Source: Lophium mytilinum (Eukaryota). From it: a stretch of DNA of 64,000 bases. Numbering within the stretch: the stretch's first letter is position 1; every line of letters begins with the position of its first letter. Location of the stretch: assembly GCA_010093605.1 (NCBI GenBank), contig MU004197.1, positions 868,001-932,000 of the forward strand, read 5' to 3'. The translations under genes were made by a program, and so were the position numbers. Below, piece by piece: positions 1-64,000 of this stretch. The notes under the pieces were generated by a model, which worked only from the letters and a program-made list of their open reading frames with translations, was not told the origin of the DNA and made no database searches.

Positions 1-79
1 AAATCAACTCAATGCATCTGATGCATTTCCGCATCGAGATCTCCTCCATCTTCCTTCAACCCCACCTTAACATGCCTCC

Positions 80-1015
80 ATGACATCCACCAACGACGAC
101 CAGCAGTCTCTCCAAAACGAGATAGCTAGTCTTGAGCGAAAACTTCGAGATGCAAAAGCCAGACTGACCACCGACGCCCCTCTGGCCCCTTCTACACCAG
201 CGAACGATGTTGGTTAGTTTCGCTCCATTAGGTACCCTCTTCTCGTCCCCACATCTGACCGCATCATAGCTCTCCATGCACTGCTACTTCTTTCAGACTC
301 CGCCCTCCCTTTGGGCTCATTTGCTTTCAGCAGCGGCCTAGAGTCCTACCTCGCCCATCACCGGCCGTCCCCACCCACAGCGTCCCAGGTCCCATCTTTC
401 CACACCTTCCTCCGCCTCTCCCTCTCCACTCTTGCCAGCACCGCTTTGCCATACGTGCTCGCAGCATACCGAGAGCCAGAGAAGATAGAAACGCTTGACA
501 ACGATTTCGACGCCAGCACGCCATGCACCGTAGCCCGCCGCGCGAGCGTCACCCAAGGGCGCGCCCTTCTCGCGATATGGGACCGCAGCTTCCGGTCACA
601 CTACACCGAGTCGTCTAAAGCCAACGGCCATGCGGTGGGGCTAGATTCTCTTACGAGCTTTCAAGCGCTGATACGCAGTGCATCGTCTGCTGAGGATGGC
701 TTCCAGCGCAATGCGCATCTGGCCCCGCTCTGGGGTCTTACGACCAGAATCTTGCAGGTCCCGCTGCATGATGCGGCGTATCTATTCTTATTCTCGCACG
801 CGAGAACGGTCATTAGTGCTGCGGTGAGGGCGAGTGTGCTGGGACCGTATCAAGCGCAAGGTGTGCTTGCGAGTCAAGATTTGCAGGAGAGGATCAGATC
901 TTTAGTGGAAGAGATGTGGGAACGGAAGGTGGAAGATGCGGGTCAGACGGTGCCGGTGATGGATCTGTGGGTTGGCAGGCACGAGAAGCTGTATAGCAGG
1001 ATATTCAATTCGTGA
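80..1015 (+). CDS. ureF: Urease accessory protein UreF (2 exons; intron 213-269)
   Basis: Splicing GTTAGT...CTGAC...CATAG gives MTSTNDDQQSLQNEIASLERKL...ALHALLLLSDSALPLGSFAFSSGLES; C-terminal DLWVGRHEKLYSRIFNS is the UreF signature ending. Confidence 0.93.
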
Positions 1016-2713
1016 GAGCATGTAAGAGCAGTCTTCAAAAGATTTCACACATAGTATCTTCAAAACTAGCACGCTTTGCACCAAACTTCGAAATCGAGAG
1101 CGAGCAGGTTGATTTCCGTCCCTCTATTCCTTTGCTGTAAGATTCTCATGGATTAACTACGCTCATCTTCTTTGCGCTGCTAAATACCAGGCCCCGGACA
1201 TCTGCTAGCAGCTCCATCAAAGCCTCCCGCTCGGATCGACCATATGCCTTCGAAACTAGTTTCTGGTCGCTTCCCATATCTCTGAGACACGCCACCCACT
1301 TTTCCGCTGGATCGCAGTCTGCATTTCTGTCGCAACCAATGCCGACCACGAATTTCCCCATGGGCAAAGAGAAATAGGCATTGCCTGTATTGAAATGAGA
1401 GTGGGCTCAGACATCAAAGGTTCACCAGTGATGAAGGGAACACGTACTCAGAATTCTTTGGTCGTGAACCAGATGAAGTGAGCGTCTTTTGCGGGATCCG
1501 ATATCGCGGTCAAGGTCGGGGTTTCTGAGGCTGTGTCCGACGTGATGGTCCTTTGAGAGTTTGTCACCCCCGATCCGGTTCGAGCATGTGCGTTCGGGTC
1601 TGTTACAGTGCTTTTCCCATCATCTACATAAGAGTTGTAGGTCCCAGCATCTGAATATAGGTCCGACATGGTGCTCTTCGAAGGTCTTTTGGGGTTGATC
1701 TGGGTCCAGTAGTTGAACTGGTTTCTGGCAAGCTGTGTGAGCGAAAGGACCTCAAGCTATTTGAAGGGAAAGCCCTGCCCTAAATATAAGTGCTCTGGTT
1801 CTTTTCTTCTTCACAAACACAACAACTCTCCTTATCTTGTATATCTGTAGCTTTGTCGGAACAAAAAGCTTTCATGGTGGAAGTCTGACGGGAGAACAAA
1901 CCTGCCTCTTTCATCATTTGTTGGACATACTTATTCTGTTTCTGAGTTTCACAAAGTCTCAGAGCGGGAGTGTCTAGATAGTCCATCTAACAAGTGAGAG
2001 GAAACACAAACCACAATCGACGTATTTCCAGGGCCCCATAGACCAAGCTGGAATTTTAGGAGGTTTGAGTTCACTCGCCTGTGGGATTCCAGTGACGACG
2101 CATTACAGATCAAAGTGTCTTGGAGTGCTGTTTGAGCGCTACATGCCACTGTTTGAGGGCCCCCAACATCCTCCCCAATCCCAGGAGAAGATGTCAAGCC
2201 CCTCAGCACGTGATTCTGGACAAACGTCATTTTGAAAAACATGCTTCTAGCTATTTACGACTTTCTGAAGCCTCCACAAGCGAGTGGCTTCTCTTGGATA
2301 GAGAGGCGCTGCCGTTGCGTTCTCAGTTCGGTGGAGGCGTAGCACCACGAAAAGCACATATTGATTGCCATGTCTCTTGGTATCTCCATGCTACCCAATC
2401 AGGCTTTGAATGCCAAGGTCGAGTCGCTTTCAGTTGGCGTTAGAGACTGAGTTCTCGTATACAGCGGAAAACGCCGCTTTTATAGATAGCCGTGGAACAA
2501 AACAGAGAACGGGAGTGAGGGCTTGGCTTTCAGCTTTCGCCAAAATGAGACGCGAGATCGGGATGTGGAGAGTTTGATTTGGGAGCTGAGGTCTGAGGTT
2601 TAGTATTGGAGTCTATATATTGAACTTATTTCCGATTGATAGTAAGTTTGACACGCTGGGATCGGTCTACAGAAGTCGAATATAAGAACGATAACGCTTC
2701 ACGGACCTTCAGA

Positions 2714-3457
2714 ATGCTTCCTTCAATAAACCGCCGCTTCGCAAACATCGCGCTGCTTGTACCCTACTCCGCCCTCGCACAACTCACATCTACCGCTATA
2801 TATCCCACCGACTATTCCTCTTTCTGTACTGACCCTTCTCGTATCTCGTAGGGTTTTCCTTACCCGATCCCTTCAACATCAACTAAATATCCATCCAGCA
2901 CCTACGATGCCTGCATCACTTCCGTCTCCAGCGCCTACGCCGGCTGCTCAGACACAGACTATGGCTGTCTTTGCCCAGCCGTCAAAGCAGAATTCAAGTA
3001 AGAATTAGAAATCACACTTCAATTACTTCACCTTGGCTCCTTCGCCACAAGCGTGTCTAACTCAAGCATCAATAGCTGTATGACAGCCTACTGCCCCCAA
3101 TACACCGGCGGCGTGTGCGCTGTCTCCAAGGCAGCCCACGACATTTGCGTCGCCGCGAACATGGCAGCCCCGACTGTCAAAGACTACGCATGCCCAAGCT
3201 CACTTGTTGAGTCCTACTTTGGGCCCACAGATGTCCCGAGTGGGACTGCCACGGATGCTCCTACAGCGGCCAAGGGGACCAGCGCGTTGACCAAGGGGAG
3301 CAAGGCGCCTACTACGGCTGGATGTACAGTTGCTGGGTCCACACCGACAAGCACGAGTGGCGCCATGGTTGCGCTTGGTAGTCCGATGACTGGCACTTTG
3401 GCCGCGCTGGCAAGCATGCTGGTCTCGGGTTTCGGCAGGATGGCAGTGTTCTTGTAG
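2714..3457 (+). CDS. Secreted cysteine-rich, probably GPI-anchored protein (CFEM-like); 3 exons
   Basis: Signal-like MLPSINRRFANIALLVPYSALAQ; two phase-2 introns (GTAGGG at 2848, GTAAGA near 2998) join YDACITSVSSAYAGCSDTDYGCLCPAVKAEFNCMTAYCPQ; Ser/Thr/Ala stalk; hydrophobic tail SGAMVALGSPMTGTLAALASMLVSG...AVFL. Confidence 0.75.
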
Positions 3458-4131
3458 CCTTCGGCGATTTATGGGATGGGCATGTGGGCATGTGCCTGTT
3501 TGTGTGAGACATATGAGATATGAGTCTTCTTGATGACGGGATGTTAGATGCCTATTAGGCTTTGACGAATGTATTGCAGAGAAGACTGTGACAAGCACTA
3601 TCCAAATAGAGTACTAAGAAATCGCATTCATAAAAGCGTAGATTACCATGGTGGTCAATATGGGCGTGATTTGGAGCGATGAAGAGATAAAGAAACTAAT
3701 GATAGACTGGGTACCTTGGTGCATATGATCATGAGCCGAATGTCATCTGATCCAGGATTCTGTGGTAAGCTAGGCACCCGTGAACCGTGGTACAGAGTCA
3801 TGCCTCCTGATGGACTAATTGCATGCTGAGATAGGGAGATAGGGGTAAGAGTCTCAGAATCTGATTACACGGCCATATCGTCGTCATGAGCAGGATTTAG
3901 ACGGCCGGCCGGAGGAGAGTTCCCCCCGCTCATTTCAGTTCCTGGCTTCGCACAAGCTCCAAAACACCAACAAAGCCCCGCCGCCACCGTGTTCTTTTTT
4001 ACAATCCACCACAGCCTCCTTACCTTCTTTGCTTCACTGGCAACAGATATACCCCTCCCGCGCCGGCCTACGTGCCACCGACCGCGTTCGCAACCTAGAG
4101 CCTCGCAGTCCGGAACCCCGCAAATGCCACC

Positions 4132-4874
4132 ATGGAGCAGAGACGACCCCCCGAGTATATTCTCGAGGTGTTTGCAGATCCAGCATGCGTCAAGGACATC
4201 GTAAAAGGTACTACGTCTTGTCCGGCCCTGAGAATACTCCGAGGCCAGCCTGGTGGCGAACCTTTAGGCTTTGGCAGATCTTGATTGCTAACCCCTCATT
4301 TTCGTAGCAATTCTACATACGATATTCTTCCACCGCTATTTCTCCTCCATATCGCCTCTGACCCGTGATCTCCTCGATCTTACTCTGCCTGCCATCGACG
4401 ACGTCGACCTCGAGACTCTCATCGACCAGCGCAGCGCCGCCCTTGTCCGTGCGATCGAGTCTGCCCACCAGCAGCGGGGTCGTGGTCAGCTTGCGGTTCA
4501 GTTCTTTGAGAAGCGAAGAAGGAAGACTTATTTCTCGTTTGGCAAGGCCGACGAGGAGGTTTGCTGGGAGCAGTGGATGCTGGACGTCACTCTAGCCACC
4601 CCGCGAACAGAGACGGGTGAGTGATAGCCTTATATCAGCCGCGCTACACCTTCAACCACATTACTAATGCTAGTGTGCTATCGCAGACGTTATCAAAGTC
4701 CGCCGCGCAATGGAGATGTCCCTCCACAAAGCTGCGCTCAAAATCGTCAACATCGTCAATCGTGACAAAGACCACATTCCACCCATCACGACCACCGACG
4801 CGAACCCCTTCCCGTACCAGATCGTGGTCAACCCTAAGTCTGACGGATGGGGACAGCGCATGGGCATATTCTAA
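4132..4874 (+). CDS. ATG101: Autophagy-related protein 101 (3 exons; not shown in the ORF track)
   Basis: Spliced product MEQRRPPEYILEVFADPACVKDIVKAILHTIFFHRYF...LAVQFFEKRRRK...EEVCWEQW...NRDKDHIPPITTTDANPFPYQIVVNPKSDGWGQRMGIF; ILHTIFFHR, CWEQW and HIPPI are Atg101 hallmarks. Confidence 0.92.
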
Positions 4875-5836
4875 TTGCAATGACTCCATTCAACTGGGTC
4901 GAAAGAGCTTGGTGTACATAGCGAGACGTGGGGAAGGTCCCCGAAAAGATGACGCGGAAAAGCACTCTTTGCTTCCCAGGGATTACGGACTTTAGACAGG
5001 GCCTCTCTTTTTGGATTTTCCTTTCTGCCGGCGAGAAAAGGACTGTACAGTGCCGCACTCGTGTAGCGCGAGTGTAGGCAAGTAATGACTTGATGAGGGT
5101 TGCGGTTTCTTTGATCGTTACGAGATACCCAGTCGGCATCATATACAAAGTGTTGCCTTGAAACGACCTTACGAGATATGGTGTATACCTGTTACGCGCT
5201 GCACGCTGGAAAGCTATGTCCTGTCTTGTCCTACATGTTCTAAACGTGAATGTTCCCATGGAGGGGTACCCCGACAAGAACTCAAAGATTCGAGAGGGCG
5301 ATATCAAGTTTCAAGCAGTGTATATCAGACTGCTTCTTGACTAATTAGCGGCTCCGCAGTCAGGCTACCCCCTACAGTGGTGTCAAGTGAGCAACATTGG
5401 AGCTAAGCAGTGACAGATTCGTGTGCCCAGACTTATGGTCTACTACAACTACCTAGGTAACGACCAATCACCGCCAGTCAGATCGAGATAGACAAAATCA
5501 CTGCGCCACGCACAGCCACAGGTGGTTGGGACTCTTCCCGCCATTCGATTTATCGACACCACCTCCACAGCCAGCATGCACGCCGTCTGGCCACCGTGAC
5601 GCTGAGCCATAGCCTTGACCAGGTAAACGAGCCAGGCTATGGCAGTGACTAGTTCTGTACATCTCTTCTTCACCTTGCAAGAGCGTGGGCACTTTCTCCT
5701 CAAAATTGTCAAAACAACCACCAACAGGAGCTAGCCTACGTGTCTGCTACGTTACATTCTCTACTCACGCGTTACTAATAGTCCTACATACCCTAGTGCG
5801 CGAATTGCGACCCTAGAAGTCGCGATATCCTTCACT

Positions 5837-7456
5837 ATGCCCTTTATACCTCACACCCCCGAAGCCCTCCTTCCGCGCTCCGACTCGAAGAATCCCGCGA
5901 CAACCTGCAAGGGCATTACTTCCAGCGGCCGGCCCTGTCGAAGGGGCCTTGCGGCTGCGAAGTCCCCATTGCGTTCGTCGAATGGCGTCCTAGCTGTAGT
6001 ATCCGTACATGATGGAGTTGAGGACGGCTCTGGCGCCGCTGCCTTCTTTTGCTGGCAGCACAAGGACCAAGCCGAACAACTGGCGGCTGCGAATAATCGT
6101 CCTCAGAATGAGGAGGATGTTACAAAGCTATACCCGCTACAAGAGCGAAGTAGTATCGATACGCTCGTTGCGAGATTGGGTATACTGGAGGTTGACGACT
6201 CGAATCAAAATTCGAGGAAGTCGAAGAAAGAACGACGCCAAGAGGCGGAGGGGACACCGACCCGTCCTCCGAGGAAAATCAATAGACCGCCAACGTGGGA
6301 TAAGGTTGAAGGGCCGCTGATGTCGGTGCCGGGGGATCTGATGGCTGCTGGGGAGCGAAGGAGCGCGAAAAGACCAGCGGAAAGTCGGCCAGTGCGGCCA
6401 TCAAGACCACCGCCTAGGAAACAGTCGTTTTGGGCCTCGCTGTGCTGCGGAGCGGCCGACGATGACTACGTGGAAGTCGTCAGGCATAAGAAGAGGGTGC
6501 AGCCCACAACAGATGATTCTACGACCCTTTCGGTGCCAGCCATGCCCCAGTATTCAGAGACAGTTTCCAATACGTCAGGCAGAAGACCCGAATATCCACG
6601 ACCTCGGCCGGCCATAGCGTCCGCTTCCTCACAAGCAAGTGCTCCTCCGAGGAAGCCACTAGGAGAAAAGACTGCCAGACCCATGAACAAAACTAACCCT
6701 TCGGCCAAATCGGAGACCCAGACGCTTCTATCCTATATTCCCCCATCTTTGTCACCCCAGAAAGCTTCCTCTCTACTAGCGGAGCTCTCCAAACCAATTT
6801 CTCCATATGACGAAGCAGGCTTCATCTATATATTTTGCCTCAGCTCCGACCCAAACAGCACCCCATCAACCGACGCCGCCACCCTCCTCGCTCCACCTTC
6901 AAGAGCCCCAAATGGCCGCCGCGTCAGCGACGTCCTCCTCGAATACTCGAACCAACCACGCAAGCAAGCAAGCACGAGTACTGGATCCCCAGGGCGAACT
7001 GCAGGACCCGGAACTCTCCTCCTCAAAATCGGCCGCGCGTCCAACGTCCACCGCCGCATGAACGAGTGGTCCCGCCAATGCGGCTACACACCGTCACTCG
7101 TCCGCTACTACCCCTACGTCCCATCCTCCGCTTCGCCGTCCCCTTCTGGATCGCCGTCAGGCTCCCCGGCTGCGTCGAGACGCCCGTCTCTCCAACCTGG
7201 TTCGCAGCCATCTGATCCGATTCGTCGGGTCTCTGAGGTTTCGGGTAGTCGGAAGACGCCGCATGTGCACCGGGTCGAGCGGTTGATTCATCTGGAGCTG
7301 GCAGAGAAGCGCACGCAGCATGATTGTGAGGCGTGCGGGAAGACGCATCGGGAGTGGTTCGAGGTAGAAGCAACGAGGCAAGGGATCAGGGGGGTGGATG
7401 AGGTTGTGAAGAGGTGGGTTGGGTGGGCTGAAAAGGCGGGATTGGGGGAGCTGTGA
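5837..7456 (+). CDS. MUG113/T5orf172 (GIY-YIG-like) domain protein
   Basis: Intronless 539-aa ORF; N-terminal CKGITSSGRPCRR...FCWQHKDQ; C-terminal GFIYIF...LLKIGRASNVHRRMNEWSRQC...HRVERLIHLEL...CEACGKTHREWF. Confidence 0.85.
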   Translation: MPFIPHTPEALLPRSDSKNPATTCKGITSSGRPCRRGLAAAKSPLRSSNGVLAVVSVHDGVEDGSGAAAFFCWQHKDQAEQLAAANNRPQNEEDVTKLYPLQERSSIDTLVARLGILEVDDSNQNSRKSKKERRQEAEGTPTRPPRKINRPPTWDKVEGPLMSVPGDLMAAGERRSAKRPAESRPVRPSRPPPRKQSFWASLCCGAADDDYVEVVRHKKRVQPTTDDSTTLSVPAMPQYSETVSNTSGRRPEYPRPRPAIASASSQASAPPRKPLGEKTARPMNKTNPSAKSETQTLLSYIPPSLSPQKASSLLAELSKPISPYDEAGFIYIFCLSSDPNSTPSTDAATLLAPPSRAPNGRRVSDVLLEYSNQPRKQASTSTGSPGRTAGPGTLLLKIGRASNVHRRMNEWSRQCGYTPSLVRYYPYVPSSASPSPSGSPSGSPAASRRPSLQPGSQPSDPIRRVSEVSGSRKTPHVHRVERLIHLELAEKRTQHDCEACGKTHREWFEVEATRQGIRGVDEVVKRWVGWAEKAGLGEL

Positions 7457-8143
7457 TAGTCCTCTGAATCGGGCTTGGTAGTATGTTTTGGCATTTCACG
7501 ATTTATGATGATGGATACCATTTATGGACACAGAATTCGGACGAGACATGTGTAGATGAGGGGATATCGTACATTTTTAGAGACGGCGTATGGCAGTAAA
7601 CATATTTATAACCCCTTCTCACTCGTCCCGGTTTATAATTTCGTTTCCCATCCCAGAACACTCTTTCTCGCATGCTTCCTCGCCAACCAGGTCTTTCGAA
7701 TCCAACAGTTTCAAGTGGCTCTAGTGGTCCAGGTATGGACTCAGAGGCTTTTAAGAGATTTGATCGTTGACAACTATTTAAGATAGCGTGAGAATCGTAT
7801 CACGTGGGTACAAACGCACGGTCCCCACCTAAAGTAAACCTGGAGCGGATCAACTCTGACACTCAACATCTCCATCCAACATGTCCAGGCCCTGTGGTAT
7901 ACCCCTTTGTGCCATCTCGTGGTGAGTTTGCAGGCGATACCAACCACAAAACCGGGGCAGAAGTCAGTAATGAAGGCCTGGTTCGCCAGGATAGTGTTGG
8001 CAGGTTAGGAAACCTTTGATACACCACATTTACGAGGTAGGCTGACCACAGGACAAGGTCATAGATTGTAGAGGCAACATAATACAGAAGCGTCAGGAGG
8101 TCATGTTACGTCAGGAGAACGGCGTGTGGAACAGACTACGAAA

Positions 8144-9034
8144 ATGGCAATCCAATTACAGGTCATGTCCGACCTCCACCTCGAGACGCCCGTCACCCGT
8201 CCCGCGTACTCCCAATTCGTCATAACGCCTCAATGTCCGAACCTCGCGCTCCTAGGAGATATCGGAAACGTCGTAGACCCTCGTCTCCTCGAATTTCTTC
8301 GTGCTCAACTACAACACTTCGAACTCGTGTTCTTCCTCCTTGGCAACCATGAGCCCTACGACAGCAACTACTCCATCACCATAGAACGCCTACGCAAATT
8401 CGAGAAAGAAGCCAACCAAGCGCGTCAAGTGCCAAACTCCGCTTGCGGGAGGTTCGTTTTCCTGGACCAAACGCGCTTCGATATCTCTGGCTCTGTCACT
8501 ATCCTTGGCTGCACCTTCTTCTCGCAGATCGCAGACGAGCAGAAAGACTCGATCACGCGATTTGTGTCTGATTTCGAGAAGATCGAAGGTTGGACTGTTG
8601 ACCAACATAACGCGGCACATGAAGATGATCTAGCTTGGCTGAATGCGCAGGTTACGGCGATCGAGCAAGACGAGCCGTGGCGTTCGATCGTGGTTCTCAC
8701 GCATCATAGCCCAACGCTCTTGCCCACGGCTCATGATGCGAGGCATTTGGAGGATGGGAATGAAGTCAGAAGCGCGTTCGTGACGGATGTGAGCCGCGAA
8801 CGGTGTTGGACGAGCAAGAACGTGAAGGTTTGGGCTTTTGGGCACACACATTTCAATTGCGATTTTGAAGATGATAGGACCGGTATAAGGGTGGTTGCTA
8901 ATCAGAAGGGGTATTCAAGGACAGAGAATGTGACCTTTGATGTTGAGAAAGTCATCGAGATCGAAGGAATGTCGGCCGTCAAGAGGAGGTGGAAGACAAG
9001 CAAAGGGAAGTCCCACAAGTGCGTTGTCCAATAA
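8144..9034 (+). CDS. Calcineurin-like metallophosphoesterase
   Basis: Metal-binding motifs SDLHLE, LLGDIG, LGNHE, THHSP and FGHTH; first ATG at 8144. Confidence 0.9.
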   Translation: MAIQLQVMSDLHLETPVTRPAYSQFVITPQCPNLALLGDIGNVVDPRLLEFLRAQLQHFELVFFLLGNHEPYDSNYSITIERLRKFEKEANQARQVPNSACGRFVFLDQTRFDISGSVTILGCTFFSQIADEQKDSITRFVSDFEKIEGWTVDQHNAAHEDDLAWLNAQVTAIEQDEPWRSIVVLTHHSPTLLPTAHDARHLEDGNEVRSAFVTDVSRERCWTSKNVKVWAFGHTHFNCDFEDDRTGIRVVANQKGYSRTENVTFDVEKVIEIEGMSAVKRRWKTSKGKSHKCVVQ

Positions 9035-9859
9035 GATCTGGATTGAGAGTTGGCCGGACGTCTAGTTGTAATGGTGGAAGTGTTTGCTATCCTGAACCTC
9101 CGCGAGGGTAGGTTTGGCATCCTTACAACTCATCTTTTATCGTCTACTGCTCGTTCTGCATTTCAAATTTTGCTAACCTTTAACCTCGTCGACGACATAG
9201 GCCGATGAGGCTACCGTTGTAGTAATTACCGACCCCTTGGCCTTCAAGAACCTGAGGACTCGAAACTCGTGGTATAGTCAAGTGGGGCATATTAGAGAGA
9301 TTTATCACAGCAGAAAGACCGTTTGGCAGCACTGCAAAATATGTCTTCACTCATGCATCATCTCACCAGTGGAACCAGTGGGCCCATTTTAAGTTTGAAG
9401 TTCTTCGCTACGCAGCCGAGTAACATTACTTGCCGTAGTTTCAGTTTGCACTTAGTTCGCATATGTGCCGTTCCTGCCAAGATCTCAATCTCGTCTTCTA
9501 ACCCAATCGGGTATGAGGACCGCGGCGATGATACACACTTTCCCGAATATTGTTCCAGTGGCTCGTCTTCAAAGACTTTGCAAGCTAACGGGCGTTTTGC
9601 GGGCTTTTTGAGCTCCGCTCCCGCTGTCCGTTGTTTTGTCTAGATCCAGAGTCCTGTTTCGTTTCTATTACGAGCTTGGCAGTACATCCGAGGCAGTACT
9701 CTAAGATTCTCTATATATGTGTAAATCCTCGAACTCTACAACAAGCCCAGTAGGAAATCTCAGTTTCATCCACTCGTTCTGTTCGTTCTTTTTTCAATTT
9801 TTTCACTTCTATTCGTTTGAATCATTAAGATTCGATTCCCCTTCATCCCCCAGCACAAG

Positions 9860-10858
9860 ATGCCTTCTATCACTCTTTCTCGCGTCGCCCTGTTGACCAG
9901 CGGCTTCGTGGCCCATTTGGCCCAGGCTTACACCCAGGTCGACGTCGCCTCTCCCTTCATGTACAAGAATATCGACCCTATCGTCTTTCCCGGCCAGTAC
10001 GACAAATCCCACCTGCATTCGTTCTTCGGCTCAGATGCTGTGACGATCAACACGACAACAAGCGCCGAGCTGCAGAAAGGCTGCACCAACGTCGAAAACC
10101 CTAACGACCTGTCCGTGTATTGGGTGCCTACACTGCTGTACCAGAAGGACGGCTCATGGGAACCCGTGCCCGTCATGCGCTTCAGCGCCTACTACAGTCT
10201 GGGCGACACCAAAGCCGAGGTGCCCATTCCTCAAAATGTCAAGATGCTCGCAGGCAAGGCAACCGCCACGACGGCCGCTGAAATGCCCGCCGAAGCGCAC
10301 GCCGAGTGGTTCTGTGAGGGCAGCAGCAGCGGCGCGGCGGACACCAACGGCTTTCCCAGCAGCACGTGCGCTACGCACTTACAGCAACTGCTGTACTTCC
10401 CCAACTGCGTCAATACTGACACGCTGGAGACGGCGTACAAGGCCGGTCAGCCCGGCAACTACAAAGCATGCCCGGCTGGTATGAAGGCGATGCCCCAGCT
10501 GCGCTTCAGCGTCCGCTATGACCTTCGCAAGGTGCTGCCCAATGGCTGGAGTGGGACTGCGCCGGTACAGCTGGCTTGTGGTAGCGCTTATTGCAGCCAT
10601 GGAGACTTCATCAATGGCTGGACGGAGGATGCCGCGCAGAATATGGTCGAAGCTACGAGCTCGAAGAATAAGTTCGCGGCTGTTGATGGCAGTTTGGGCA
10701 GTGATGGGGAGAAGCCTACGTGCAAGTCTGCTGATGCGGATCCGGATCATGGCACAAGCGACTACGCGGAAAGTGTGGCGGCTATGGGTAAGCGGTCTGT
10801 CCCTGCTGTGGGCTGGGTTTCTAGGAATAGGCTGGTCCGGAGCTTGAGCACGAAGTGA
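9860..10858 (+). CDS. Secreted DUF1996-domain protein
   Basis: Signal peptide followed by KNIDPIVFPG...HLHSFFG...DLSVYWVPTL...LYFPNC...HGDFINGW, the recalled DUF1996 pattern. Confidence 0.88.
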   Translation: MPSITLSRVALLTSGFVAHLAQAYTQVDVASPFMYKNIDPIVFPGQYDKSHLHSFFGSDAVTINTTTSAELQKGCTNVENPNDLSVYWVPTLLYQKDGSWEPVPVMRFSAYYSLGDTKAEVPIPQNVKMLAGKATATTAAEMPAEAHAEWFCEGSSSGAADTNGFPSSTCATHLQQLLYFPNCVNTDTLETAYKAGQPGNYKACPAGMKAMPQLRFSVRYDLRKVLPNGWSGTAPVQLACGSAYCSHGDFINGWTEDAAQNMVEATSSKNKFAAVDGSLGSDGEKPTCKSADADPDHGTSDYAESVAAMGKRSVPAVGWVSRNRLVRSLSTK

Positions 10859-10880
10859 GAAGGTGCTTAAAGAGGATTCA

Positions 10881-10956
10881 TGTACATATACCTTTGGAGT
10901 GGTTTCTTGTACATACTTTGAAGTGTTTCTTGTACATACTTTGAAGTGTTTCTTGT
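10881..10956. repeat. 23-bp tandem repeat just 3' of the DUF1996 stop
   Basis: GTTTCTTGTACATACTTTGAAGT at 10902-10924 and 10925-10947, a partial third copy to 10956, and a degenerate copy at 10881-10901. Confidence 0.9.
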
Positions 10957-12791
10957 GGAGGGGATTGATATCGTTAGGAAAAAGCGCTGGGCAACATGTA
11001 TATAGCCGCCCCAAACACGGATGGGGATATCCCGGATGTTGCGTGTCTCCCAATTGCTCCCATTTCTTCTTTCTGTCGAGGTGTTGGCGCGGAGCGCGAT
11101 CTTGGTGATTAATAGCGCGTTAGAGTTGGATAGGGTGGATAAGACGATTTTGGGGTTGTCGGATCCGGAGAGTGCAGGGATTGTCGCGTTTAGGTATTAG
11201 TTTTGGGGTGGGTTTGACGTTGTCTGAGGTGGCCCAGAGAGCTTTGGGGCTTGCCAAAACTGACGTTTTCCGGATTTTGAATAGCTACGGGGGCACTTCA
11301 GACGGTGGCAAGCAAGGGGAAACTCCTGGCTTCCGCTTCTCCAGTACACCGCCCTGGCGTATGCTTTGAGTTGACGTGGAAGGTCGATGATATGGGGATT
11401 TCGAAGATCGATGATATTAGTTCGGGGATGCTTATTAATGATTGTGTAGTAGATATAATATCAAGGAGGATGCGCGAGTTGGCATACTTATACCTTTAGA
11501 GAGGGAGCATTGGCCGTAAGTTATTATTTTGTATAAGTCTTCAGTAGAGCCATGAAAAACCTGTGACTTCGATTAATGGGCCCAAGAGTTGTCCATAAGT
11601 GCAGTTAAAGACTCAGATGTTTCAGAGACTAGAAATGACATTGCCGGCCTGTACATTCAATGAATAGTGCGACGTAGTAGGACTAACATTATAATTGTAT
11701 AAGCAACTAAAGGTGAACATAACTATTCGGCGATACCTAGGCTTAGGAGAATGCGATCTAATTAGGCAGCATCTAGGGAAATAAGGATGAAGTGAGGATA
11801 GGCACAGTACTAGGCCATAAGTCTAGGTACATGAACTCACTTCTACTTAGCTCAGTTTGCCCAGTCGACACCACTATTAGGGGTACCCTGGCTGCTGAGC
11901 AGCAAATTAGTCAAGAGGTAGTCCAACTTGCACCTCTGGAACCTCGACATCACCTTTAGATGTTCGAATCCTGTAGGGGGGCCCCAAGCAGTATCAATCC
12001 AGTGTGCCCAAACTTGTGGCATGTCACTGTATCCCTATCTAGGCCCCCATGCAGATCCCTGGAAGCCGAACGCACTCAACATAAAGCTCTGCATATCAAG
12101 GGTGATTCTTTACACTATCCTGACGAGGTTGCTCGCTATTCCGAGATTTGCTCAACGGTTGAGTCATAGCGTTATTGTCGAACCCTCGTTGTCGGCTTCA
12201 AAACGTGTCCTAATACTATTATTTAAGTTACGATTTTGCTTATGAGGTCCAGCAGAGTACGCTTCTTGACGCGTGCTATGGTTAGTGTATCTCGTAAATG
12301 TTGCATGACGATAGGCTTCATAACCCTGCAAAAGCTATTTCGGCCAATGGAATCTCCCTCATGAGCTTCCAGTGCCGGAACATACCCATACAGTCCTCTG
12401 CATGCTAACCACAGCATGCGTCGCCAGGCTGTAGATTCTAGCTATGGTGGAAGCGTTCGGAGAGAGAGTTTGGATACATCGGCCCGAGTTAGCTGGCTAT
12501 GGAGGTTACTGTTTCATGTTGAAGTCTTCGAAAGGGGCTGAGAGAAATGGAGAACGACGAGACTTTCATAACGTTCACCCTGAGGTAGAATAACGCCAAG
12601 ACCGAAGATGTTCCGGCGCCAGGATGAAGCTCCGATGAAGCTCAGGCATCTGCTTCAGCACATGCAACGGCGAGGTTTCCACCACTATAATGAGCACCCC
12701 GCGAAAATCTTTTACTCACTGGAGGTGTCAGATGATAACTGGATCATGATAGACGCGCCAGAGCCGCCAGAACTCACACGATCTGCCCAGT

Positions 12792-15700
12792 ATGGCCTTC
12801 GACACTGGAGGCTATGTTGCTCCAAGCACGAGCAATCTCCAGGACTTTGATGCCGCCCTCCCCATGTTCAACATTGAGAGAGTGTCTCTCCAGTTTGCGA
12901 TATCATCCGATTTCGTAGCCGCTGAGGTTGCTAATAACGTGCTGATCCTCGCGCTTTCGACGGGTCGCATTCTACGAATCGACCTTGATAGCCCCGCCGA
13001 CATTGATGGTTCGTTAGATCACTTTAGAGAAGATGTAAGGGTATACTGATCAGGTGCAGACATCGATCTACCAAAAAAGCCTGGCGAGATTGGCGTAATC
13101 CGACGACTATTCCTCGACCCCTCTGCATCCCACCTCATTATAACGACTACGCTCGGCGAGAACTATTACCTCCACACGCAAGCACGGACACCGAAAGCGC
13201 TTTCGAGATTGAAAGGAGTCGTGATAGAGAGTGTAGCATGGAACCCTTCCCAACCGACTGCATCAACAAGAGAGATACTGATTGGAGCATCGGATGGGAA
13301 CATCTACGAAGTATACATCGAGCCGTCTTCAGAGTTCTATAGGCGGGAAGAGCGGTATCTGAAGGGAGTATACAAAGCTCCTGACGGGCCCATCACAGGC
13401 ATTTGGGCAGACTTGATACCGGGACGGGCGGACCTACGACGGGTAGTGGTCGCAACACCTACGAAGCTACTACATTTTGCGGGCAAGATTGGACGACATG
13501 GGACTGAGGGTAGTGGCTCGATTTTCTCGAAGCTGTTCGAGAGTGAATCACCTAATGTCCATGATGTCTCAGGGCCGCAGTCTCCCTCTCCCTCGTGTCT
13601 GGCAGTCTCTCCGGAGCTCGAGGAAGCGCCATCACTCGACCCGGTAGGGTCCGAAAGGATATTCGCGTGGTTAATGTCACAAGGCGTCATGCATGGCAGA
13701 CTTCTGACCTCGACGGACACATCCGAGCTGGGTAGCAAGCTTTTCTCCGAGACGAGAATGCTCCCTAGATCGCAGATTCCCCCATCCCAGACTGCTGGGG
13801 GCCGACCACGCAAAAGTCAGGACCCAGTGACATCCATGATTTTATCTCAGTGGCACATTTTGCAGCTTGTCGAAGGCCGAGTTGTTGCTACCAACAGGTT
13901 GGACGACACAGTAGTGTTCGACCAAGCTATCCTCGAGGCTGGGCAGACCGCGCTTGGCTTGGTAGCTGACTTGAAAAAGAACACGTACTGGCTATTCACT
14001 ACCCAGGAGATATTCGAAATTGTAGTCACGGACGAGAACAGGGATGTCTGGAAGATCATGCTCAAATCTCAACAGTTTGAAGCTGCCTCTCAATTTGCCC
14101 GAACATCAGCACAAAAAGATGCAGTTGCCACCGCCTCTGGAGACTACCTCGTTGGCAAAGGGCAATTCCTTGAAGCTGCGGCAGTTTACGGACGTAGCAC
14201 GAAGCCCTTCGAGCAGGTTGCTTTGACATTCGTTGACGCCGGCGAATCAGATGCGCTCAGAAAGTACCTTTCTACCAAGTTATTGACGGTGAAGAAGTCG
14301 GCTGTGATGCAGCGGGTGATGCTGGCTACATGGCTTGTCGAACTTTACATGGCGAAGCTAAACACACTAGATGATACAATTACGACAAAAGCTGAGCTCT
14401 CAGAAAGCATGAATGCCGCGGAGAGTCAAGACCAGTTATCTACGACTCGGCGAGAATACGAGGACTTTGCATCCAAATACAAGGCCGACCTTGACAGGAA
14501 AACAGTCTACGAGGTGATTAGTAGCCACGGGCGAGAGGAAGAGCTTCTCTACTTTGCCACCGTTGTCAACGATTACAATTATGTTCTCGCATACTGGGTT
14601 CAACGAGAACGATGGCAGGAATCCTTAAACGTATTAAAGAAGCAGACTGACCCAGAAATCTTCTACAAATACAGTAGTGTATTGATGGCAAATGTACCGC
14701 TGGACCTCGTAGAAATCATGATGAGGCAGACCAATCTGGATGCTCGCAAATTAATACCCGCGCTTCTCAATTACAACAAGATTACAAACGTTTCTCTTGC
14801 ACAGGTTGGTCTATCCGTCATACCGTGCTTTCAACCTACTAACTTAGCTACTCAGAATCAAGCCGTACGCTACCTGCTCTTTGAAATCAATCAGCACCAA
14901 TCTACGGATGCTGCTGTCCACAACACCTTAATATCCATTTACGCGTCTCATCCCACTACCGATGAATCCGCCTTGCTTTCTTACCTTGAGTCTCAATCCT
15001 ATGCAAATGAGCAGGACTATGACGCGGATTTTGCACTCCGTCTTTGTATTCAACACAAGCGGGTACAGAGCTGCGTCCACATCTACAGCTCCATGCAACA
15101 ATACGTTCAAGCGGTCGACCTAGCTCTCAAGTACGACGAAGTTGACCTTGCAAGCAACGTTGCAGACCGCTCCGACACAGACCCGGCTCTTCGGAAAAAG
15201 CTATGGCTCGCAGTCGCAAAGAAAGTCATCTCCCAAAGCTCCGGAATCAAGACTGCCATAGATTTTCTGAAGCGATGTGACTTGCTCCGGATCGAAGACT
15301 TGATCCCGTTCTTCCCTGATTTTGTCGTCATTGATGACTTCAAAGAGGAGATCTGTGCGGCTTTGGAAGAGTATTCGCGACAAATTGACGAATTGCGGAA
15401 GGAGATGGATGAAAGCGAGGAAACAGCCGCGCATATAAAAACTGATATCAAGGCCTTGGAACAGCGATACGCGATTGTGGAACCAGGCGAGAGGTGCTAT
15501 GTCTGCTCACTGCCGCTATTAGCTCGCCAGTTCTATGTTTTCCCGTGTCAGCATGCTTTTCATAGCGACTGTCTTGCTAAGAAAGTCGTCGAGCTTGCGG
15601 GAATCACGAAAGGAAGGAGGATTACTGAGCTGCAGGTCGAAGTCAGCAAGGGCGTTAGCGTTGGCTCGAAACGCGAGAAGGCCATCAGAGAGCTGGATGC

Positions 15701-15859
15701 TTTGGTTGGGTCTGCCTGGTACGTGTCCCGTGCATCTGACTCTTAGAACCTCGACTAACTCTGATATGTTTCAGTGTGCTATGTAGTGAAATGGCAGTCA
15801 AGCTCATAGACGAGCCGTTTGTCGCATCCAATGATAATAAGGAGGAGTGGGCCTTGTAA
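12792..15859 (+). CDS. VPS18: HOPS/CORVET subunit Vps18/Pep3 (introns 13009-13059, 14805-14855, 15719-15774)
   Basis: N-terminal propeller (VANNVLILAL, LFLDPSASHLII), helical repeat, LLRIEDLIPFFPDFVVIDDFKEEIC and C-terminal RING-H2 CYVC...FPCQHAFHSDC...CVLC. Confidence 0.96.
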
Positions 15860-16542
15860 GCTCTTGCATACTAGCGGTCTGTATAAAGGGGAGCCTTTTT
15901 AAAAAATAAGAGTGGTTATACTCGCAAGCAAACATGATACCTAAGCATCCCTCTACACAGTGCATCTCTGCTAGCGAGGAAATATTAATCAAAGACGGTA
16001 AAGACATGCGTAGATTAGGCAGCAAGTGAGAGTTTGACCACCCGCCGCGGAGATATCACATTTGGAGCGCAATGTATGACGCGATGCATCATGGGTTCTG
16101 GAAGTGCACCTCCCTTGGTCTTCTCATGGTATGACATTATGCAGTCCGCCCTACACATAGCATATACGCTATACGCCCTTCGCGATGCTGACAACTCGTA
16201 CTATGCCAAACTACTGCTTACTGTTCAACGAATCACGGCGCATCGCCTCGCAATTATGCTCTAGCCTAGGCCTAGCTCCGCGGCTGAAGAGAAGTTGGGT
16301 AATATCATGCGGAGTCTGGATTCATAGCACAGATGTCGTGAGAGGCTTTGCAAATTGGTCTGAATGCCACTTTAACGACAAGTCATCATTCCGAGCCGAG
16401 AGAATTGCGAAACGCTGGTGTTCTATAGTAGGTGATCAAGTATAAAGCAAAGGAACCCTAAGGTTTTACTGAATAACTCCGCTGCTCAAATACCGACAGC
16501 CCTTCACACTTTCCAGGAAAAGAATCACCGCCAATTTCCATC

Positions 16543-17301
16543 ATGTCTTCCCAAGAGCAAAGAACAGTCCTTGTCATCGGCTCAGGACCTGGCATAGGAA
16601 ACCACGTCGGCGCTACCTTCGCCGCTCAAGGCTTCAACCGAGTCATCCTCTTAGCACGCAACGCAGAGCGCATAAAGAAAGACAAGAAGGATGTCGAGTC
16701 CAAATCCGGCCGTTCTGGCATCTCCGTCGAGACCATCCAGGCGGATATATCAAACAAAGCCGCGCTTAAGGATGCTCTGAATCAAGTCGAGAAAGTCGGT
16801 GGGAACATTGAATGCGTCTTCTTCAATGCAGCGAGGATATTGCCGGCGGAGATCCTGTCTGAGCCAGTTGATACAATCGAGGAGGATGTGAATGTAAGCC
16901 TCTGCTCTCCAGGAATATTTGCACCGCTAGTTACACGTATTGACACGCCATAGACAACGATCATCGCCTTGTACCAGGTCGCACAATGGGCTATCCCACG
17001 TCTGGAAGCTCTTGCAGCATCTTCGTCGTCTGTGAAGCCGAGCTTGCTTGTCACGAATAGCTTTCTTGCTGCTGATCCTCTTCCTTTCTTATTCTCGCTG
17101 TCGTTGGTGAAAGCGGCACAGCGGAATTTGGTCATCAGTCTGGCGAAGACTTTCGAGTCGAAGGGGATTCGTGTGGGACTGGTAACTGTGGGAGGTGCGG
17201 TGGCGCCGGAGAACAAGCATTTGAATCCGACGTATATTGCGGAGAAGATTTGGGGATTCTTCGATCAGGGGAAGGGGTTGGAGGTTGAGATTGTGGAGTA
17301 G
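16543..17301 (+). CDS. Short-chain dehydrogenase/reductase, atypical active site (intron 16894-16953)
   Basis: Rossmann motif VIGSGPGIG and FFNAA; LSLVK occupies the position of YxxxK. Confidence 0.88.
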
Positions 17302-18151
17302 ATATGGAGTAGCATAGATATACTCTAGATGAGAAGAATAAAGAATACATTTTTCAAGAGTCTTGACTATGATGAGTGAAGGAGTAGCTAATAACACGGT
17401 AGAAAAGCGTCAGCTCTGCCCGAGAAGAAATGTATGACCTAGGACCCGTCGGGTATCCCAGTCAGCACCCCTTCGTGTTGAAGACGTCCGGAGGCCTCCA
17501 CGGTTCCAAGGCTCGCAGTGGACGGCCCCGGAATCCTAACCACTAGGTGTTATGAAAACTGTCCAGATAGCTCCACTCCCTCTTGCGCCGAATTTTAAGA
17601 TAACATGTCAAATCTTCTTGCCGGAAACCGAACGAAGAAGTAGAATAGTTTTTCTAGTCACGGAGAGTCTGGGCGTAAATCTGTGGCTTCGTCAAGATAT
17701 AACGTCGTAGGAAAAGATGTCACTTTCACCAATGAACCTAAAGGTGAGAGAGCCACGCCGAAGCAGATGATGCTTTGCTTCGTACAAGTGGTGTTCACGT
17801 CGGCGGTTGAGGGTGCCGGTGAGGCGTACAAAGAGGCGCATGCAGGAGCTTGGATCAACTTCGTCATGTGAAAAGACCCTCGAAGCTACCAGCCGCTAAG
17901 ACCCTCCAACGACGACGAGATCGTGCATCTCGAGACAGCACAAACAGATCAAGAGATGCCGTATCATCCGCGCTCTATATAACACCACATTCGCACATGC
18001 CGCCGCCACGATTCCTCCATACCCTTCCCTCCGCAATAGAAGCTCCTCTACAGTATCGCCAGCCGGGGAGACCTCCGGCCGCCTGGAATTTCCATCGCGG
18101 GAACTGTACATTACAAATATATATAAGAAGTGGAAAAGACGCGAGTAGGAT

Positions 18152-20368
18152 ATGATTATACCCACACCCAGCAGCGGCTATGCAGGAGTCAGCGGCACCA
18201 CCACCTTCGGAGCCTTCAGCCACTATGCCTCCGCGACTATTACCGCGTCCCATACCTCCTCAGCGCCCTCTCCATCCTCGACAAGCATAATACCGGGCAT
18301 CGGCCGTGAAAACTGGTCGAGTTTGATTGGAATCTTGACCGCGATTGTCGGCAATATCCTCATTTCGTTCGCGTTAAACTTGCAGCGTTATGCGCATATA
18401 CGGTTGGATCGGGAACTGGAAGAGAAGGAGCGGCACAGGAAACAGGCGCGGAGAACTGCAACTGGGGAGATAGCGCAGAAGAGGAGGGTGGGGTTTGAGA
18501 GCAGTGAGGACGTACTAGGGCCGCATATCATACGAAATGGGCAGCAAGCCGATGGTGCCGCGGAAACAGAACCTCTTCTTGCACGGCCGAGGACCGCTGG
18601 ACGGAACTCGAGCGAGACGGCGGGTTCTCGATATGGCGAGGCCGCGCTGAAGGAAAGTTACCTGCGTTCGCCGTACTGGTGGACAGGCATCATCATGATG
18701 ACGATTGGCGAGGCAGGAAACTTCCTAGCATACGGATTTGCTCCTGCGTCAATTGTATCTCCGCTTGGTGTGGTGGCGCTGATCGTGAACTGCATCATTG
18801 CCCCTTTCATGCTAAAGGAGCACTTCCGAAAACGGGACGCATTTGGCGTAGTTGTGGCTGTTGCTGGCGCTGTGGTCGTAGTGCTGAGCGCCAGCGACAA
18901 TAACCCCAAGCTAGGACCTGACGAGATCTGGGACTCAATAAAGAGATGGGAGTTTGAAGCCTACTTGGCTATTACGGCGGTTGTGATTCTGGTGTTGATG
19001 GCAGCGAGCAAAGAGTATGGGCCGCGGAGTATCCTGATTGATTTAGGGCTAGTGGGGCTGTTCGGTATGTTTAGTTCTATGTTTGTACCATCAAACTCTT
19101 CCACGGTTCATGAACTATCAAGCAAAGGGATAGAGCTGATTTTACATCCAGGAGGCTATACAGCCCTCTCGACAAAAGGCGTCGCCTCACTTCTCTCATA
19201 TACTCTCTGGCGCGCTCTCACATTCCCCGTTTTCTACCTTCTAATCGCTGTCTTAATATTCACTGCCATCATGCAGATTAAGTATGTGAACCGGGCTTTG
19301 CAACGATTCGACTCTACTCAAGTCATTCCAACCCAATTTGTTCTCTTCACCTTATCCGTCATCCTTGGCTCGGCAATTTTGTACCGCGACTTCGAGCGGA
19401 CTACGGGCGATGATGCTGGGAAGTTTGTCGGAGGATGCCTGTTGACCTTCTTCGGTGTATGGCTCATTACCAGTGGCCGACCTAAGTACTCCGATGACGA
19501 TGACGAGGACCGCGAGCCAGAGCCCGAAGACGCTATCAATCTAGTGAACGGTGAGCATTACCATGACTCTGTGGATGTCGAGGTGGGTAGCAGCACCCGC
19601 CGTTCCTCAACTATCCGAGCATCATCTCCACCTATCAGGATCCCCGATCGGGCTCATAGCCCTTCGCCACCACAAACGCCAATCATCACCTTCACACCAC
19701 ACGATGGCACTACGCCCACACTACCAGCATTTATTCCAGACGCGCCCTCTCCGCTTATCCAGAATCCGTGGGAAGCAGCCCTGGCGGCCTCGCCCTCGCC
19801 GGTCCCATCTCTCCGCCCTGTTCCAAGCCCCCTTATCACCACATATTCCACCCCCGTGCTCCCGTCCGAGCACCAAACCTCTTCTCTATCTCCTTCTCGT
19901 CCTCAAACACCGCGTGTCCCTTCAGAAAGCGCACTTCTACCCGGAGTCTCTCCCGCGACACCAGCTACTGCAGGCCCACGACTACGGCGAGCGGGTACCA
20001 TAGAGCGGCTTGCTTCACGCAACTCGATCGCTGGACCGCTACTCGCCAGCCCGCTCAGTTCGAGTCTGAGCGCGGTGGTGGCAGAGCTTCGGCGTGGGAG
20101 CTTGAGGGGACCTCGGGAAAGTGGAGAGTCGGGCGCCGCTAGCCGGCGGCGAGGGAGTCAGGTGTTTGATACAGATGGTAATGGGGATGGAGGGGCATTG
20201 GAGAGGGCGAGGACTAGTGGGGAGCCTGAGACACGCACTGGAAGTAGAGCGGGTCGAGGGCGGAGTTTTAGCGGGACACTGAACGAGTTATTGAGGGGAT
20301 TCCGGGGAAGTAAGAATAACAGCATGGATAGTGTGGATGCTGAGGAGCGGGAGGACGGGGGGCGGTAA
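18152..20368 (+). CDS. NIPA/DUF803 magnesium transporter (in-frame 87-nt intron 19065-19151)
   Basis: YLRSPYWWTGIIMMTIGEAGNFLAYGFAPASIVSPLG and QIKYVNRALQRFDSTQVIPTQFVLFT; several TM helices; long Ser/Pro-rich tail. Confidence 0.92.
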   Translation: MIIPTPSSGYAGVSGTTTFGAFSHYASATITASHTSSAPSPSSTSIIPGIGRENWSSLIGILTAIVGNILISFALNLQRYAHIRLDRELEEKERHRKQARRTATGEIAQKRRVGFESSEDVLGPHIIRNGQQADGAAETEPLLARPRTAGRNSSETAGSRYGEAALKESYLRSPYWWTGIIMMTIGEAGNFLAYGFAPASIVSPLGVVALIVNCIIAPFMLKEHFRKRDAFGVVVAVAGAVVVVLSASDNNPKLGPDEIWDSIKRWEFEAYLAITAVVILVLMAASKEYGPRSILIDLGLVGLFGMFSSMFVPSNSSTVHELSSKGIELILHPGGYTALSTKGVASLLSYTLWRALTFPVFYLLIAVLIFTAIMQIKYVNRALQRFDSTQVIPTQFVLFTLSVILGSAILYRDFERTTGDDAGKFVGGCLLTFFGVWLITSGRPKYSDDDDEDREPEPEDAINLVNGEHYHDSVDVEVGSSTRRSSTIRASSPPIRIPDRAHSPSPPQTPIITFTPHDGTTPTLPAFIPDAPSPLIQNPWEAALAASPSPVPSLRPVPSPLITTYSTPVLPSEHQTSSLSPSRPQTPRVPSESALLPGVSPATPATAGPRLRRAGTIERLASRNSIAGPLLASPLSSSLSAVVAELRRGSLRGPRESGESGAASRRRGSQVFDTDGNGDGGALERARTSGEPETRTGSRAGRGRSFSGTLNELLRGFRGSKNNSMDSVDAEEREDGGR

Positions 20369-21707
20369 TAGTAGATGGATGGGAGGTAGAGTTTTTGAAT
20401 TCTAGGCGCTATAGCGTTTGTTGATACCGCGCGCTTTTGGGTTGCATAGTTTGGCGTCCCTCGTTCTGATATCATATATAATTCATCTTTGTTGGGACTA
20501 GCTTGCCTCTCTCCGGGCCTGGTAGCCTGGCATGGGAGCTATATTTTAGGTACTTCACGCTTATGTGCAAGAAGCAGACCTGGTTAGTCGATACCTCCAA
20601 AGGTTACTATTGGGTACTCCCTCTATGCATATATAAAAACTACAACTCATAGATTTTCTAGCCTAGACTCTGTTCCGAGAGCACTTCTGTTGCGGTAGTC
20701 AGTTGCTGGTACTGCGGAGTAGCGTCATTTGAGGTTGTACTGTGTAAGGTCCGATGTTCGGTACACGTGATTCATTCTAGATGTCCTTGCTCTGCCTCTG
20801 GAGACCTGATATGACACTATTTTTAGAAACATAGATGTTCTTTGTCCCTTCTAGACACCAGAAAGCCTCTCAAGCAAGTTCGGTCATCTCCATGATAATG
20901 GATGTTGATAGTTGACTGCAGTGCTGCCTAGAGTTGTGTATCATGTATTTGATGTTTGATTTGGAAGCATTCTGGCGTGATGCCCCTCCGTACCACCACC
21001 CACCCCTGGTACCGGCACAGTGAGCGAAGTCCGTGATGTCGGTGGGGGCCGAAAGGAAAAACCCTAGAACCATCAAACGATGGTAGATTCTATCAAGAAA
21101 AGTTGCAAAAATAAATGAAGACGGCCTCGCTCTAGAAGTCTAGCCACTCTTCATGAGGTTTCAGCTCGTTGTTGTGGTGTTCTGAGGGATAGAAGAATTT
21201 CAACAGCGACACGACAGGCTTCGCCTACTGTGCCGGGGGTATATGTACATACTATGTAAGCATACCTACGTCAGGATGTTCGTGGGTGCGGGGATGTTGT
21301 TGGTGTTTTGACACAGCCAAGCGCGAATCCCTTCCTTCAACGTTCGTGTTCGGAGAACACCGCCACTACCCCTGAGCCTATTCCATGCTCGTTTGCACGC
21401 CTCCCGCTCCATCGGTCAGATTTTAACACCAATCTGTGCTAGGGCTGATACCGCGAGGCCTCTGAGCCCCACGATCGTCCGTCCATCACTGGATAAAACA
21501 GGACGCTTGCACCGCATGGGGGCCAAGTCGCCTTTCCGCGATGCATGAAACCGAGCCAGCAGCGTTCCTGCCATGAGGACGCGACAGCCCTCTGCTTACT
21601 GTCTAGTCTTATACTGTATATACCCGTCGGATCTCCGAGTCTTCTCAGCTCGCGTTGTCCCTCTGCTACCCTAACGTCAACAACACCAGCGGCCACGCTG
21701 CGCCACC

Positions 21708-23499
21708 ATGGAAGACTACCGCCACCTCGAGGACCCGCAAAGCCCACCGCCCAGCTACCATGCGCGATGGGACGAACTTCCTGTGGAGGATGTCAAGAAC
21801 GAAGACATCAAAGAGGCCGAGGCCAATATCTGGGTGCAACGATTCAACTTGGCGCGCCAGCGGACTATGCCAATGGTGGAAAAGGTCCCCCCGTACTTGA
21901 AGAAGGATGTCCTACCCATCTTCAAACGAATGCGCCTCTCGAAAGGGCAATGCTGTGCCTTCTTCCTGCTTGCTGTTTTCGCCGTTCTGCCATGCGTCCT
22001 TATGTTTAGTCTCGATAAAAATGACCCATCCTCACCTGGTGGACCTTTTGGCGACAAGACACTGCTGTGCGGTCAGGCATACTACGGCTACGAAAACAAC
22101 AACTCGACTGTAAGGGGCATTCAGGGTCTTTTTATAGTCGATTCAGCCTACGGAAACATGTCATTCTCACTCGTCAAGTTCATCGACATCCTGTGGGACC
22201 TTTTTGTCGGCCGAGGCGTGCAGCTCCTCGCCTGGTATGTCAGCTACCTTGTCTTCACTGACGCGCTACTCCGGGTGATTGAAAGGCATCCTGCTCCGTT
22301 CCGAACCTTTACCCACCTCACTTTGCAGGGGGCTAGTCTTTCGTCAATTGGAGCGCTCATTCGCGACATGAAGCGGTATCCAAGCCGGCGAACTAAGTGG
22401 CTCTTCGTGTACATTATCCTATCCGCTAGCTACGTGCTATCCCTACCAACTATATTGGGTGCGATGACGGGGTATGTAAGCACGTCGAAAGCTTTCGTCA
22501 CCATGCATGACGACCATGCGAGCCAAATGGTCCCACTAGAAGACTTTACATACGGATATCAGGTCATTGATGGATATAAACTTAGTCAACCGAATGGCTC
22601 CTGTATGGCATATGACCTCTTCAACAATTACGAGGACATGGTCGGGGAGCAGATTCAGCAGTGTATATATTCTCTTAGCTTCAATCCGAGAGCTCTACTA
22701 ACGCTTCGTGAATAGGTGACTGCAAGTTACCTAATGGGACAATCGGTCCGGCAGAGAGCTTTTATTATGGCTACGATCAGTACAATGGGTACACTTACAA
22801 CACCGAATGTACGAGATATCCGCCTATACCCAAATCTAAAACAGCTATTAACGTTGTAATCAGGCACCTTCAACTACACGAACAACACTGAAGAGTTCAC
22901 CTATCCTCACTACTCTGAATACTATAACTCGCAATACGGACACAGCGGCACGAACTACAGCTGTAAGCCTCACCTTTCTGCATACCATGCACCTCTCTAA
23001 TACTAAACAAATAGGCAATTACCTTTATAACATAACTATTGATCACCACGTCTATAAGTTCGACCATCTCAATCTCACTTCCAGCACCTGTTATAACGGC
23101 ACCGCCTACACCGACGAATATGTCTCTCTCAATTCGCAATGCATGCCAGACACCACGGTGAACACGTACCAATGGGGCTTCAGCACCATGCTCTCCGCCG
23201 TCTTCGTAATTATACAACTCGTCTGGGCCTTGTCCATGTACGCCGTGTGGCAGGACGCGCAGTGGAACAGCGTGCTGGTCCGCTCCGGGTACAAGATGAC
23301 GCAGCTGCGCGCCGCGTTCTCGCTCAGCGAGGCGGCGCAGCAGCGTACGGGCATGGAGAATGAGGAGCTCATGCGCATGGAGACGAGGCGGCTGGAGGAC
23401 GACTTGTATGGGAGGAAGACGCTGGTGGATTATGGGATGTGGGAGAGGAAGAAGCTGCCGTTTATGAGAGAGGATGAGGCGTCGAGCTCGAGGTCGTGA
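21708..23499 (+). CDS. Uncharacterised fungal multi-pass membrane glycoprotein (exons 21708-22662, 22716-22808, 22864-22962, 23015-23499)
   Basis: Three canonical phase-1 introns give one continuous frame; TM segments, KFIDILWDLFVGRGVQ, AMTGY and C-terminal YQWGFSTMLS; many N-x-S/T sites. Confidence 0.85.
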
Positions 23500-24775
23500 T
23501 AACCCAAAAGGAAACGGATGAAAAATATACACGACATTTTTGATACACCGAAAGAGGGGCGCGATTCCATCGACTAGATCAGAACTGTACTAGAGATTGG
23601 CACACGAAAGGAAGCCACCGCGACTGTGTAAGATCATGGGACGAAAGAGATATCTAACGACGCGCATGAGGATGTGTACAGCATGGAAGCGCTCCGAGGC
23701 CACCATCCAGAGCAGCGCAAAGACAGTTGTGAAGGAAGTAGAGGAGTACGCCGGACAGAGCTAGAAACGGAACGATTGAGGAATAAGTACCATATCCATC
23801 AATACGAAGCATGAGTCTTTATCAAATGTCGAGGAATGGGAAGTATAGAGCACGTGAAGTGCACGTGGAGGTTCCCTTGTGTGCGCCGCTAATCTTCGAG
23901 GACTATAGCATGCAAATCGCTCCACGTTTCTCGTTATTAAAAAAGACCGCTAGGGCACCTCCTACCCATCGGAACCCACTGTATTACTAAAAGTCACGGA
24001 ATTGACCGTATCGGAATGGTTTTAGAAGACGCGGAGTGCAGGTATTGTAATGCTTTCTTATCCCACAACTACAGATTCCAAATCAGCCCATCATTAAGAG
24101 GATTACGAGAAGGTGCTAGAGAACCTCTGCGCCCATTCAGGAGTAACCAGTTGTCAAGAGTCACAGATCTAATAGCGTGGATGAAATTTTGGGGACGCGG
24201 AGTGCACGTACTGCAGTGCCTTCTTACCTTCGAACTACAGCGTCTAAATCAGCCTAGCGTCAAGAGGTTCGTAAAAACGCGCTCATGAGCCTCCGCATCC
24301 ATTCAGGTGTGATCAGTTACAAAGATTCACATGATTTCGGCACACGGACAAATTACTGCTCCGGCTCTACTCTTGCTCTATCGACACCACTGTAAATTGC
24401 CCCAGGCAATAAGTGATAGCTTCAACAAAATATAGCCCAAGCCCCATTACTTTGGACTTTACGTCGTATTAGGAATAAAAAGGTCTATTCAGATATTCCA
24501 ACAAGTTGCAAGGAGCGCCCAAACTTATGGCTTGGTACTGGAAGCAGCATTACGAGGCGAGAAGATACGAGAATGGTTGCGATTCTTCATTGCTGAGTTT
24601 TATCTAGTCTAGATTCTCTACATATTTGTTTGCGTCTCTGCTCTACATAAGGGCCCTCCTACCTTTTCGCAAGAAACCAAGATCACTTTACACCAACAGG
24701 ACAATTTCGCAGTACTTTGCCGTCTACCACATTCTCCTCGCTTGGCTCAAAATCTCGATTGAACCAAGAATACGC

Positions 24776-26088
24776 ATGCCTCCCTTCTCGTAAGTCATCA
24801 CTCTCGCACACTAACCTTCGACGATGCTCACTATACTAGCGAGATAGACCAAAACAAGGTCGTAGTTCACGTCGGTTTACTGAAAGCCTCCTTCTACGTA
24901 CACAGCGAGATATTACGCGAGTCTGCTCCGTTCTTCGAACAAGCTGTCAGAGCCAAAAAAGCCATCTCCCTCGAGCGTGTTAATCCTACTACTTTCAGGA
25001 TGTTCCTTCTATGGCTTTACATGCAAACTGATGCGCCGCAAGACCAGTACGTTGATCCATGGATGATGGAATCCATCAAGCCACTGCCGGATGCTACAAA
25101 CTTTCCAGCTCCTTCTGAGATGAAGAGAATCTACAAGACCGACATATTCTTGCAAAGACAGTTCTCATTCGTTATGCTCGCATTTCTGGACTTACTCATC
25201 TTCGCCGAACAATTCTCGATCCCTCCGCTTAGCCGAGATGTCATGACTGCCCTCTTAAGACATTGTGCCAGATGGGATGTACTCCCAGATCTAAGCCACA
25301 GGACACTGATCACTCGAGCTTGCGAAGTTTTGGGATCGGATTCCAGGTTCGGAGATTTCCTTTCCACGAGCTGCGCGCTGAGCATGGTACTGAAGTTCGG
25401 CCCAAATGAGGAACACCTTATTCCGCCTGAATTTCCGCAGAGTTTCATCCGAGAGTTGTACCGAAAGTACTACCAGTACTCGCGTGGAGGTCACCGAACT
25501 CTCTCGCCGATTCTGGATTTTCCATTGGCCAACAGGTGTTTCGGTCATAATCATGACGACACGGAGAAGCCTGCTTGCGAAGAGCGCATCACGCGTGAGA
25601 GATTGCTATTCGAGAATCTGATTGAGTCTAGCAAGTATTGGTACCCGCGCGGCAGAGAGCGTTGGGCGCCTAGTTGGACACTTGTGTACCCATATGCTCC
25701 ACATTCGCAAACCTCAGATGTCCGAGGCCTCAAACGAGAGACTGAGGTAATAGATGGTGACCAGGGATTGTCAAGCGGCCAGTGCCAGTCTACTCCCAAT
25801 CAACGTTCGAGCTCTCCAGATGGACCACTCTCGCAAGAGTGGAAATTGGCCTCAGATCTTCTCACCAAGTCAGAAATCGATATCAAATCGGAGATCAACG
25901 ACAATGACCATCTGTACGATTTAGAGACGCGGCGGGGGCCGGACCCACAAGCTGCACTTGCAGCGCAAACATTCGAGGAGCGCCCATCTCCCTTGATCTC
26001 GCTAGCGAAGAAAGACAAGGAGAGGAAGGCAGAGATGGAAGCGAAGCAGAGCTGTGAGGCAGCGCGAGAGAAGGTGGCGAAAGAGTAA
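24776..26088 (+). CDS. BTB/POZ-domain protein (14-nt first exon plus long second exon)
   Basis: ATGCCTCCCTTCTC|GTAAGT...CTAG splices into EIDQNKVVVHVGLLKASFYVHSEILRESAPFFEQAV...ISLERVNPTTFRMFLLWLY, a fungal BTB pattern continuous with ORF 25000-26088. Confidence 0.8.
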
Positions 26089-26938
26089 GCGAAGAAAGAC
26101 CAACTTGTTTCCTAGGCGAGGTTTGCGACGTTACAGCTAGGGGGGGACCACGCCCACAGGTGAAATCCGCATCAGCTCAAATGCCACAGACGAAGACCTT
26201 GTGCCCGAACGGTCTGGGGCTAATCAGCTTCCACAATAGCTGCAGACTTCTCAATGTTCAATGAAATCTCTTTTTTATCAGTGGAATGCTTTTGATTAAC
26301 AGGAATATCAAATGCCTTGCCATTACGTGAACGATCCGTTTGGAGACGTGTATGATGCTCAAGAACAGCAGTTTGACCTCCCTTTCTTCATTCCCCTTCC
26401 TAATCATTTATGGGAATAATTAAGGCTTGGCAAGCTGACTATCCATTTTTAAGATACATGTTTAGGCCTAACCAATTCTGCCAAGGGCTATCGCCGCGCG
26501 GTGGGGCTAGCTGTATCAATATTCCTGACAACTGCTACATTGAAGTGCCACTCTGGAACTATGTTCCAGATGTCATATGTTCAATGTGAGTAGAAACCTT
26601 TTCCTTTCTGGCATACTTGAGGAATACAAGGCTGACTGTTGGGCAGTCCATCAGCGCCGGATGAGTGATTCGCAGGTCTGAAGGCTGAGTGGAGAGACAC
26701 CGTCGTCTTCGAGCGATACTGTACGTATCATTGTCTTCACGGAGGATTACCACTATACTCACGACTGCATGTCATTTGGTTATACCCGACGTATTAGAGT
26801 ACTAAGCCCGAGTGATTCAAAAGTACTAATGGACATCAAGAGTCTTTCCAAATCAAATGCTGATCCTACGGTGGCTCCAACTTGAAGCAGATATAGTTCA
26901 CAAACCTCATGGCCGGCCTAGAGTAAGATCTAGGCCCG

Positions 26939-28915
26939 CTAGAGAACAGGAGCGAAAGGGTTCCAGTCCCTCTCCTCGAAGGGGAATTCTTCGAAGTCGC
27001 TGTCATCCGTATCGCCGTCCGGTCCGTACCCGTACCAGTTTCGCACCCTTCCCTTACCGCCTCCTTCGCCTGCACTCTCATCTACCTTTGTCTTTCTCGG
27101 TGGATGGATCACAAACAACATCCCTTCACTCCCTTCAATCCCCGCGCCGAGCAACTGCCATTTACCTCCTCCGAACTCCCCCATCTCTTCTAACGCCACC
27201 AGCACATCCTCTCTCCCGGCTTTAATGACCCAGATGCCACCTCGAGGTCCGCCTGAGAAGTGAGTGAAAGTCCCGTTCTCAGATGCTATCCTTACTACCT
27301 CATCCGCCGAGTAGTGACATAGTTTATGCTTCTTCCTTTTCTCGGCGGCACGCTTATGGACCTCTTGGTCTAGTGCAACGGCGGCGGGGTTCGTGTTTCC
27401 GAGCGTTAGACTCAAGACGTGTGTTGCAAAGCCGTCTTCGCTAAAGAGGGTGATGGGGACTTGGGTTGCTGTGCCAACTTTCGGAATACGTAAGTCATCG
27501 TCCGGGTCCGAGACTGGAGGTGGCCGGCCGTGGAAACCTCTAGGAGGATTCGGATTGTTCGGATCCGGTCGGTATATGTGTGGGTGCTCGTCGAGAGCAT
27601 CTCCAAACTCATCTTCAAACTCGTCGTAGAATTGGTCCATAAGAATTTGGATTTGTCCCTCGGCCTCGTCTACTTCTACTCCGTGATTCCACTCTAAAGC
27701 TCTACGTGCAACCTCCGCTCTGAAATCGGGGTCTACTCTCTGGCGCTCTTCTGGTCTGAGCGCTCTCTCTGCTTCGAAATCGCCTCGGTCCACTGGGTCT
27801 GGTAGTGAATTTCGTCGCGGTTGATATCTGCGGCGTGGATCACCCTCTGGATTCGCGATTCTCTGGTTTGCTATCCGCTGACGCTTAGCCGGGTCATCGA
27901 TATCCTCTTGCTGGTTCCGGGCCCTTCTAAACTGGAAAACCTGTGGCGCAATGCTCGCAGCCTGATCTACGTTGGTTGGGCGCTCCTGGTTCCGCGTGTT
28001 CTGAGCTCTGGCTTGGATGCCGCGACCCCTATACGGCCTCGCGCCGTCGGGGCGGGCATTGGCTCGGACTGGCCATCGCCTATTCGCTTGATCTTCTCTT
28101 GGTGTTTCTACATGATCCGGCAGTATCTTCGGGCCTGGAGGTGCCAGCAAGGGTCGAACCACTTGCGGGTTTCTGTCCATGCCTTCACCAACAAGACCCG
28201 CAGGTGCCCCACGAAGCCTCTCAACGTTGTTCCCGACGCCAAATCCACCTCGGTTCTGGGCTGGACGTCGCCAATTCACCAGAAGCTCCGGTCGAACGGC
28301 GCGACCAGCATAAGGCGTGTATGCGTTTTGTCTAGCTTGTGCTCCGGGGTTGTGACGTGGTGCAGGTGGCAGTGGCCTATAGACTTCGGGTTCACTTTGG
28401 GCAGCGCGATCCGCATACGCCCCCTCGACGTTATGTCTAACTTCGCCTCCGAAGCCGTGATTATGTAGCGGCCACCCTAGGGTCGGAGTGTGTGGAGGTG
28501 TTGGTTCGCGTCCGTCCATCTCGTAGTGCGGCCGGTGGTATATAGCTTGACGTTGCTGTGGTGGGCGTGGCTGCAAGCCAGGGATGCCTTGTCTTCCATG
28601 TTTTGCTTCGTATTCCAGTATCTGAGCTAGGAAATCCGGTGAATCATCCTCATCTATTTCTTCTTGAGCGCGCGGCTCTTTGTTCGCGACGTCGTTGTAT
28701 GATTCCCTCGTTGGCCATACAGGTGGTTGAATGCGCCTCTCTTCTCGTCGCTGTTGTTGTTCTATCTGTGGAGCTAGTAGACTACGAATCTCTGCCCTCC
28801 TATGTCTTGCTTCTTGTGCCTGTGTCTGAGCCAGGAAGCCGGGTGGATCTCGCCCTCCCCTCCCTCTCTTGGGAGTCCGGCGGAATGCATTCGTGCCGTT
28901 GTTTTCGAGCTCCAT
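26939..28915 (-). CDS. Hypothetical 658-aa protein: Arg/Pro/Gln-rich disordered region plus small C-terminal globular domain
   Basis: Long uninterrupted ORF with an ATG start; no family recognised. Confidence 0.7.
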   Translation of the reverse strand: MELENNGTNAFRRTPKRGRGGRDPPGFLAQTQAQEARHRRAEIRSLLAPQIEQQQRREERRIQPPVWPTRESYNDVANKEPRAQEEIDEDDSPDFLAQILEYEAKHGRQGIPGLQPRPPQQRQAIYHRPHYEMDGREPTPPHTPTLGWPLHNHGFGGEVRHNVEGAYADRAAQSEPEVYRPLPPAPRHNPGAQARQNAYTPYAGRAVRPELLVNWRRPAQNRGGFGVGNNVERLRGAPAGLVGEGMDRNPQVVRPLLAPPGPKILPDHVETPREDQANRRWPVRANARPDGARPYRGRGIQARAQNTRNQERPTNVDQAASIAPQVFQFRRARNQQEDIDDPAKRQRIANQRIANPEGDPRRRYQPRRNSLPDPVDRGDFEAERALRPEERQRVDPDFRAEVARRALEWNHGVEVDEAEGQIQILMDQFYDEFEDEFGDALDEHPHIYRPDPNNPNPPRGFHGRPPPVSDPDDDLRIPKVGTATQVPITLFSEDGFATHVLSLTLGNTNPAAVALDQEVHKRAAEKRKKHKLCHYSADEVVRIASENGTFTHFSGGPRGGIWVIKAGREDVLVALEEMGEFGGGKWQLLGAGIEGSEGMLFVIHPPRKTKVDESAGEGGGKGRVRNWYGYGPDGDTDDSDFEEFPFEERDWNPFAPVL

Positions 28916-29688
28916 AGTCGCTGGTGTGTGTTTGTGTGGTAGCTTGTCTGCAAAGAAGCCGCGTCGGGTTGCTTGAGTAGGATCGTGTAGACCCGCTCCG
29001 TCGTGCGCCTTTGTTGTGATGATTCGCGATTAATGGAAGAGACAGTGGTTGGTGGGAGCGTGAGGAACAGCCAAAACACCAACCGTGGGAATCCGAAGCT
29101 ACCTAGGTAGATGACGCAAAAACTAGAAGTGAATTAGTTAGCATAATGGGTAATAATGTGAAATCCTCGGAAACGGTCATGGGACGCACGCTGGGCATGA
29201 AAAAAGTGGCACACTTAACCAGTATCAAGCCTTTATACACCTGTTTGCCGCTGTGTGTTGTGCTTCAATGAAGACCAACGACACAGATGGCTTCGTTGAT
29301 CGATGAATACTTTGAATGAAGAGCGAAGCAGAAAAGAAATGTCTCAGTGAGACTTGAACCAGGTCCAAACGATAGGCATGCCTGTTTCCCGACTCATGGT
29401 CTGCAGCTTTGCTAACTTACCTCTTGACGCCATGACATCCGGGGACACTAAGAGAAGCTTTATTGAACTTACCTCAGATTCTTCGAAAGCTAAAGAAGCG
29501 CCAAAAGCAGCGGCAGAAAGTTGTACACACAAGCAGGCAATATCACGAAGGTTATTTCGAGGTAATTGTCACGTGACGTTATATGAGATCGTTACTGGCT
29601 CGAGGCTAACAGCCAGACATTATGAGAACACTCCCTTAAAGTAAACGTCGTAGCCATCGTATACGCCATGGTATAATCCTACGTCTGA

Positions 29689-30244
29689 TTACTCAACCCT
29701 CTTCACCTTGCCGGTTTCAACCTCATAGATCCATCCGCTGAAATTGATACCGCTCTCGACATTCTTGCTCTTGATCCACTCCAAATCCTTCTTCACCTCC
29801 GTCTCCAGATCCGGGAAAGTCAAGAAGTCCAGGTCCTCAACCTCCTTCGCCGCCGCATCCCCCTTGCTCTTTGCGACAGCCCCTTTTGCAACCTCATTAT
29901 CAAAGGTCAACATCCCACACCCGGTATGCTTTACGATCAGCACATCGGTCGTGCCAAGGAGCTGCTGCGATATGACGAGAGAGCGGAAGGCATCGCGGAC
30001 AGATGCGCCAGCATTACGGATGATATGGGCAGCGCCGAGAGGTATTCCGAAAGCGCTCTTGGGGTCTATGCGAGCATCCATGCAAGTGACTGTTGGACGT
30101 TAGGATAAGCTCGCAGACTAGGCAAGATAGCGACTCACCAACTGCATACTTCTGGGACGGAGGGAGGGCAAGGTGACCCTCGGTAAAGGTCGAAGCATAA
30201 GCTTTGTTGCCCTCGATAAGGTTCTGCTCGGCTGGGGTAGACAT
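29689..30244 (-). CDS. Beta-class carbonic anhydrase (short, clade D-like); 2 exons
   Basis: MSTPAEQNLIEGNKAYASTF...KYAV|VTCMDARIDP...HIIRNAG...KHTGCGM...GWIYEVETG; Zn-binding CxDxR and HxxC are intact. Confidence 0.93.
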
Positions 30245-30766
30245 GATGACGGATCTGGGACTTGTATGGTACAGTGGGCTTGCGTTACTGAGCTGCTGGG
30301 ATCTGCTAGCAATTAGATTAGCAGCGGGGAAAGTGGCCTGATTTATTGTTCTCAGATCTGAGACGGTTCTCCGCTCCAGTGGCAGCGTTCATTGTGACAG
30401 CGCGGGATGTTATTGCGCCATCGATGACATTTCCTAGATCGACAATCTCTCGAACGCATCTAGTGGAGTGGCAGCTCTGAGAACCTCTGCTACGCCGGAT
30501 CTGTTAATAAACTATAAGCCATCAAAAGAGGGGTTGCTGTGATTAGCTGGCACACTGGTGATGGGAACGTCGACGGGATGTGGTGATGCCGAGCGCTGCG
30601 GAGGAGATGCGCTATGCACGCCTAGAATGCATACTAGTACCGAAGCGGACAGCTTCATTTTCTTGGCTTGCAATTGGGCAGAAACCCGCATGATACTGCC
30701 TGGAAATGGGGAGCGTTTCTTGATTTTGATGTGTTCGAGAATGGAAGTATGTTTAATTGGTCCACT

Positions 30767-32661
30767 CTATGGAAATTTGGCAAACGGTAGTCCAATCTTC
30801 TCCTTGATGTGCTCCAAGATTGCAAGCACCTTCTCATCTTCATATCTCCTACCCACTAGTTGCAGAGAGACTGGAAGCCCGTCAAATATAGCCGGATCAT
30901 CTAATAAATTAGCAAGTGAGTCCTTCTGATGGTGCCACGCCACATACAAAGATCCCAGTTATCTTTATCTACTCCCTTTTTTGGCTTGTAAGCTCTATCC
31001 TTCACATCGACGCTTGCATCCACCTTGCTCACGGGGAATACCACGGCAGGATAGTTGAGCAAGTTCCACTGGCTGGTGTAGCACCAATACTTAGCAGTTC
31101 CGTGTTCTGGTGCCACTCCGGGGCCTACTGGGCAGAGGATAATATCAACCATGCCTTCGAGGTCTCCAGAATGGGGATTACGCCCAGTAGCAGTTGCGGT
31201 CCAGACATTGGCATACTCTTTTCGATAAGCCTCCCGCTCCTCAAGCCAGTAATTGAGCTCTCCTCTGGTAAGTTCCTTCACGCATGGATTTTCTTTGATG
31301 ATCCAATTGGTCAAAGGACGCCAGGGCTCGCCAGATGAGTCGATAGCTTCGGCATCTTCTTCGCCCCCATCTGGATAGTACAAGTTGGATATGATAGCCC
31401 AGGCTTCGTCGTGTACATGAGGCTTCCAATCGACGACAGTAACGTTCGGGAGGGACCGCAGCTTCTCCACGACAAGGCTGAGGGCTCGGGTAACGGGTGG
31501 GTGGGGCTTCACCACCCCATCGTGCCACATAACTGCAATCTTGAGCGGTTGACTATCTGTAATGACACGACCAGAATCCCAAGGTATGGGTACGATCGCC
31601 GGTTCGGTAAGCCACGGTTTTGCGTCAAGCACAGCTTTCATGAAGAGCTTGATTCCGGAAAGACTAGTCGACAGAGGCCCAAGAACGCTGTCGATAGTAT
31701 CGGCTCCGGCCATAGCGTACCCCCAGCCATCTGTGGGTATACGAAAGGCAGTTGGCTTGAACCCATATATGCCGTTGTTAGCGGCCGGATTTCGGATGCT
31801 TCCTGGTTCCTGTTAGTCAAATAGACCTAGATCTGTGGTAACGATGAGATACCTCCAACATCCGATCCGATTCCTAGACAGCTACCTCTGAGAGCAATAA
31901 GAGCACCTTCGCCGCCAGACGAGCCGCCAGAAGTGACGTCACGGTTATAGGGGTTTACGGTAACTCCATAAAGGTTGCTGTCAGTTTCGAGATGCATCAT
32001 GCTCTCTTTAACAGATTAGCAGAACTCGGAGCAACAGTCGACCAATAAGAACGTACGTGGCTCCGTCGTTCGCGCATGGAAGACGGCACCGGCATTCCAG
32101 AGAATTTCAAGCACATGGGCATCCTCTTTGCCTATTTTGTACCACCATGATACATAGCCGCAATGAACACGCAGCCCATCCATACCAATATGCTCCTTCA
32201 CACTGATTGGTAATCCATGGAGAGGTCCTATTGGTCTCTTGTATTGGGTATAGTGATCATCTAAGAATCTAGCCCGTGCCAACGCACGCTCTGGGAGCAA
32301 CTCCGTTACACAATTTGCCTGGTCATTTTAGCATCTCTAAAGATGGAAGGATGTCGTCAACAAGTACTAGCTTCTGTGCGAGCGCTGCCCGTCTGAGAAA
32401 AGCTTCAGTCACAGTTACAGAGGTTAATTGTCCCGACGCCAACAGGGAGACTAGTTCTTCTGGGAGAAGCTCTGTGATCTGAAGGCTTTCATCGGCTAGA
32501 AGAGATCCAGGGACGGTCATAACGCTTTTCGGCATGTTGCCCTCAAGAGGTTCCGGAAGTCTCGTGTCATAGTCCTTCATACTAGCATCTCTGTACTCCT
32601 GAGCCTCTTGGGCGACCTCTTGCCAAGGTCTCTTAGGCCGCGACTTCGGTGATGGTGGCAT
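30767..32661 (-). CDS. Amidase-signature family enzyme (acetamidase-like); 5 exons
   Basis: GPLHGLPISVKE, GGSSGGEGALIALRGSCLGIGSDVG|GSIRNPA, YTSQWNLLNYPA and GLPVSLQLVGRRYEDEK, joined by four canonical introns. Confidence 0.94.
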
Positions 32662-33024
32662 CGTCGACGAAAAAGGCTAGCTTGGATAGCTAGGAGTAAT
32701 TCAAGATTGGAGCAGCTTGAAGGAGATCTGACAATAAAGCAGAACAGCGATGACCCTAAAGAGAAGATACTTCGGGGTATATAGAGGAGAAGCAGGGACA
32801 ACGTGTGAAAGTCGCACACACCGTCACCGAACACGGGTCTTACCTATTCCACGGTCTAGAGAGGGCGAGGACGTCAAAATAAAGTTTTGTGAATAATTCA
32901 TGATGGTGGATCACGAAGGTGCTAAATTGGCGCGGAGGTCAGTCGAAGCACGTGCGTTTCAGCCTAAAAGGGCAGGGGTCCCGGCCAAACTGCGGGTCTT
33001 CTCCCATGTCTTAGTTTTTTCTTG

Positions 33025-35445
33025 ATGATGTCGCGTTTCCCCTTGTCACCACGAGTTGCTTTCAGTGTGCTTTGTTCTCTTTTCCAAACAAGTGATTTGA
33101 CTGTGAATGTCGGCTTCCTGTACAGTAACGAAACGTCTTGCTAAGATAGTTGAATCAAAACGATACTTCTCCTTGACTGTTCCTAGCTGTCTGTCTTCTC
33201 CTAGCACATCTCACAGGCTCCAAACCTGCGCACAACGAGACCTCACGCGTCCACTCTCACTGCTAGGGCCTCGTCGCCGCCTCCTCTCCCGCTCGTACAC
33301 CACTACCTCAACACACCTCGCCCAGGCGCTTCAGCACCAATCTACCGATCCTCCTCAAAACACCCACACAGAAACCGAAGACACTATGTCGGAAGCTGTA
33401 TATAGCACGGAGACTCTGAAGGAAGCGCATGCGCAGCCTTATCGGAGCTTGGAGGGCAAGGTCAACCCATCTTTCTTGAAAGCTCTGGACAAAATGGGCT
33501 ACGAGTAAGAAATCCCTGGCCAAGATCTTTATCGCGTGGTGAACTTGCACAGTAGAATGATTGAGGCTTTATCATCTCAGTTGCGCGGGGGTACAAATCT
33601 TTTTGGAGGCAGAGACTATCAGTTCTGATAAAACATTGCTTCTGCGAATCCTTCACATACCTTGGACGGAATGTGGAGATTTCACAGTTCTCCATGCGCG
33701 CAAACCACCACCAACCAATCTAATGAAACGTTCGCTAATGTGCCTTCTGCAGATACATGACTCCCGTTCAACACAAAGTCCTAACTACCCTACCCTCATA
33801 CTCGAGCGACTGCCTAGTGCAAGCAAAGACTGGTACAGGAAAGACCATTGCCTTTCTTCTGCCAGCCCTCCATGCCCTTCTCGAAGCAAAGACTGTTCCA
33901 AAGGGACAGGTAGGAATTCTGATCATCTCACCGACTCGTGAACTTGCCCTTCAGATTGCCAAAGAATGTAACGAGATCACTGCCTGCCTTTCCACGCCTA
34001 TTCAATGTCATACTGCCTTCGGTGGAACTGCCCGAGCGAGCAACCTCAAGAAGTTTCTGAACGGCAACCCCACGGTACTTGTCGCAACTCCAGGACGTCT
34101 CAACGACTATCTTGGAGAGGAGGAAGTAAGACGGAAGTTCGGGCACATTCGCACGGTCATCTTAGATGAAGCCGACACTATGTTAGAGGCTGGCTTCCTT
34201 CAGGACATCAAGAAGGTTCTCAGGCAGCTACCGCCGAAGAAGAACGGATGGCAGGGTATGTGCTTCTCTGCCACTGTTCCCGACAAGGTCAAGGACGTTA
34301 TCAGCGTGGTGCTCAATCCTGGCTACACGCACCTTACGACTATAGACAAGAGCGAGGCACCGACGGTAGACAGAGTACCGCAGTTCTCTATCATCGTCCC
34401 AGCAGCGAAGGACGTATTCAATGCACTTTATGCATTGGTAAAACTTGAGTAAGTGTTCTTCACCCCTATGCCATTGATGTGCTAATTCTCTTTTAGACAT
34501 GCTCAAAATCCAAAAGATTTCAAGACAATCATATTCGGCACAACCGCAAATGGCGTGGCTCTTCTGGCAGCTATGTTTGAAGCAGCAATGCCAGAGCTGA
34601 AAATCTACCAGCTGCACTCTCGCCTCTCTCAGAACGTTCGAACCAAGACTACCAACGACTTCAAGGCCGCCTCTGCAGGCCTCATGTTCGCGTCCGATGT
34701 CATTGGCCGCGGCATGGATTTCCCCAACGTCGGTCTAGTTATTCAGCTAGGGCTGCCGGCGTCCGGCGAGCAATACGTCCATCGTGTTGGCCGAACAGCG
34801 CGTGCTGGAAACGAAGGCCGCGCAATCATCATCCTCACCCAGAATGAGTCCTACTTCACCAACACGAACAGACAACTTCCAATCAAACCATACACAACCG
34901 ACCTCACTTCTAGCATGGCATCTGCGGCTCCGATTGTTGAGAGAGCCTTCGTTTCCGTCGACGAGTCTGTCAAGGGCAAGGCGTACCAGGCTTGGCTCGG
35001 TTTCCACAAAACCCTCATGAAGAACCTGCGCCTAGATGTTGGAGGTCTGGTTCAGACAGCAAACGACTACGCCAAAGCCATGGGCTGCCCGGAACCGCCT
35101 ATGGTGGACAGGAAAGTCGTTGGCAAGATGGGACTGAAAGGCGCTCGTGGCTTAAATGTAGGCACCGTTACCCGGGATGCGCCGCCCGGTGGTGGCCAAA
35201 GAGGTGGACGGCCTGCTGCGAATGGCAGAGGTGGCGCTGGGGCTGGAGGCGGTGCTGGAAGGGCTACCAGAGGAGCAGAGACGGATTCCCGTCCCTCGTT
35301 CGGCTCTAGCGAAGGAGCTAATGGCAATAACGGCCGTGGGCGTGGAGGTGCACGAGGAGGTGCGCGAGGAGCTCCTAAGAGACGCGGTGGTGCTGGTGGT
35401 GTTGATCTCGATGGTCGCGTCTCCAAGAGACCAAGTGCGTTTTAG
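33025..35445 (+). CDS. DEAD-box RNA helicase, Mss116/CYT-19-like, with RGG-rich tail; start uncertain (33025/33028 via an intron at about 33065-33150, or 33107, or 33386)
   Basis: Q motif GYE|YMTPVQ, AKTGTGKT, SPTRELA, ATPGRL, DEAD, SAT, RGMDF and HRVGRTAR; AYQAWLGF C-terminal extension; introns 33505-33752 and about 34449-34496. Confidence 0.92.
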
Positions 35446-35851
35446 TGAGATGGTGTTGCCTTTCCTTAAAAGTCTTCATCCTTGTTTAAGGGTTTGGAAG
35501 TGGGCCTTATGCAAATCTGGCGATATGACTCCTCGTGGTAAGTGGACGTGGCGTTCAGGACTTGTATTATACCAATAGACATAGATCGGAATACGAGGGT
35601 TTGGAATCGTCGAATGGTACTATGATACGCCAGTAGGCTAAGTCAGGCCGGCAAGGCTGGCAAGGCATATTTATGCTTAACTTACTTCGGATCATCGTCT
35701 TGAATATCCAGAGATCAGTCCGGCGCCCTGGCGCCGGTGATAGGCTATCGTCTTTCTCTGCAGTGCAAGGCTGATTGTGGCGAGGTGCAGGAGCGCCAAT
35801 GCAGGTAATTCTCAGCCTCGTGAGGAGCTTCCAGGTTGCAACACGCTGACA

Positions 35852-37815
35852 ATGACGATTCAACAACCTCAAACAGAAGCTATGGAGGAAGAGCAGCTGT
35901 CGTACGTCGATCGACTTGCCAGTAAGTGTATTCGCTTTCCTCTGTGCTCATATACACATCGTGTACCCTTCATGCTAGATAGCCATGGGCAAGTTTCTTT
36001 ACCTAGGTCTGTGGACTTTGTGCATCTTGAGGTGCCAGCAGATGCAGGACTTTCCTTTGGAGAAGCGTCAAGGGCGTCATACAAACAGATGGGTTTGCAT
36101 CGAGTCAAATTCGTTGAGACACCGACACCGGCGATCAGTATACGTGAGAGTGCCCACTTCTTTTGGATTGCAATTGAACCCTTTACAGATCTCTGCCGCA
36201 GTAGAAATTGGCGACCGCCAATTTACACTCCCTGGGTGGCCCACCGTACATTTGAAAACTTTAGATGCATGTGCACTGTTTCCATCAATGCAGAGATGCA
36301 TTTTAGAAACAGCTGGCATTCCGAAGAATATAGAGCTACTTGGCATGCCGGAGACGAAGTTCCTGACACGAAAGCAGAAGCACTTGAAGATGTCGCTAAA
36401 GTTGCCTTTGAATGGTACACACTCAATACCGATGTCCCATCTTTCAACACTATGGCATTGGTACCTCCAGAACGAGAGAAGAGAGCGCAAGAAGACACCA
36501 AATATTCGCAGACCTATGATGACACCCAGAGCTGCAGGATTTCACATGGATCAAGCCGGGCGACATTTGCCACTGCAAAGTCCCGCGTCTCTTATGCATC
36601 TTCTGGTCTTCAAGGTCTTTCCCGTAACAGGTATAATATTCCTTTGTCTATAATCTTCAACTTTGATTATTAAGACAACTTGGATATTGACGGATAAGCA
36701 TTTTGTAGAGAACAGAGCCCGTGGATAAAACATCTTGATGATCGCGGCTTGATTCCAGACCCTTTCGACGAAATGAATTGGTCTGGACGAGGTCAGCATG
36801 CGGAATTCGGAGAGGCCGAAGACGACCAAATTGCAAACCTCCTCATACCTGAGAAGATTATAGGCCATTCTCAGACGGCTGTAGTCGAGAGCGTAGTGTG
36901 CAGAAAAATCCGTCTCGCTCGTAAGACGATCAACTGCATTGGAAAGATGAAACGTGAAGATGCCATCAAAGAAGTGGAACATCTCCAAAAGTTGCAACAC
37001 TCGCACATCATCCGAGTGGTGGGGAGCTACGTTCAGAAGAAAACCCTGTCCATACTGTTATATCCGGTGGCATCATACAATCTGGAAAGCTTTCTGGAGT
37101 TCGCAGACGAGCTTGAAAATAAAACAGAGAGGAACTCCAGTTTCACCAACTTGTGCTACTTCTTTGGATGCCTCTCTAACGCCATGGACCACATACATCA
37201 GCAATTCACCAAGCACATGGATATCAAGCCCAAGAATATCCTCGTCCAACACCAACAAATTCCATTTGGCCGCTCCAAGGTCTATTTCGCAGATTTCGGA
37301 ATATCGAGGGCATACAAGAGCGTAGCAGAGGCCGAAACGGATTCTCCAACGCCGTACACAAGGATGTATGCCGCTCCAGAGGTGGTTGATCAAGATACGC
37401 GCGGGTTCAGTGCAGGTTAGTAAAATTCCTCCCTACCATTCTCACTGGTGTCAAGCCGGACAAAGCTCTAACACACACCATGCTAGACATATTTAGTCTT
37501 GGTTGTGTCTTCGCCGAAATCCTTGCTGTGCTGAACTTTCAGCGCCAATCTCTGATTGACGTTCGAGCCCGCAATACCGACGGGGACACATCTTACCAGG
37601 CAAACATCTCGCCCATAGCAGACTGGCTACGAAGCGTTCCGCTTGTCGACGTGCGGTCCCTTAACTTGGACCACTACAAGTCAAATATCATCACGATGAT
37701 GAGCTTCGACCCATCTTCCAGGCCTTCCTCTGATGACATTATGGCGAGATTCGGAGGCTATGTATGCTGTAATGAAGGACCTGAGCCTTTCGTAAGAGTC
37801 GCGGAACCCACGTAA
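35852..37815 (+). CDS. Ser/Thr protein kinase with an N-terminal dsRBD-like domain (exons 35852-35921, 36189-36630, 36709-37415, 37487-37815; 515 aa)
   Basis: Kinase motifs RLARK, KEVEHL, HMDIKPKNIL, ADFG, YAAPE and A|DIFSLGCVF; intron phases (1, 2, 1) join three ORF-track ORFs into one frame of 1548 nt. The kinase call is firm; the dsRBD call is by eye. Confidence 0.8.
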
Positions 37816-38406
37816 AAGCTGGGGAGTGACTATGAGTGTAAGTTGGATAAAAAATACAAGGCTCCGAATCTTCGGTCTGAAAATGTTACGGAGGCGAATT
37901 TTTGTCTTCCAGATTTGGAGAAATCTATCTTTTCAATTTCCTTCTCAACTAGCTTTGACCTTACCTTTCCCGAATACTTACCCAAAGATACCTTTGTATG
38001 AACATCGGACCAGACTGTACTTCTTTCAAGACATTTATTATCCCTGTATAATCATTGAACATGTTGCTCCTTCCATCTCTTCTGTGCGACGACTCGTCTT
38101 TTAGGTCTGAATAGTCGCTGTAAAGAGATGATCGTCGTCGCCAAGGGATTGTGACCCGAGAGGATTGAATGCCTAATATCTCTTAGGCTATAGCCTCATC
38201 TTGGCAACGGGCCTCCTTCCAACAACGTACTTAGCCGTCCGTATTGGTACCACTAACCCTCAGCCTCACTTGGCAAGGGTACCAATACTCAAAAGATGCG
38301 GACGCGCCTCAAAACCTCACAGCTCACGACCGTCAACAATACGCGTCTTACCCAAAAACATCCCTTACGCGCTCTGTAAACGTCTCATCCCAGACTACCA
38401 TTAACA

Positions 38407-38937
38407 ATGGGCCCGCCCAACAAACCCCGCCTCGAAATCGCCATCTACGCGACCAAAGAACCAGGCATCTACACCTACGCCCTCTTCGAATCCCCCAAGA
38501 GCACCAAGAAACTCGTGTCCAGCGCCACCGTCAAGCACAGCGTGCACAACAAGCTCACGTTCACGACAGAGGGTCTCAACCCCGTGACGCCGTGGCGCTA
38601 CGAGCGCGTCGAGATCGACGACGTCCGCATCGAAGACGACCTACTCGTGCGCGTGATCGTGGGGAAGGTGTGGTCTACAGCGACGCTGAAGATGTTCATT
38701 GGCATGGTGCCCGTGCCGGTTGATGGCGCGGGCGGGCTCTCGAGTCAGACGTGGGTGCGGGATGTGCTGGGGTGGGCGAGGAAGTGGACGGTTGGGAGTT
38801 GGGACGAGATGGAGAAAAAGGCGCTGGAGTATGTAGAGAGGAAGAAGAAGGAGGGGAGGTGTGGGGCTGGGGCTGAGAATTGGGACCTGGGGATTCCGTT
38901 GCTGGATTTGCATAATGGGAAGGAGATCGTTGCGTAG
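38407..38937 (+). CDS. Small fungal protein of unknown function
   Basis: 176-aa ORF with C/G-ending codon bias; pattern RLEIAIY...YTYALF...WRYE...LLVRVIVGKV...VPV...QTWVRDVL...W...ALEYVERKK...P.LDL...KE resembles a recurring ascomycete family (recalled, not verified). Confidence 0.8.
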   Translation: MGPPNKPRLEIAIYATKEPGIYTYALFESPKSTKKLVSSATVKHSVHNKLTFTTEGLNPVTPWRYERVEIDDVRIEDDLLVRVIVGKVWSTATLKMFIGMVPVPVDGAGGLSSQTWVRDVLGWARKWTVGSWDEMEKKALEYVERKKKEGRCGAGAENWDLGIPLLDLHNGKEIVA

Positions 38938-40408
38938 AGTGGGCTTAGGGGAGGCGTCGAGGCATTGCTGCTGCACGTCTGTACATGTACAAGGGCATCT
39001 GCGCCCTATACATATAATCCGTGTCCTGGAGGTGAATATGAAGGGTAACAGGACGTTGATGCGATTGCTTAGCGTGTATCAACGCGGCTACTTCGGTTAC
39101 TTCGGCGAAATATCCAGCTTCAAATGAGCCGTAAAGACCACGATATCTCCAGCCACTCGTTGATTGGCTGTACCGTAACTTCAAGCGACGCTCCCGTTCT
39201 TGGCGGCTGTAAGATCTCATGTATTTCTTTCATGCCACACGATATAGCAGTTCTGTGCTTGAATAGACCGGCTGCAAACTACGAGCTGTCCAATCTGCAC
39301 GCTCCGCGCGGCGCGACGGTTAACACCGACCTGATGCACCACCCCATATCTCATGGCGGCCCCTGTAGAAGGGAAAGCACACGATAGTGACCAAGTGTAG
39401 TCAGAACTCAACCAACGAATGAGAATATCCCTTTCACATATGGAGTTATCTCCATTGACCACTTAGAATTGACGTCACCTGATTTGACGTCTGATTTTGC
39501 AGAATTTAGTGACAATTTACCCCACTGGCCTGATGTGGTCCTAGACATGTCTAGACCCCGCAGGCGTTGTAACGGCTCGCATAGTCATTGTCTGCATGAC
39601 AGCTCGTGATGCGTTGATGGTTGCGGCCGACGACACCACTTCACGCCTCTGCCCACCCCACCCTCACCCTCCCTCATGATGCCATAGACGATAGCACCAA
39701 GCGGCTCGTCTGTCGAAGAGGGACATGCTCCCGGTCGCAACATGGCCCTCGATGCGTCTAGCGGCTTGGAGTCTGCCCGCGAGGTTACGGTGCAGCAAAT
39801 CAGACCAGCGCAGTGTGGATTATGCACTGCGTCGTCATGCACTGCATAATCGCTGCGGCGGGGGACCAGGGCTCCCATTGCGCCCCGCGCAAAGATAGAA
39901 ACGATGCGCAGGAGTTGCGGCCATCGCACCGGGACCTGCGACAACGTTCTGGGGCTCTGGGGATGTGTGACGCGCGGAGGCCGATGGTTGTAGAGCCACG
40001 ATACGGCCACGATGGTGTCGCGATGGCACGGCGGAATCCACGGACGGACACGGGGCGTCGATCAGGCCGTCGCAGGGCCGTCCCTAGATACAATTCTGGT
40101 GGCTTGTCGTGCGCGGGCCAGGTGCGGGCGGTGTTCGCGACAGGGTGAAGTCTGCGCGCAAGGTCAATTTCCCCTACGCCAAGCACGCTCTGGCGCTTTA
40201 TTACTGCTGAGCCCACCCATGGTCCCCTTCACATCTGCCGCTCCCGCCTCGTGCTCCCGTATACTTCTAATTCTCATGCCTCCGCCATAATAATTCCTAC
40301 CTCTTCCACCGCTCCTGCCTTGCCCCGCGCCCTGTTCGCCACGGTGCCGTTTCCAGCACCGCCCCCTTACTTCGAACGCGCTCCTCGGAGAGCACCCCGT
40401 CCCTCGCC

Positions 40409-41648
40409 ATGCGGAAAAGCGTCCTCATATTCCTGGTTACGAACATCCTCATCGTCGCCCTGCTCGTCCACAGCCTCTGGGTTTTGATTACGCTGCTGTT
40501 TGTCAATGGCTCCGAAGACCAGATCTCCCGCGCTGAGCTGCCCGCGCCAAACTCGAATGTAATCAGCTCGCGGCCACAATTGATCCCCAAGATCATTCAC
40601 CAGACCTACATAAACGAGAGCATACCCGCGCACTGGCAGGGCCCTCAGCAGAGTTGTTTGGACCTACACCCGGACTACGAGTATAAGGTTTGTAGGCACC
40701 TCAGGGGCGACTCCGCGGACTACGGCTGACAGCACGCCACAGTTATGGACGGACAAGAAATCTCGCGAATTTATTTCTACCGAGTATGTATCTCGCGGGC
40801 ATATGGAAGAGGACAGTGGCACTGACCATCCCCAGGTATCCGTGGTTCCTCGAGACATTTGACGGCTACGAATTTCCAATCCAAAGGGCAGACGCGATAC
40901 GATACTTTGTGCTCGCCCACTTTGGAGGAATTTATATTGATCTGGATGATGTAAGATTCGCATCCACTCTTACTTTGAGCACATCTGACGAGTCTCTAGG
41001 GTTGCAACCGCAGTCTTGATCCTCTTCTTGCCTACTCCGCCTGGGTCCGCCGCACCACTCCTACTGGTATATCCAACGACGTAATGGGCGCTGTACCCCG
41101 CCATCCCTTCTTCCTCAAGGCCATCGACTCTCTCCCGGATTACAACCGCAACTGGGTGATGCCCTACATCACCGTCATGGCATCCACCGGGCCTCTATTC
41201 CTGAGCATAATATGGCGCCACTACAACAGCGCCACTCCCAGCCCGCTAGAAAACGACCGCGTGCGTGTCCTATTTCCAGACGAGTATAACAACCACCCCT
41301 GGAGCTTCTTCACACATCACCGCGGCAGCAGCTGGCACGGAAGCGACGTGCGATTAATTTTCTGGGTAAGCCCATGCTCTCCGCCACATCCACATCCCCT
41401 CCCAAAACCCCAGCGCTGAGGAATCACATGCTAACCCACACCAGATGGGACACCATTGGGCCTTATTGACTTTCATGGGCTGCCTCGTCAGCTTCACCGT
41501 CATCTTTTTCGTCTGGTGGTTCTGCAACCGCACCGTCCTCAAAGGCGGCCGCAAGACCTCCTTCCTCCCCGAAGGCATCCGCTCCGTCATCTACCGCAGC
41601 GTCAGCGGCAAGAAGGACTACGAGCTTGTCGACCGCCACGAAGTCTAA
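40409..41648 (+). CDS. SUR1: Mannosyl-inositolphosphorylceramide synthase catalytic subunit (GT32); 5 exons
   Basis: N-terminal anchor, IPKIIHQT, YEYK|LWTD, YPWFLETFDGYEFPIQRADAIRYFVLAHFGGIYIDLDD (DxD), GISNDVMG and YITVMASTGPLFLS. Confidence 0.93.
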
Positions 41649-42454
41649 GAACAGCACCCCCACTACATCTATAAATAATGCTCGTTGTTTAACGATCAAA
41701 ACGGCCTTTTCTCGCAACTTCCTTTTTTTATCCCCGCTTGTCAAAAGCATTTCTAGGCGCATGGGTGTACGTATTCGTAGGGTGGTGCTGTTTTATCGGC
41801 GATGCTGCGCGCTCGCGACAATTAAGGAGTTTGCTTTTTGGCTTTTTCGGATTACTTGTTTTACTACTACCCACATTCGCTTCTGAGTTGCATATTCTTG
41901 AAGTCGACTCCTCAGCCGGCATGGCGGGGCCGCTTGTTTATAACGCTTGTAATTCTGCTCTTTCGCTGCCGCGCCGGCGTTTGATGTTTGTAATGCGCTG
42001 TTGCTGGAGAAAAAGAGAGGGTTGGAGGCTGGCGAGATGGATGCTCGGATGGGAATGAAGGGTGGTGGGCGCCGGGGGAGGTTTTGCATAGAATGGGGGA
42101 TGGCCTGATGGTCGAGTCCGTGTAGTAACAAAACTTGCTGTTTCGGGCATTTTGTGGCGAAGCTCTTCAGGGAACGTGTGTGAACCTCCGTGCAGCCAGA
42201 TCAGTGGTGTGGATTTCACATTATGGCCTTCTTTTCATAGCGTATCAGAGCACTTCCAACAGTGTCAAGCGAGTGTGAATAACAGCTCAGATGTCAGTCT
42301 ATATATCACGGCATGGTCAAAGCCATAATTTCGTCTCAAATTGCCCTCAGGTGTTAAAGCATATCAGACGGCAAGATCCAGCAATCAAAACGCATATCAA
42401 ATGGTATCCGAGTGTGGCTAATGCGCATTCATTTAAAGTAAGGTAATTTCAGGC

Positions 42455-43560
42455 CTATCTCCGTCTGCTTGAACCAAAGCCAGTGCTCTCTTGTCTCGTC
42501 GTCGAAGGCGCAGAACCCGACGAGCCTGATGAACCAGACCTGCTCGAGCTGCTCTCCCCACCACCGAACCACCCGCCGCCGCCACCACCACCCCGCGGCG
42601 CTGGCGGGCTCGGGGCGCTCCTCGTCGGTGGCGCGGGATCCGTCCTCGTCGCCCTGCCCGCCGCATACCCTGCCGCCGCTCCTGCTGCAGCTCCCGTCCC
42701 AGTGCCCGTCCAGAAACCAGGGCGCCAAGCGTTTCCGGGCTGCTGAGCCGGCGGTGGTTGAGCGTATGTTCTCGGCTGAGTGTATGTTCTTGGCTGAGTG
42801 TAGGTTCTCGGCTGAGGCTTCGGTGAAGGGCCGTAGTCGTACGGCGGTGGTGGATCATCACCACCGCCTTCCCCTCCACCGCCATAGTTAGGCCTATAAG
42901 TCTCAGGCCCTCGAGCCCCTCCTCCGCGCGCAAAGCAGGCCGAGTAAATCATGTATACGACTACGGCACAAAATATGATCCAGAAGAGGCCAGCGACGAA
43001 ACCGGCGCCAGCGTTCCCTAAAGCATCATGGTCTTCTTCGGGCTGGCCTTTAGCAGGCTCACCGAACCACCCAGGCTTCTTCTTCCCGTATTTTTCTTCG
43101 CCTTTGTCAGTGAGGATGAGGCGGTATTCAACGCCGCAGCTGCCCTTGAGGATGTAGGGGTCGTCGGGGGATTCGTAGCCCTCGCAGACGACGTCGGTGG
43201 AGCCGAGCTTGAAGTCTTCGGGGAGGGAGGCGGTGCAGGTCCATTGGATGTTGTCGTCGTCGTAGTCGGAGCCTGCGTTCTTGCAGCGCATCACGTCGAC
43301 CTCGTAGAGGCCTTTTGCGTTGCCACCGACGCACTCGAGCTGTGGCGGGGTTAGCTGGGAGGTGAGGATTAGGGTGGAGGTTTGTTTACCTGGGGCATTG
43401 CTGAGACGCGTCGGTGGCTTGTTTGTTTGCCCTGCCGGAGGGTGAGGGTTTGGACATTGGAGAGGAGGACGCTGTTGGTGGGCTTTCGAGCTCCTTCGAC
43501 AGTGCCCGCTATGGTGAAGGCTGCTACCACGGCGGAGTAGAGAATGGTGAGGGGACGCAT
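42455..43560 (-). CDS. SARAF: SARAF/TMEM66-like store-operated calcium entry regulator; 2 exons
   Basis: Signal peptide, VLLSNVQTLTL...RRVSAMPQ|LECVGG...MRCKNAGSDY...QWTCTASL...VCEGYESPDDPYILKGSCGVEYRL, one TM helix, PPPPY, and terminal STGFGSSRRR. Confidence 0.92.
42755..42816 (-). repeat. 18-bp coding tandem repeat (QPRTYT, QPRTYT, QPRTYA) in the SARAF cytosolic tail
   Basis: Three near-identical CAGCC(G/A)AGAAC(C/A)TAC(A/G)CT units on the minus strand. Confidence 0.85.
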
Positions 43561-43833
43561 GGTCGCTGTCAGTGCTGGTGTAGCAAGCTGGCAGGAGGAG
43601 GGTAGCGGCTACATGTGCGGCGGAGTGTGAAAGGACACGGTGGTCTTCCCTGCTGTGAATTGTCTAGCTCAGGCAACGACGTCGAGAGAGCTGTCGAGGT
43701 GGCGCGTTGCTCGGCCTTCGTCATTTTCGTAATTTTCAGCCTTAGGCAGCTAGCGCCGAAGTACAAAACACATTAGAACAGCAATTCCAATGGAACTTCC
43801 ATCCAGGCTCATTCAATCATAGCACTTTTCAAG

Positions 43834-45613
43834 ATGAGGCAGAGGATAACATACATCGTCCACGACCCGGATGAATTCAACCCTGACAAACTCCACGTGT
43901 TCGATGACTCGTTCAGCTTGGTTTCTGTTGATGCTGCAAAGGAGCATAGGTTGACGTTTAGCTTGTCTGAACTACCTCAAGAGGTGTGATTGGAGCTGTG
44001 CGTTAGTGGTTATTAGATGATCCTAACTTTTGTTAGCTGTACCGGGTGTTAAGGCAGTGTCATGAGCTTCATATCCGCTGGGCATCGGAACAGGCTTACT
44101 CTACCATACCGCCTTTTGTTTCCCATATATCACCAGGACTTCATGCCTTCTTCACTCCTCAGAAGGACAGGTCTCCGTACGTTCAAACTTTGATCAAATT
44201 AAAAGGCACTTTCTCCTTTTGTGGTACTTGGATGCTTATGCTTTACGTAGGGACTTGCTCTGCCCTACCCTCAAAAAGATCTTTGGCGACAGCCTTGAAT
44301 GTCAAAGTCCGAAGGTAGTCCTCGTTCTCTGTGATTCTTAGTTCTTAGCAGATATTCACATCCTATAGGAAAGCTTCGTCAACATGCCGGTCCTCTCTGG
44401 ACGCTTCTCATCTTCATCCACGTCGCAGTTTTATCAGCTGCTTCCCTCGCTAGACGATTTAGTCACATATATTCAGCAAAGTCTGTGTCCAAAATCCGAC
44501 TTCAATTGCCAGGCAAAAGCTTCTACTCTGGGCTCGGCTACTTATGTAGACTTCGACTACGATACGATATCTCATGCTCTCATTCTTAACGCATTCTGGG
44601 CACGTGAGCCGAGTGAAGGAAGCTGGACAGAATCAATATCTCTGCAAAAGGAAGGAGACACGATAGAGGTGGGTGTGCTCACCTCCGAAAAGGCCGTAGA
44701 CAACGAGGACCTTGCCTTCAGTGGCTTTCTGACTGTTGTGGGAGAGGACGCAAAACCTAGTACGTCTACCCATTCGTACTGGACTACATTGCTTCCTACT
44801 GACGCTCTTCTTGCAGAGCCAACACGCTTTCATTTTCCCTCACGCCATCACCCACTTCCCAAGTCTGCCTCATCACCTCCGCTCACCTACGCAACCTCCT
44901 TCAAGCAACCAGCGGGCCTGCACCCTTCTCTCACCCTCTCGTTTCCAGCCTCCTCCTTGACGCCTCCCGACGAAACCTGCGCCTTGCACACCTACCTCAC
45001 CCTCCCTTCAGTACTTTTTATAGACAAATACCAGCTCTCCGACCCCCTTTTCCTCGCCTCGCTCAACCTCGTCTTCCTCCGCTCCATAAGCGGCGCCACG
45101 GACCTCGAAGCCCCAGACTGGGTAGTGTCGCAATGGGGTTCCGCCGCACTCCTCGAGCTCGCCATCCCGCCTCAGCACGACTCCGCCCCACAGGATGGCG
45201 ACTGGGAGGTTTCCATCCCGCTCCACCTCCGCTACCTGCCGCCGAACCACAACAAGACCGGTCTCGAGTCATCCGCGACGCCGTGGCCCGTTGTGTTCTG
45301 GGCGTGTCGCGCGGAAGAGGGGTCAAAGATGACGGTCAATCCGTTTGATAGGGTTAATTTGGGTTATGATGGGCTGTTTGGGCCCAAGACGATGTTCTAT
45401 CACGTGCCGCCTGCGGATGTGGGGGGGTTGGTGGAGAGGATTGATGTGCCGGTGCTGGATCTGGATCGGGCGGGGTATGTGGAATGGGGGACTGTGGCGG
45501 CGGTTGTGCTGGGGGTTGCGTGGGTTTGTTGGAAGTTGGGGGTGGTTGTCTGGAGCGACTATAAGAAAGACACGGTAGCTAGCAGGGAGAAGGAGGGGAA
45601 GAAGAAGCAGTGA
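43834..45613 (+). CDS. PBN1: PIG-X/Pbn1, GPI mannosyltransferase I accessory subunit; 5 exons
   Basis: MRQRITYI...AAKEHRLT...ELHIRW...SPGLHAFF; GLHPSL, CALHTYLTLPSVLFIDKYQ, GATDLEAPDW, IPLHLRY and WPVVFWAC; C-terminal TM and KKKQ ER-retrieval-like end. Confidence 0.92.
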
Positions 45614-45959
45614 TGGGACAGGCCATAATTCAGTTGGATTCGTTGTGAATTCGAGTTGAATTCGTGTTGAATGGTTTACAATTGTATGCAAATCAGTTCA
45701 ACTGAGAATGTACCGTGCCTTGCTGTAGATAACCAAAATCGTTTCTACCACTGTTTATGGGGACCTAACTTACTATTAGAAACGGAAGGCAGCGGATACA
45801 CTTTCAGTCGGCGTACACCCTGCTGACGGCGTCTGGACTAGCTTCGCGAGTTTACTGGTCGTCAAAAATGCGGCTATTTTCTCTTATTCGGAACGTTGAG
45901 AATAGTATGAGGCCACTCAGGCAGCGGTAAAAGAGACCACCATATGATGGGGTATCTCA

Positions 45960-45986
45960 TCCACCCTCCACCCTCCACCCTCCACC
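45960..45986. repeat. Heptamer microsatellite (TCCACCC), about 3.8 copies
   Basis: TCCACCCTCCACCCTCCACCCTCCACC read directly. Confidence 0.8.
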
Positions 45987-46370
45987 GTCTCTTTGCCGGG
46001 AGTTGCATTCAAAAGTCACAGCATTCACTTCAAGTCCATGTCTTCATTCATTCCAACTCCAATTTGATTCCACTTGAGATTGCAGACATAAAGTACCATC
46101 CACTCCCGGGTTCGACGAGCTAGTATCTAATTGGTAAAAGAATAAAAACAGATAAATGATGAAAGATGGACAAAGAAGAGGAGGTATCTGCCGGCGAGAT
46201 AAGCCGAGTGGTGATATAAGCGCTAAATTGGAAGATATGTGCATACTTAATAAAGGAATATGCAACAAAAAGAGGCCAATCTGATGGATGAAGAGGCCAA
46301 AGCATGTCGATAGGGGTAGCCCTGTGATGACAGATCGTAAGGATGAAGCAAAGTTGCCCCAGATCCACCA

Positions 46371-48057
46371 TTACGCGAATTCCTCCCCCATAACGGCCCA
46401 AGGATAATCAGCCGGCGTGACCTCAACGCAAGTAAGATAACCAATCGTATTCGCCTCCAGATCCAGCAAAAGCTTATTCGTCGTGATCTCCGCCACCGTC
46501 TTCGTCGCATACTCCTTGAGCATCTTGAGATCGTCCGCAAGCTCACTCCACGAATCCGTCTTATTCCGCACACGCAGCATGAGCGTCTTCAGCACTTCGT
46601 CGAACGGCAGGTACGCGTCGCCTCCCTTCCTGATCCTGCGGTAGAGCGCGCCGATGCGCATCGGGTTCGTCGCGTCGGAGTTCTTAAACGCGGCCGCGCG
46701 CACCTCTCTGCAGAACCAGTCGCGGAACATCTGGGCCGGCATCCAGGCTTCGAAGTCGCTCTCCATCGTGACATATTTGCCGTCGGCGCCCTCGATCGAG
46801 TTGAGGAAGAGATCACGCTCTACTAGTGCACTGAGCTTTATCAGGTGCTGGGATTTGGCTTTGATCAGCCTGTGGACGCCTGCTGCGATTTCGCTCCTTG
46901 GTGTTGCCCATGGCCAGGCAGGGTACGATCCGACCAGATGGATCAACGCTTCTGTGTAGATGGATGGAGACTCGAGGTCGACTGAGAGGCTTAGCCAGCG
47001 CGCAGGGTCGTTCTTGATGGACACGAAGAGGGCTTCGCGGAACTGGGAGAGGAGGTTGCCTAGGTGTGGCCTGATGAGCTCAAGGGAGCCGTACTCCTTT
47101 GCGACTTTGATCAAGATTTCGCACTGTCCCAGCGCACGTTTGACGTTCGTCGTCGAAAGCTGAGGCGGGAAATTGTAGAACGTCCGGAACAGTGATCTGT
47201 AGGCCTGAATGACATCTGCGTGGCTGGACCCCCCAGATTTGGCCCCAGTTGCGTCCTCGGGTTTGATGGTGTTGGCGATGTGAGGAGTCCCATCTTCGAC
47301 TGGCTCGGGCTTCACTTGGATTTCGCCATTTGTGGCGATTACGTCGCTGGCTGATATGTTGAATTCTGGCTCAGATTCGTCTTCGGGTTGTAGGACGAGA
47401 AGCGGCAGGATCGGATTTTCATCAAAAGTGAAGTAGAACTTCGACGGTGGAGAGCTTGTCAAAGCTGCTCCCGCAAATATGTCATGGAACCACGACGAAC
47501 TCCGTTCGAGGACCGACTTGTGAAGCCGGTAGTGCTCGCTCACCTCACCAAAATTCGTGTCAAACTTCGTGAAGATAATCACATCGCCACCGTTGAAGAA
47601 AGGAAAGGTCTCACCCGGGGCTTTGGCAGCCATGTCGGCGGCGGCGCTGCGCTGTCTTTTGTAGGAGCGAAGTGAGGTTGTTCCACCGATACGCTTGAGC
47701 TAAGTGATATCAGTTGCAATGTCAAGAGATAGTATGTATAATACTTACCGAGGGAGCGTCACTGGCTGTAGCAGGGGAATCCGGAGTCATAATGATGGAC
47801 GATTCCTGGCTGAGCGTTCGTGAGGTGGAGATGGATGAACTCGCCAAAGCTTCTTCCGTAGTAGATGTTGTTTCAAGGTGAAGCTGATGTAGGAGTGGAG
47901 TATTGGTCGTAAGGCTATACGACTCTGGTCTTGGTTCTGGGCGAAGGTCAAGCCCAACGTAAGGATTATATAGCTTCGTACGGGGAGACTTGACAAGTTT
48001 CTCGGTTTGGTGGACCGGCTTAGCTGGTAGGCTGGAAGTATAGTCGTTCATTTTCAT
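46371..48057 (-). CDS. BTB-like domain protein; upstream exon spliced to the 420-aa ORF (start uncertain)
   Basis: GDVII...YRLHKSVLERSSSWF BTB-like start; AYRSLFRTFYNFPP...VAKEYGSL...IYTEALIHLVG...GYLTC; GTAAGT donor at 47747 and TAG acceptor near 47700 join ...DAPS|LKRIGG...DMAAK in frame. Confidence 0.78.
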
Positions 48058-48378
48058 CAAAGATTGCTGAAGGATTGGTCACTTGATGAGTATTGCACGT
48101 GAGATAAAAGATGAGGAAGGAAACCATAGGCTCAGGATCAGGCTCCGTGGGACGTAAGTAGCAGTCTGACAACGCCGTTTGAGGTGGCCCGCAAAGCTAT
48201 CAACTTTGTCAGCATTGTCCTTTTCCAAACTTTTAAAACGTGCCAGAAGACCTCAAGCGGTACTAGACAAGTGGTTAAAAGGCCTAGCGGGTGTGCGTTG
48301 CTTACTGTGCGTCTTCATAGAAATTCATACGTTCGTTTACCATTACGCGAGGAAGTTCATGGCGTTTTGCTGCGTTCT

Positions 48379-48382
<4 letters not shown>

Positions 48383-48410
<28 letters not shown>
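48383..48410. repeat. (GA)14 microsatellite
   Basis: Perfect 28-bp GA run. Confidence 0.97.
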
Positions 48411-48412
<2 letters not shown>

Positions 48413-48942
48413 CGTCATTTTGGGACTCACGAGGCTACTCTAGACGGCGTCAGCAGGGTGTACACAGATAGATTAGAAGTGTATATGCTATCACCGGGTT
48501 TCGTCAGTACGTTGGAGGCCACCAAACAGTGGCAAAGCAGTGTACGGATATCTATGGCAAAGCACTGTACAAGATGTCCTGTACCCGCCGTAGGCCCCAC
48601 CGCTACTCTTTGACAGAGAGGGTATTGCTTACAGTACTCACTATTGCTGCCACTATCTAGGTTGCCTTGAGGAGCTTTCAAAACTCAGTACTTGATGTTA
48701 AGGTCGACGTATTGGTAACGGGTATACTTTTGACTAGCCGACCAGCTGCTAGCTGTATGCCTTACACAAGCATTGAGCTAGCAAAAGGGGAGCCCAAGCT
48801 GTAGTATATCCGGGTGGTTAAGCCATCGGCCTAGTGGGAGAGCTATGAACATTGATAGCGCTTCTCCAGCGTTACCTTCAATGACTATTGCCCATAATCT
48901 CAGCCTCGCCTTCTTCTTTCGTTCAAATTACATTATTTCACG

Positions 48943-50775
48943 CTACCTCCTGCTTCCCACCTCGTTTTCTTCATCGTTGTCCCCTTGACATTCCAGTTCA
49001 ACCCCCTTCTCCCTAGGTGTTGGTACGCCCTGTAATAACATAATTCCCTGCTCCATGATGAACGCAAAGCTATCCGTTCTAGGCTTTTGTCCGGCAAGGC
49101 CTGTCCTCAGTCGCGGAGTCACTGGAATTATTGCGTTGTGAAACCCTAAAGTGGCGTGGCGAAGGGCAGTTGGTGATATGAGCAGCCTGCCCTCCTCGTT
49201 AAGGGACACATATTTGAACTCTGTGGGTGAGGTGATAGGTTCGATGTCAAGGGGGCGCCAGGTTTGGAGATGTTGGAGGTCTGCGGAGGTTAGTGTTGTT
49301 CGAGTCTGCAAACTCGACGAATCGATGTAGAATGTGACGAGAGAATAGTAACGTAGGAGTTGAATATAGTAAGTGAATACAGCAAACGATTTGAATGTAG
49401 GATGTAGGATCAACGTACCACGCAAGAGTTTCGCTCCATCAGGCTCCGTATTGGAAACTCTGTCATCCCAAGTCTCCTTCCGCTTCGTGGCCCAAACCGT
49501 CTTCTTACCGTTCAATTCGAAGCAGACACGGCGGGTCCCCCGCACTTCAATATCCTTAAGGATGTGTACTAGGCCGAGTACTTCTCGTAAGACCAGTGCT
49601 CTTGAACTCCGCTTCACCAAGATGATTTCAAGTAACCTCAACGGTCTTTTCTCGATATCCTCTATGCCGTTCGTGATAGAATCTTCGCCCCTTCTATGAC
49701 TAGTGCTCCTCATATTCTTCAAGCTTTTCGACCGTCTCGGCCGTCCCAGACTGCGACTGGGGCGACTGATAGCCTTCCCTGTCTGCGCTGGCACAACTCT
49801 CATACTCGCAATCGACTGTACGCATTTTTGAATGATCATTGCGTCTTCCACCTCTTCTTTGAGAGACCTCATCTTATATCCGCCGCCACCATGCCCATCG
49901 CTCCCGTCCATCCAATTCAGCTCTTCGCGACCTCTATGAACGGCTGCTTCGGTGCTTGGCACTGGTAAACGTAGGATAAGCCGGGAGACTCGACGAAGAG
50001 ACGACTGAACCAGGGCTGGTGTTTGAGTAATCCAAAACTTGTGCAGCAGTTTGATTTGAAGGTCTATGCAGGATGCGGACGAGTCGTAAATGGCGGCTAC
50101 ATCTATGATGAAGATATTTTTTGAGAAGAAGACGTCGAGGGCTCGGTTCCTAATACTATATGAAACTAGGAAGAGTGGATGATGTACGGACTGCCGAAGT
50201 GTGGTATGGGTGGGATGACTAGGTACTTGCATGACGTTAAGAGAGTCATGGCCGATTGTTATTATTGACGGGACGGTAACCGCATAGCCTATAATCTGGT
50301 TGAGAATGGCAGGTGGCAGACATAGAAGAGAGGACGAAGGATGATCCTCTTGCCTTGGACTGAGGGAACAGGGTGTGCTTGATGTTGTGCAAGTCGTACA
50401 ATTTGTCGCGGAAGACGTAATTGAGTATGTGGTACTCGATACGCTTTTGCTCGAGTAGTCCGAACCTGGCGTGTCGCTGCGCCCGTGGTGGCAGTATTTC
50501 CAGGGCCATCGCAAAAAGCAATGCCTAGTTACCGGATGTGCATGCTGTTTTGCAATGTCCTCAGTGTGCCTCGCGAGAAGGGAATGCGCTTCGCAGGTAC
50601 AGTCTTTGGTCACGCATTTTACTGCACCGCTGCCGTACCCTTGAAAGACTGACTGGTACGGTTTGTGGGGACTCCTCTGTTTGGCATTTTGATCGAATGA
50701 GCTAAAATCGAACTCGAAGTGTGAAGTCGGGAGATCAAGCGTCACTTGTGGAATAAGTTTGTCAGCTTCGGCCAT
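48943..50775 (-). CDS. Hypothetical protein with an F-box-like motif (probable in-frame intron 49418-49281)
   Basis: 610-aa ORF; SSLLCLPPAILNQIIGYAV and HPLFLVSYSIRNRALDVFFSKNIF match fungal F-box-like patterns; 138-nt GTACGT...ACTAAC...GCAG intron. Confidence 0.72.
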   Translation of the reverse strand: MAEADKLIPQVTLDLPTSHFEFDFSSFDQNAKQRSPHKPYQSVFQGYGSGAVKCVTKDCTCEAHSLLARHTEDIAKQHAHPVTRHCFLRWPWKYCHHGRSDTPGSDYSSKSVSSTTYSITSSATNCTTCTTSSTPCSLSPRQEDHPSSSLLCLPPAILNQIIGYAVTVPSIITIGHDSLNVMQVPSHPTHTTLRQSVHHPLFLVSYSIRNRALDVFFSKNIFIIDVAAIYDSSASCIDLQIKLLHKFWITQTPALVQSSLRRVSRLILRLPVPSTEAAVHRGREELNWMDGSDGHGGGGYKMRSLKEEVEDAMIIQKCVQSIASMRVVPAQTGKAISRPSRSLGRPRRSKSLKNMRSTSHRRGEDSITNGIEDIEKRPLRLLEIILVKRSSRALVLREVLGLVHILKDIEVRGTRRVCFELNGKKTVWATKRKETWDDRVSNTEPDGAKLLRGTLILHPTFKSFAVFTYYIQLLRYYSLVTFYIDSSSLQTRTTLTSADLQHLQTWRPLDIEPITSPTEFKYVSLNEEGRLLISPTALRHATLGFHNAIIPVTPRLRTGLAGQKPRTDSFAFIMEQGIMLLQGVPTPREKGVELECQGDNDEENEVGSRR

Positions 50776-52218
50776 GAAATGCTAACTAAAAATGGTTGGC
50801 TGGGCCCCGTAGCGAGTATAAGGAAAGTATAATAGCATAAAGACCCCGAATTACGGTGTGAGAGCTAGTTTGGCGATGATGGAAAAATGAGAAGCTAAAC
50901 AGCTGTAGAATATATGTAGATTGAGGGAAGGTCAAAGATTTACTATTTGGTCAAATTTTCTGCTAGGTATCGGCGGTACGACGACACCAATGTCCTATGC
51001 TGTGTAACAAGAGATTGGCGCTGTAGTAATTGACCCGTAGGAAAGCTCACGCTCTTGTGAGCAACAGGACGTAGGGGATGGCACGTAACTCGTCTGAAGG
51101 ATCCTAGCGACTACATGATATCGCATAGATTTCCTATTTGTCGATCGAATCAGACGATCGAACGAAGATAATCGATACAAGGATTATCTTCCGTTGAGAT
51201 TTGCGAAGGCAAGTGCTAATGCATTGCTTGGCACCCAGGTGTGCAGCAAGGGCTTGGCGGCTAAAGCTAGTGAAGGCCCCCTGGTCCGAACCACAGGAAG
51301 TGGTTCCTCTAGTCGATTATTGCGACATCTAAGTTACCATCAGAAAGGGATTCCGTACTGTAGGACTCTCAAAACGGCGAAGAAATCAGAATGGATGATC
51401 GTCTGGTAGGGCGCCCAACCAAAGATAAAGACATGGCGTAAAAATTATCTATACGACAGAAGCTTCTGGGACATGGTCGTTTGAGAAGCTTGGTACGAGA
51501 TGCATGAATGTGTTGTTCTTTCTCCCCTTCAACGATGTGACAATAAAACAAGGGGGCAATGAGGCGTAGACGACGCGAGGCTTGCTTCAGGCACGAGTCG
51601 TTTCATTGCCCCGTACACTCAGCTTGGGCGATGAGCTTGAACAAATAATTGGCCGTAGTAGAGAGGGAGGCATTCTATCACCTAAACGCTTCCAAGAGGA
51701 TCCAGAGGCTAGTCGGAAGACTGATGAGGAATGAAAGGATCGGAAGAAGTACTAGGTGTGGGGCACAAGTCAAGTGGCGTCGAAATACTTTACGGGGATG
51801 CCACTTTCCTTCTTCATGCCATCAAATTCGAACTTCCAGCCTTCCAACATGGAGAATGTTTAATACTATATGACGGTAATAGATTGTGCATCTTGGATAC
51901 TCGCCTAAGCGCTTTCTGTCTTACCCTTACTCGGCGCAGCCCGCATTCATACCTTGAGTGTAAATTGTGGGTATTGAAGCGGTACAAGCGGTACCGCACA
52001 GTACGCCTAAAAGCCGTCAGCTTATGTGCATCCTCAAATATATAGAAAGGCTGTACCGTCCGTACTAGAACTGAGTTTACTCATTTTGAAATCAGTATAA
52101 ACTCTCTATCTAATCTGAAGGAAAGTCAAGGTCTCAGCCCCTAAGGTATATACCTCAAAGCATATTCAATCCTTGACTATTGGCCAAGATATTCAGACTG
52201 TACCCTACGGACGTCAAG

Positions 52219-53955
52219 ATGAGTAAAACAATTCCCCTTGCTTCCTACCTCTTCACTCGACTCCGCCAGCTCGGCGTGGGCGCTGTGCATGGCGAACCCG
52301 GCGACTATTCCCTCCGTGCTCTGGATTTCATCCGCCCCGCCGGCCTACGCTGGATAGGGAACTGTAACGAACTTAATGCCGGCTACGCCGCTGATGGCTA
52401 TGCAAGAGTAAAGGGCATGTCGGCGCTTTGTACGACGTACGGAGTTGGTGAGCTGTCGGCCATTAACGCTGTCGCCGGCTCTTACGCCGAGTACTCGCCC
52501 GTGGTGCATATTGTCGGTTGCCCTGCGAGGAAGGTATATGCTTCCAATAGGTTGGTGCACCATGCTCTCGAGGTTGGAAATATGCGTGTGTATGCGGATA
52601 TGTATGCAAGGATAACGGCTGCCCAGGCGAATCTCACCGATGCTCGGACTGCTCCTGATATGATTGATCGAGTGTTGGAGGAGTGTCGAGTCCAGAGTCG
52701 GCCTGTGTATATTGAACTACCGTCGGATATGGCAGAGGCACAAGTGGATGGATCAAGATTGAGCGAGCCACTCCACGTCGAGCCTTCTGCAAACGATCAA
52801 GTACTCGAGGGCGCGGTAGTGGAGGATACGCTCAATCGGATATACTCATCTCAGCGTCCGTACATTCTTGTAGACGGTCTCGTCCGCCCGGATGGTATTG
52901 TCGATGAAGTCAACGAGCTTGCTCGCGTGACAGGCTTTCCTACCCTGGCTATCACCTTTGGAGGAGGTATCATCAACGGAAGCTTAGAGAACTACCATGG
53001 TGTGCACGCTGGAAAATTCGGAAGTTTAGACCACACCCCCTACACCGACTCCGCAGACCTCGCGCTCCTATTCGGACCCCTTCTCAGCGACACCAACACT
53101 CAAGGCTGGTCTGCAGTTCCTAAAGAAGACATAACCATTTCCTTCCGCCGCAACTCCATCGACATCGGTGCCACATCCCACGAACTGCAGATCAAGAGCT
53201 TCATGCGATCTCTCCTCTCCAAGCTCGACCCTTCCAAAATCTCTTCCAAAAAGCCAAACCCACCACTAGCTTCTCCCCGGGACCTCCTCAAGAGCCTCTC
53301 CCCGCCCGACCCCTCTGCCCCCATCGACCAAGACACCTTCTACCTCCGCCTCTCCCCCTTCTTCCGCCCCAACGACATCATCATCTGCGCGAACGGCACC
53401 TCCCGCGTCGGCGGCCGCGACTTTATTCTCCCGCCCGGCGCCAAACTCATCAGCTCCGGCGTCTGGTTCTCAATCGGCTACACGCTGCCAGCGGCCCAAG
53501 GGGTCGCCGTCGCGCAGCGCGAGGCTCTCGAAGCGGGGCAGAGCCCTGGCAGGATGATCTTGTTCGAGGGCGACGGAAGTTTCCAGGCTACAGCGCAAGA
53601 GCTCAGCACGATCATACGCTACCGGCTCGACGTGACGATCTTTATTGTGAATAATGACGGGTATACGACGGAGAGACTGATCCATGGGTTACATGAGGAG
53701 TATAATGATCTTGCGCCGTGGCGTTATTTGGAGGCGCCGAGGTTCTTTGGGGCGCCGGAGGATGGGTCGTATGCGGTTGAGACGCATGATGTGAAGAACT
53801 GGGGGCAGTTGCTACAGGTGTTGGAGAGTGAGAGCTTTGGGGATGGGAAGGGGTTGAAGATGGTTAATGTGAGGATGGGGAGGGAGGATGTGACGAAGAA
53901 CTTCAAGGCGGCGTTGGTGTTGGCGGGGGAGCAGTTGTTGGCGGAGTTAAAGTAA
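52219..53955 (+). CDS. ThDP-dependent 2-oxo-acid decarboxylase (pyruvate decarboxylase family), intronless
   Basis: YLFTRLRQLG...PGDY, CNELNAGYAADGYAR, GVGELSAINAVAGSYAE, VHH, and ThDP motif GDGSFQ...NNDGYTTERLIHG. Confidence 0.94.
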   Translation: MSKTIPLASYLFTRLRQLGVGAVHGEPGDYSLRALDFIRPAGLRWIGNCNELNAGYAADGYARVKGMSALCTTYGVGELSAINAVAGSYAEYSPVVHIVGCPARKVYASNRLVHHALEVGNMRVYADMYARITAAQANLTDARTAPDMIDRVLEECRVQSRPVYIELPSDMAEAQVDGSRLSEPLHVEPSANDQVLEGAVVEDTLNRIYSSQRPYILVDGLVRPDGIVDEVNELARVTGFPTLAITFGGGIINGSLENYHGVHAGKFGSLDHTPYTDSADLALLFGPLLSDTNTQGWSAVPKEDITISFRRNSIDIGATSHELQIKSFMRSLLSKLDPSKISSKKPNPPLASPRDLLKSLSPPDPSAPIDQDTFYLRLSPFFRPNDIIICANGTSRVGGRDFILPPGAKLISSGVWFSIGYTLPAAQGVAVAQREALEAGQSPGRMILFEGDGSFQATAQELSTIIRYRLDVTIFIVNNDGYTTERLIHGLHEEYNDLAPWRYLEAPRFFGAPEDGSYAVETHDVKNWGQLLQVLESESFGDGKGLKMVNVRMGREDVTKNFKAALVLAGEQLLAELK

Positions 53956-55847
53956 GAAGACGAAAGCTGTACTAAATGTGCAGATTTGATTACCTCTACT
54001 CCTTCCATCGAGGGCCAGCTGTATTAATTGATCCCACGAACTTGCTATCCAGATCCTGAAGTTGTCGCAGATTCCGTCTCTTTGCATGGAACAAGGTAGC
54101 CGCCCTGGCTGCAGCAACAGTCATCAGTGCTACCACTGAAATGGTAAAAGCTCCCATATTCGTAATTTCGAGTGCACGGAGGGACTGAATTTTTTTTCTT
54201 AAAGCCATTGTCGGCCCCGTAGGTGGATTCGATTCTGCTGAGGCGTCGCAAGTACTGTGGAGTTGTAAGAACCGGATGCAAACACATCATCTTCAAACAA
54301 CAGGCCTTACTGCTCTCCAGGTTCCCACCACGTTGTTCGTCGACATGTCTGGATGTAGGTTTCATAACGCGACAGGAATTCGCGATCATCACAGCGTGGC
54401 GGGGTTCCGTAACATCTAGACAAGATTGGCACGTTAAAACCCATGGTTCTACAATGGAAGCATGTACATGAGCAGGAGTATGTACCCTACTATGGAGCCC
54501 CAAGCGAAGCACGAACAATCGACGTCTTCCGATCTGCAAGACTGTAGCGTAGCTTGATGGGAGGCAATGCAGGAGTCAGATGTTCTACTACGCGTTAGCT
54601 GTGTATGAGTATAGATGAGCGTACACTAGTTCGCACCTGCTTCTTATCTCTAGTGATAGCGATAATCTCGTGAGAAGGAGTATGAAAATCCAATTGAATT
54701 GAAGCATGTTGCGATAGGCGAAAAATTCACTTTGAATCTGAGTCGAATTCTGACCCTTGTTGTTGCTAATTCGCAAGACAGTGCGCTGGGGCAAGCTATT
54801 GACGTCCTTGGCTGTTAAAGGACACTGGGATATAAAAGCAATTTGTCATGGAGCGAGCGCGAGAAGGGCTCAAATTTCTCTCAATGAATGGGGGAGGGAA
54901 AAAAGTGAATGGTAATAGAGGACGGAAAGATTGAAGCGAATCTTCCTGTACGGAAGCACAGTTGAGTCTAAGTGGAGTGAGCTGTTGGCTCTATATCACG
55001 GTGTCTTCCAGACGTCTAGGGCAAGCATCTGTTTATCGGGCTGGCACGAAATTGCGGCGATTTAACTGCCTACCTAGGTAAGGTGTAGGTGGGCTTCTTG
55101 AGGCCATGGCTCGACGAGGTGCGGGGGTCATCAAGTGGTAGGGGGATGTCAGGAACATTGCATACGCTTTACGCCATTCTAAGTGGTCGAAGCTTTCCCA
55201 TGTGCGGCAAAGGCCTTTGAGCCCTGAAAATCAAATTACCACGAGACATAGGAGTCGCGAGGCGTGGTTTCGGGGAGACAATGCTGAGCCAGGAAGAGGA
55301 CAGCTATTCGCGGCTTACTGGAATGCGCAGCCACAGGTAAGTTTTGCATGCCCGGACATTAAAAAGAGCACTTGAATGTGAATGCCCCTAAGAACAGGGC
55401 GGACTTACAGTACAAGGGAGGACAGGTTTGCTCGGTCCCCGTAATTCATTCACGAGCCATAGTTCCCAAGGCTCGGGGTTCTACCCTGGAGTAGAATGTA
55501 GGGCACTCTTCTTGTAATTATAGGCTGCGAAATGTTGTCAAAGCCGCAGTTGGAGCTCAGCAAGAGGGCGGCCTTGACCTCATCCTCGGTGGCCGTGCAT
55601 TCTCGTGAGAAAAGACTGACTCTCGTCGATCTTCTATTGAAGCATGCAGTAGCACAGTAGAATACTGTAGACAAGAACCGCGTCAAGCGTGCTTCGAAGC
55701 AAACGAGGTGAGCTAGCATCTGACGACCTCAGGAGACTAAAGTATGCTCGCACAGTAGGTGGAGTCTTGTCATGTCGCTCGTCTGGGTGCGTTGATCCTT
55801 GAGTCTCTCCAAATTCTTGTCTGCCTCCAAACTAGACGGAGGGCCTG

Positions 55848-55915
55848 GCCTGATCCGCCTGATCTGGAGGCGGATAAGGCAAAAAGGCCCGGAGAAAAAG
55901 GCCCGGATAAGGCAA
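55848..55915. promoter_or_regulatory. Clustered CGGATAA/CGGAGAA motifs with an inverted repeat, upstream of the Zn2Cys6 gene
   Basis: GCCTGATCCGCCT-N7-AGGCGGATAAGGC (12/13 inverted); CGGATAAGGCAA twice; AAAAAGGCCCGGA twice. Regulatory role is inferred. Confidence 0.4.
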
Positions 55916-56500
55916 CAAGATGGAGAAATGGAGAATGTGCCAGCAGGGCCCAGCACGTGCTAGAGCGGCATTAGGTCATCCACGTGAAGCTTATCAAAGA
56001 GACGCTAGAATTTTCGACGATGGAAATTTGGCTGGTTGACCAATGATGGCACTGCGTCTGGTGGTTTGATCGATGCGAGACAGCTCGACTTTTCCGGAGG
56101 CTATCGATGCGATCGGCAAAAGTGACGCAGAAGCGATGTGTAGATATGCAATAAAATGCTTGATGCGCCCGCCGTGAGTTTGGTTGTCTTTGCAGCAGCT
56201 ACGAAGTTGCACAAAGGGGTGCCACTCTATTCCAAGGTTTCCTCTCAGCCTTACCGGCAGTCGGCCTTTGCATGTCCGTAGCTAAGCCGCTAGAAAGATC
56301 CTCGCCCCTCGCCCTGCCACATGCCGAGGCTCGTGACGCTTCTTGCATGACCCGTCCGTGTGGTGACTTTCGAGTCCTCTTGTCATCATTGTCGAAACAG
56401 TGCCGTGGTCAAATAAGCCGTCGTTACGCTTTCATAACACCACTTCGCCCTGCTAGTCACTAGAACGAACTAAGGCAGTCTCAGGGGGAGTGCTTCATTC

Positions 56501-59149
56501 ATGGCTGACTCCGCCTCTCCCACGCACAGTTCAACAACCTCAACGCCGTCTGGAAAGGTCCACACCGGCCGACAACGGACCATCGCGTCGTGCTTGACTT
56601 GTCGAAGACGCAAGGTTCGCTGCGACCATGGTCATCCCATCTGCGGAGCTTGTCAGCGTGGCAATCATATATGCACATATGCCACTGAGCAAGCGGCTCT
56701 CCATCACCAGTCCTCCACGGGAGTGGGGAAGGTATCCAAGCTCTCACCTCCAGCATCATCTAAGCTCGCGCGGAATTCCGATGTTCAAGCCCGACTAGAT
56801 AGACTAGAGGCTCTCCTCGAGAAGGCTGTCACTGGGAGCCAGAATGGGCAGAAAGTCCCATGTAGATCGGACCCCGAGTCTCCTCATGACCGACACCCCG
56901 ATCGTGACCCTCATCCCGGCCTTACCCCGTCTTCTAACAGCGGGAGCATTCATGGTGCCGGAATTTCGTCTGATGGCCATGATGGCACTTTGCTCCTCGA
57001 GGACGGACAATCACAGTTCGTCTCGTCTCTGCATTGGGCTCTATTAGCGGATGAGGTGAGCTACGGCTTTGTCCTATAAAGCCATTTCTATACATTTGTC
57101 AAATTCAGTCTCGCTCTAGTCAAAACAAGAAAACAGCGCTTCACGTCTTAGCTTCTAGCGACATAGATCTCTGTGTTTCACAATACTCCCTCACTGACAC
57201 TCTCCAGATACAAGACATCAAAGCCCTCCTTGGAGACGGATCTGAGCAAGAGACGGCGAACAAGCACCGCCGGCCTACCCAGACATCTTTAGGGACGCTG
57301 TTCGCTTTAGGAAGCGGCACTCACGGAATTGATTTAACCAACTTCTTACCAGATTCACAGGAGCACTGCGAGTCCCTTCTCGACACCTTCTTTACCAATG
57401 TTGACCCTATGACAAGAGTAATCCATAAGCCGACTTTGCTGCGTCAGTTCAATCATCACGTCCGTGATGCCACTCCGCTTGCGTTTGCAATCTTCTTCTC
57501 CGCTACCAACAGCATGAATTCGGCAGCCGTGAAAGAAAAGTACGGTGTTAAGAGGGATCTCTTAATGGAGCGCTTTGAGCAAGGCCTCGAAGTGAGTCTC
57601 GCACGGGATAATTTCCTGACTAGTGCTAGCCTAGAAGTACTGCAAGGATTTGTCCTATGGCTTGTAAGTGCCCCTGATGCCAAGCTGATGTAGTCTTATG
57701 CTCACAGATTAGACTTGTATTACGAAAGAAGATGATATGAGTAAAGCGTGGACGTTGCTGGGGCTTGCGATTAGAATCGGATTAAATCAAGGCCTGCACA
57801 GGGATCCATCACTATTCCCGGCTGGTTCCATGGACACTGTCACCATAGAAGTCCGCCGACGGCTCTGGCATCAGATATGCCACCTTGAATTTCGTGCCGC
57901 CGAGTGCAAAGGACAAGAGCCTACAGTTTCCGATGACGACTTCACTACCATGATGCCCCGAAATGTGAATGACGAGGACTTAGAAGAAGGCAGTAGTCCA
58001 GGAACCGCCCCTTACGATAGAAGCGCATTCACCGACATGGCCTTCCAGCTTGTTCGTTTCACTGGCATGCGCTGCATGAGACGAATCATCCAGAGTACGT
58101 ATCGACTTGAACGCAGGATTCTGTGGTCCGGATTACGAGGACACTCTGCTCCAGATCCAGTGCTGGAGCTTCAGATTCTATACAAAGAAATCAAGACATT
58201 GGTAGATGAGATGATTGAAGAGAATCGCACCAAATACCTGCAGTATTGCGATATCAACGTCCCAATGCAACGGCTTTGCTTAGGCCTTGCGTCCCTAATT
58301 GAGTGGAGACCTTGGGTGTTGTTCTGGCTGAGAATACCTAGAGCCTATCGAGACTCTGTTTTCTCTATAGAGATTCGGAGAACGTAAGTTTCGCTTGTTT
58401 CTTTGTCATGATACTATTGCGCTGGTATCAACGTGTCGAACGGCGTCCCTTTACTCTAGCCCCTTTTTTTCTTGGCTGTTGCCATAAGCTGACTTGGAGC
58501 TAACTAGAATCTTCTTCAAATCCGTGAATCTCATCGAGACCATCAACGGCGCAACAGCTGACGCTGACGCGGAACGATTCCATTGGCACATTGGTGGCCA
58601 TGCATCCTTCCAAGCAATCATGCATGTTCTCTCAGAATTGCGCAACCCGGAATTCGAGACTCCAGATCGACTGCGAGCTTTGCGGGCTCTCCAAATCACG
58701 AGGACGCTCAAGGAGGGGCTCACCAGCAAACCCTGGCTAGTAGTCAAATCCATGATTGACAAAGTGATTTCAGACCACTTAGCCACCCAATTAAATCGTC
58801 CACAAACTACGCCTACTTCTTCCACACCATATTCGACCAGCGAACCAATGGATTTGTCAAAGCAGCTAGCCGAAGTAAATATGGGAACAGGGCCACCTTT
58901 CTACGTCGACGAAAACCCTTCTTACACCCTCCCTGAGCCCACCAGGGCTCCTGGACTATCTGGCCAGGTTGATTTCCCACAAATGAACCTCAACAACATG
59001 GTAGGAATGGACCTACAAGACGTTTCCATGGATTTTGACTGGGTAGGTAGCTGTCTGTATATTCGTAGCTGGCGCGGAGTCCGCTAACAGTAACGTAGGG
59101 ATTCTGGGGGGATCCTGTGGATCTCGCAACCGTCGACTACACTTCATGA
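56501..59149 (+). CDS. Zn(II)2Cys6 transcription factor with fungal-specific TF domain; 5 exons
   Basis: CLTCRRRKVRCDHGHPICGACQRGNHIC; NVDPMTRVIHKPT; AWTLLGLAIRIGLNQGLHRDP...EVRRRLWHQI; final exon DFDW|GFWGDPVDLATVDYTS*. Confidence 0.94.
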
Positions 59150-59913
59150 CGCTTTTTCGGTAGCGTACATTCTATAAGAACTCTACCCCATCATGCTTGA
59201 CAGTGCTGGGTCCGGAAGCCGTTGTTGGAGGGCAGGCAGGAAACGCGACGTCCTGCCAAGCGGGCTCCAAGAATTGCCGCAATCGTGTGTCCGTCCCTGT
59301 CTTCAATATGCAACAAGCTTCACATCAGCTTCGGGAGTGCAGACGACACGTATGACGACAACGCCGAGTCACTGCGAGCCAGACTTCGACACAAGGCTAT
59401 CGAAAGATTTCTTCGCCAAGGGCCGAGCAAAAGCTACAGTCAAATAAGGCGGTGCTTCGATCCCTACGAGCCTTCTTGAACTGTGCTTTACTGTACAGTT
59501 CCAAGGACCAGGGAGCCCGTGATCGAATTGGGCGAGGATGGGCAGCCCTGACATGCCATAAGCAGTCATACTCCATAGCGTTTTCATGTATACCGTTTTA
59601 GATTCTTTGTGCAATATTGTCTACATAGAGCTTGAGAACCACCCCGTTTGCCCACGATGCGTGCTTCTCTAGAGGCGTTTCAGGGATAGAAGATACCAAT
59701 GCTAGGAATGCTTATAAAGTCATCAAAAGGGGCCCTCTGCGTGCCAAAATAAACCACCCTCTTGGTTTGACTTACATATTAGGCTGAGATCGTGAACTCT
59801 AATATGTATCCAATGTGGACGTGATGTGAATTTTGATAGAGTATGTTTGAATCAATCTAAAGGGTAGTCAAGTATATCCAGCGCTCTAGAGCATGACCAG
59901 CACAAAAATGCTC

Positions 59914-61530
59914 CTAAAATGCAATGCCGCTCTTCCACCATGTCGAACCGCGATGAAAATAGGCCCATTGGCCTTCCCACGGCCATCCACCCCATAGCAG
60001 CCACCGGTCGTCTCCCGGTGGCCCTAAACCTATTGCCCTCAAAGGGCTGAACGGGACAGGGTCTGTGAGCCAAATCCCACCTCTCGCCATGTCGTCAGCC
60101 ATAAGCGGAGCAGTGTAATACCCCCATATATGGAGATAAGCGACGGTGAAGCCCAAACGTATCGGTTTGGGTACGTAGTGGTGCAACCCAGCTCGCCGCG
60201 CGAGCTTTGTAAGGACATCTTCGACCAGACAACCGAGTCCCTGCGTCATGAAGAACAAAAACGGGCGAAGGGGAGTAGTAGGGCCAGCTTGAGTAGCGCT
60301 TCCGCACGCATGCATGAGTCCTGATAACGCGAATGCAGTGAAGACCTGGATGAGTTTTGCGGGGACTGAGCGGGGATTCATGCCGATTGCGGCGATGAAG
60401 GATTTCGAGGGAGCCTCGAGCCCGAAGCGGAAGGTTTGATGCCACCAGTCTGCCCAGGTGCCCGCGAGGCCGCGCTCGACCACGTGGATGGCGCTGCCGA
60501 AGGTAGGAGGGTACATCCACGGTTCTGCCCAGGCGCCGACGAAGGCGCTGGCGACTCCGGCGAAGAAGAGGGGGCTGAATGTGTAGACGGCTTCCAAGGC
60601 ATAGCGGACGCCGAAGAGGGTTACGTAGAGCCGGTATGCTCGAAGCAGGACTGGAGAGCTTGATATGAATGAGGGAAGATAGGTTGGGGGTGGGAGGTCG
60701 GGATATCCCCAAAAGTAGGGGTCGCGAGCCATGATGCCCTTTGCTAGGTCAAGACACAGATAGCTAATCGCAAGTGTTCTAAGGTTTGCAAGTAGGAGCT
60801 CTCGTCTCGTTGGATACGACTCGGTGACTCCGGCATGAGCGTGCTCTGTAGCAGCTTTCGGTCCGGAGTTCTCTCGTAGTTGCTCTCGAACCCACTTTGG
60901 TGGACGCGATATCGTTCGCGTTCGCCAGCTCCAGTTGGCTCCTCGGGTATTCCCAGTCAGGTCTATGACCCATTGCAGCCGGTCTTTGATGGATTCTAGT
61001 GGGTAAGGCTGCCAGGCGAAGCTTTTCTGACGTCGACTAGAAAGAGCTTGACCTTCATTCTTCTTCTCAATCTCTTTCGAACGCTCTTTGGCCGGATGGG
61101 TACCACCGTATTGAACGTTGTTCTCCTGGTGCGAAGTCCCGTTTTCTTGAGGACGTTGATTTTTGTATACCATTCGTTGGAAGTCTGACTGCGCATCGTT
61201 GAAAATGATGTTCGCCGTGCAGGCTATTACCAACCAAGCTGAAACGACTCCGTTCGCGTAGCACGGTGCCATGTTACGCGTAGTACAAAAAGTGATCTGA
61301 TATGCAGTGAAAGCAATGATGAAGGCAAACACCAAGTAACGTGCTTTTCGAATGAAATAGGAGTTGTTATGGGGTATGAGGAGATAAAGAACAACCGCTG
61401 CAGCTGGAGCACCACACCATGGGAACACAATGGGCTCGTACTTCCCAGATGCAATGTTCGCATCATATTGGGCATAGTAGTAGTGGAGGAGTTCACGGGA
61501 CGTGACCGGAAAAGAGGGAGGTCCCGTCAT
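59914..61530 (-). CDS. Membrane-bound O-acyltransferase (MBOAT_2, wax synthase/TRI7-like)
   Basis: Multi-TM 538 aa; RGANWSW, YPPTFGS...GLAGTWADWWHQTFRF and AFALSGLMHA (putative catalytic His). Confidence 0.88.
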   Translation of the reverse strand: MTGPPSFPVTSRELLHYYYAQYDANIASGKYEPIVFPWCGAPAAAVVLYLLIPHNNSYFIRKARYLVFAFIIAFTAYQITFCTTRNMAPCYANGVVSAWLVIACTANIIFNDAQSDFQRMVYKNQRPQENGTSHQENNVQYGGTHPAKERSKEIEKKNEGQALSSRRQKSFAWQPYPLESIKDRLQWVIDLTGNTRGANWSWRTRTISRPPKWVREQLRENSGPKAATEHAHAGVTESYPTRRELLLANLRTLAISYLCLDLAKGIMARDPYFWGYPDLPPPTYLPSFISSSPVLLRAYRLYVTLFGVRYALEAVYTFSPLFFAGVASAFVGAWAEPWMYPPTFGSAIHVVERGLAGTWADWWHQTFRFGLEAPSKSFIAAIGMNPRSVPAKLIQVFTAFALSGLMHACGSATQAGPTTPLRPFLFFMTQGLGCLVEDVLTKLARRAGLHHYVPKPIRLGFTVAYLHIWGYYTAPLMADDMARGGIWLTDPVPFSPLRAIGLGPPGDDRWLLWGGWPWEGQWAYFHRGSTWWKSGIAF

Positions 61531-61894
61531 CCTCCTGCCGGTGGCGGTGAAGGATGGGCTTGACGTCTAAGATTGAGGGACCTGGAGACCAAAGAGATAA
61601 TGGAAGATGAAAGTCAGCTGGCATCTTACAGTCAGCAGCTAAAATAGACTTCCTTTAACCTACATGGTGGCGTTGGCCTGAAATCCGTGCGAGGCGTGGT
61701 GTAAGTGACGTACATATGTAATTTATTTAGTTTTTAATTACGCGAACGCTAAGCTAGATACGAAGTGGAACTTCAACACCAACGCTTTTCCATCACGACT
61801 TTTGCTACCACTAAACGTCGAAACCTCGTCGCCCACCCCTTCGTGTTATTATTTCACTTTAATTGGGAGATCGCGCCTGCGGGATTCAGCCAGG

Positions 61895-63409
61895 ATGGTC
61901 AATATCACAGAAAAGATTAAGGAGTAGGGCTCGGGGTCATTTTTAGTGTGAAGGATGAACTGACTCGATGCAGGATCGAAGAGGAGATGAGGAGGACTCA
62001 GAGTATGAACACTCTTATTATGTACCTGTCCAAATGCTGACTATTTACAGAGAACAAAGCCACCGGTACGGATAGCTTTTGGAAATACGACATATTGCTG
62101 TAGTGTGCTGATTTTCCCCGCAGAATACCATCTCGGTCTTCTCAAAGGGTTCGTCCAACGTGATCATAAATCCCATCTTAAAGAGCTTCATGCCAACTGC
62201 CATACAGTAAACTTGCTCGACTACGAGCGCAGCTTCTCGAGCCTGCCCCTGGTGCGGGCGCCAGTGCTGGAACAGGCTTCGACGTGAGCAAAAGCGGCGA
62301 CGCACGCATTGCCCTCGTAGGCTTTCCATCCGTCGGCAAGTCGACTTTCTTGTCCAAGATCACGAAGACCAAGAGCGAAGTAGCTGCGTATTCTTTCACC
62401 ACTCTGACCGCCATCCCCGGTGTGCTCGAGTATGGAGGGGCCGAGATTCAAGTTCTCGATCTTCCAGGTATCATTGAGGGCGCGGCCGAAGGCAAGGGAC
62501 GAGGTCGGCAGGTCATTTCTGCGGCGAAGACGAGTGATCTCATTCTCATGATTCTGGATGCTACGAAGAGGGCCGAGCAGCGCAAGCTGTTGGAAGCGGA
62601 ACTGCACGCTGTGGGCATCAGGCTGAACTGCGATCCCCCGTATGCAGGGTCAATTGATATGAATTATTTAAGTATACTAACAATGCATAGAAACATTTAT
62701 CTAAAAGCAAAGAAAGCTGGGGGGATGAAGATTACCTTCTCGGCGCCACCTAAGTATCTCGACGAAAAGATGCTCTACAATATCCTCCGCGACTACAAGA
62801 TCCTAAACTGCGAGGTCCTGGTCCGAGATGAGTACGCAACCGTTGACGACTTCATCGATGTCATCATGAAAGATCACAGGACCTATATCAAATGGTAGAC
62901 TACGTTTCTCTCTCCCTACGTCCTCTTCCCCTCATCCGCAAATTCCTGCCAAGCTAACGGCGAACCATAGTCTCTACGTCTACAACAAAATCGACAGCGT
63001 CTCCCTCGACTTCCTCGACAAACTAGCACGCGAAGACCACACAGTCGTCATGAGCTGCGAGCTAGACCTCGGCATCCAAGACGTCGTCGAGCGCTGCTGG
63101 GCGGAACTCCGGCTCATCAGGGTCTACACAAAACGGTTTGTTCCCGTGAACTCTGACTCCCGTTACGTAGAATGCCTCTAACATCCCCATAGGAAAGGAA
63201 TCGACCCCGACTTCTCAGAAGCCCTCATTGTCCGCTATAACGCCACCATCGAGGACGTATGCGACCAGATTCACCGCACCATCAAAGACACCTTCAAGCA
63301 CGCACTCGTATGGGGCGCTAGCGCTCGCCACGTTCCGCAGCGCGTTGGGCTGGGCCATGTGGTTGCGGACGAGGATGTGGTGAGTATTGTGACGCGGTAC
63401 ATGGCATGA
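61895..63409 (+). CDS. RBG2: Developmentally regulated, ribosome-interacting GTPase 2; 8 exons including four 15-29 nt exons
   Basis: [73 protein letters not shown] and C-terminal TGS domain ([15 protein letters not shown]). Confidence 0.93.
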
Positions 63410-63616
63410 GCAGTCAGTATGTACATCGAACACAAGATACCAAAACTACCTCCAAATAAACAGCTGAGCCATTGATCAATGCGTCCTTTCTCTATATACA
63501 AGAGGACTATATGCTGTCTTACACTCCCCTGACGCCAGACTTCCCTCATAACGATCCATTCATCCTATCATCGCGCTTGTAGTAAGAACCCTCGTTACTA
63601 AACTCTCGACTCCCGA

Positions 63617-63960
63617 TCAATAATCCCTCCTCCCCTCCTCCGCTAGCTCCCCAAGCTCCCTTGCCGTCTCCGCACACTTCCCCAGCACCCTATCCGCCTG
63701 CACCAATCTGACCCTCAGCCTGCGCGCAAAATCCGGATACCGCCCCGCCTCCGTCTCCTCCCCTTCCTCCACTGCCACGAGCTGCAGGTCGCGGACAAAG
63801 TTATCCAGCTCGCGCGTGATGGCGCTGATCATGCCGTCGAAGGTCGCGCGCACGAAGCTGCGGTGGTTGCGCTCGACCATGGTAGACAGCTTGGGGAACA
63901 GGCGGCATTGCTGGATGTGCTTGCTCATTATTTCTTTGCGGCGGGCGTCGCTGCCAGGGC
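63617..63960 (-). CDS. Last exon of a gene entering from beyond the window; resembles the C-terminus of fungal SLIP-GC/dynamin-like GTPases
   Basis: Branch ACTAAC and TAG acceptor at 63961, then GPGSDARRKEIMSKHIQQCRLFPKL... helical tail; family call from a recalled motif only. Confidence 0.55.
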
Positions 63961-64000
63961 CTACATCGTAGAGTTAGTAAGGCTGTGTAAGGTGGGATCG

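Follow-up and report, generated by a model that had tools for sequence, protein, structure and literature searches.

Organization and splicing of the gene

The window analyzed here, a 64,000-nucleotide stretch of DNA from the wood fungus Lophium mytilinum, carries on its forward strand (35852..37815) a gene annotated at NCBI as encoding a "kinase-like protein" of 562 amino acids, referred to here as P0001. The protein corresponds letter for letter to the translation of four exons (35852-35921, 36048-36630, 36709-37415, and 37487-37812), and the locus is one real gene that is transcribed and spliced. Its features are as follows.

35852..35921, + strand: exon 1, from the ATG at 35852; residues 1 to 23 and the first base of codon 24, with a translation equal to P0001
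35922..36047, + strand: intron 1 as annotated (126 nt, GTAAGT...GCAG), used by P0001
36048..36163, + strand: first part of exon 2; residues 24 to 62, a leader without a recognized fold
36164..36427, + strand: dsRBD-like domain; residues 63 to 150, WIAIEPFTDLCRSRNW...VAKVAFEWYTLN, with a weak Pfam match and an Atlas model
36428..36630, + strand: Ser/Thr/Arg-rich linker; residues 151 to 218, with the family motif TFATAKS inside
36563-36583, + strand: TFATAKS motif; residues 196 to 202
36631..36708, + strand: intron 2 (78 nt, GTATAA...TGTAG, 28% GC, phase 2), its junction used in P0001
36709..37415, + strand: exon 3; pre-kinase motif and most kinase motifs (Pkinase, E 1.3e-23)
36776-36799, + strand: NWSGRGQH pre-kinase motif, exon 3
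36923-36925, + strand: beta3 lysine K290, exon 3
37214-37237, + strand: HMDIKPKN, exon 3
37292-37300, + strand: DFG, exon 3
37373-37381, + strand: APE, exon 3
37416..37486, + strand: intron 3 (71 nt, GT..AG), absent from one X1 contig
37487..37815, + strand: exon 4; kinase C-lobe (DIFSLG, SSRPS) and CCNEGPEPF tail, with the stop codon at 37813-37815

Two of the introns had been placed correctly by the original prediction: 36631-36708 and 37416-37486 are both GT..AG, together restore one frame into the kinase, and are both used by P0001. Intron 1, predicted as 35922-36188, was right at its donor and wrong at its acceptor, which lies at 36047 in the annotated model. The annotated product reads ...SYVDRLA-R-LSFGEAS...(47 aa)...EPFT-DLCRSRNW across this region; compared with acceptor 36188, acceptor 36047 retains 47 additional residues and removes the SYVDRLANLCRSRNW helix. 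The junction proposed to create that first helix is without support because the annotation and a contig hint both favor 36047 and because 35921 is joined to 36189 in no X1 contig. The dsRBD-like segment survives the correction because it lies wholly within exon 2. The first part of exon 2 (36048..36163) had been counted as intron in the original prediction.

Contigs came from a sole sequencing run, X1, presumed to be RNA. A contig of 2,786 nt skips the 71-nt GT..AG intron 3, and at least 255 letters lie on either side of the joint. A second contig (record 3) aligns to 35904-35921 and 36048-36630 and continues without a break across 36189; with 18 letters on the short side, against a bar of 31, the joint at acceptor 36047 is a hint and was not counted. 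A third (record 2) reads 35864-36034 unspliced. The X1 contigs leave 35598-35863 (the start codon region included), 36035-36047, and 36631-36706 without cover, gaps that speak neither for nor against the model. Over the gene, none of the five ORFs in other frames or on the opposite strand had a Pfam match at an E value of 0.1 or below.

The kinase domain and its family

The Pfam Pkinase model (PF00069) matched residues 267 to 540 of P0001 at 110.3 bits, against a cut-off of 31.7. As had been read from the DNA, the catalytic motifs are intact: the beta3 lysine K290 (LARK), the alphaC glutamate (IKEVEHL), HMDIKPKN (residues 387 to 394), DFG (413 to 415), and APE (440 to 442). The G-loop in exon 3, GHSQTAVV, is degenerate, as it is family-wide (110 of 120 listed members). 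Judged by these motifs, the kinase domain looks catalytically competent, and P0001 is best explained as a soluble Ser/Thr kinase. A PDB sequence search with exon 3 gave MYLK4 (E 7.9e-12), NEK7, and DAPK1 as the best matches; among the best 60 matches listed, a PKR-containing chimera (6npy) stood at about the 40th place (E 1.3e-8), and GCN2, PERK, and HRI were absent. Since MYLK4, NEK7, and DAPK1 outrank the PKR chimera, the earlier assignment of the kinase to a fungal family and not to the eIF2-alpha kinases holds, and eIF2-alpha is not expected to be its substrate.

At an E value of 0.001 or below, P0001 has 554 relatives, the best nonself match being at 4.4e-102 with 46% identity. Motifs were counted over 120 listed members of the 554, P0001 included (119 relatives without it). 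H.D[ILV]KP.N and DFG were found in 119 of the 120 and [AS]PE in 118; a regular expression for the NWSGRGQH pre-kinase motif matched 114, and the CC..GPE tail was present in 13. Core identity between P0001 and the aligned members was 41 to 52%. The family includes P0003, P0004 (Patellaria atrata), P0021 (Paraphoma), P0077 (Mytilinidion), and P0080 and P0081 (Lophium), all of which share their core with P0001; we take the named members to be Dothideomycetes. None of the 119 listed relatives has the N-terminal module of P0001, and they carry other extensions or none instead; a local phmmer search (--max) with the module found it in 0 of 119 (best E 3.1). This pattern is best explained by a family core, made up of the pre-kinase motif FDExNWSGRGQHAEF and the kinase domain, to which interchangeable accessory modules are attached. 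Among the 120 + 9 listed proteins, these modules presumably include RhoGEF/CDC24, zinc finger, GIT_SHD, and ankyrin domains.

The variable N termini bear on whether P0001 is the main product of the gene. Exons 3 and 4 might be expressed mostly without exons 1 and 2, from a start at M240 just before NWSGRGQH, with the long form being a minor product or a construct of the annotation. Consistent with this reading, six short family members of 335 to 376 amino acids (P0011, P0039, P0041, P0096, P0120, and P0035) start 10 to 18 residues before NWSGRG; in 74 of the 119 listed relatives, the alignment starts only at residues 219 to 232 of P0001, at or just after the beginning of exon 3; and the joint of exon 2 to exon 3 (36630/36709) occurs in no X1 contig. 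Record 3 ends at 36630, and record 4 begins at 36707, with mean depths of 9.09 and 466.9, but these are whole-contig means that cannot rank parts of the gene, and record 4 extends into the following gene by over 1.2 kb. The annotated model also joins both parts, and removal of the GT..AG intron leaves the reading frame intact. Moreover, the motif T[FYW].[ST]A.S lies 41 to 86 amino acids upstream of NWSGRGQH in 21 of the 120 listed members, P0001 included; exon 2 is tied to the kinase because it holds this motif at the distance usual for the family. We therefore regard a kinase-only main product as quite unlikely.

Predicted fold and orphan status of the N-terminal head

The predicted fold of the head was assessed by profile, structure, and feature comparisons. 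In a search of 24,736 Pfam models with the 90-amino-acid domain, a single family, DND1_DSRM (PF14709), appeared at an E value of 10 or below; the match (E 0.079; profile positions 8 to 42 of 80) scored 13.7 bits, below the cut-off of 25.7. There was no significant match of the head to any dsRBD profile, including PF00035, and none in NCBIfam, and a PDB sequence search returned no dsRBD and a chance-level match to DNMT3B (E 0.24). PF00035 was confirmed in the E. coli rnc region. In the ESM Atlas (7.7 million clusters), 8 of the 10 structure rows nearest to the model of residues 60 to 155 were of dsRBD or RNase III type (dsrm, DND1_DSRM, Dicer_dsRBD, DSRM_DHX29, and RNase III clusters). The TM scores by query were 0.55 to 0.65 over 72 to 84 residues, where a value above 0.5 "means little for short stretches," and all rows were marked "under the bar: name no family." The Atlas feature search with the same residues listed seven sets, five of which were of dsRBD type at 0.82 to 0.86, scores under 0.9 being leads only; LIX1 is counted among the five.

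Residues 1 to 66 of the same protein served as a control. None of their 10 Atlas structure rows was of dsRBD type (TM, 0.31 to 0.46). They drew dsrm-type feature matches at 0.76 to 0.77, under the noise bar, which may reflect bleeding of context through the embedding. AlphaFold2 in single-sequence mode was uninformative for both the whole of P0001 (pLDDT 30.7) and the 98-amino-acid domain (pLDDT 49.0, all helical). On the basis of a language-model structure and a subthreshold profile match, all below the tools' own bars, residues ~63 to 150 probably adopt the alpha-beta-beta-beta-alpha fold of a dsRBD. These lines are not independent of one another because they probably reflect the same few sequence cues, which the original prediction had seen too. 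The dsRBD-like fold proposed there thus stands as probable, from the Atlas neighbors, with the DND1_DSRM match below its cut-off and no PF00035 match.

The head is an orphan domain, present in a single species with no conservation detected. Exhaustive phmmer searches over 1.84 billion representatives found nothing beyond P0001 itself and P0002; a word-index search of longer proteins found P0001 only, and a search of viral contigs gave no match. P0002, a 1,950-amino-acid low-complexity repeat protein, was rejected as a spurious hit. Because no relative of the head was found anywhere, its conservation and the selection acting on it cannot be shown.

An alternative is that the head is something other than a dsRBD: an extension specific to this species that is young, evolves fast, or is mostly unstructured. 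Its likeness to dsRBDs would then be a chance match of a short, low-information motif, overinterpreted by language model and reader alike. The lack of homologues among the representatives searched, low-complexity P0002 aside, agrees with this, as do the subthreshold level of every line of fold evidence, the failure of the single-sequence AlphaFold2 runs to give a dsRBD fold, and the dsrm-type feature matches of residues 1 to 66 below the noise bar. Codon usage points the same way: the GC3 of exon 2 is 0.42 to 0.44 versus 0.56 in exons 3 and 4, and the lower value is what young or weakly constrained sequence would show. On the other side, the one weak match among the 24,736 Pfam models belongs to the dsRBD clan, dsRBD and RNase III types predominate among the Atlas rows of the head and are missing from those of the control, and the frame from 35852 to 36630 contains no stop codons, a length that was stop-free in 0 of 2,000 shuffles and that argues for maintained coding. 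A head unrelated to dsRBDs is thus possible, though we consider it doubtful.

Comparison with PKR and possible roles of the head

The gene had been described originally as having a PKR-like architecture. An N-terminal module and a kinase do lie in one gene, and since the dsRBD nature of that module is probable, the architecture itself is probably PKR-like. PKR (EIF2AK2) of vertebrates and P0001 each have an N-terminal head of dsRBD type (probable in P0001), a flexible linker, and a C-terminal Ser/Thr kinase that looks active. The two dsRBDs of PKR are canonical and basic and score above the Pfam dsrm threshold, whereas P0001 has one acidic, subthreshold dsRBD-like domain; no second one was found, residues 1 to 66 being without dsRBD-type structure neighbors. 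The kinase of PKR is of eIF2-alpha type, whereas that of P0001 is nearer to MYLK4, NEK7, and DAPK1. The two proteins are not homologues and do not share common descent. A passage of PMC5025754 gives PKR as not found in fungi, in agreement with the original statement that fungi lack it. In literature searches, no report of a fungal dsRBD-kinase was found; the text of PMC2838846 contains none of "dsrm," "dsRNA," and "double-stranded," and bioRxiv 10.64898/2026.09.15.751652 concerns RNase III and no kinase.

The charge and motifs of the head speak to its likely role. Canonical dsRBDs contact RNA through a GPxH loop and a KKxAK motif at helix 2. The head has a pI of 5.47 and a net charge of −3.9 (9 K+R versus 13 D+E), and its helix 2 begins with TKAEALEDVAK; in the best register, one lysine of the three in KKxAK is retained. 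As far as its sequence indicates, the head appears to lack most of the basic KKxAK motif. Noncanonical "type B" dsRBDs mediate protein contacts. These and the DND1, DHX29, and LIX1 domains share the predicted fold of the head, with RNA-contact residues weakly conserved or lost; the head has no significant sequence match to the DND1, DHX29, or LIX1 domains, and no such domain is known to be joined to a kinase from this family. Because the head is acidic and without most of the basic RNA-contact motif, a type B role, as judged from its motifs, would be likelier than that of a high-affinity dsRNA clamp.

With modest confidence, we favor the reading that a nonclassical, dsRBD-like orphan head on a family kinase acts as a regulatory handle rather than as a dsRNA clamp. 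Residues ~63 to 150 would be an accessory module added to the conserved family core in one species, tethered to the kinase core by a flexible linker, some 70 amino acids long and rich in Ser, Thr, and Arg. As type B dsRBDs do, the head might serve in protein contact, self-association, or autoinhibition and thereby localize or switch the kinase. The likeness to PKR would then be only a general one, of a sensor or adaptor head that regulates a kinase through a linker.

The original prediction went further and proposed a dsRNA-responsive kinase that senses mycoviruses. Fungal dsRNA handling is thought to go through RNAi and RNase III enzymes. In a dsRNA-activated kinase, a working dsRBD head would let mycoviral or other nonself dsRNA bridge two molecules, leading to trans-autophosphorylation and a defense or stress response, an arrangement reached by convergence. 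The dsRBD-like fold leads would fit such a mechanism, as would the PKR-style layout of head, flexible linker, and active-looking kinase; the top Atlas feature match of the head, a cluster of viral (Pisuviricota) polyprotein fragments at 0.86, would fit it too. Several observations argue against it. The head is acidic and keeps one of three KKxAK lysines, it is present in a single copy compared with two in PKR, and a module confined to one species would be odd for a useful antiviral sensor. Neither PF00035 nor PF14709 appears in the precomputed Pfam column for any of the 120 listed members, no immune-type (NLR) fusions were found among nine long relatives, and the kinase is not of eIF2-alpha type. 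RNA binding by the head and dsRNA sensing by the kinase are unsupported, and we consider a dsRNA-activated kinase unlikely. To a narrower version, in which the head is a recently captured true dsRBD, possibly from an RNA virus polyprotein, that still binds dsRNA and gives L. mytilinum a dsRNA-activated kinase of its own on a non-eIF2-alpha scaffold, we would give very little credence.

Were a captured, dsRNA-binding head nevertheless to be present, the PKR principle would have been invented twice independently, and fungal antiviral sensing would include a protein-kinase arm beside RNAi. This significance is tempered because the head occurs in just one species and shows no sign of being conserved. 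Even without RNA binding, the gene shows an expanding, lineage-specific kinase family acquiring new regulatory heads and shows that a dsRBD-like fold is possible in sequence without detectable relatives. A kinase with a head of dsRBD type would also be a cheap and directly testable candidate for a kinase-based response to dsRNA.

Gene structure and transcript evidence

The gene at 35852-37815 on the forward strand of the window (Lophium mytilinum; Dothideomycetes, Mytilinidiales by lineage lookup) encodes P0001, a 562-aa protein that NCBI names "kinase-like protein." Joining and translating four exons (35852-35921, 36048-36630, 36709-37415, and 37487-37812) gave a product identical to P0001. 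The original prediction was thus correct for the start, the stop, and introns 2 and 3; for intron 1, predicted at 35922-36188, the annotated model has the same donor and another acceptor. The annotated introns are as follows.

35922-36047, + strand: intron 1, 126 nt, annotated model; donor GTAAGT after 35921, acceptor at 36047
36631-36708, + strand: intron 2, 78 nt, as originally predicted; used by P0001; GT..AG
37416-37486, + strand: intron 3, 71 nt, as originally predicted; used by P0001; spliced in a contig of run X1

Contigs of the public sequencing run X1, whose RNA label is a guess, were placed on the window. A 2786-nt contig lacked intron 3: it skipped exactly 71 bases bounded by GT..AG, and its shorter flank was 255 letters long. 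The presence of this intron-less contig indicates that X1 holds cDNA. X1 record 3 passed from 35904-35921 immediately into 36048-36630 and was continuous across 36189; its joint, whose short flank of 18 letters falls under the bar of 31, is a hint that agrees with the annotated acceptor. Record 2 read 35864-36034 unspliced. Among the X1 contigs, neither the originally claimed 35921-36189 joint nor the 36630-36709 joint (exon 2 to exon 3) was found.

The reading frame cannot choose among the intron 1 versions because all three (none, 126 nt, and 267 nt) keep it. With the acceptor at 36047 rather than 36188, 47 extra residues (RLSFGEAS...IAIEPFT) lie between SYVDRLA and DLCRSRNW; the helix 1 junction quoted originally is therefore unsupported, and the first helix of the proposed dsRBD-like domain would begin around EPFTDLCRSRNW. 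The remainder of that domain is encoded by exon 2 and so is unaffected by the correction.

Two genes flank this locus.

34486-35445: 3' part of the upstream helicase gene; Helicase_C (E 1.2e-20) and a long Gly/Arg-rich (RGG-like) tail
38380-38937: downstream DUF6914 gene (E 1.1e-26)

X1 record 1, a 2103-nt contig, extends from the helicase gene to 35597, where it ends. The contig over kinase exons 3 and 4 continues for at least 1263 bases through the DUF6914 gene, placing both genes on one contig. Neither neighbor hints at a functional link to the kinase gene.

The kinase core and its connection to exons 1 and 2

P0001 matched Pfam Pkinase at 110.3 bits (cut-off, 31.7). As originally claimed, all catalytic residues are present: K290 (LARK), the alphaC Glu (IKEVEHL), HMDIKPKN (387-394), DFG (413-415), and APE (440-442). 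The C-lobe carries DIFSLG and SSRPS with its arginine. The glycine loop is degenerate (GHSQTAVV), a trait of the family that shares the NWSGRGQH motif and kinase core (110 of 120 members; GxGxxG in 9). A word-index search returned 554 proteins at E<=0.001, the best 120 of which showed 41-53% identity over 50-75% of the query. The organisms named for the listed relatives (Patellaria, Lindgomyces, Paraphoma, Glonium, Mytilinidion, Alternaria, and others) are presumably all Dothideomycetes, lineage lookup having covered Lophium. Among the best 60 matches to solved structures, those closest to the N-lobe and catalytic part were MYLK4 (7.9e-12), NEK7, and DAPK1; a PKR-containing chimera ranked approximately 40th (E 1.3e-8), and GCN2, PERK, and HRI did not appear. 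By these sequence comparisons, P0001 is not an eIF2-alpha kinase, in line with the original prediction.

Because no X1 contig joins exon 2 to exon 3, relatives were examined for evidence that the 5' exons belong with the kinase. In local phmmer alignments, 74 of 119 family members begin at P0001 residues 219-232, at or just past the first exon 3 residues, and 45 extend back into the exon 2-encoded part of the linker; none aligns upstream of residue 135. A motif, T[FYW].[ST]A.S, lies 41-86 residues upstream of NWSGRGQH in 21 of 120 members, including P0001, whose version (TFATAKS, residues 196-202) falls within exon 2. The exon 2-exon 3 frame is preserved across the GT..AG pair of intron 2, and the frame of 35852-36630 lacks a stop, which occurred in 0 of 2000 shuffles. 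We consider it very probable that exons 1 and 2 are fused with the kinase exons in one gene; the P0001 model, the kept frame, and TFATAKS in exon 2 all support the original claim of a single joined frame. As a caveat, GC3 was 0.42-0.44 in exon 2 versus 0.56 in exons 3 and 4 (36709-37815), these segments being short; the 5' part thus does not share the kinase exons' codon bias, consistent with a coding sequence that is younger or of different derivation.

The region 35852-36630 is stop-poor in all six frames (48 stops; shuffle mean, 78.8; sd, 6.8), with a second forward frame open at 35979-36653 (224 codons) and a reverse-strand frame open at 36077-36541 (154 codons). None of five ORFs on other frames or the opposite strand over the gene, including these, had a Pfam match.

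Predicted fold and RNA binding of the head

Sequence searches with the head (the N-terminal part, with its dsRBD-like segment at residues ~63-150) returned little. Exon 2 had no Pfam match at E<=1, a PDB sequence search gave a chance-level match only, a viral contig search gave none, and HMMER against 1.84 billion representatives matched only P0001 itself and P0002. The same fusion was not found elsewhere: PF00035 and PF14709 occur in the precomputed Pfam of none of the 120 relatives listed, and the head was unmatched in the 119 other family members (best E, 3.1). By such searches the head appears to be an orphan, its module occurring in a single species.

P0002, a 1950-aa low-complexity protein of ~40-residue tandem repeats rich in Ser/Val/Pro/Arg/Cys, was taken as a spurious relative; its E value of 4.3e-15 is summed over six stretches. 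It also draws spurious Pfam matches (FbpC_C_terminal, Prok-JAB, and TniQ) and illustrates how low complexity yields false positives.

At E<=10, the 90-aa domain matched a single Pfam family of 24,736, PF14709 DND1_DSRM of the dsRBD clan (E 0.079; 13.7 bits; cut-off, 25.7), with domain residues 8-42 on profile positions 8-42 of 80. An ESM Atlas entry identical to P0001 has its own model (pTM, 0.59; mean pLDDT, 0.61). In the Atlas structure search with residues 60-155, 8 of the 10 nearest rows were dsrm, DND1_DSRM, Dicer_dsRBD, DSRM_DHX29, "DRBM domain-containing," or RNase III clusters (TM by query 0.55-0.65, 72-84 residues aligned, under the tool's bar), versus 0 of 10 for control residues 1-66 (TM 0.31-0.46). 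In the feature search, dsrm-type clusters appeared in five of seven sets at 0.82-0.86, LIX1 presumably counting as one, and a viral polyprotein fragment cluster scored 0.86, all under the tool's bar. Even for the control, dsrm-type clusters were listed, with scores of 0.76-0.77 that lie under the noise level; these may reflect spill-over of context within the embedding. AlphaFold2 without an alignment gave low confidence (pLDDT 30.7 for P0001 and 49.0 for the domain). We consider a dsRBD-like fold moderately probable; the originally proposed dsRBD retains sub-threshold support from DND1_DSRM and the Atlas neighbors and loses its quoted helix 1 junction. The profile match, the language model, and the original prediction probably all draw on one set of cues, namely a hydrophobic pair followed in order by W..P.Y, the F.C.C.V strand, and K.EA.E.VAK.A.

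In dsRBDs that bind RNA, the domain is basic, and a KKxAK motif opening helix 2 together with a GPxH loop makes the backbone contacts; "type B" dsRBDs mediate protein contacts or dimerization. Residues 63-150 have a pI of 5.47 and a net charge of -3.9 (K+R 9 versus D+E 13). Helix 2 begins TKAEALEDVAK, keeping one of the three KKxAK lysines in the best register, and the loop is VAHRTF. By analogy this pattern resembles type B domains, and we consider classical dsRNA binding unlikely.

Comparison with PKR and a proposed working

The gene was already annotated, with kinase models only in the precomputed Pfam list of P0001; the dsRBD-like head had not been annotated before. According to PMC5025754, fungi lack PKR, as the original prediction held. 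Our literature search found no report of a fungal dsRBD-kinase, and the main text of a 2010 survey of fungal kinase-associated domains (PMC2838846) contains no "dsrm," "dsRNA," or "double-stranded." P0001 and vertebrate PKR are alike in architecture and unlike in descent, kinase class and, so far, ligand. The architecture is striking and easily tested, tempered by the one-species module, its acidity, and the sub-threshold evidence.

P0001 is most likely a soluble kinase in which a species-specific head regulates or targets the conserved core; a flexible ~70-aa linker with abundant Ser, Thr, and Arg tethers the two. The head would probably be a degenerate dsRBD fold that provides protein contacts, self-association, or autoinhibition. 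As a whole, the family resembles a scaffold on which accessory modules are exchanged. These vary among the members listed (PF00621/PF06395, PF13894/PF00096, and PF08518); among nine long forms, PF00621/PF06395/PF15411 occur in four, PF03835 (which we take to be Rad4-type, accessory names being presumed from accession numbers) in two, and ankyrin in one. Two long relatives, P0126 (1765 aa) and P0127 (1682 aa), carry Rad4 domains with this kinase core, a combination that may stem from the merging of gene models and not from genuine fusion.
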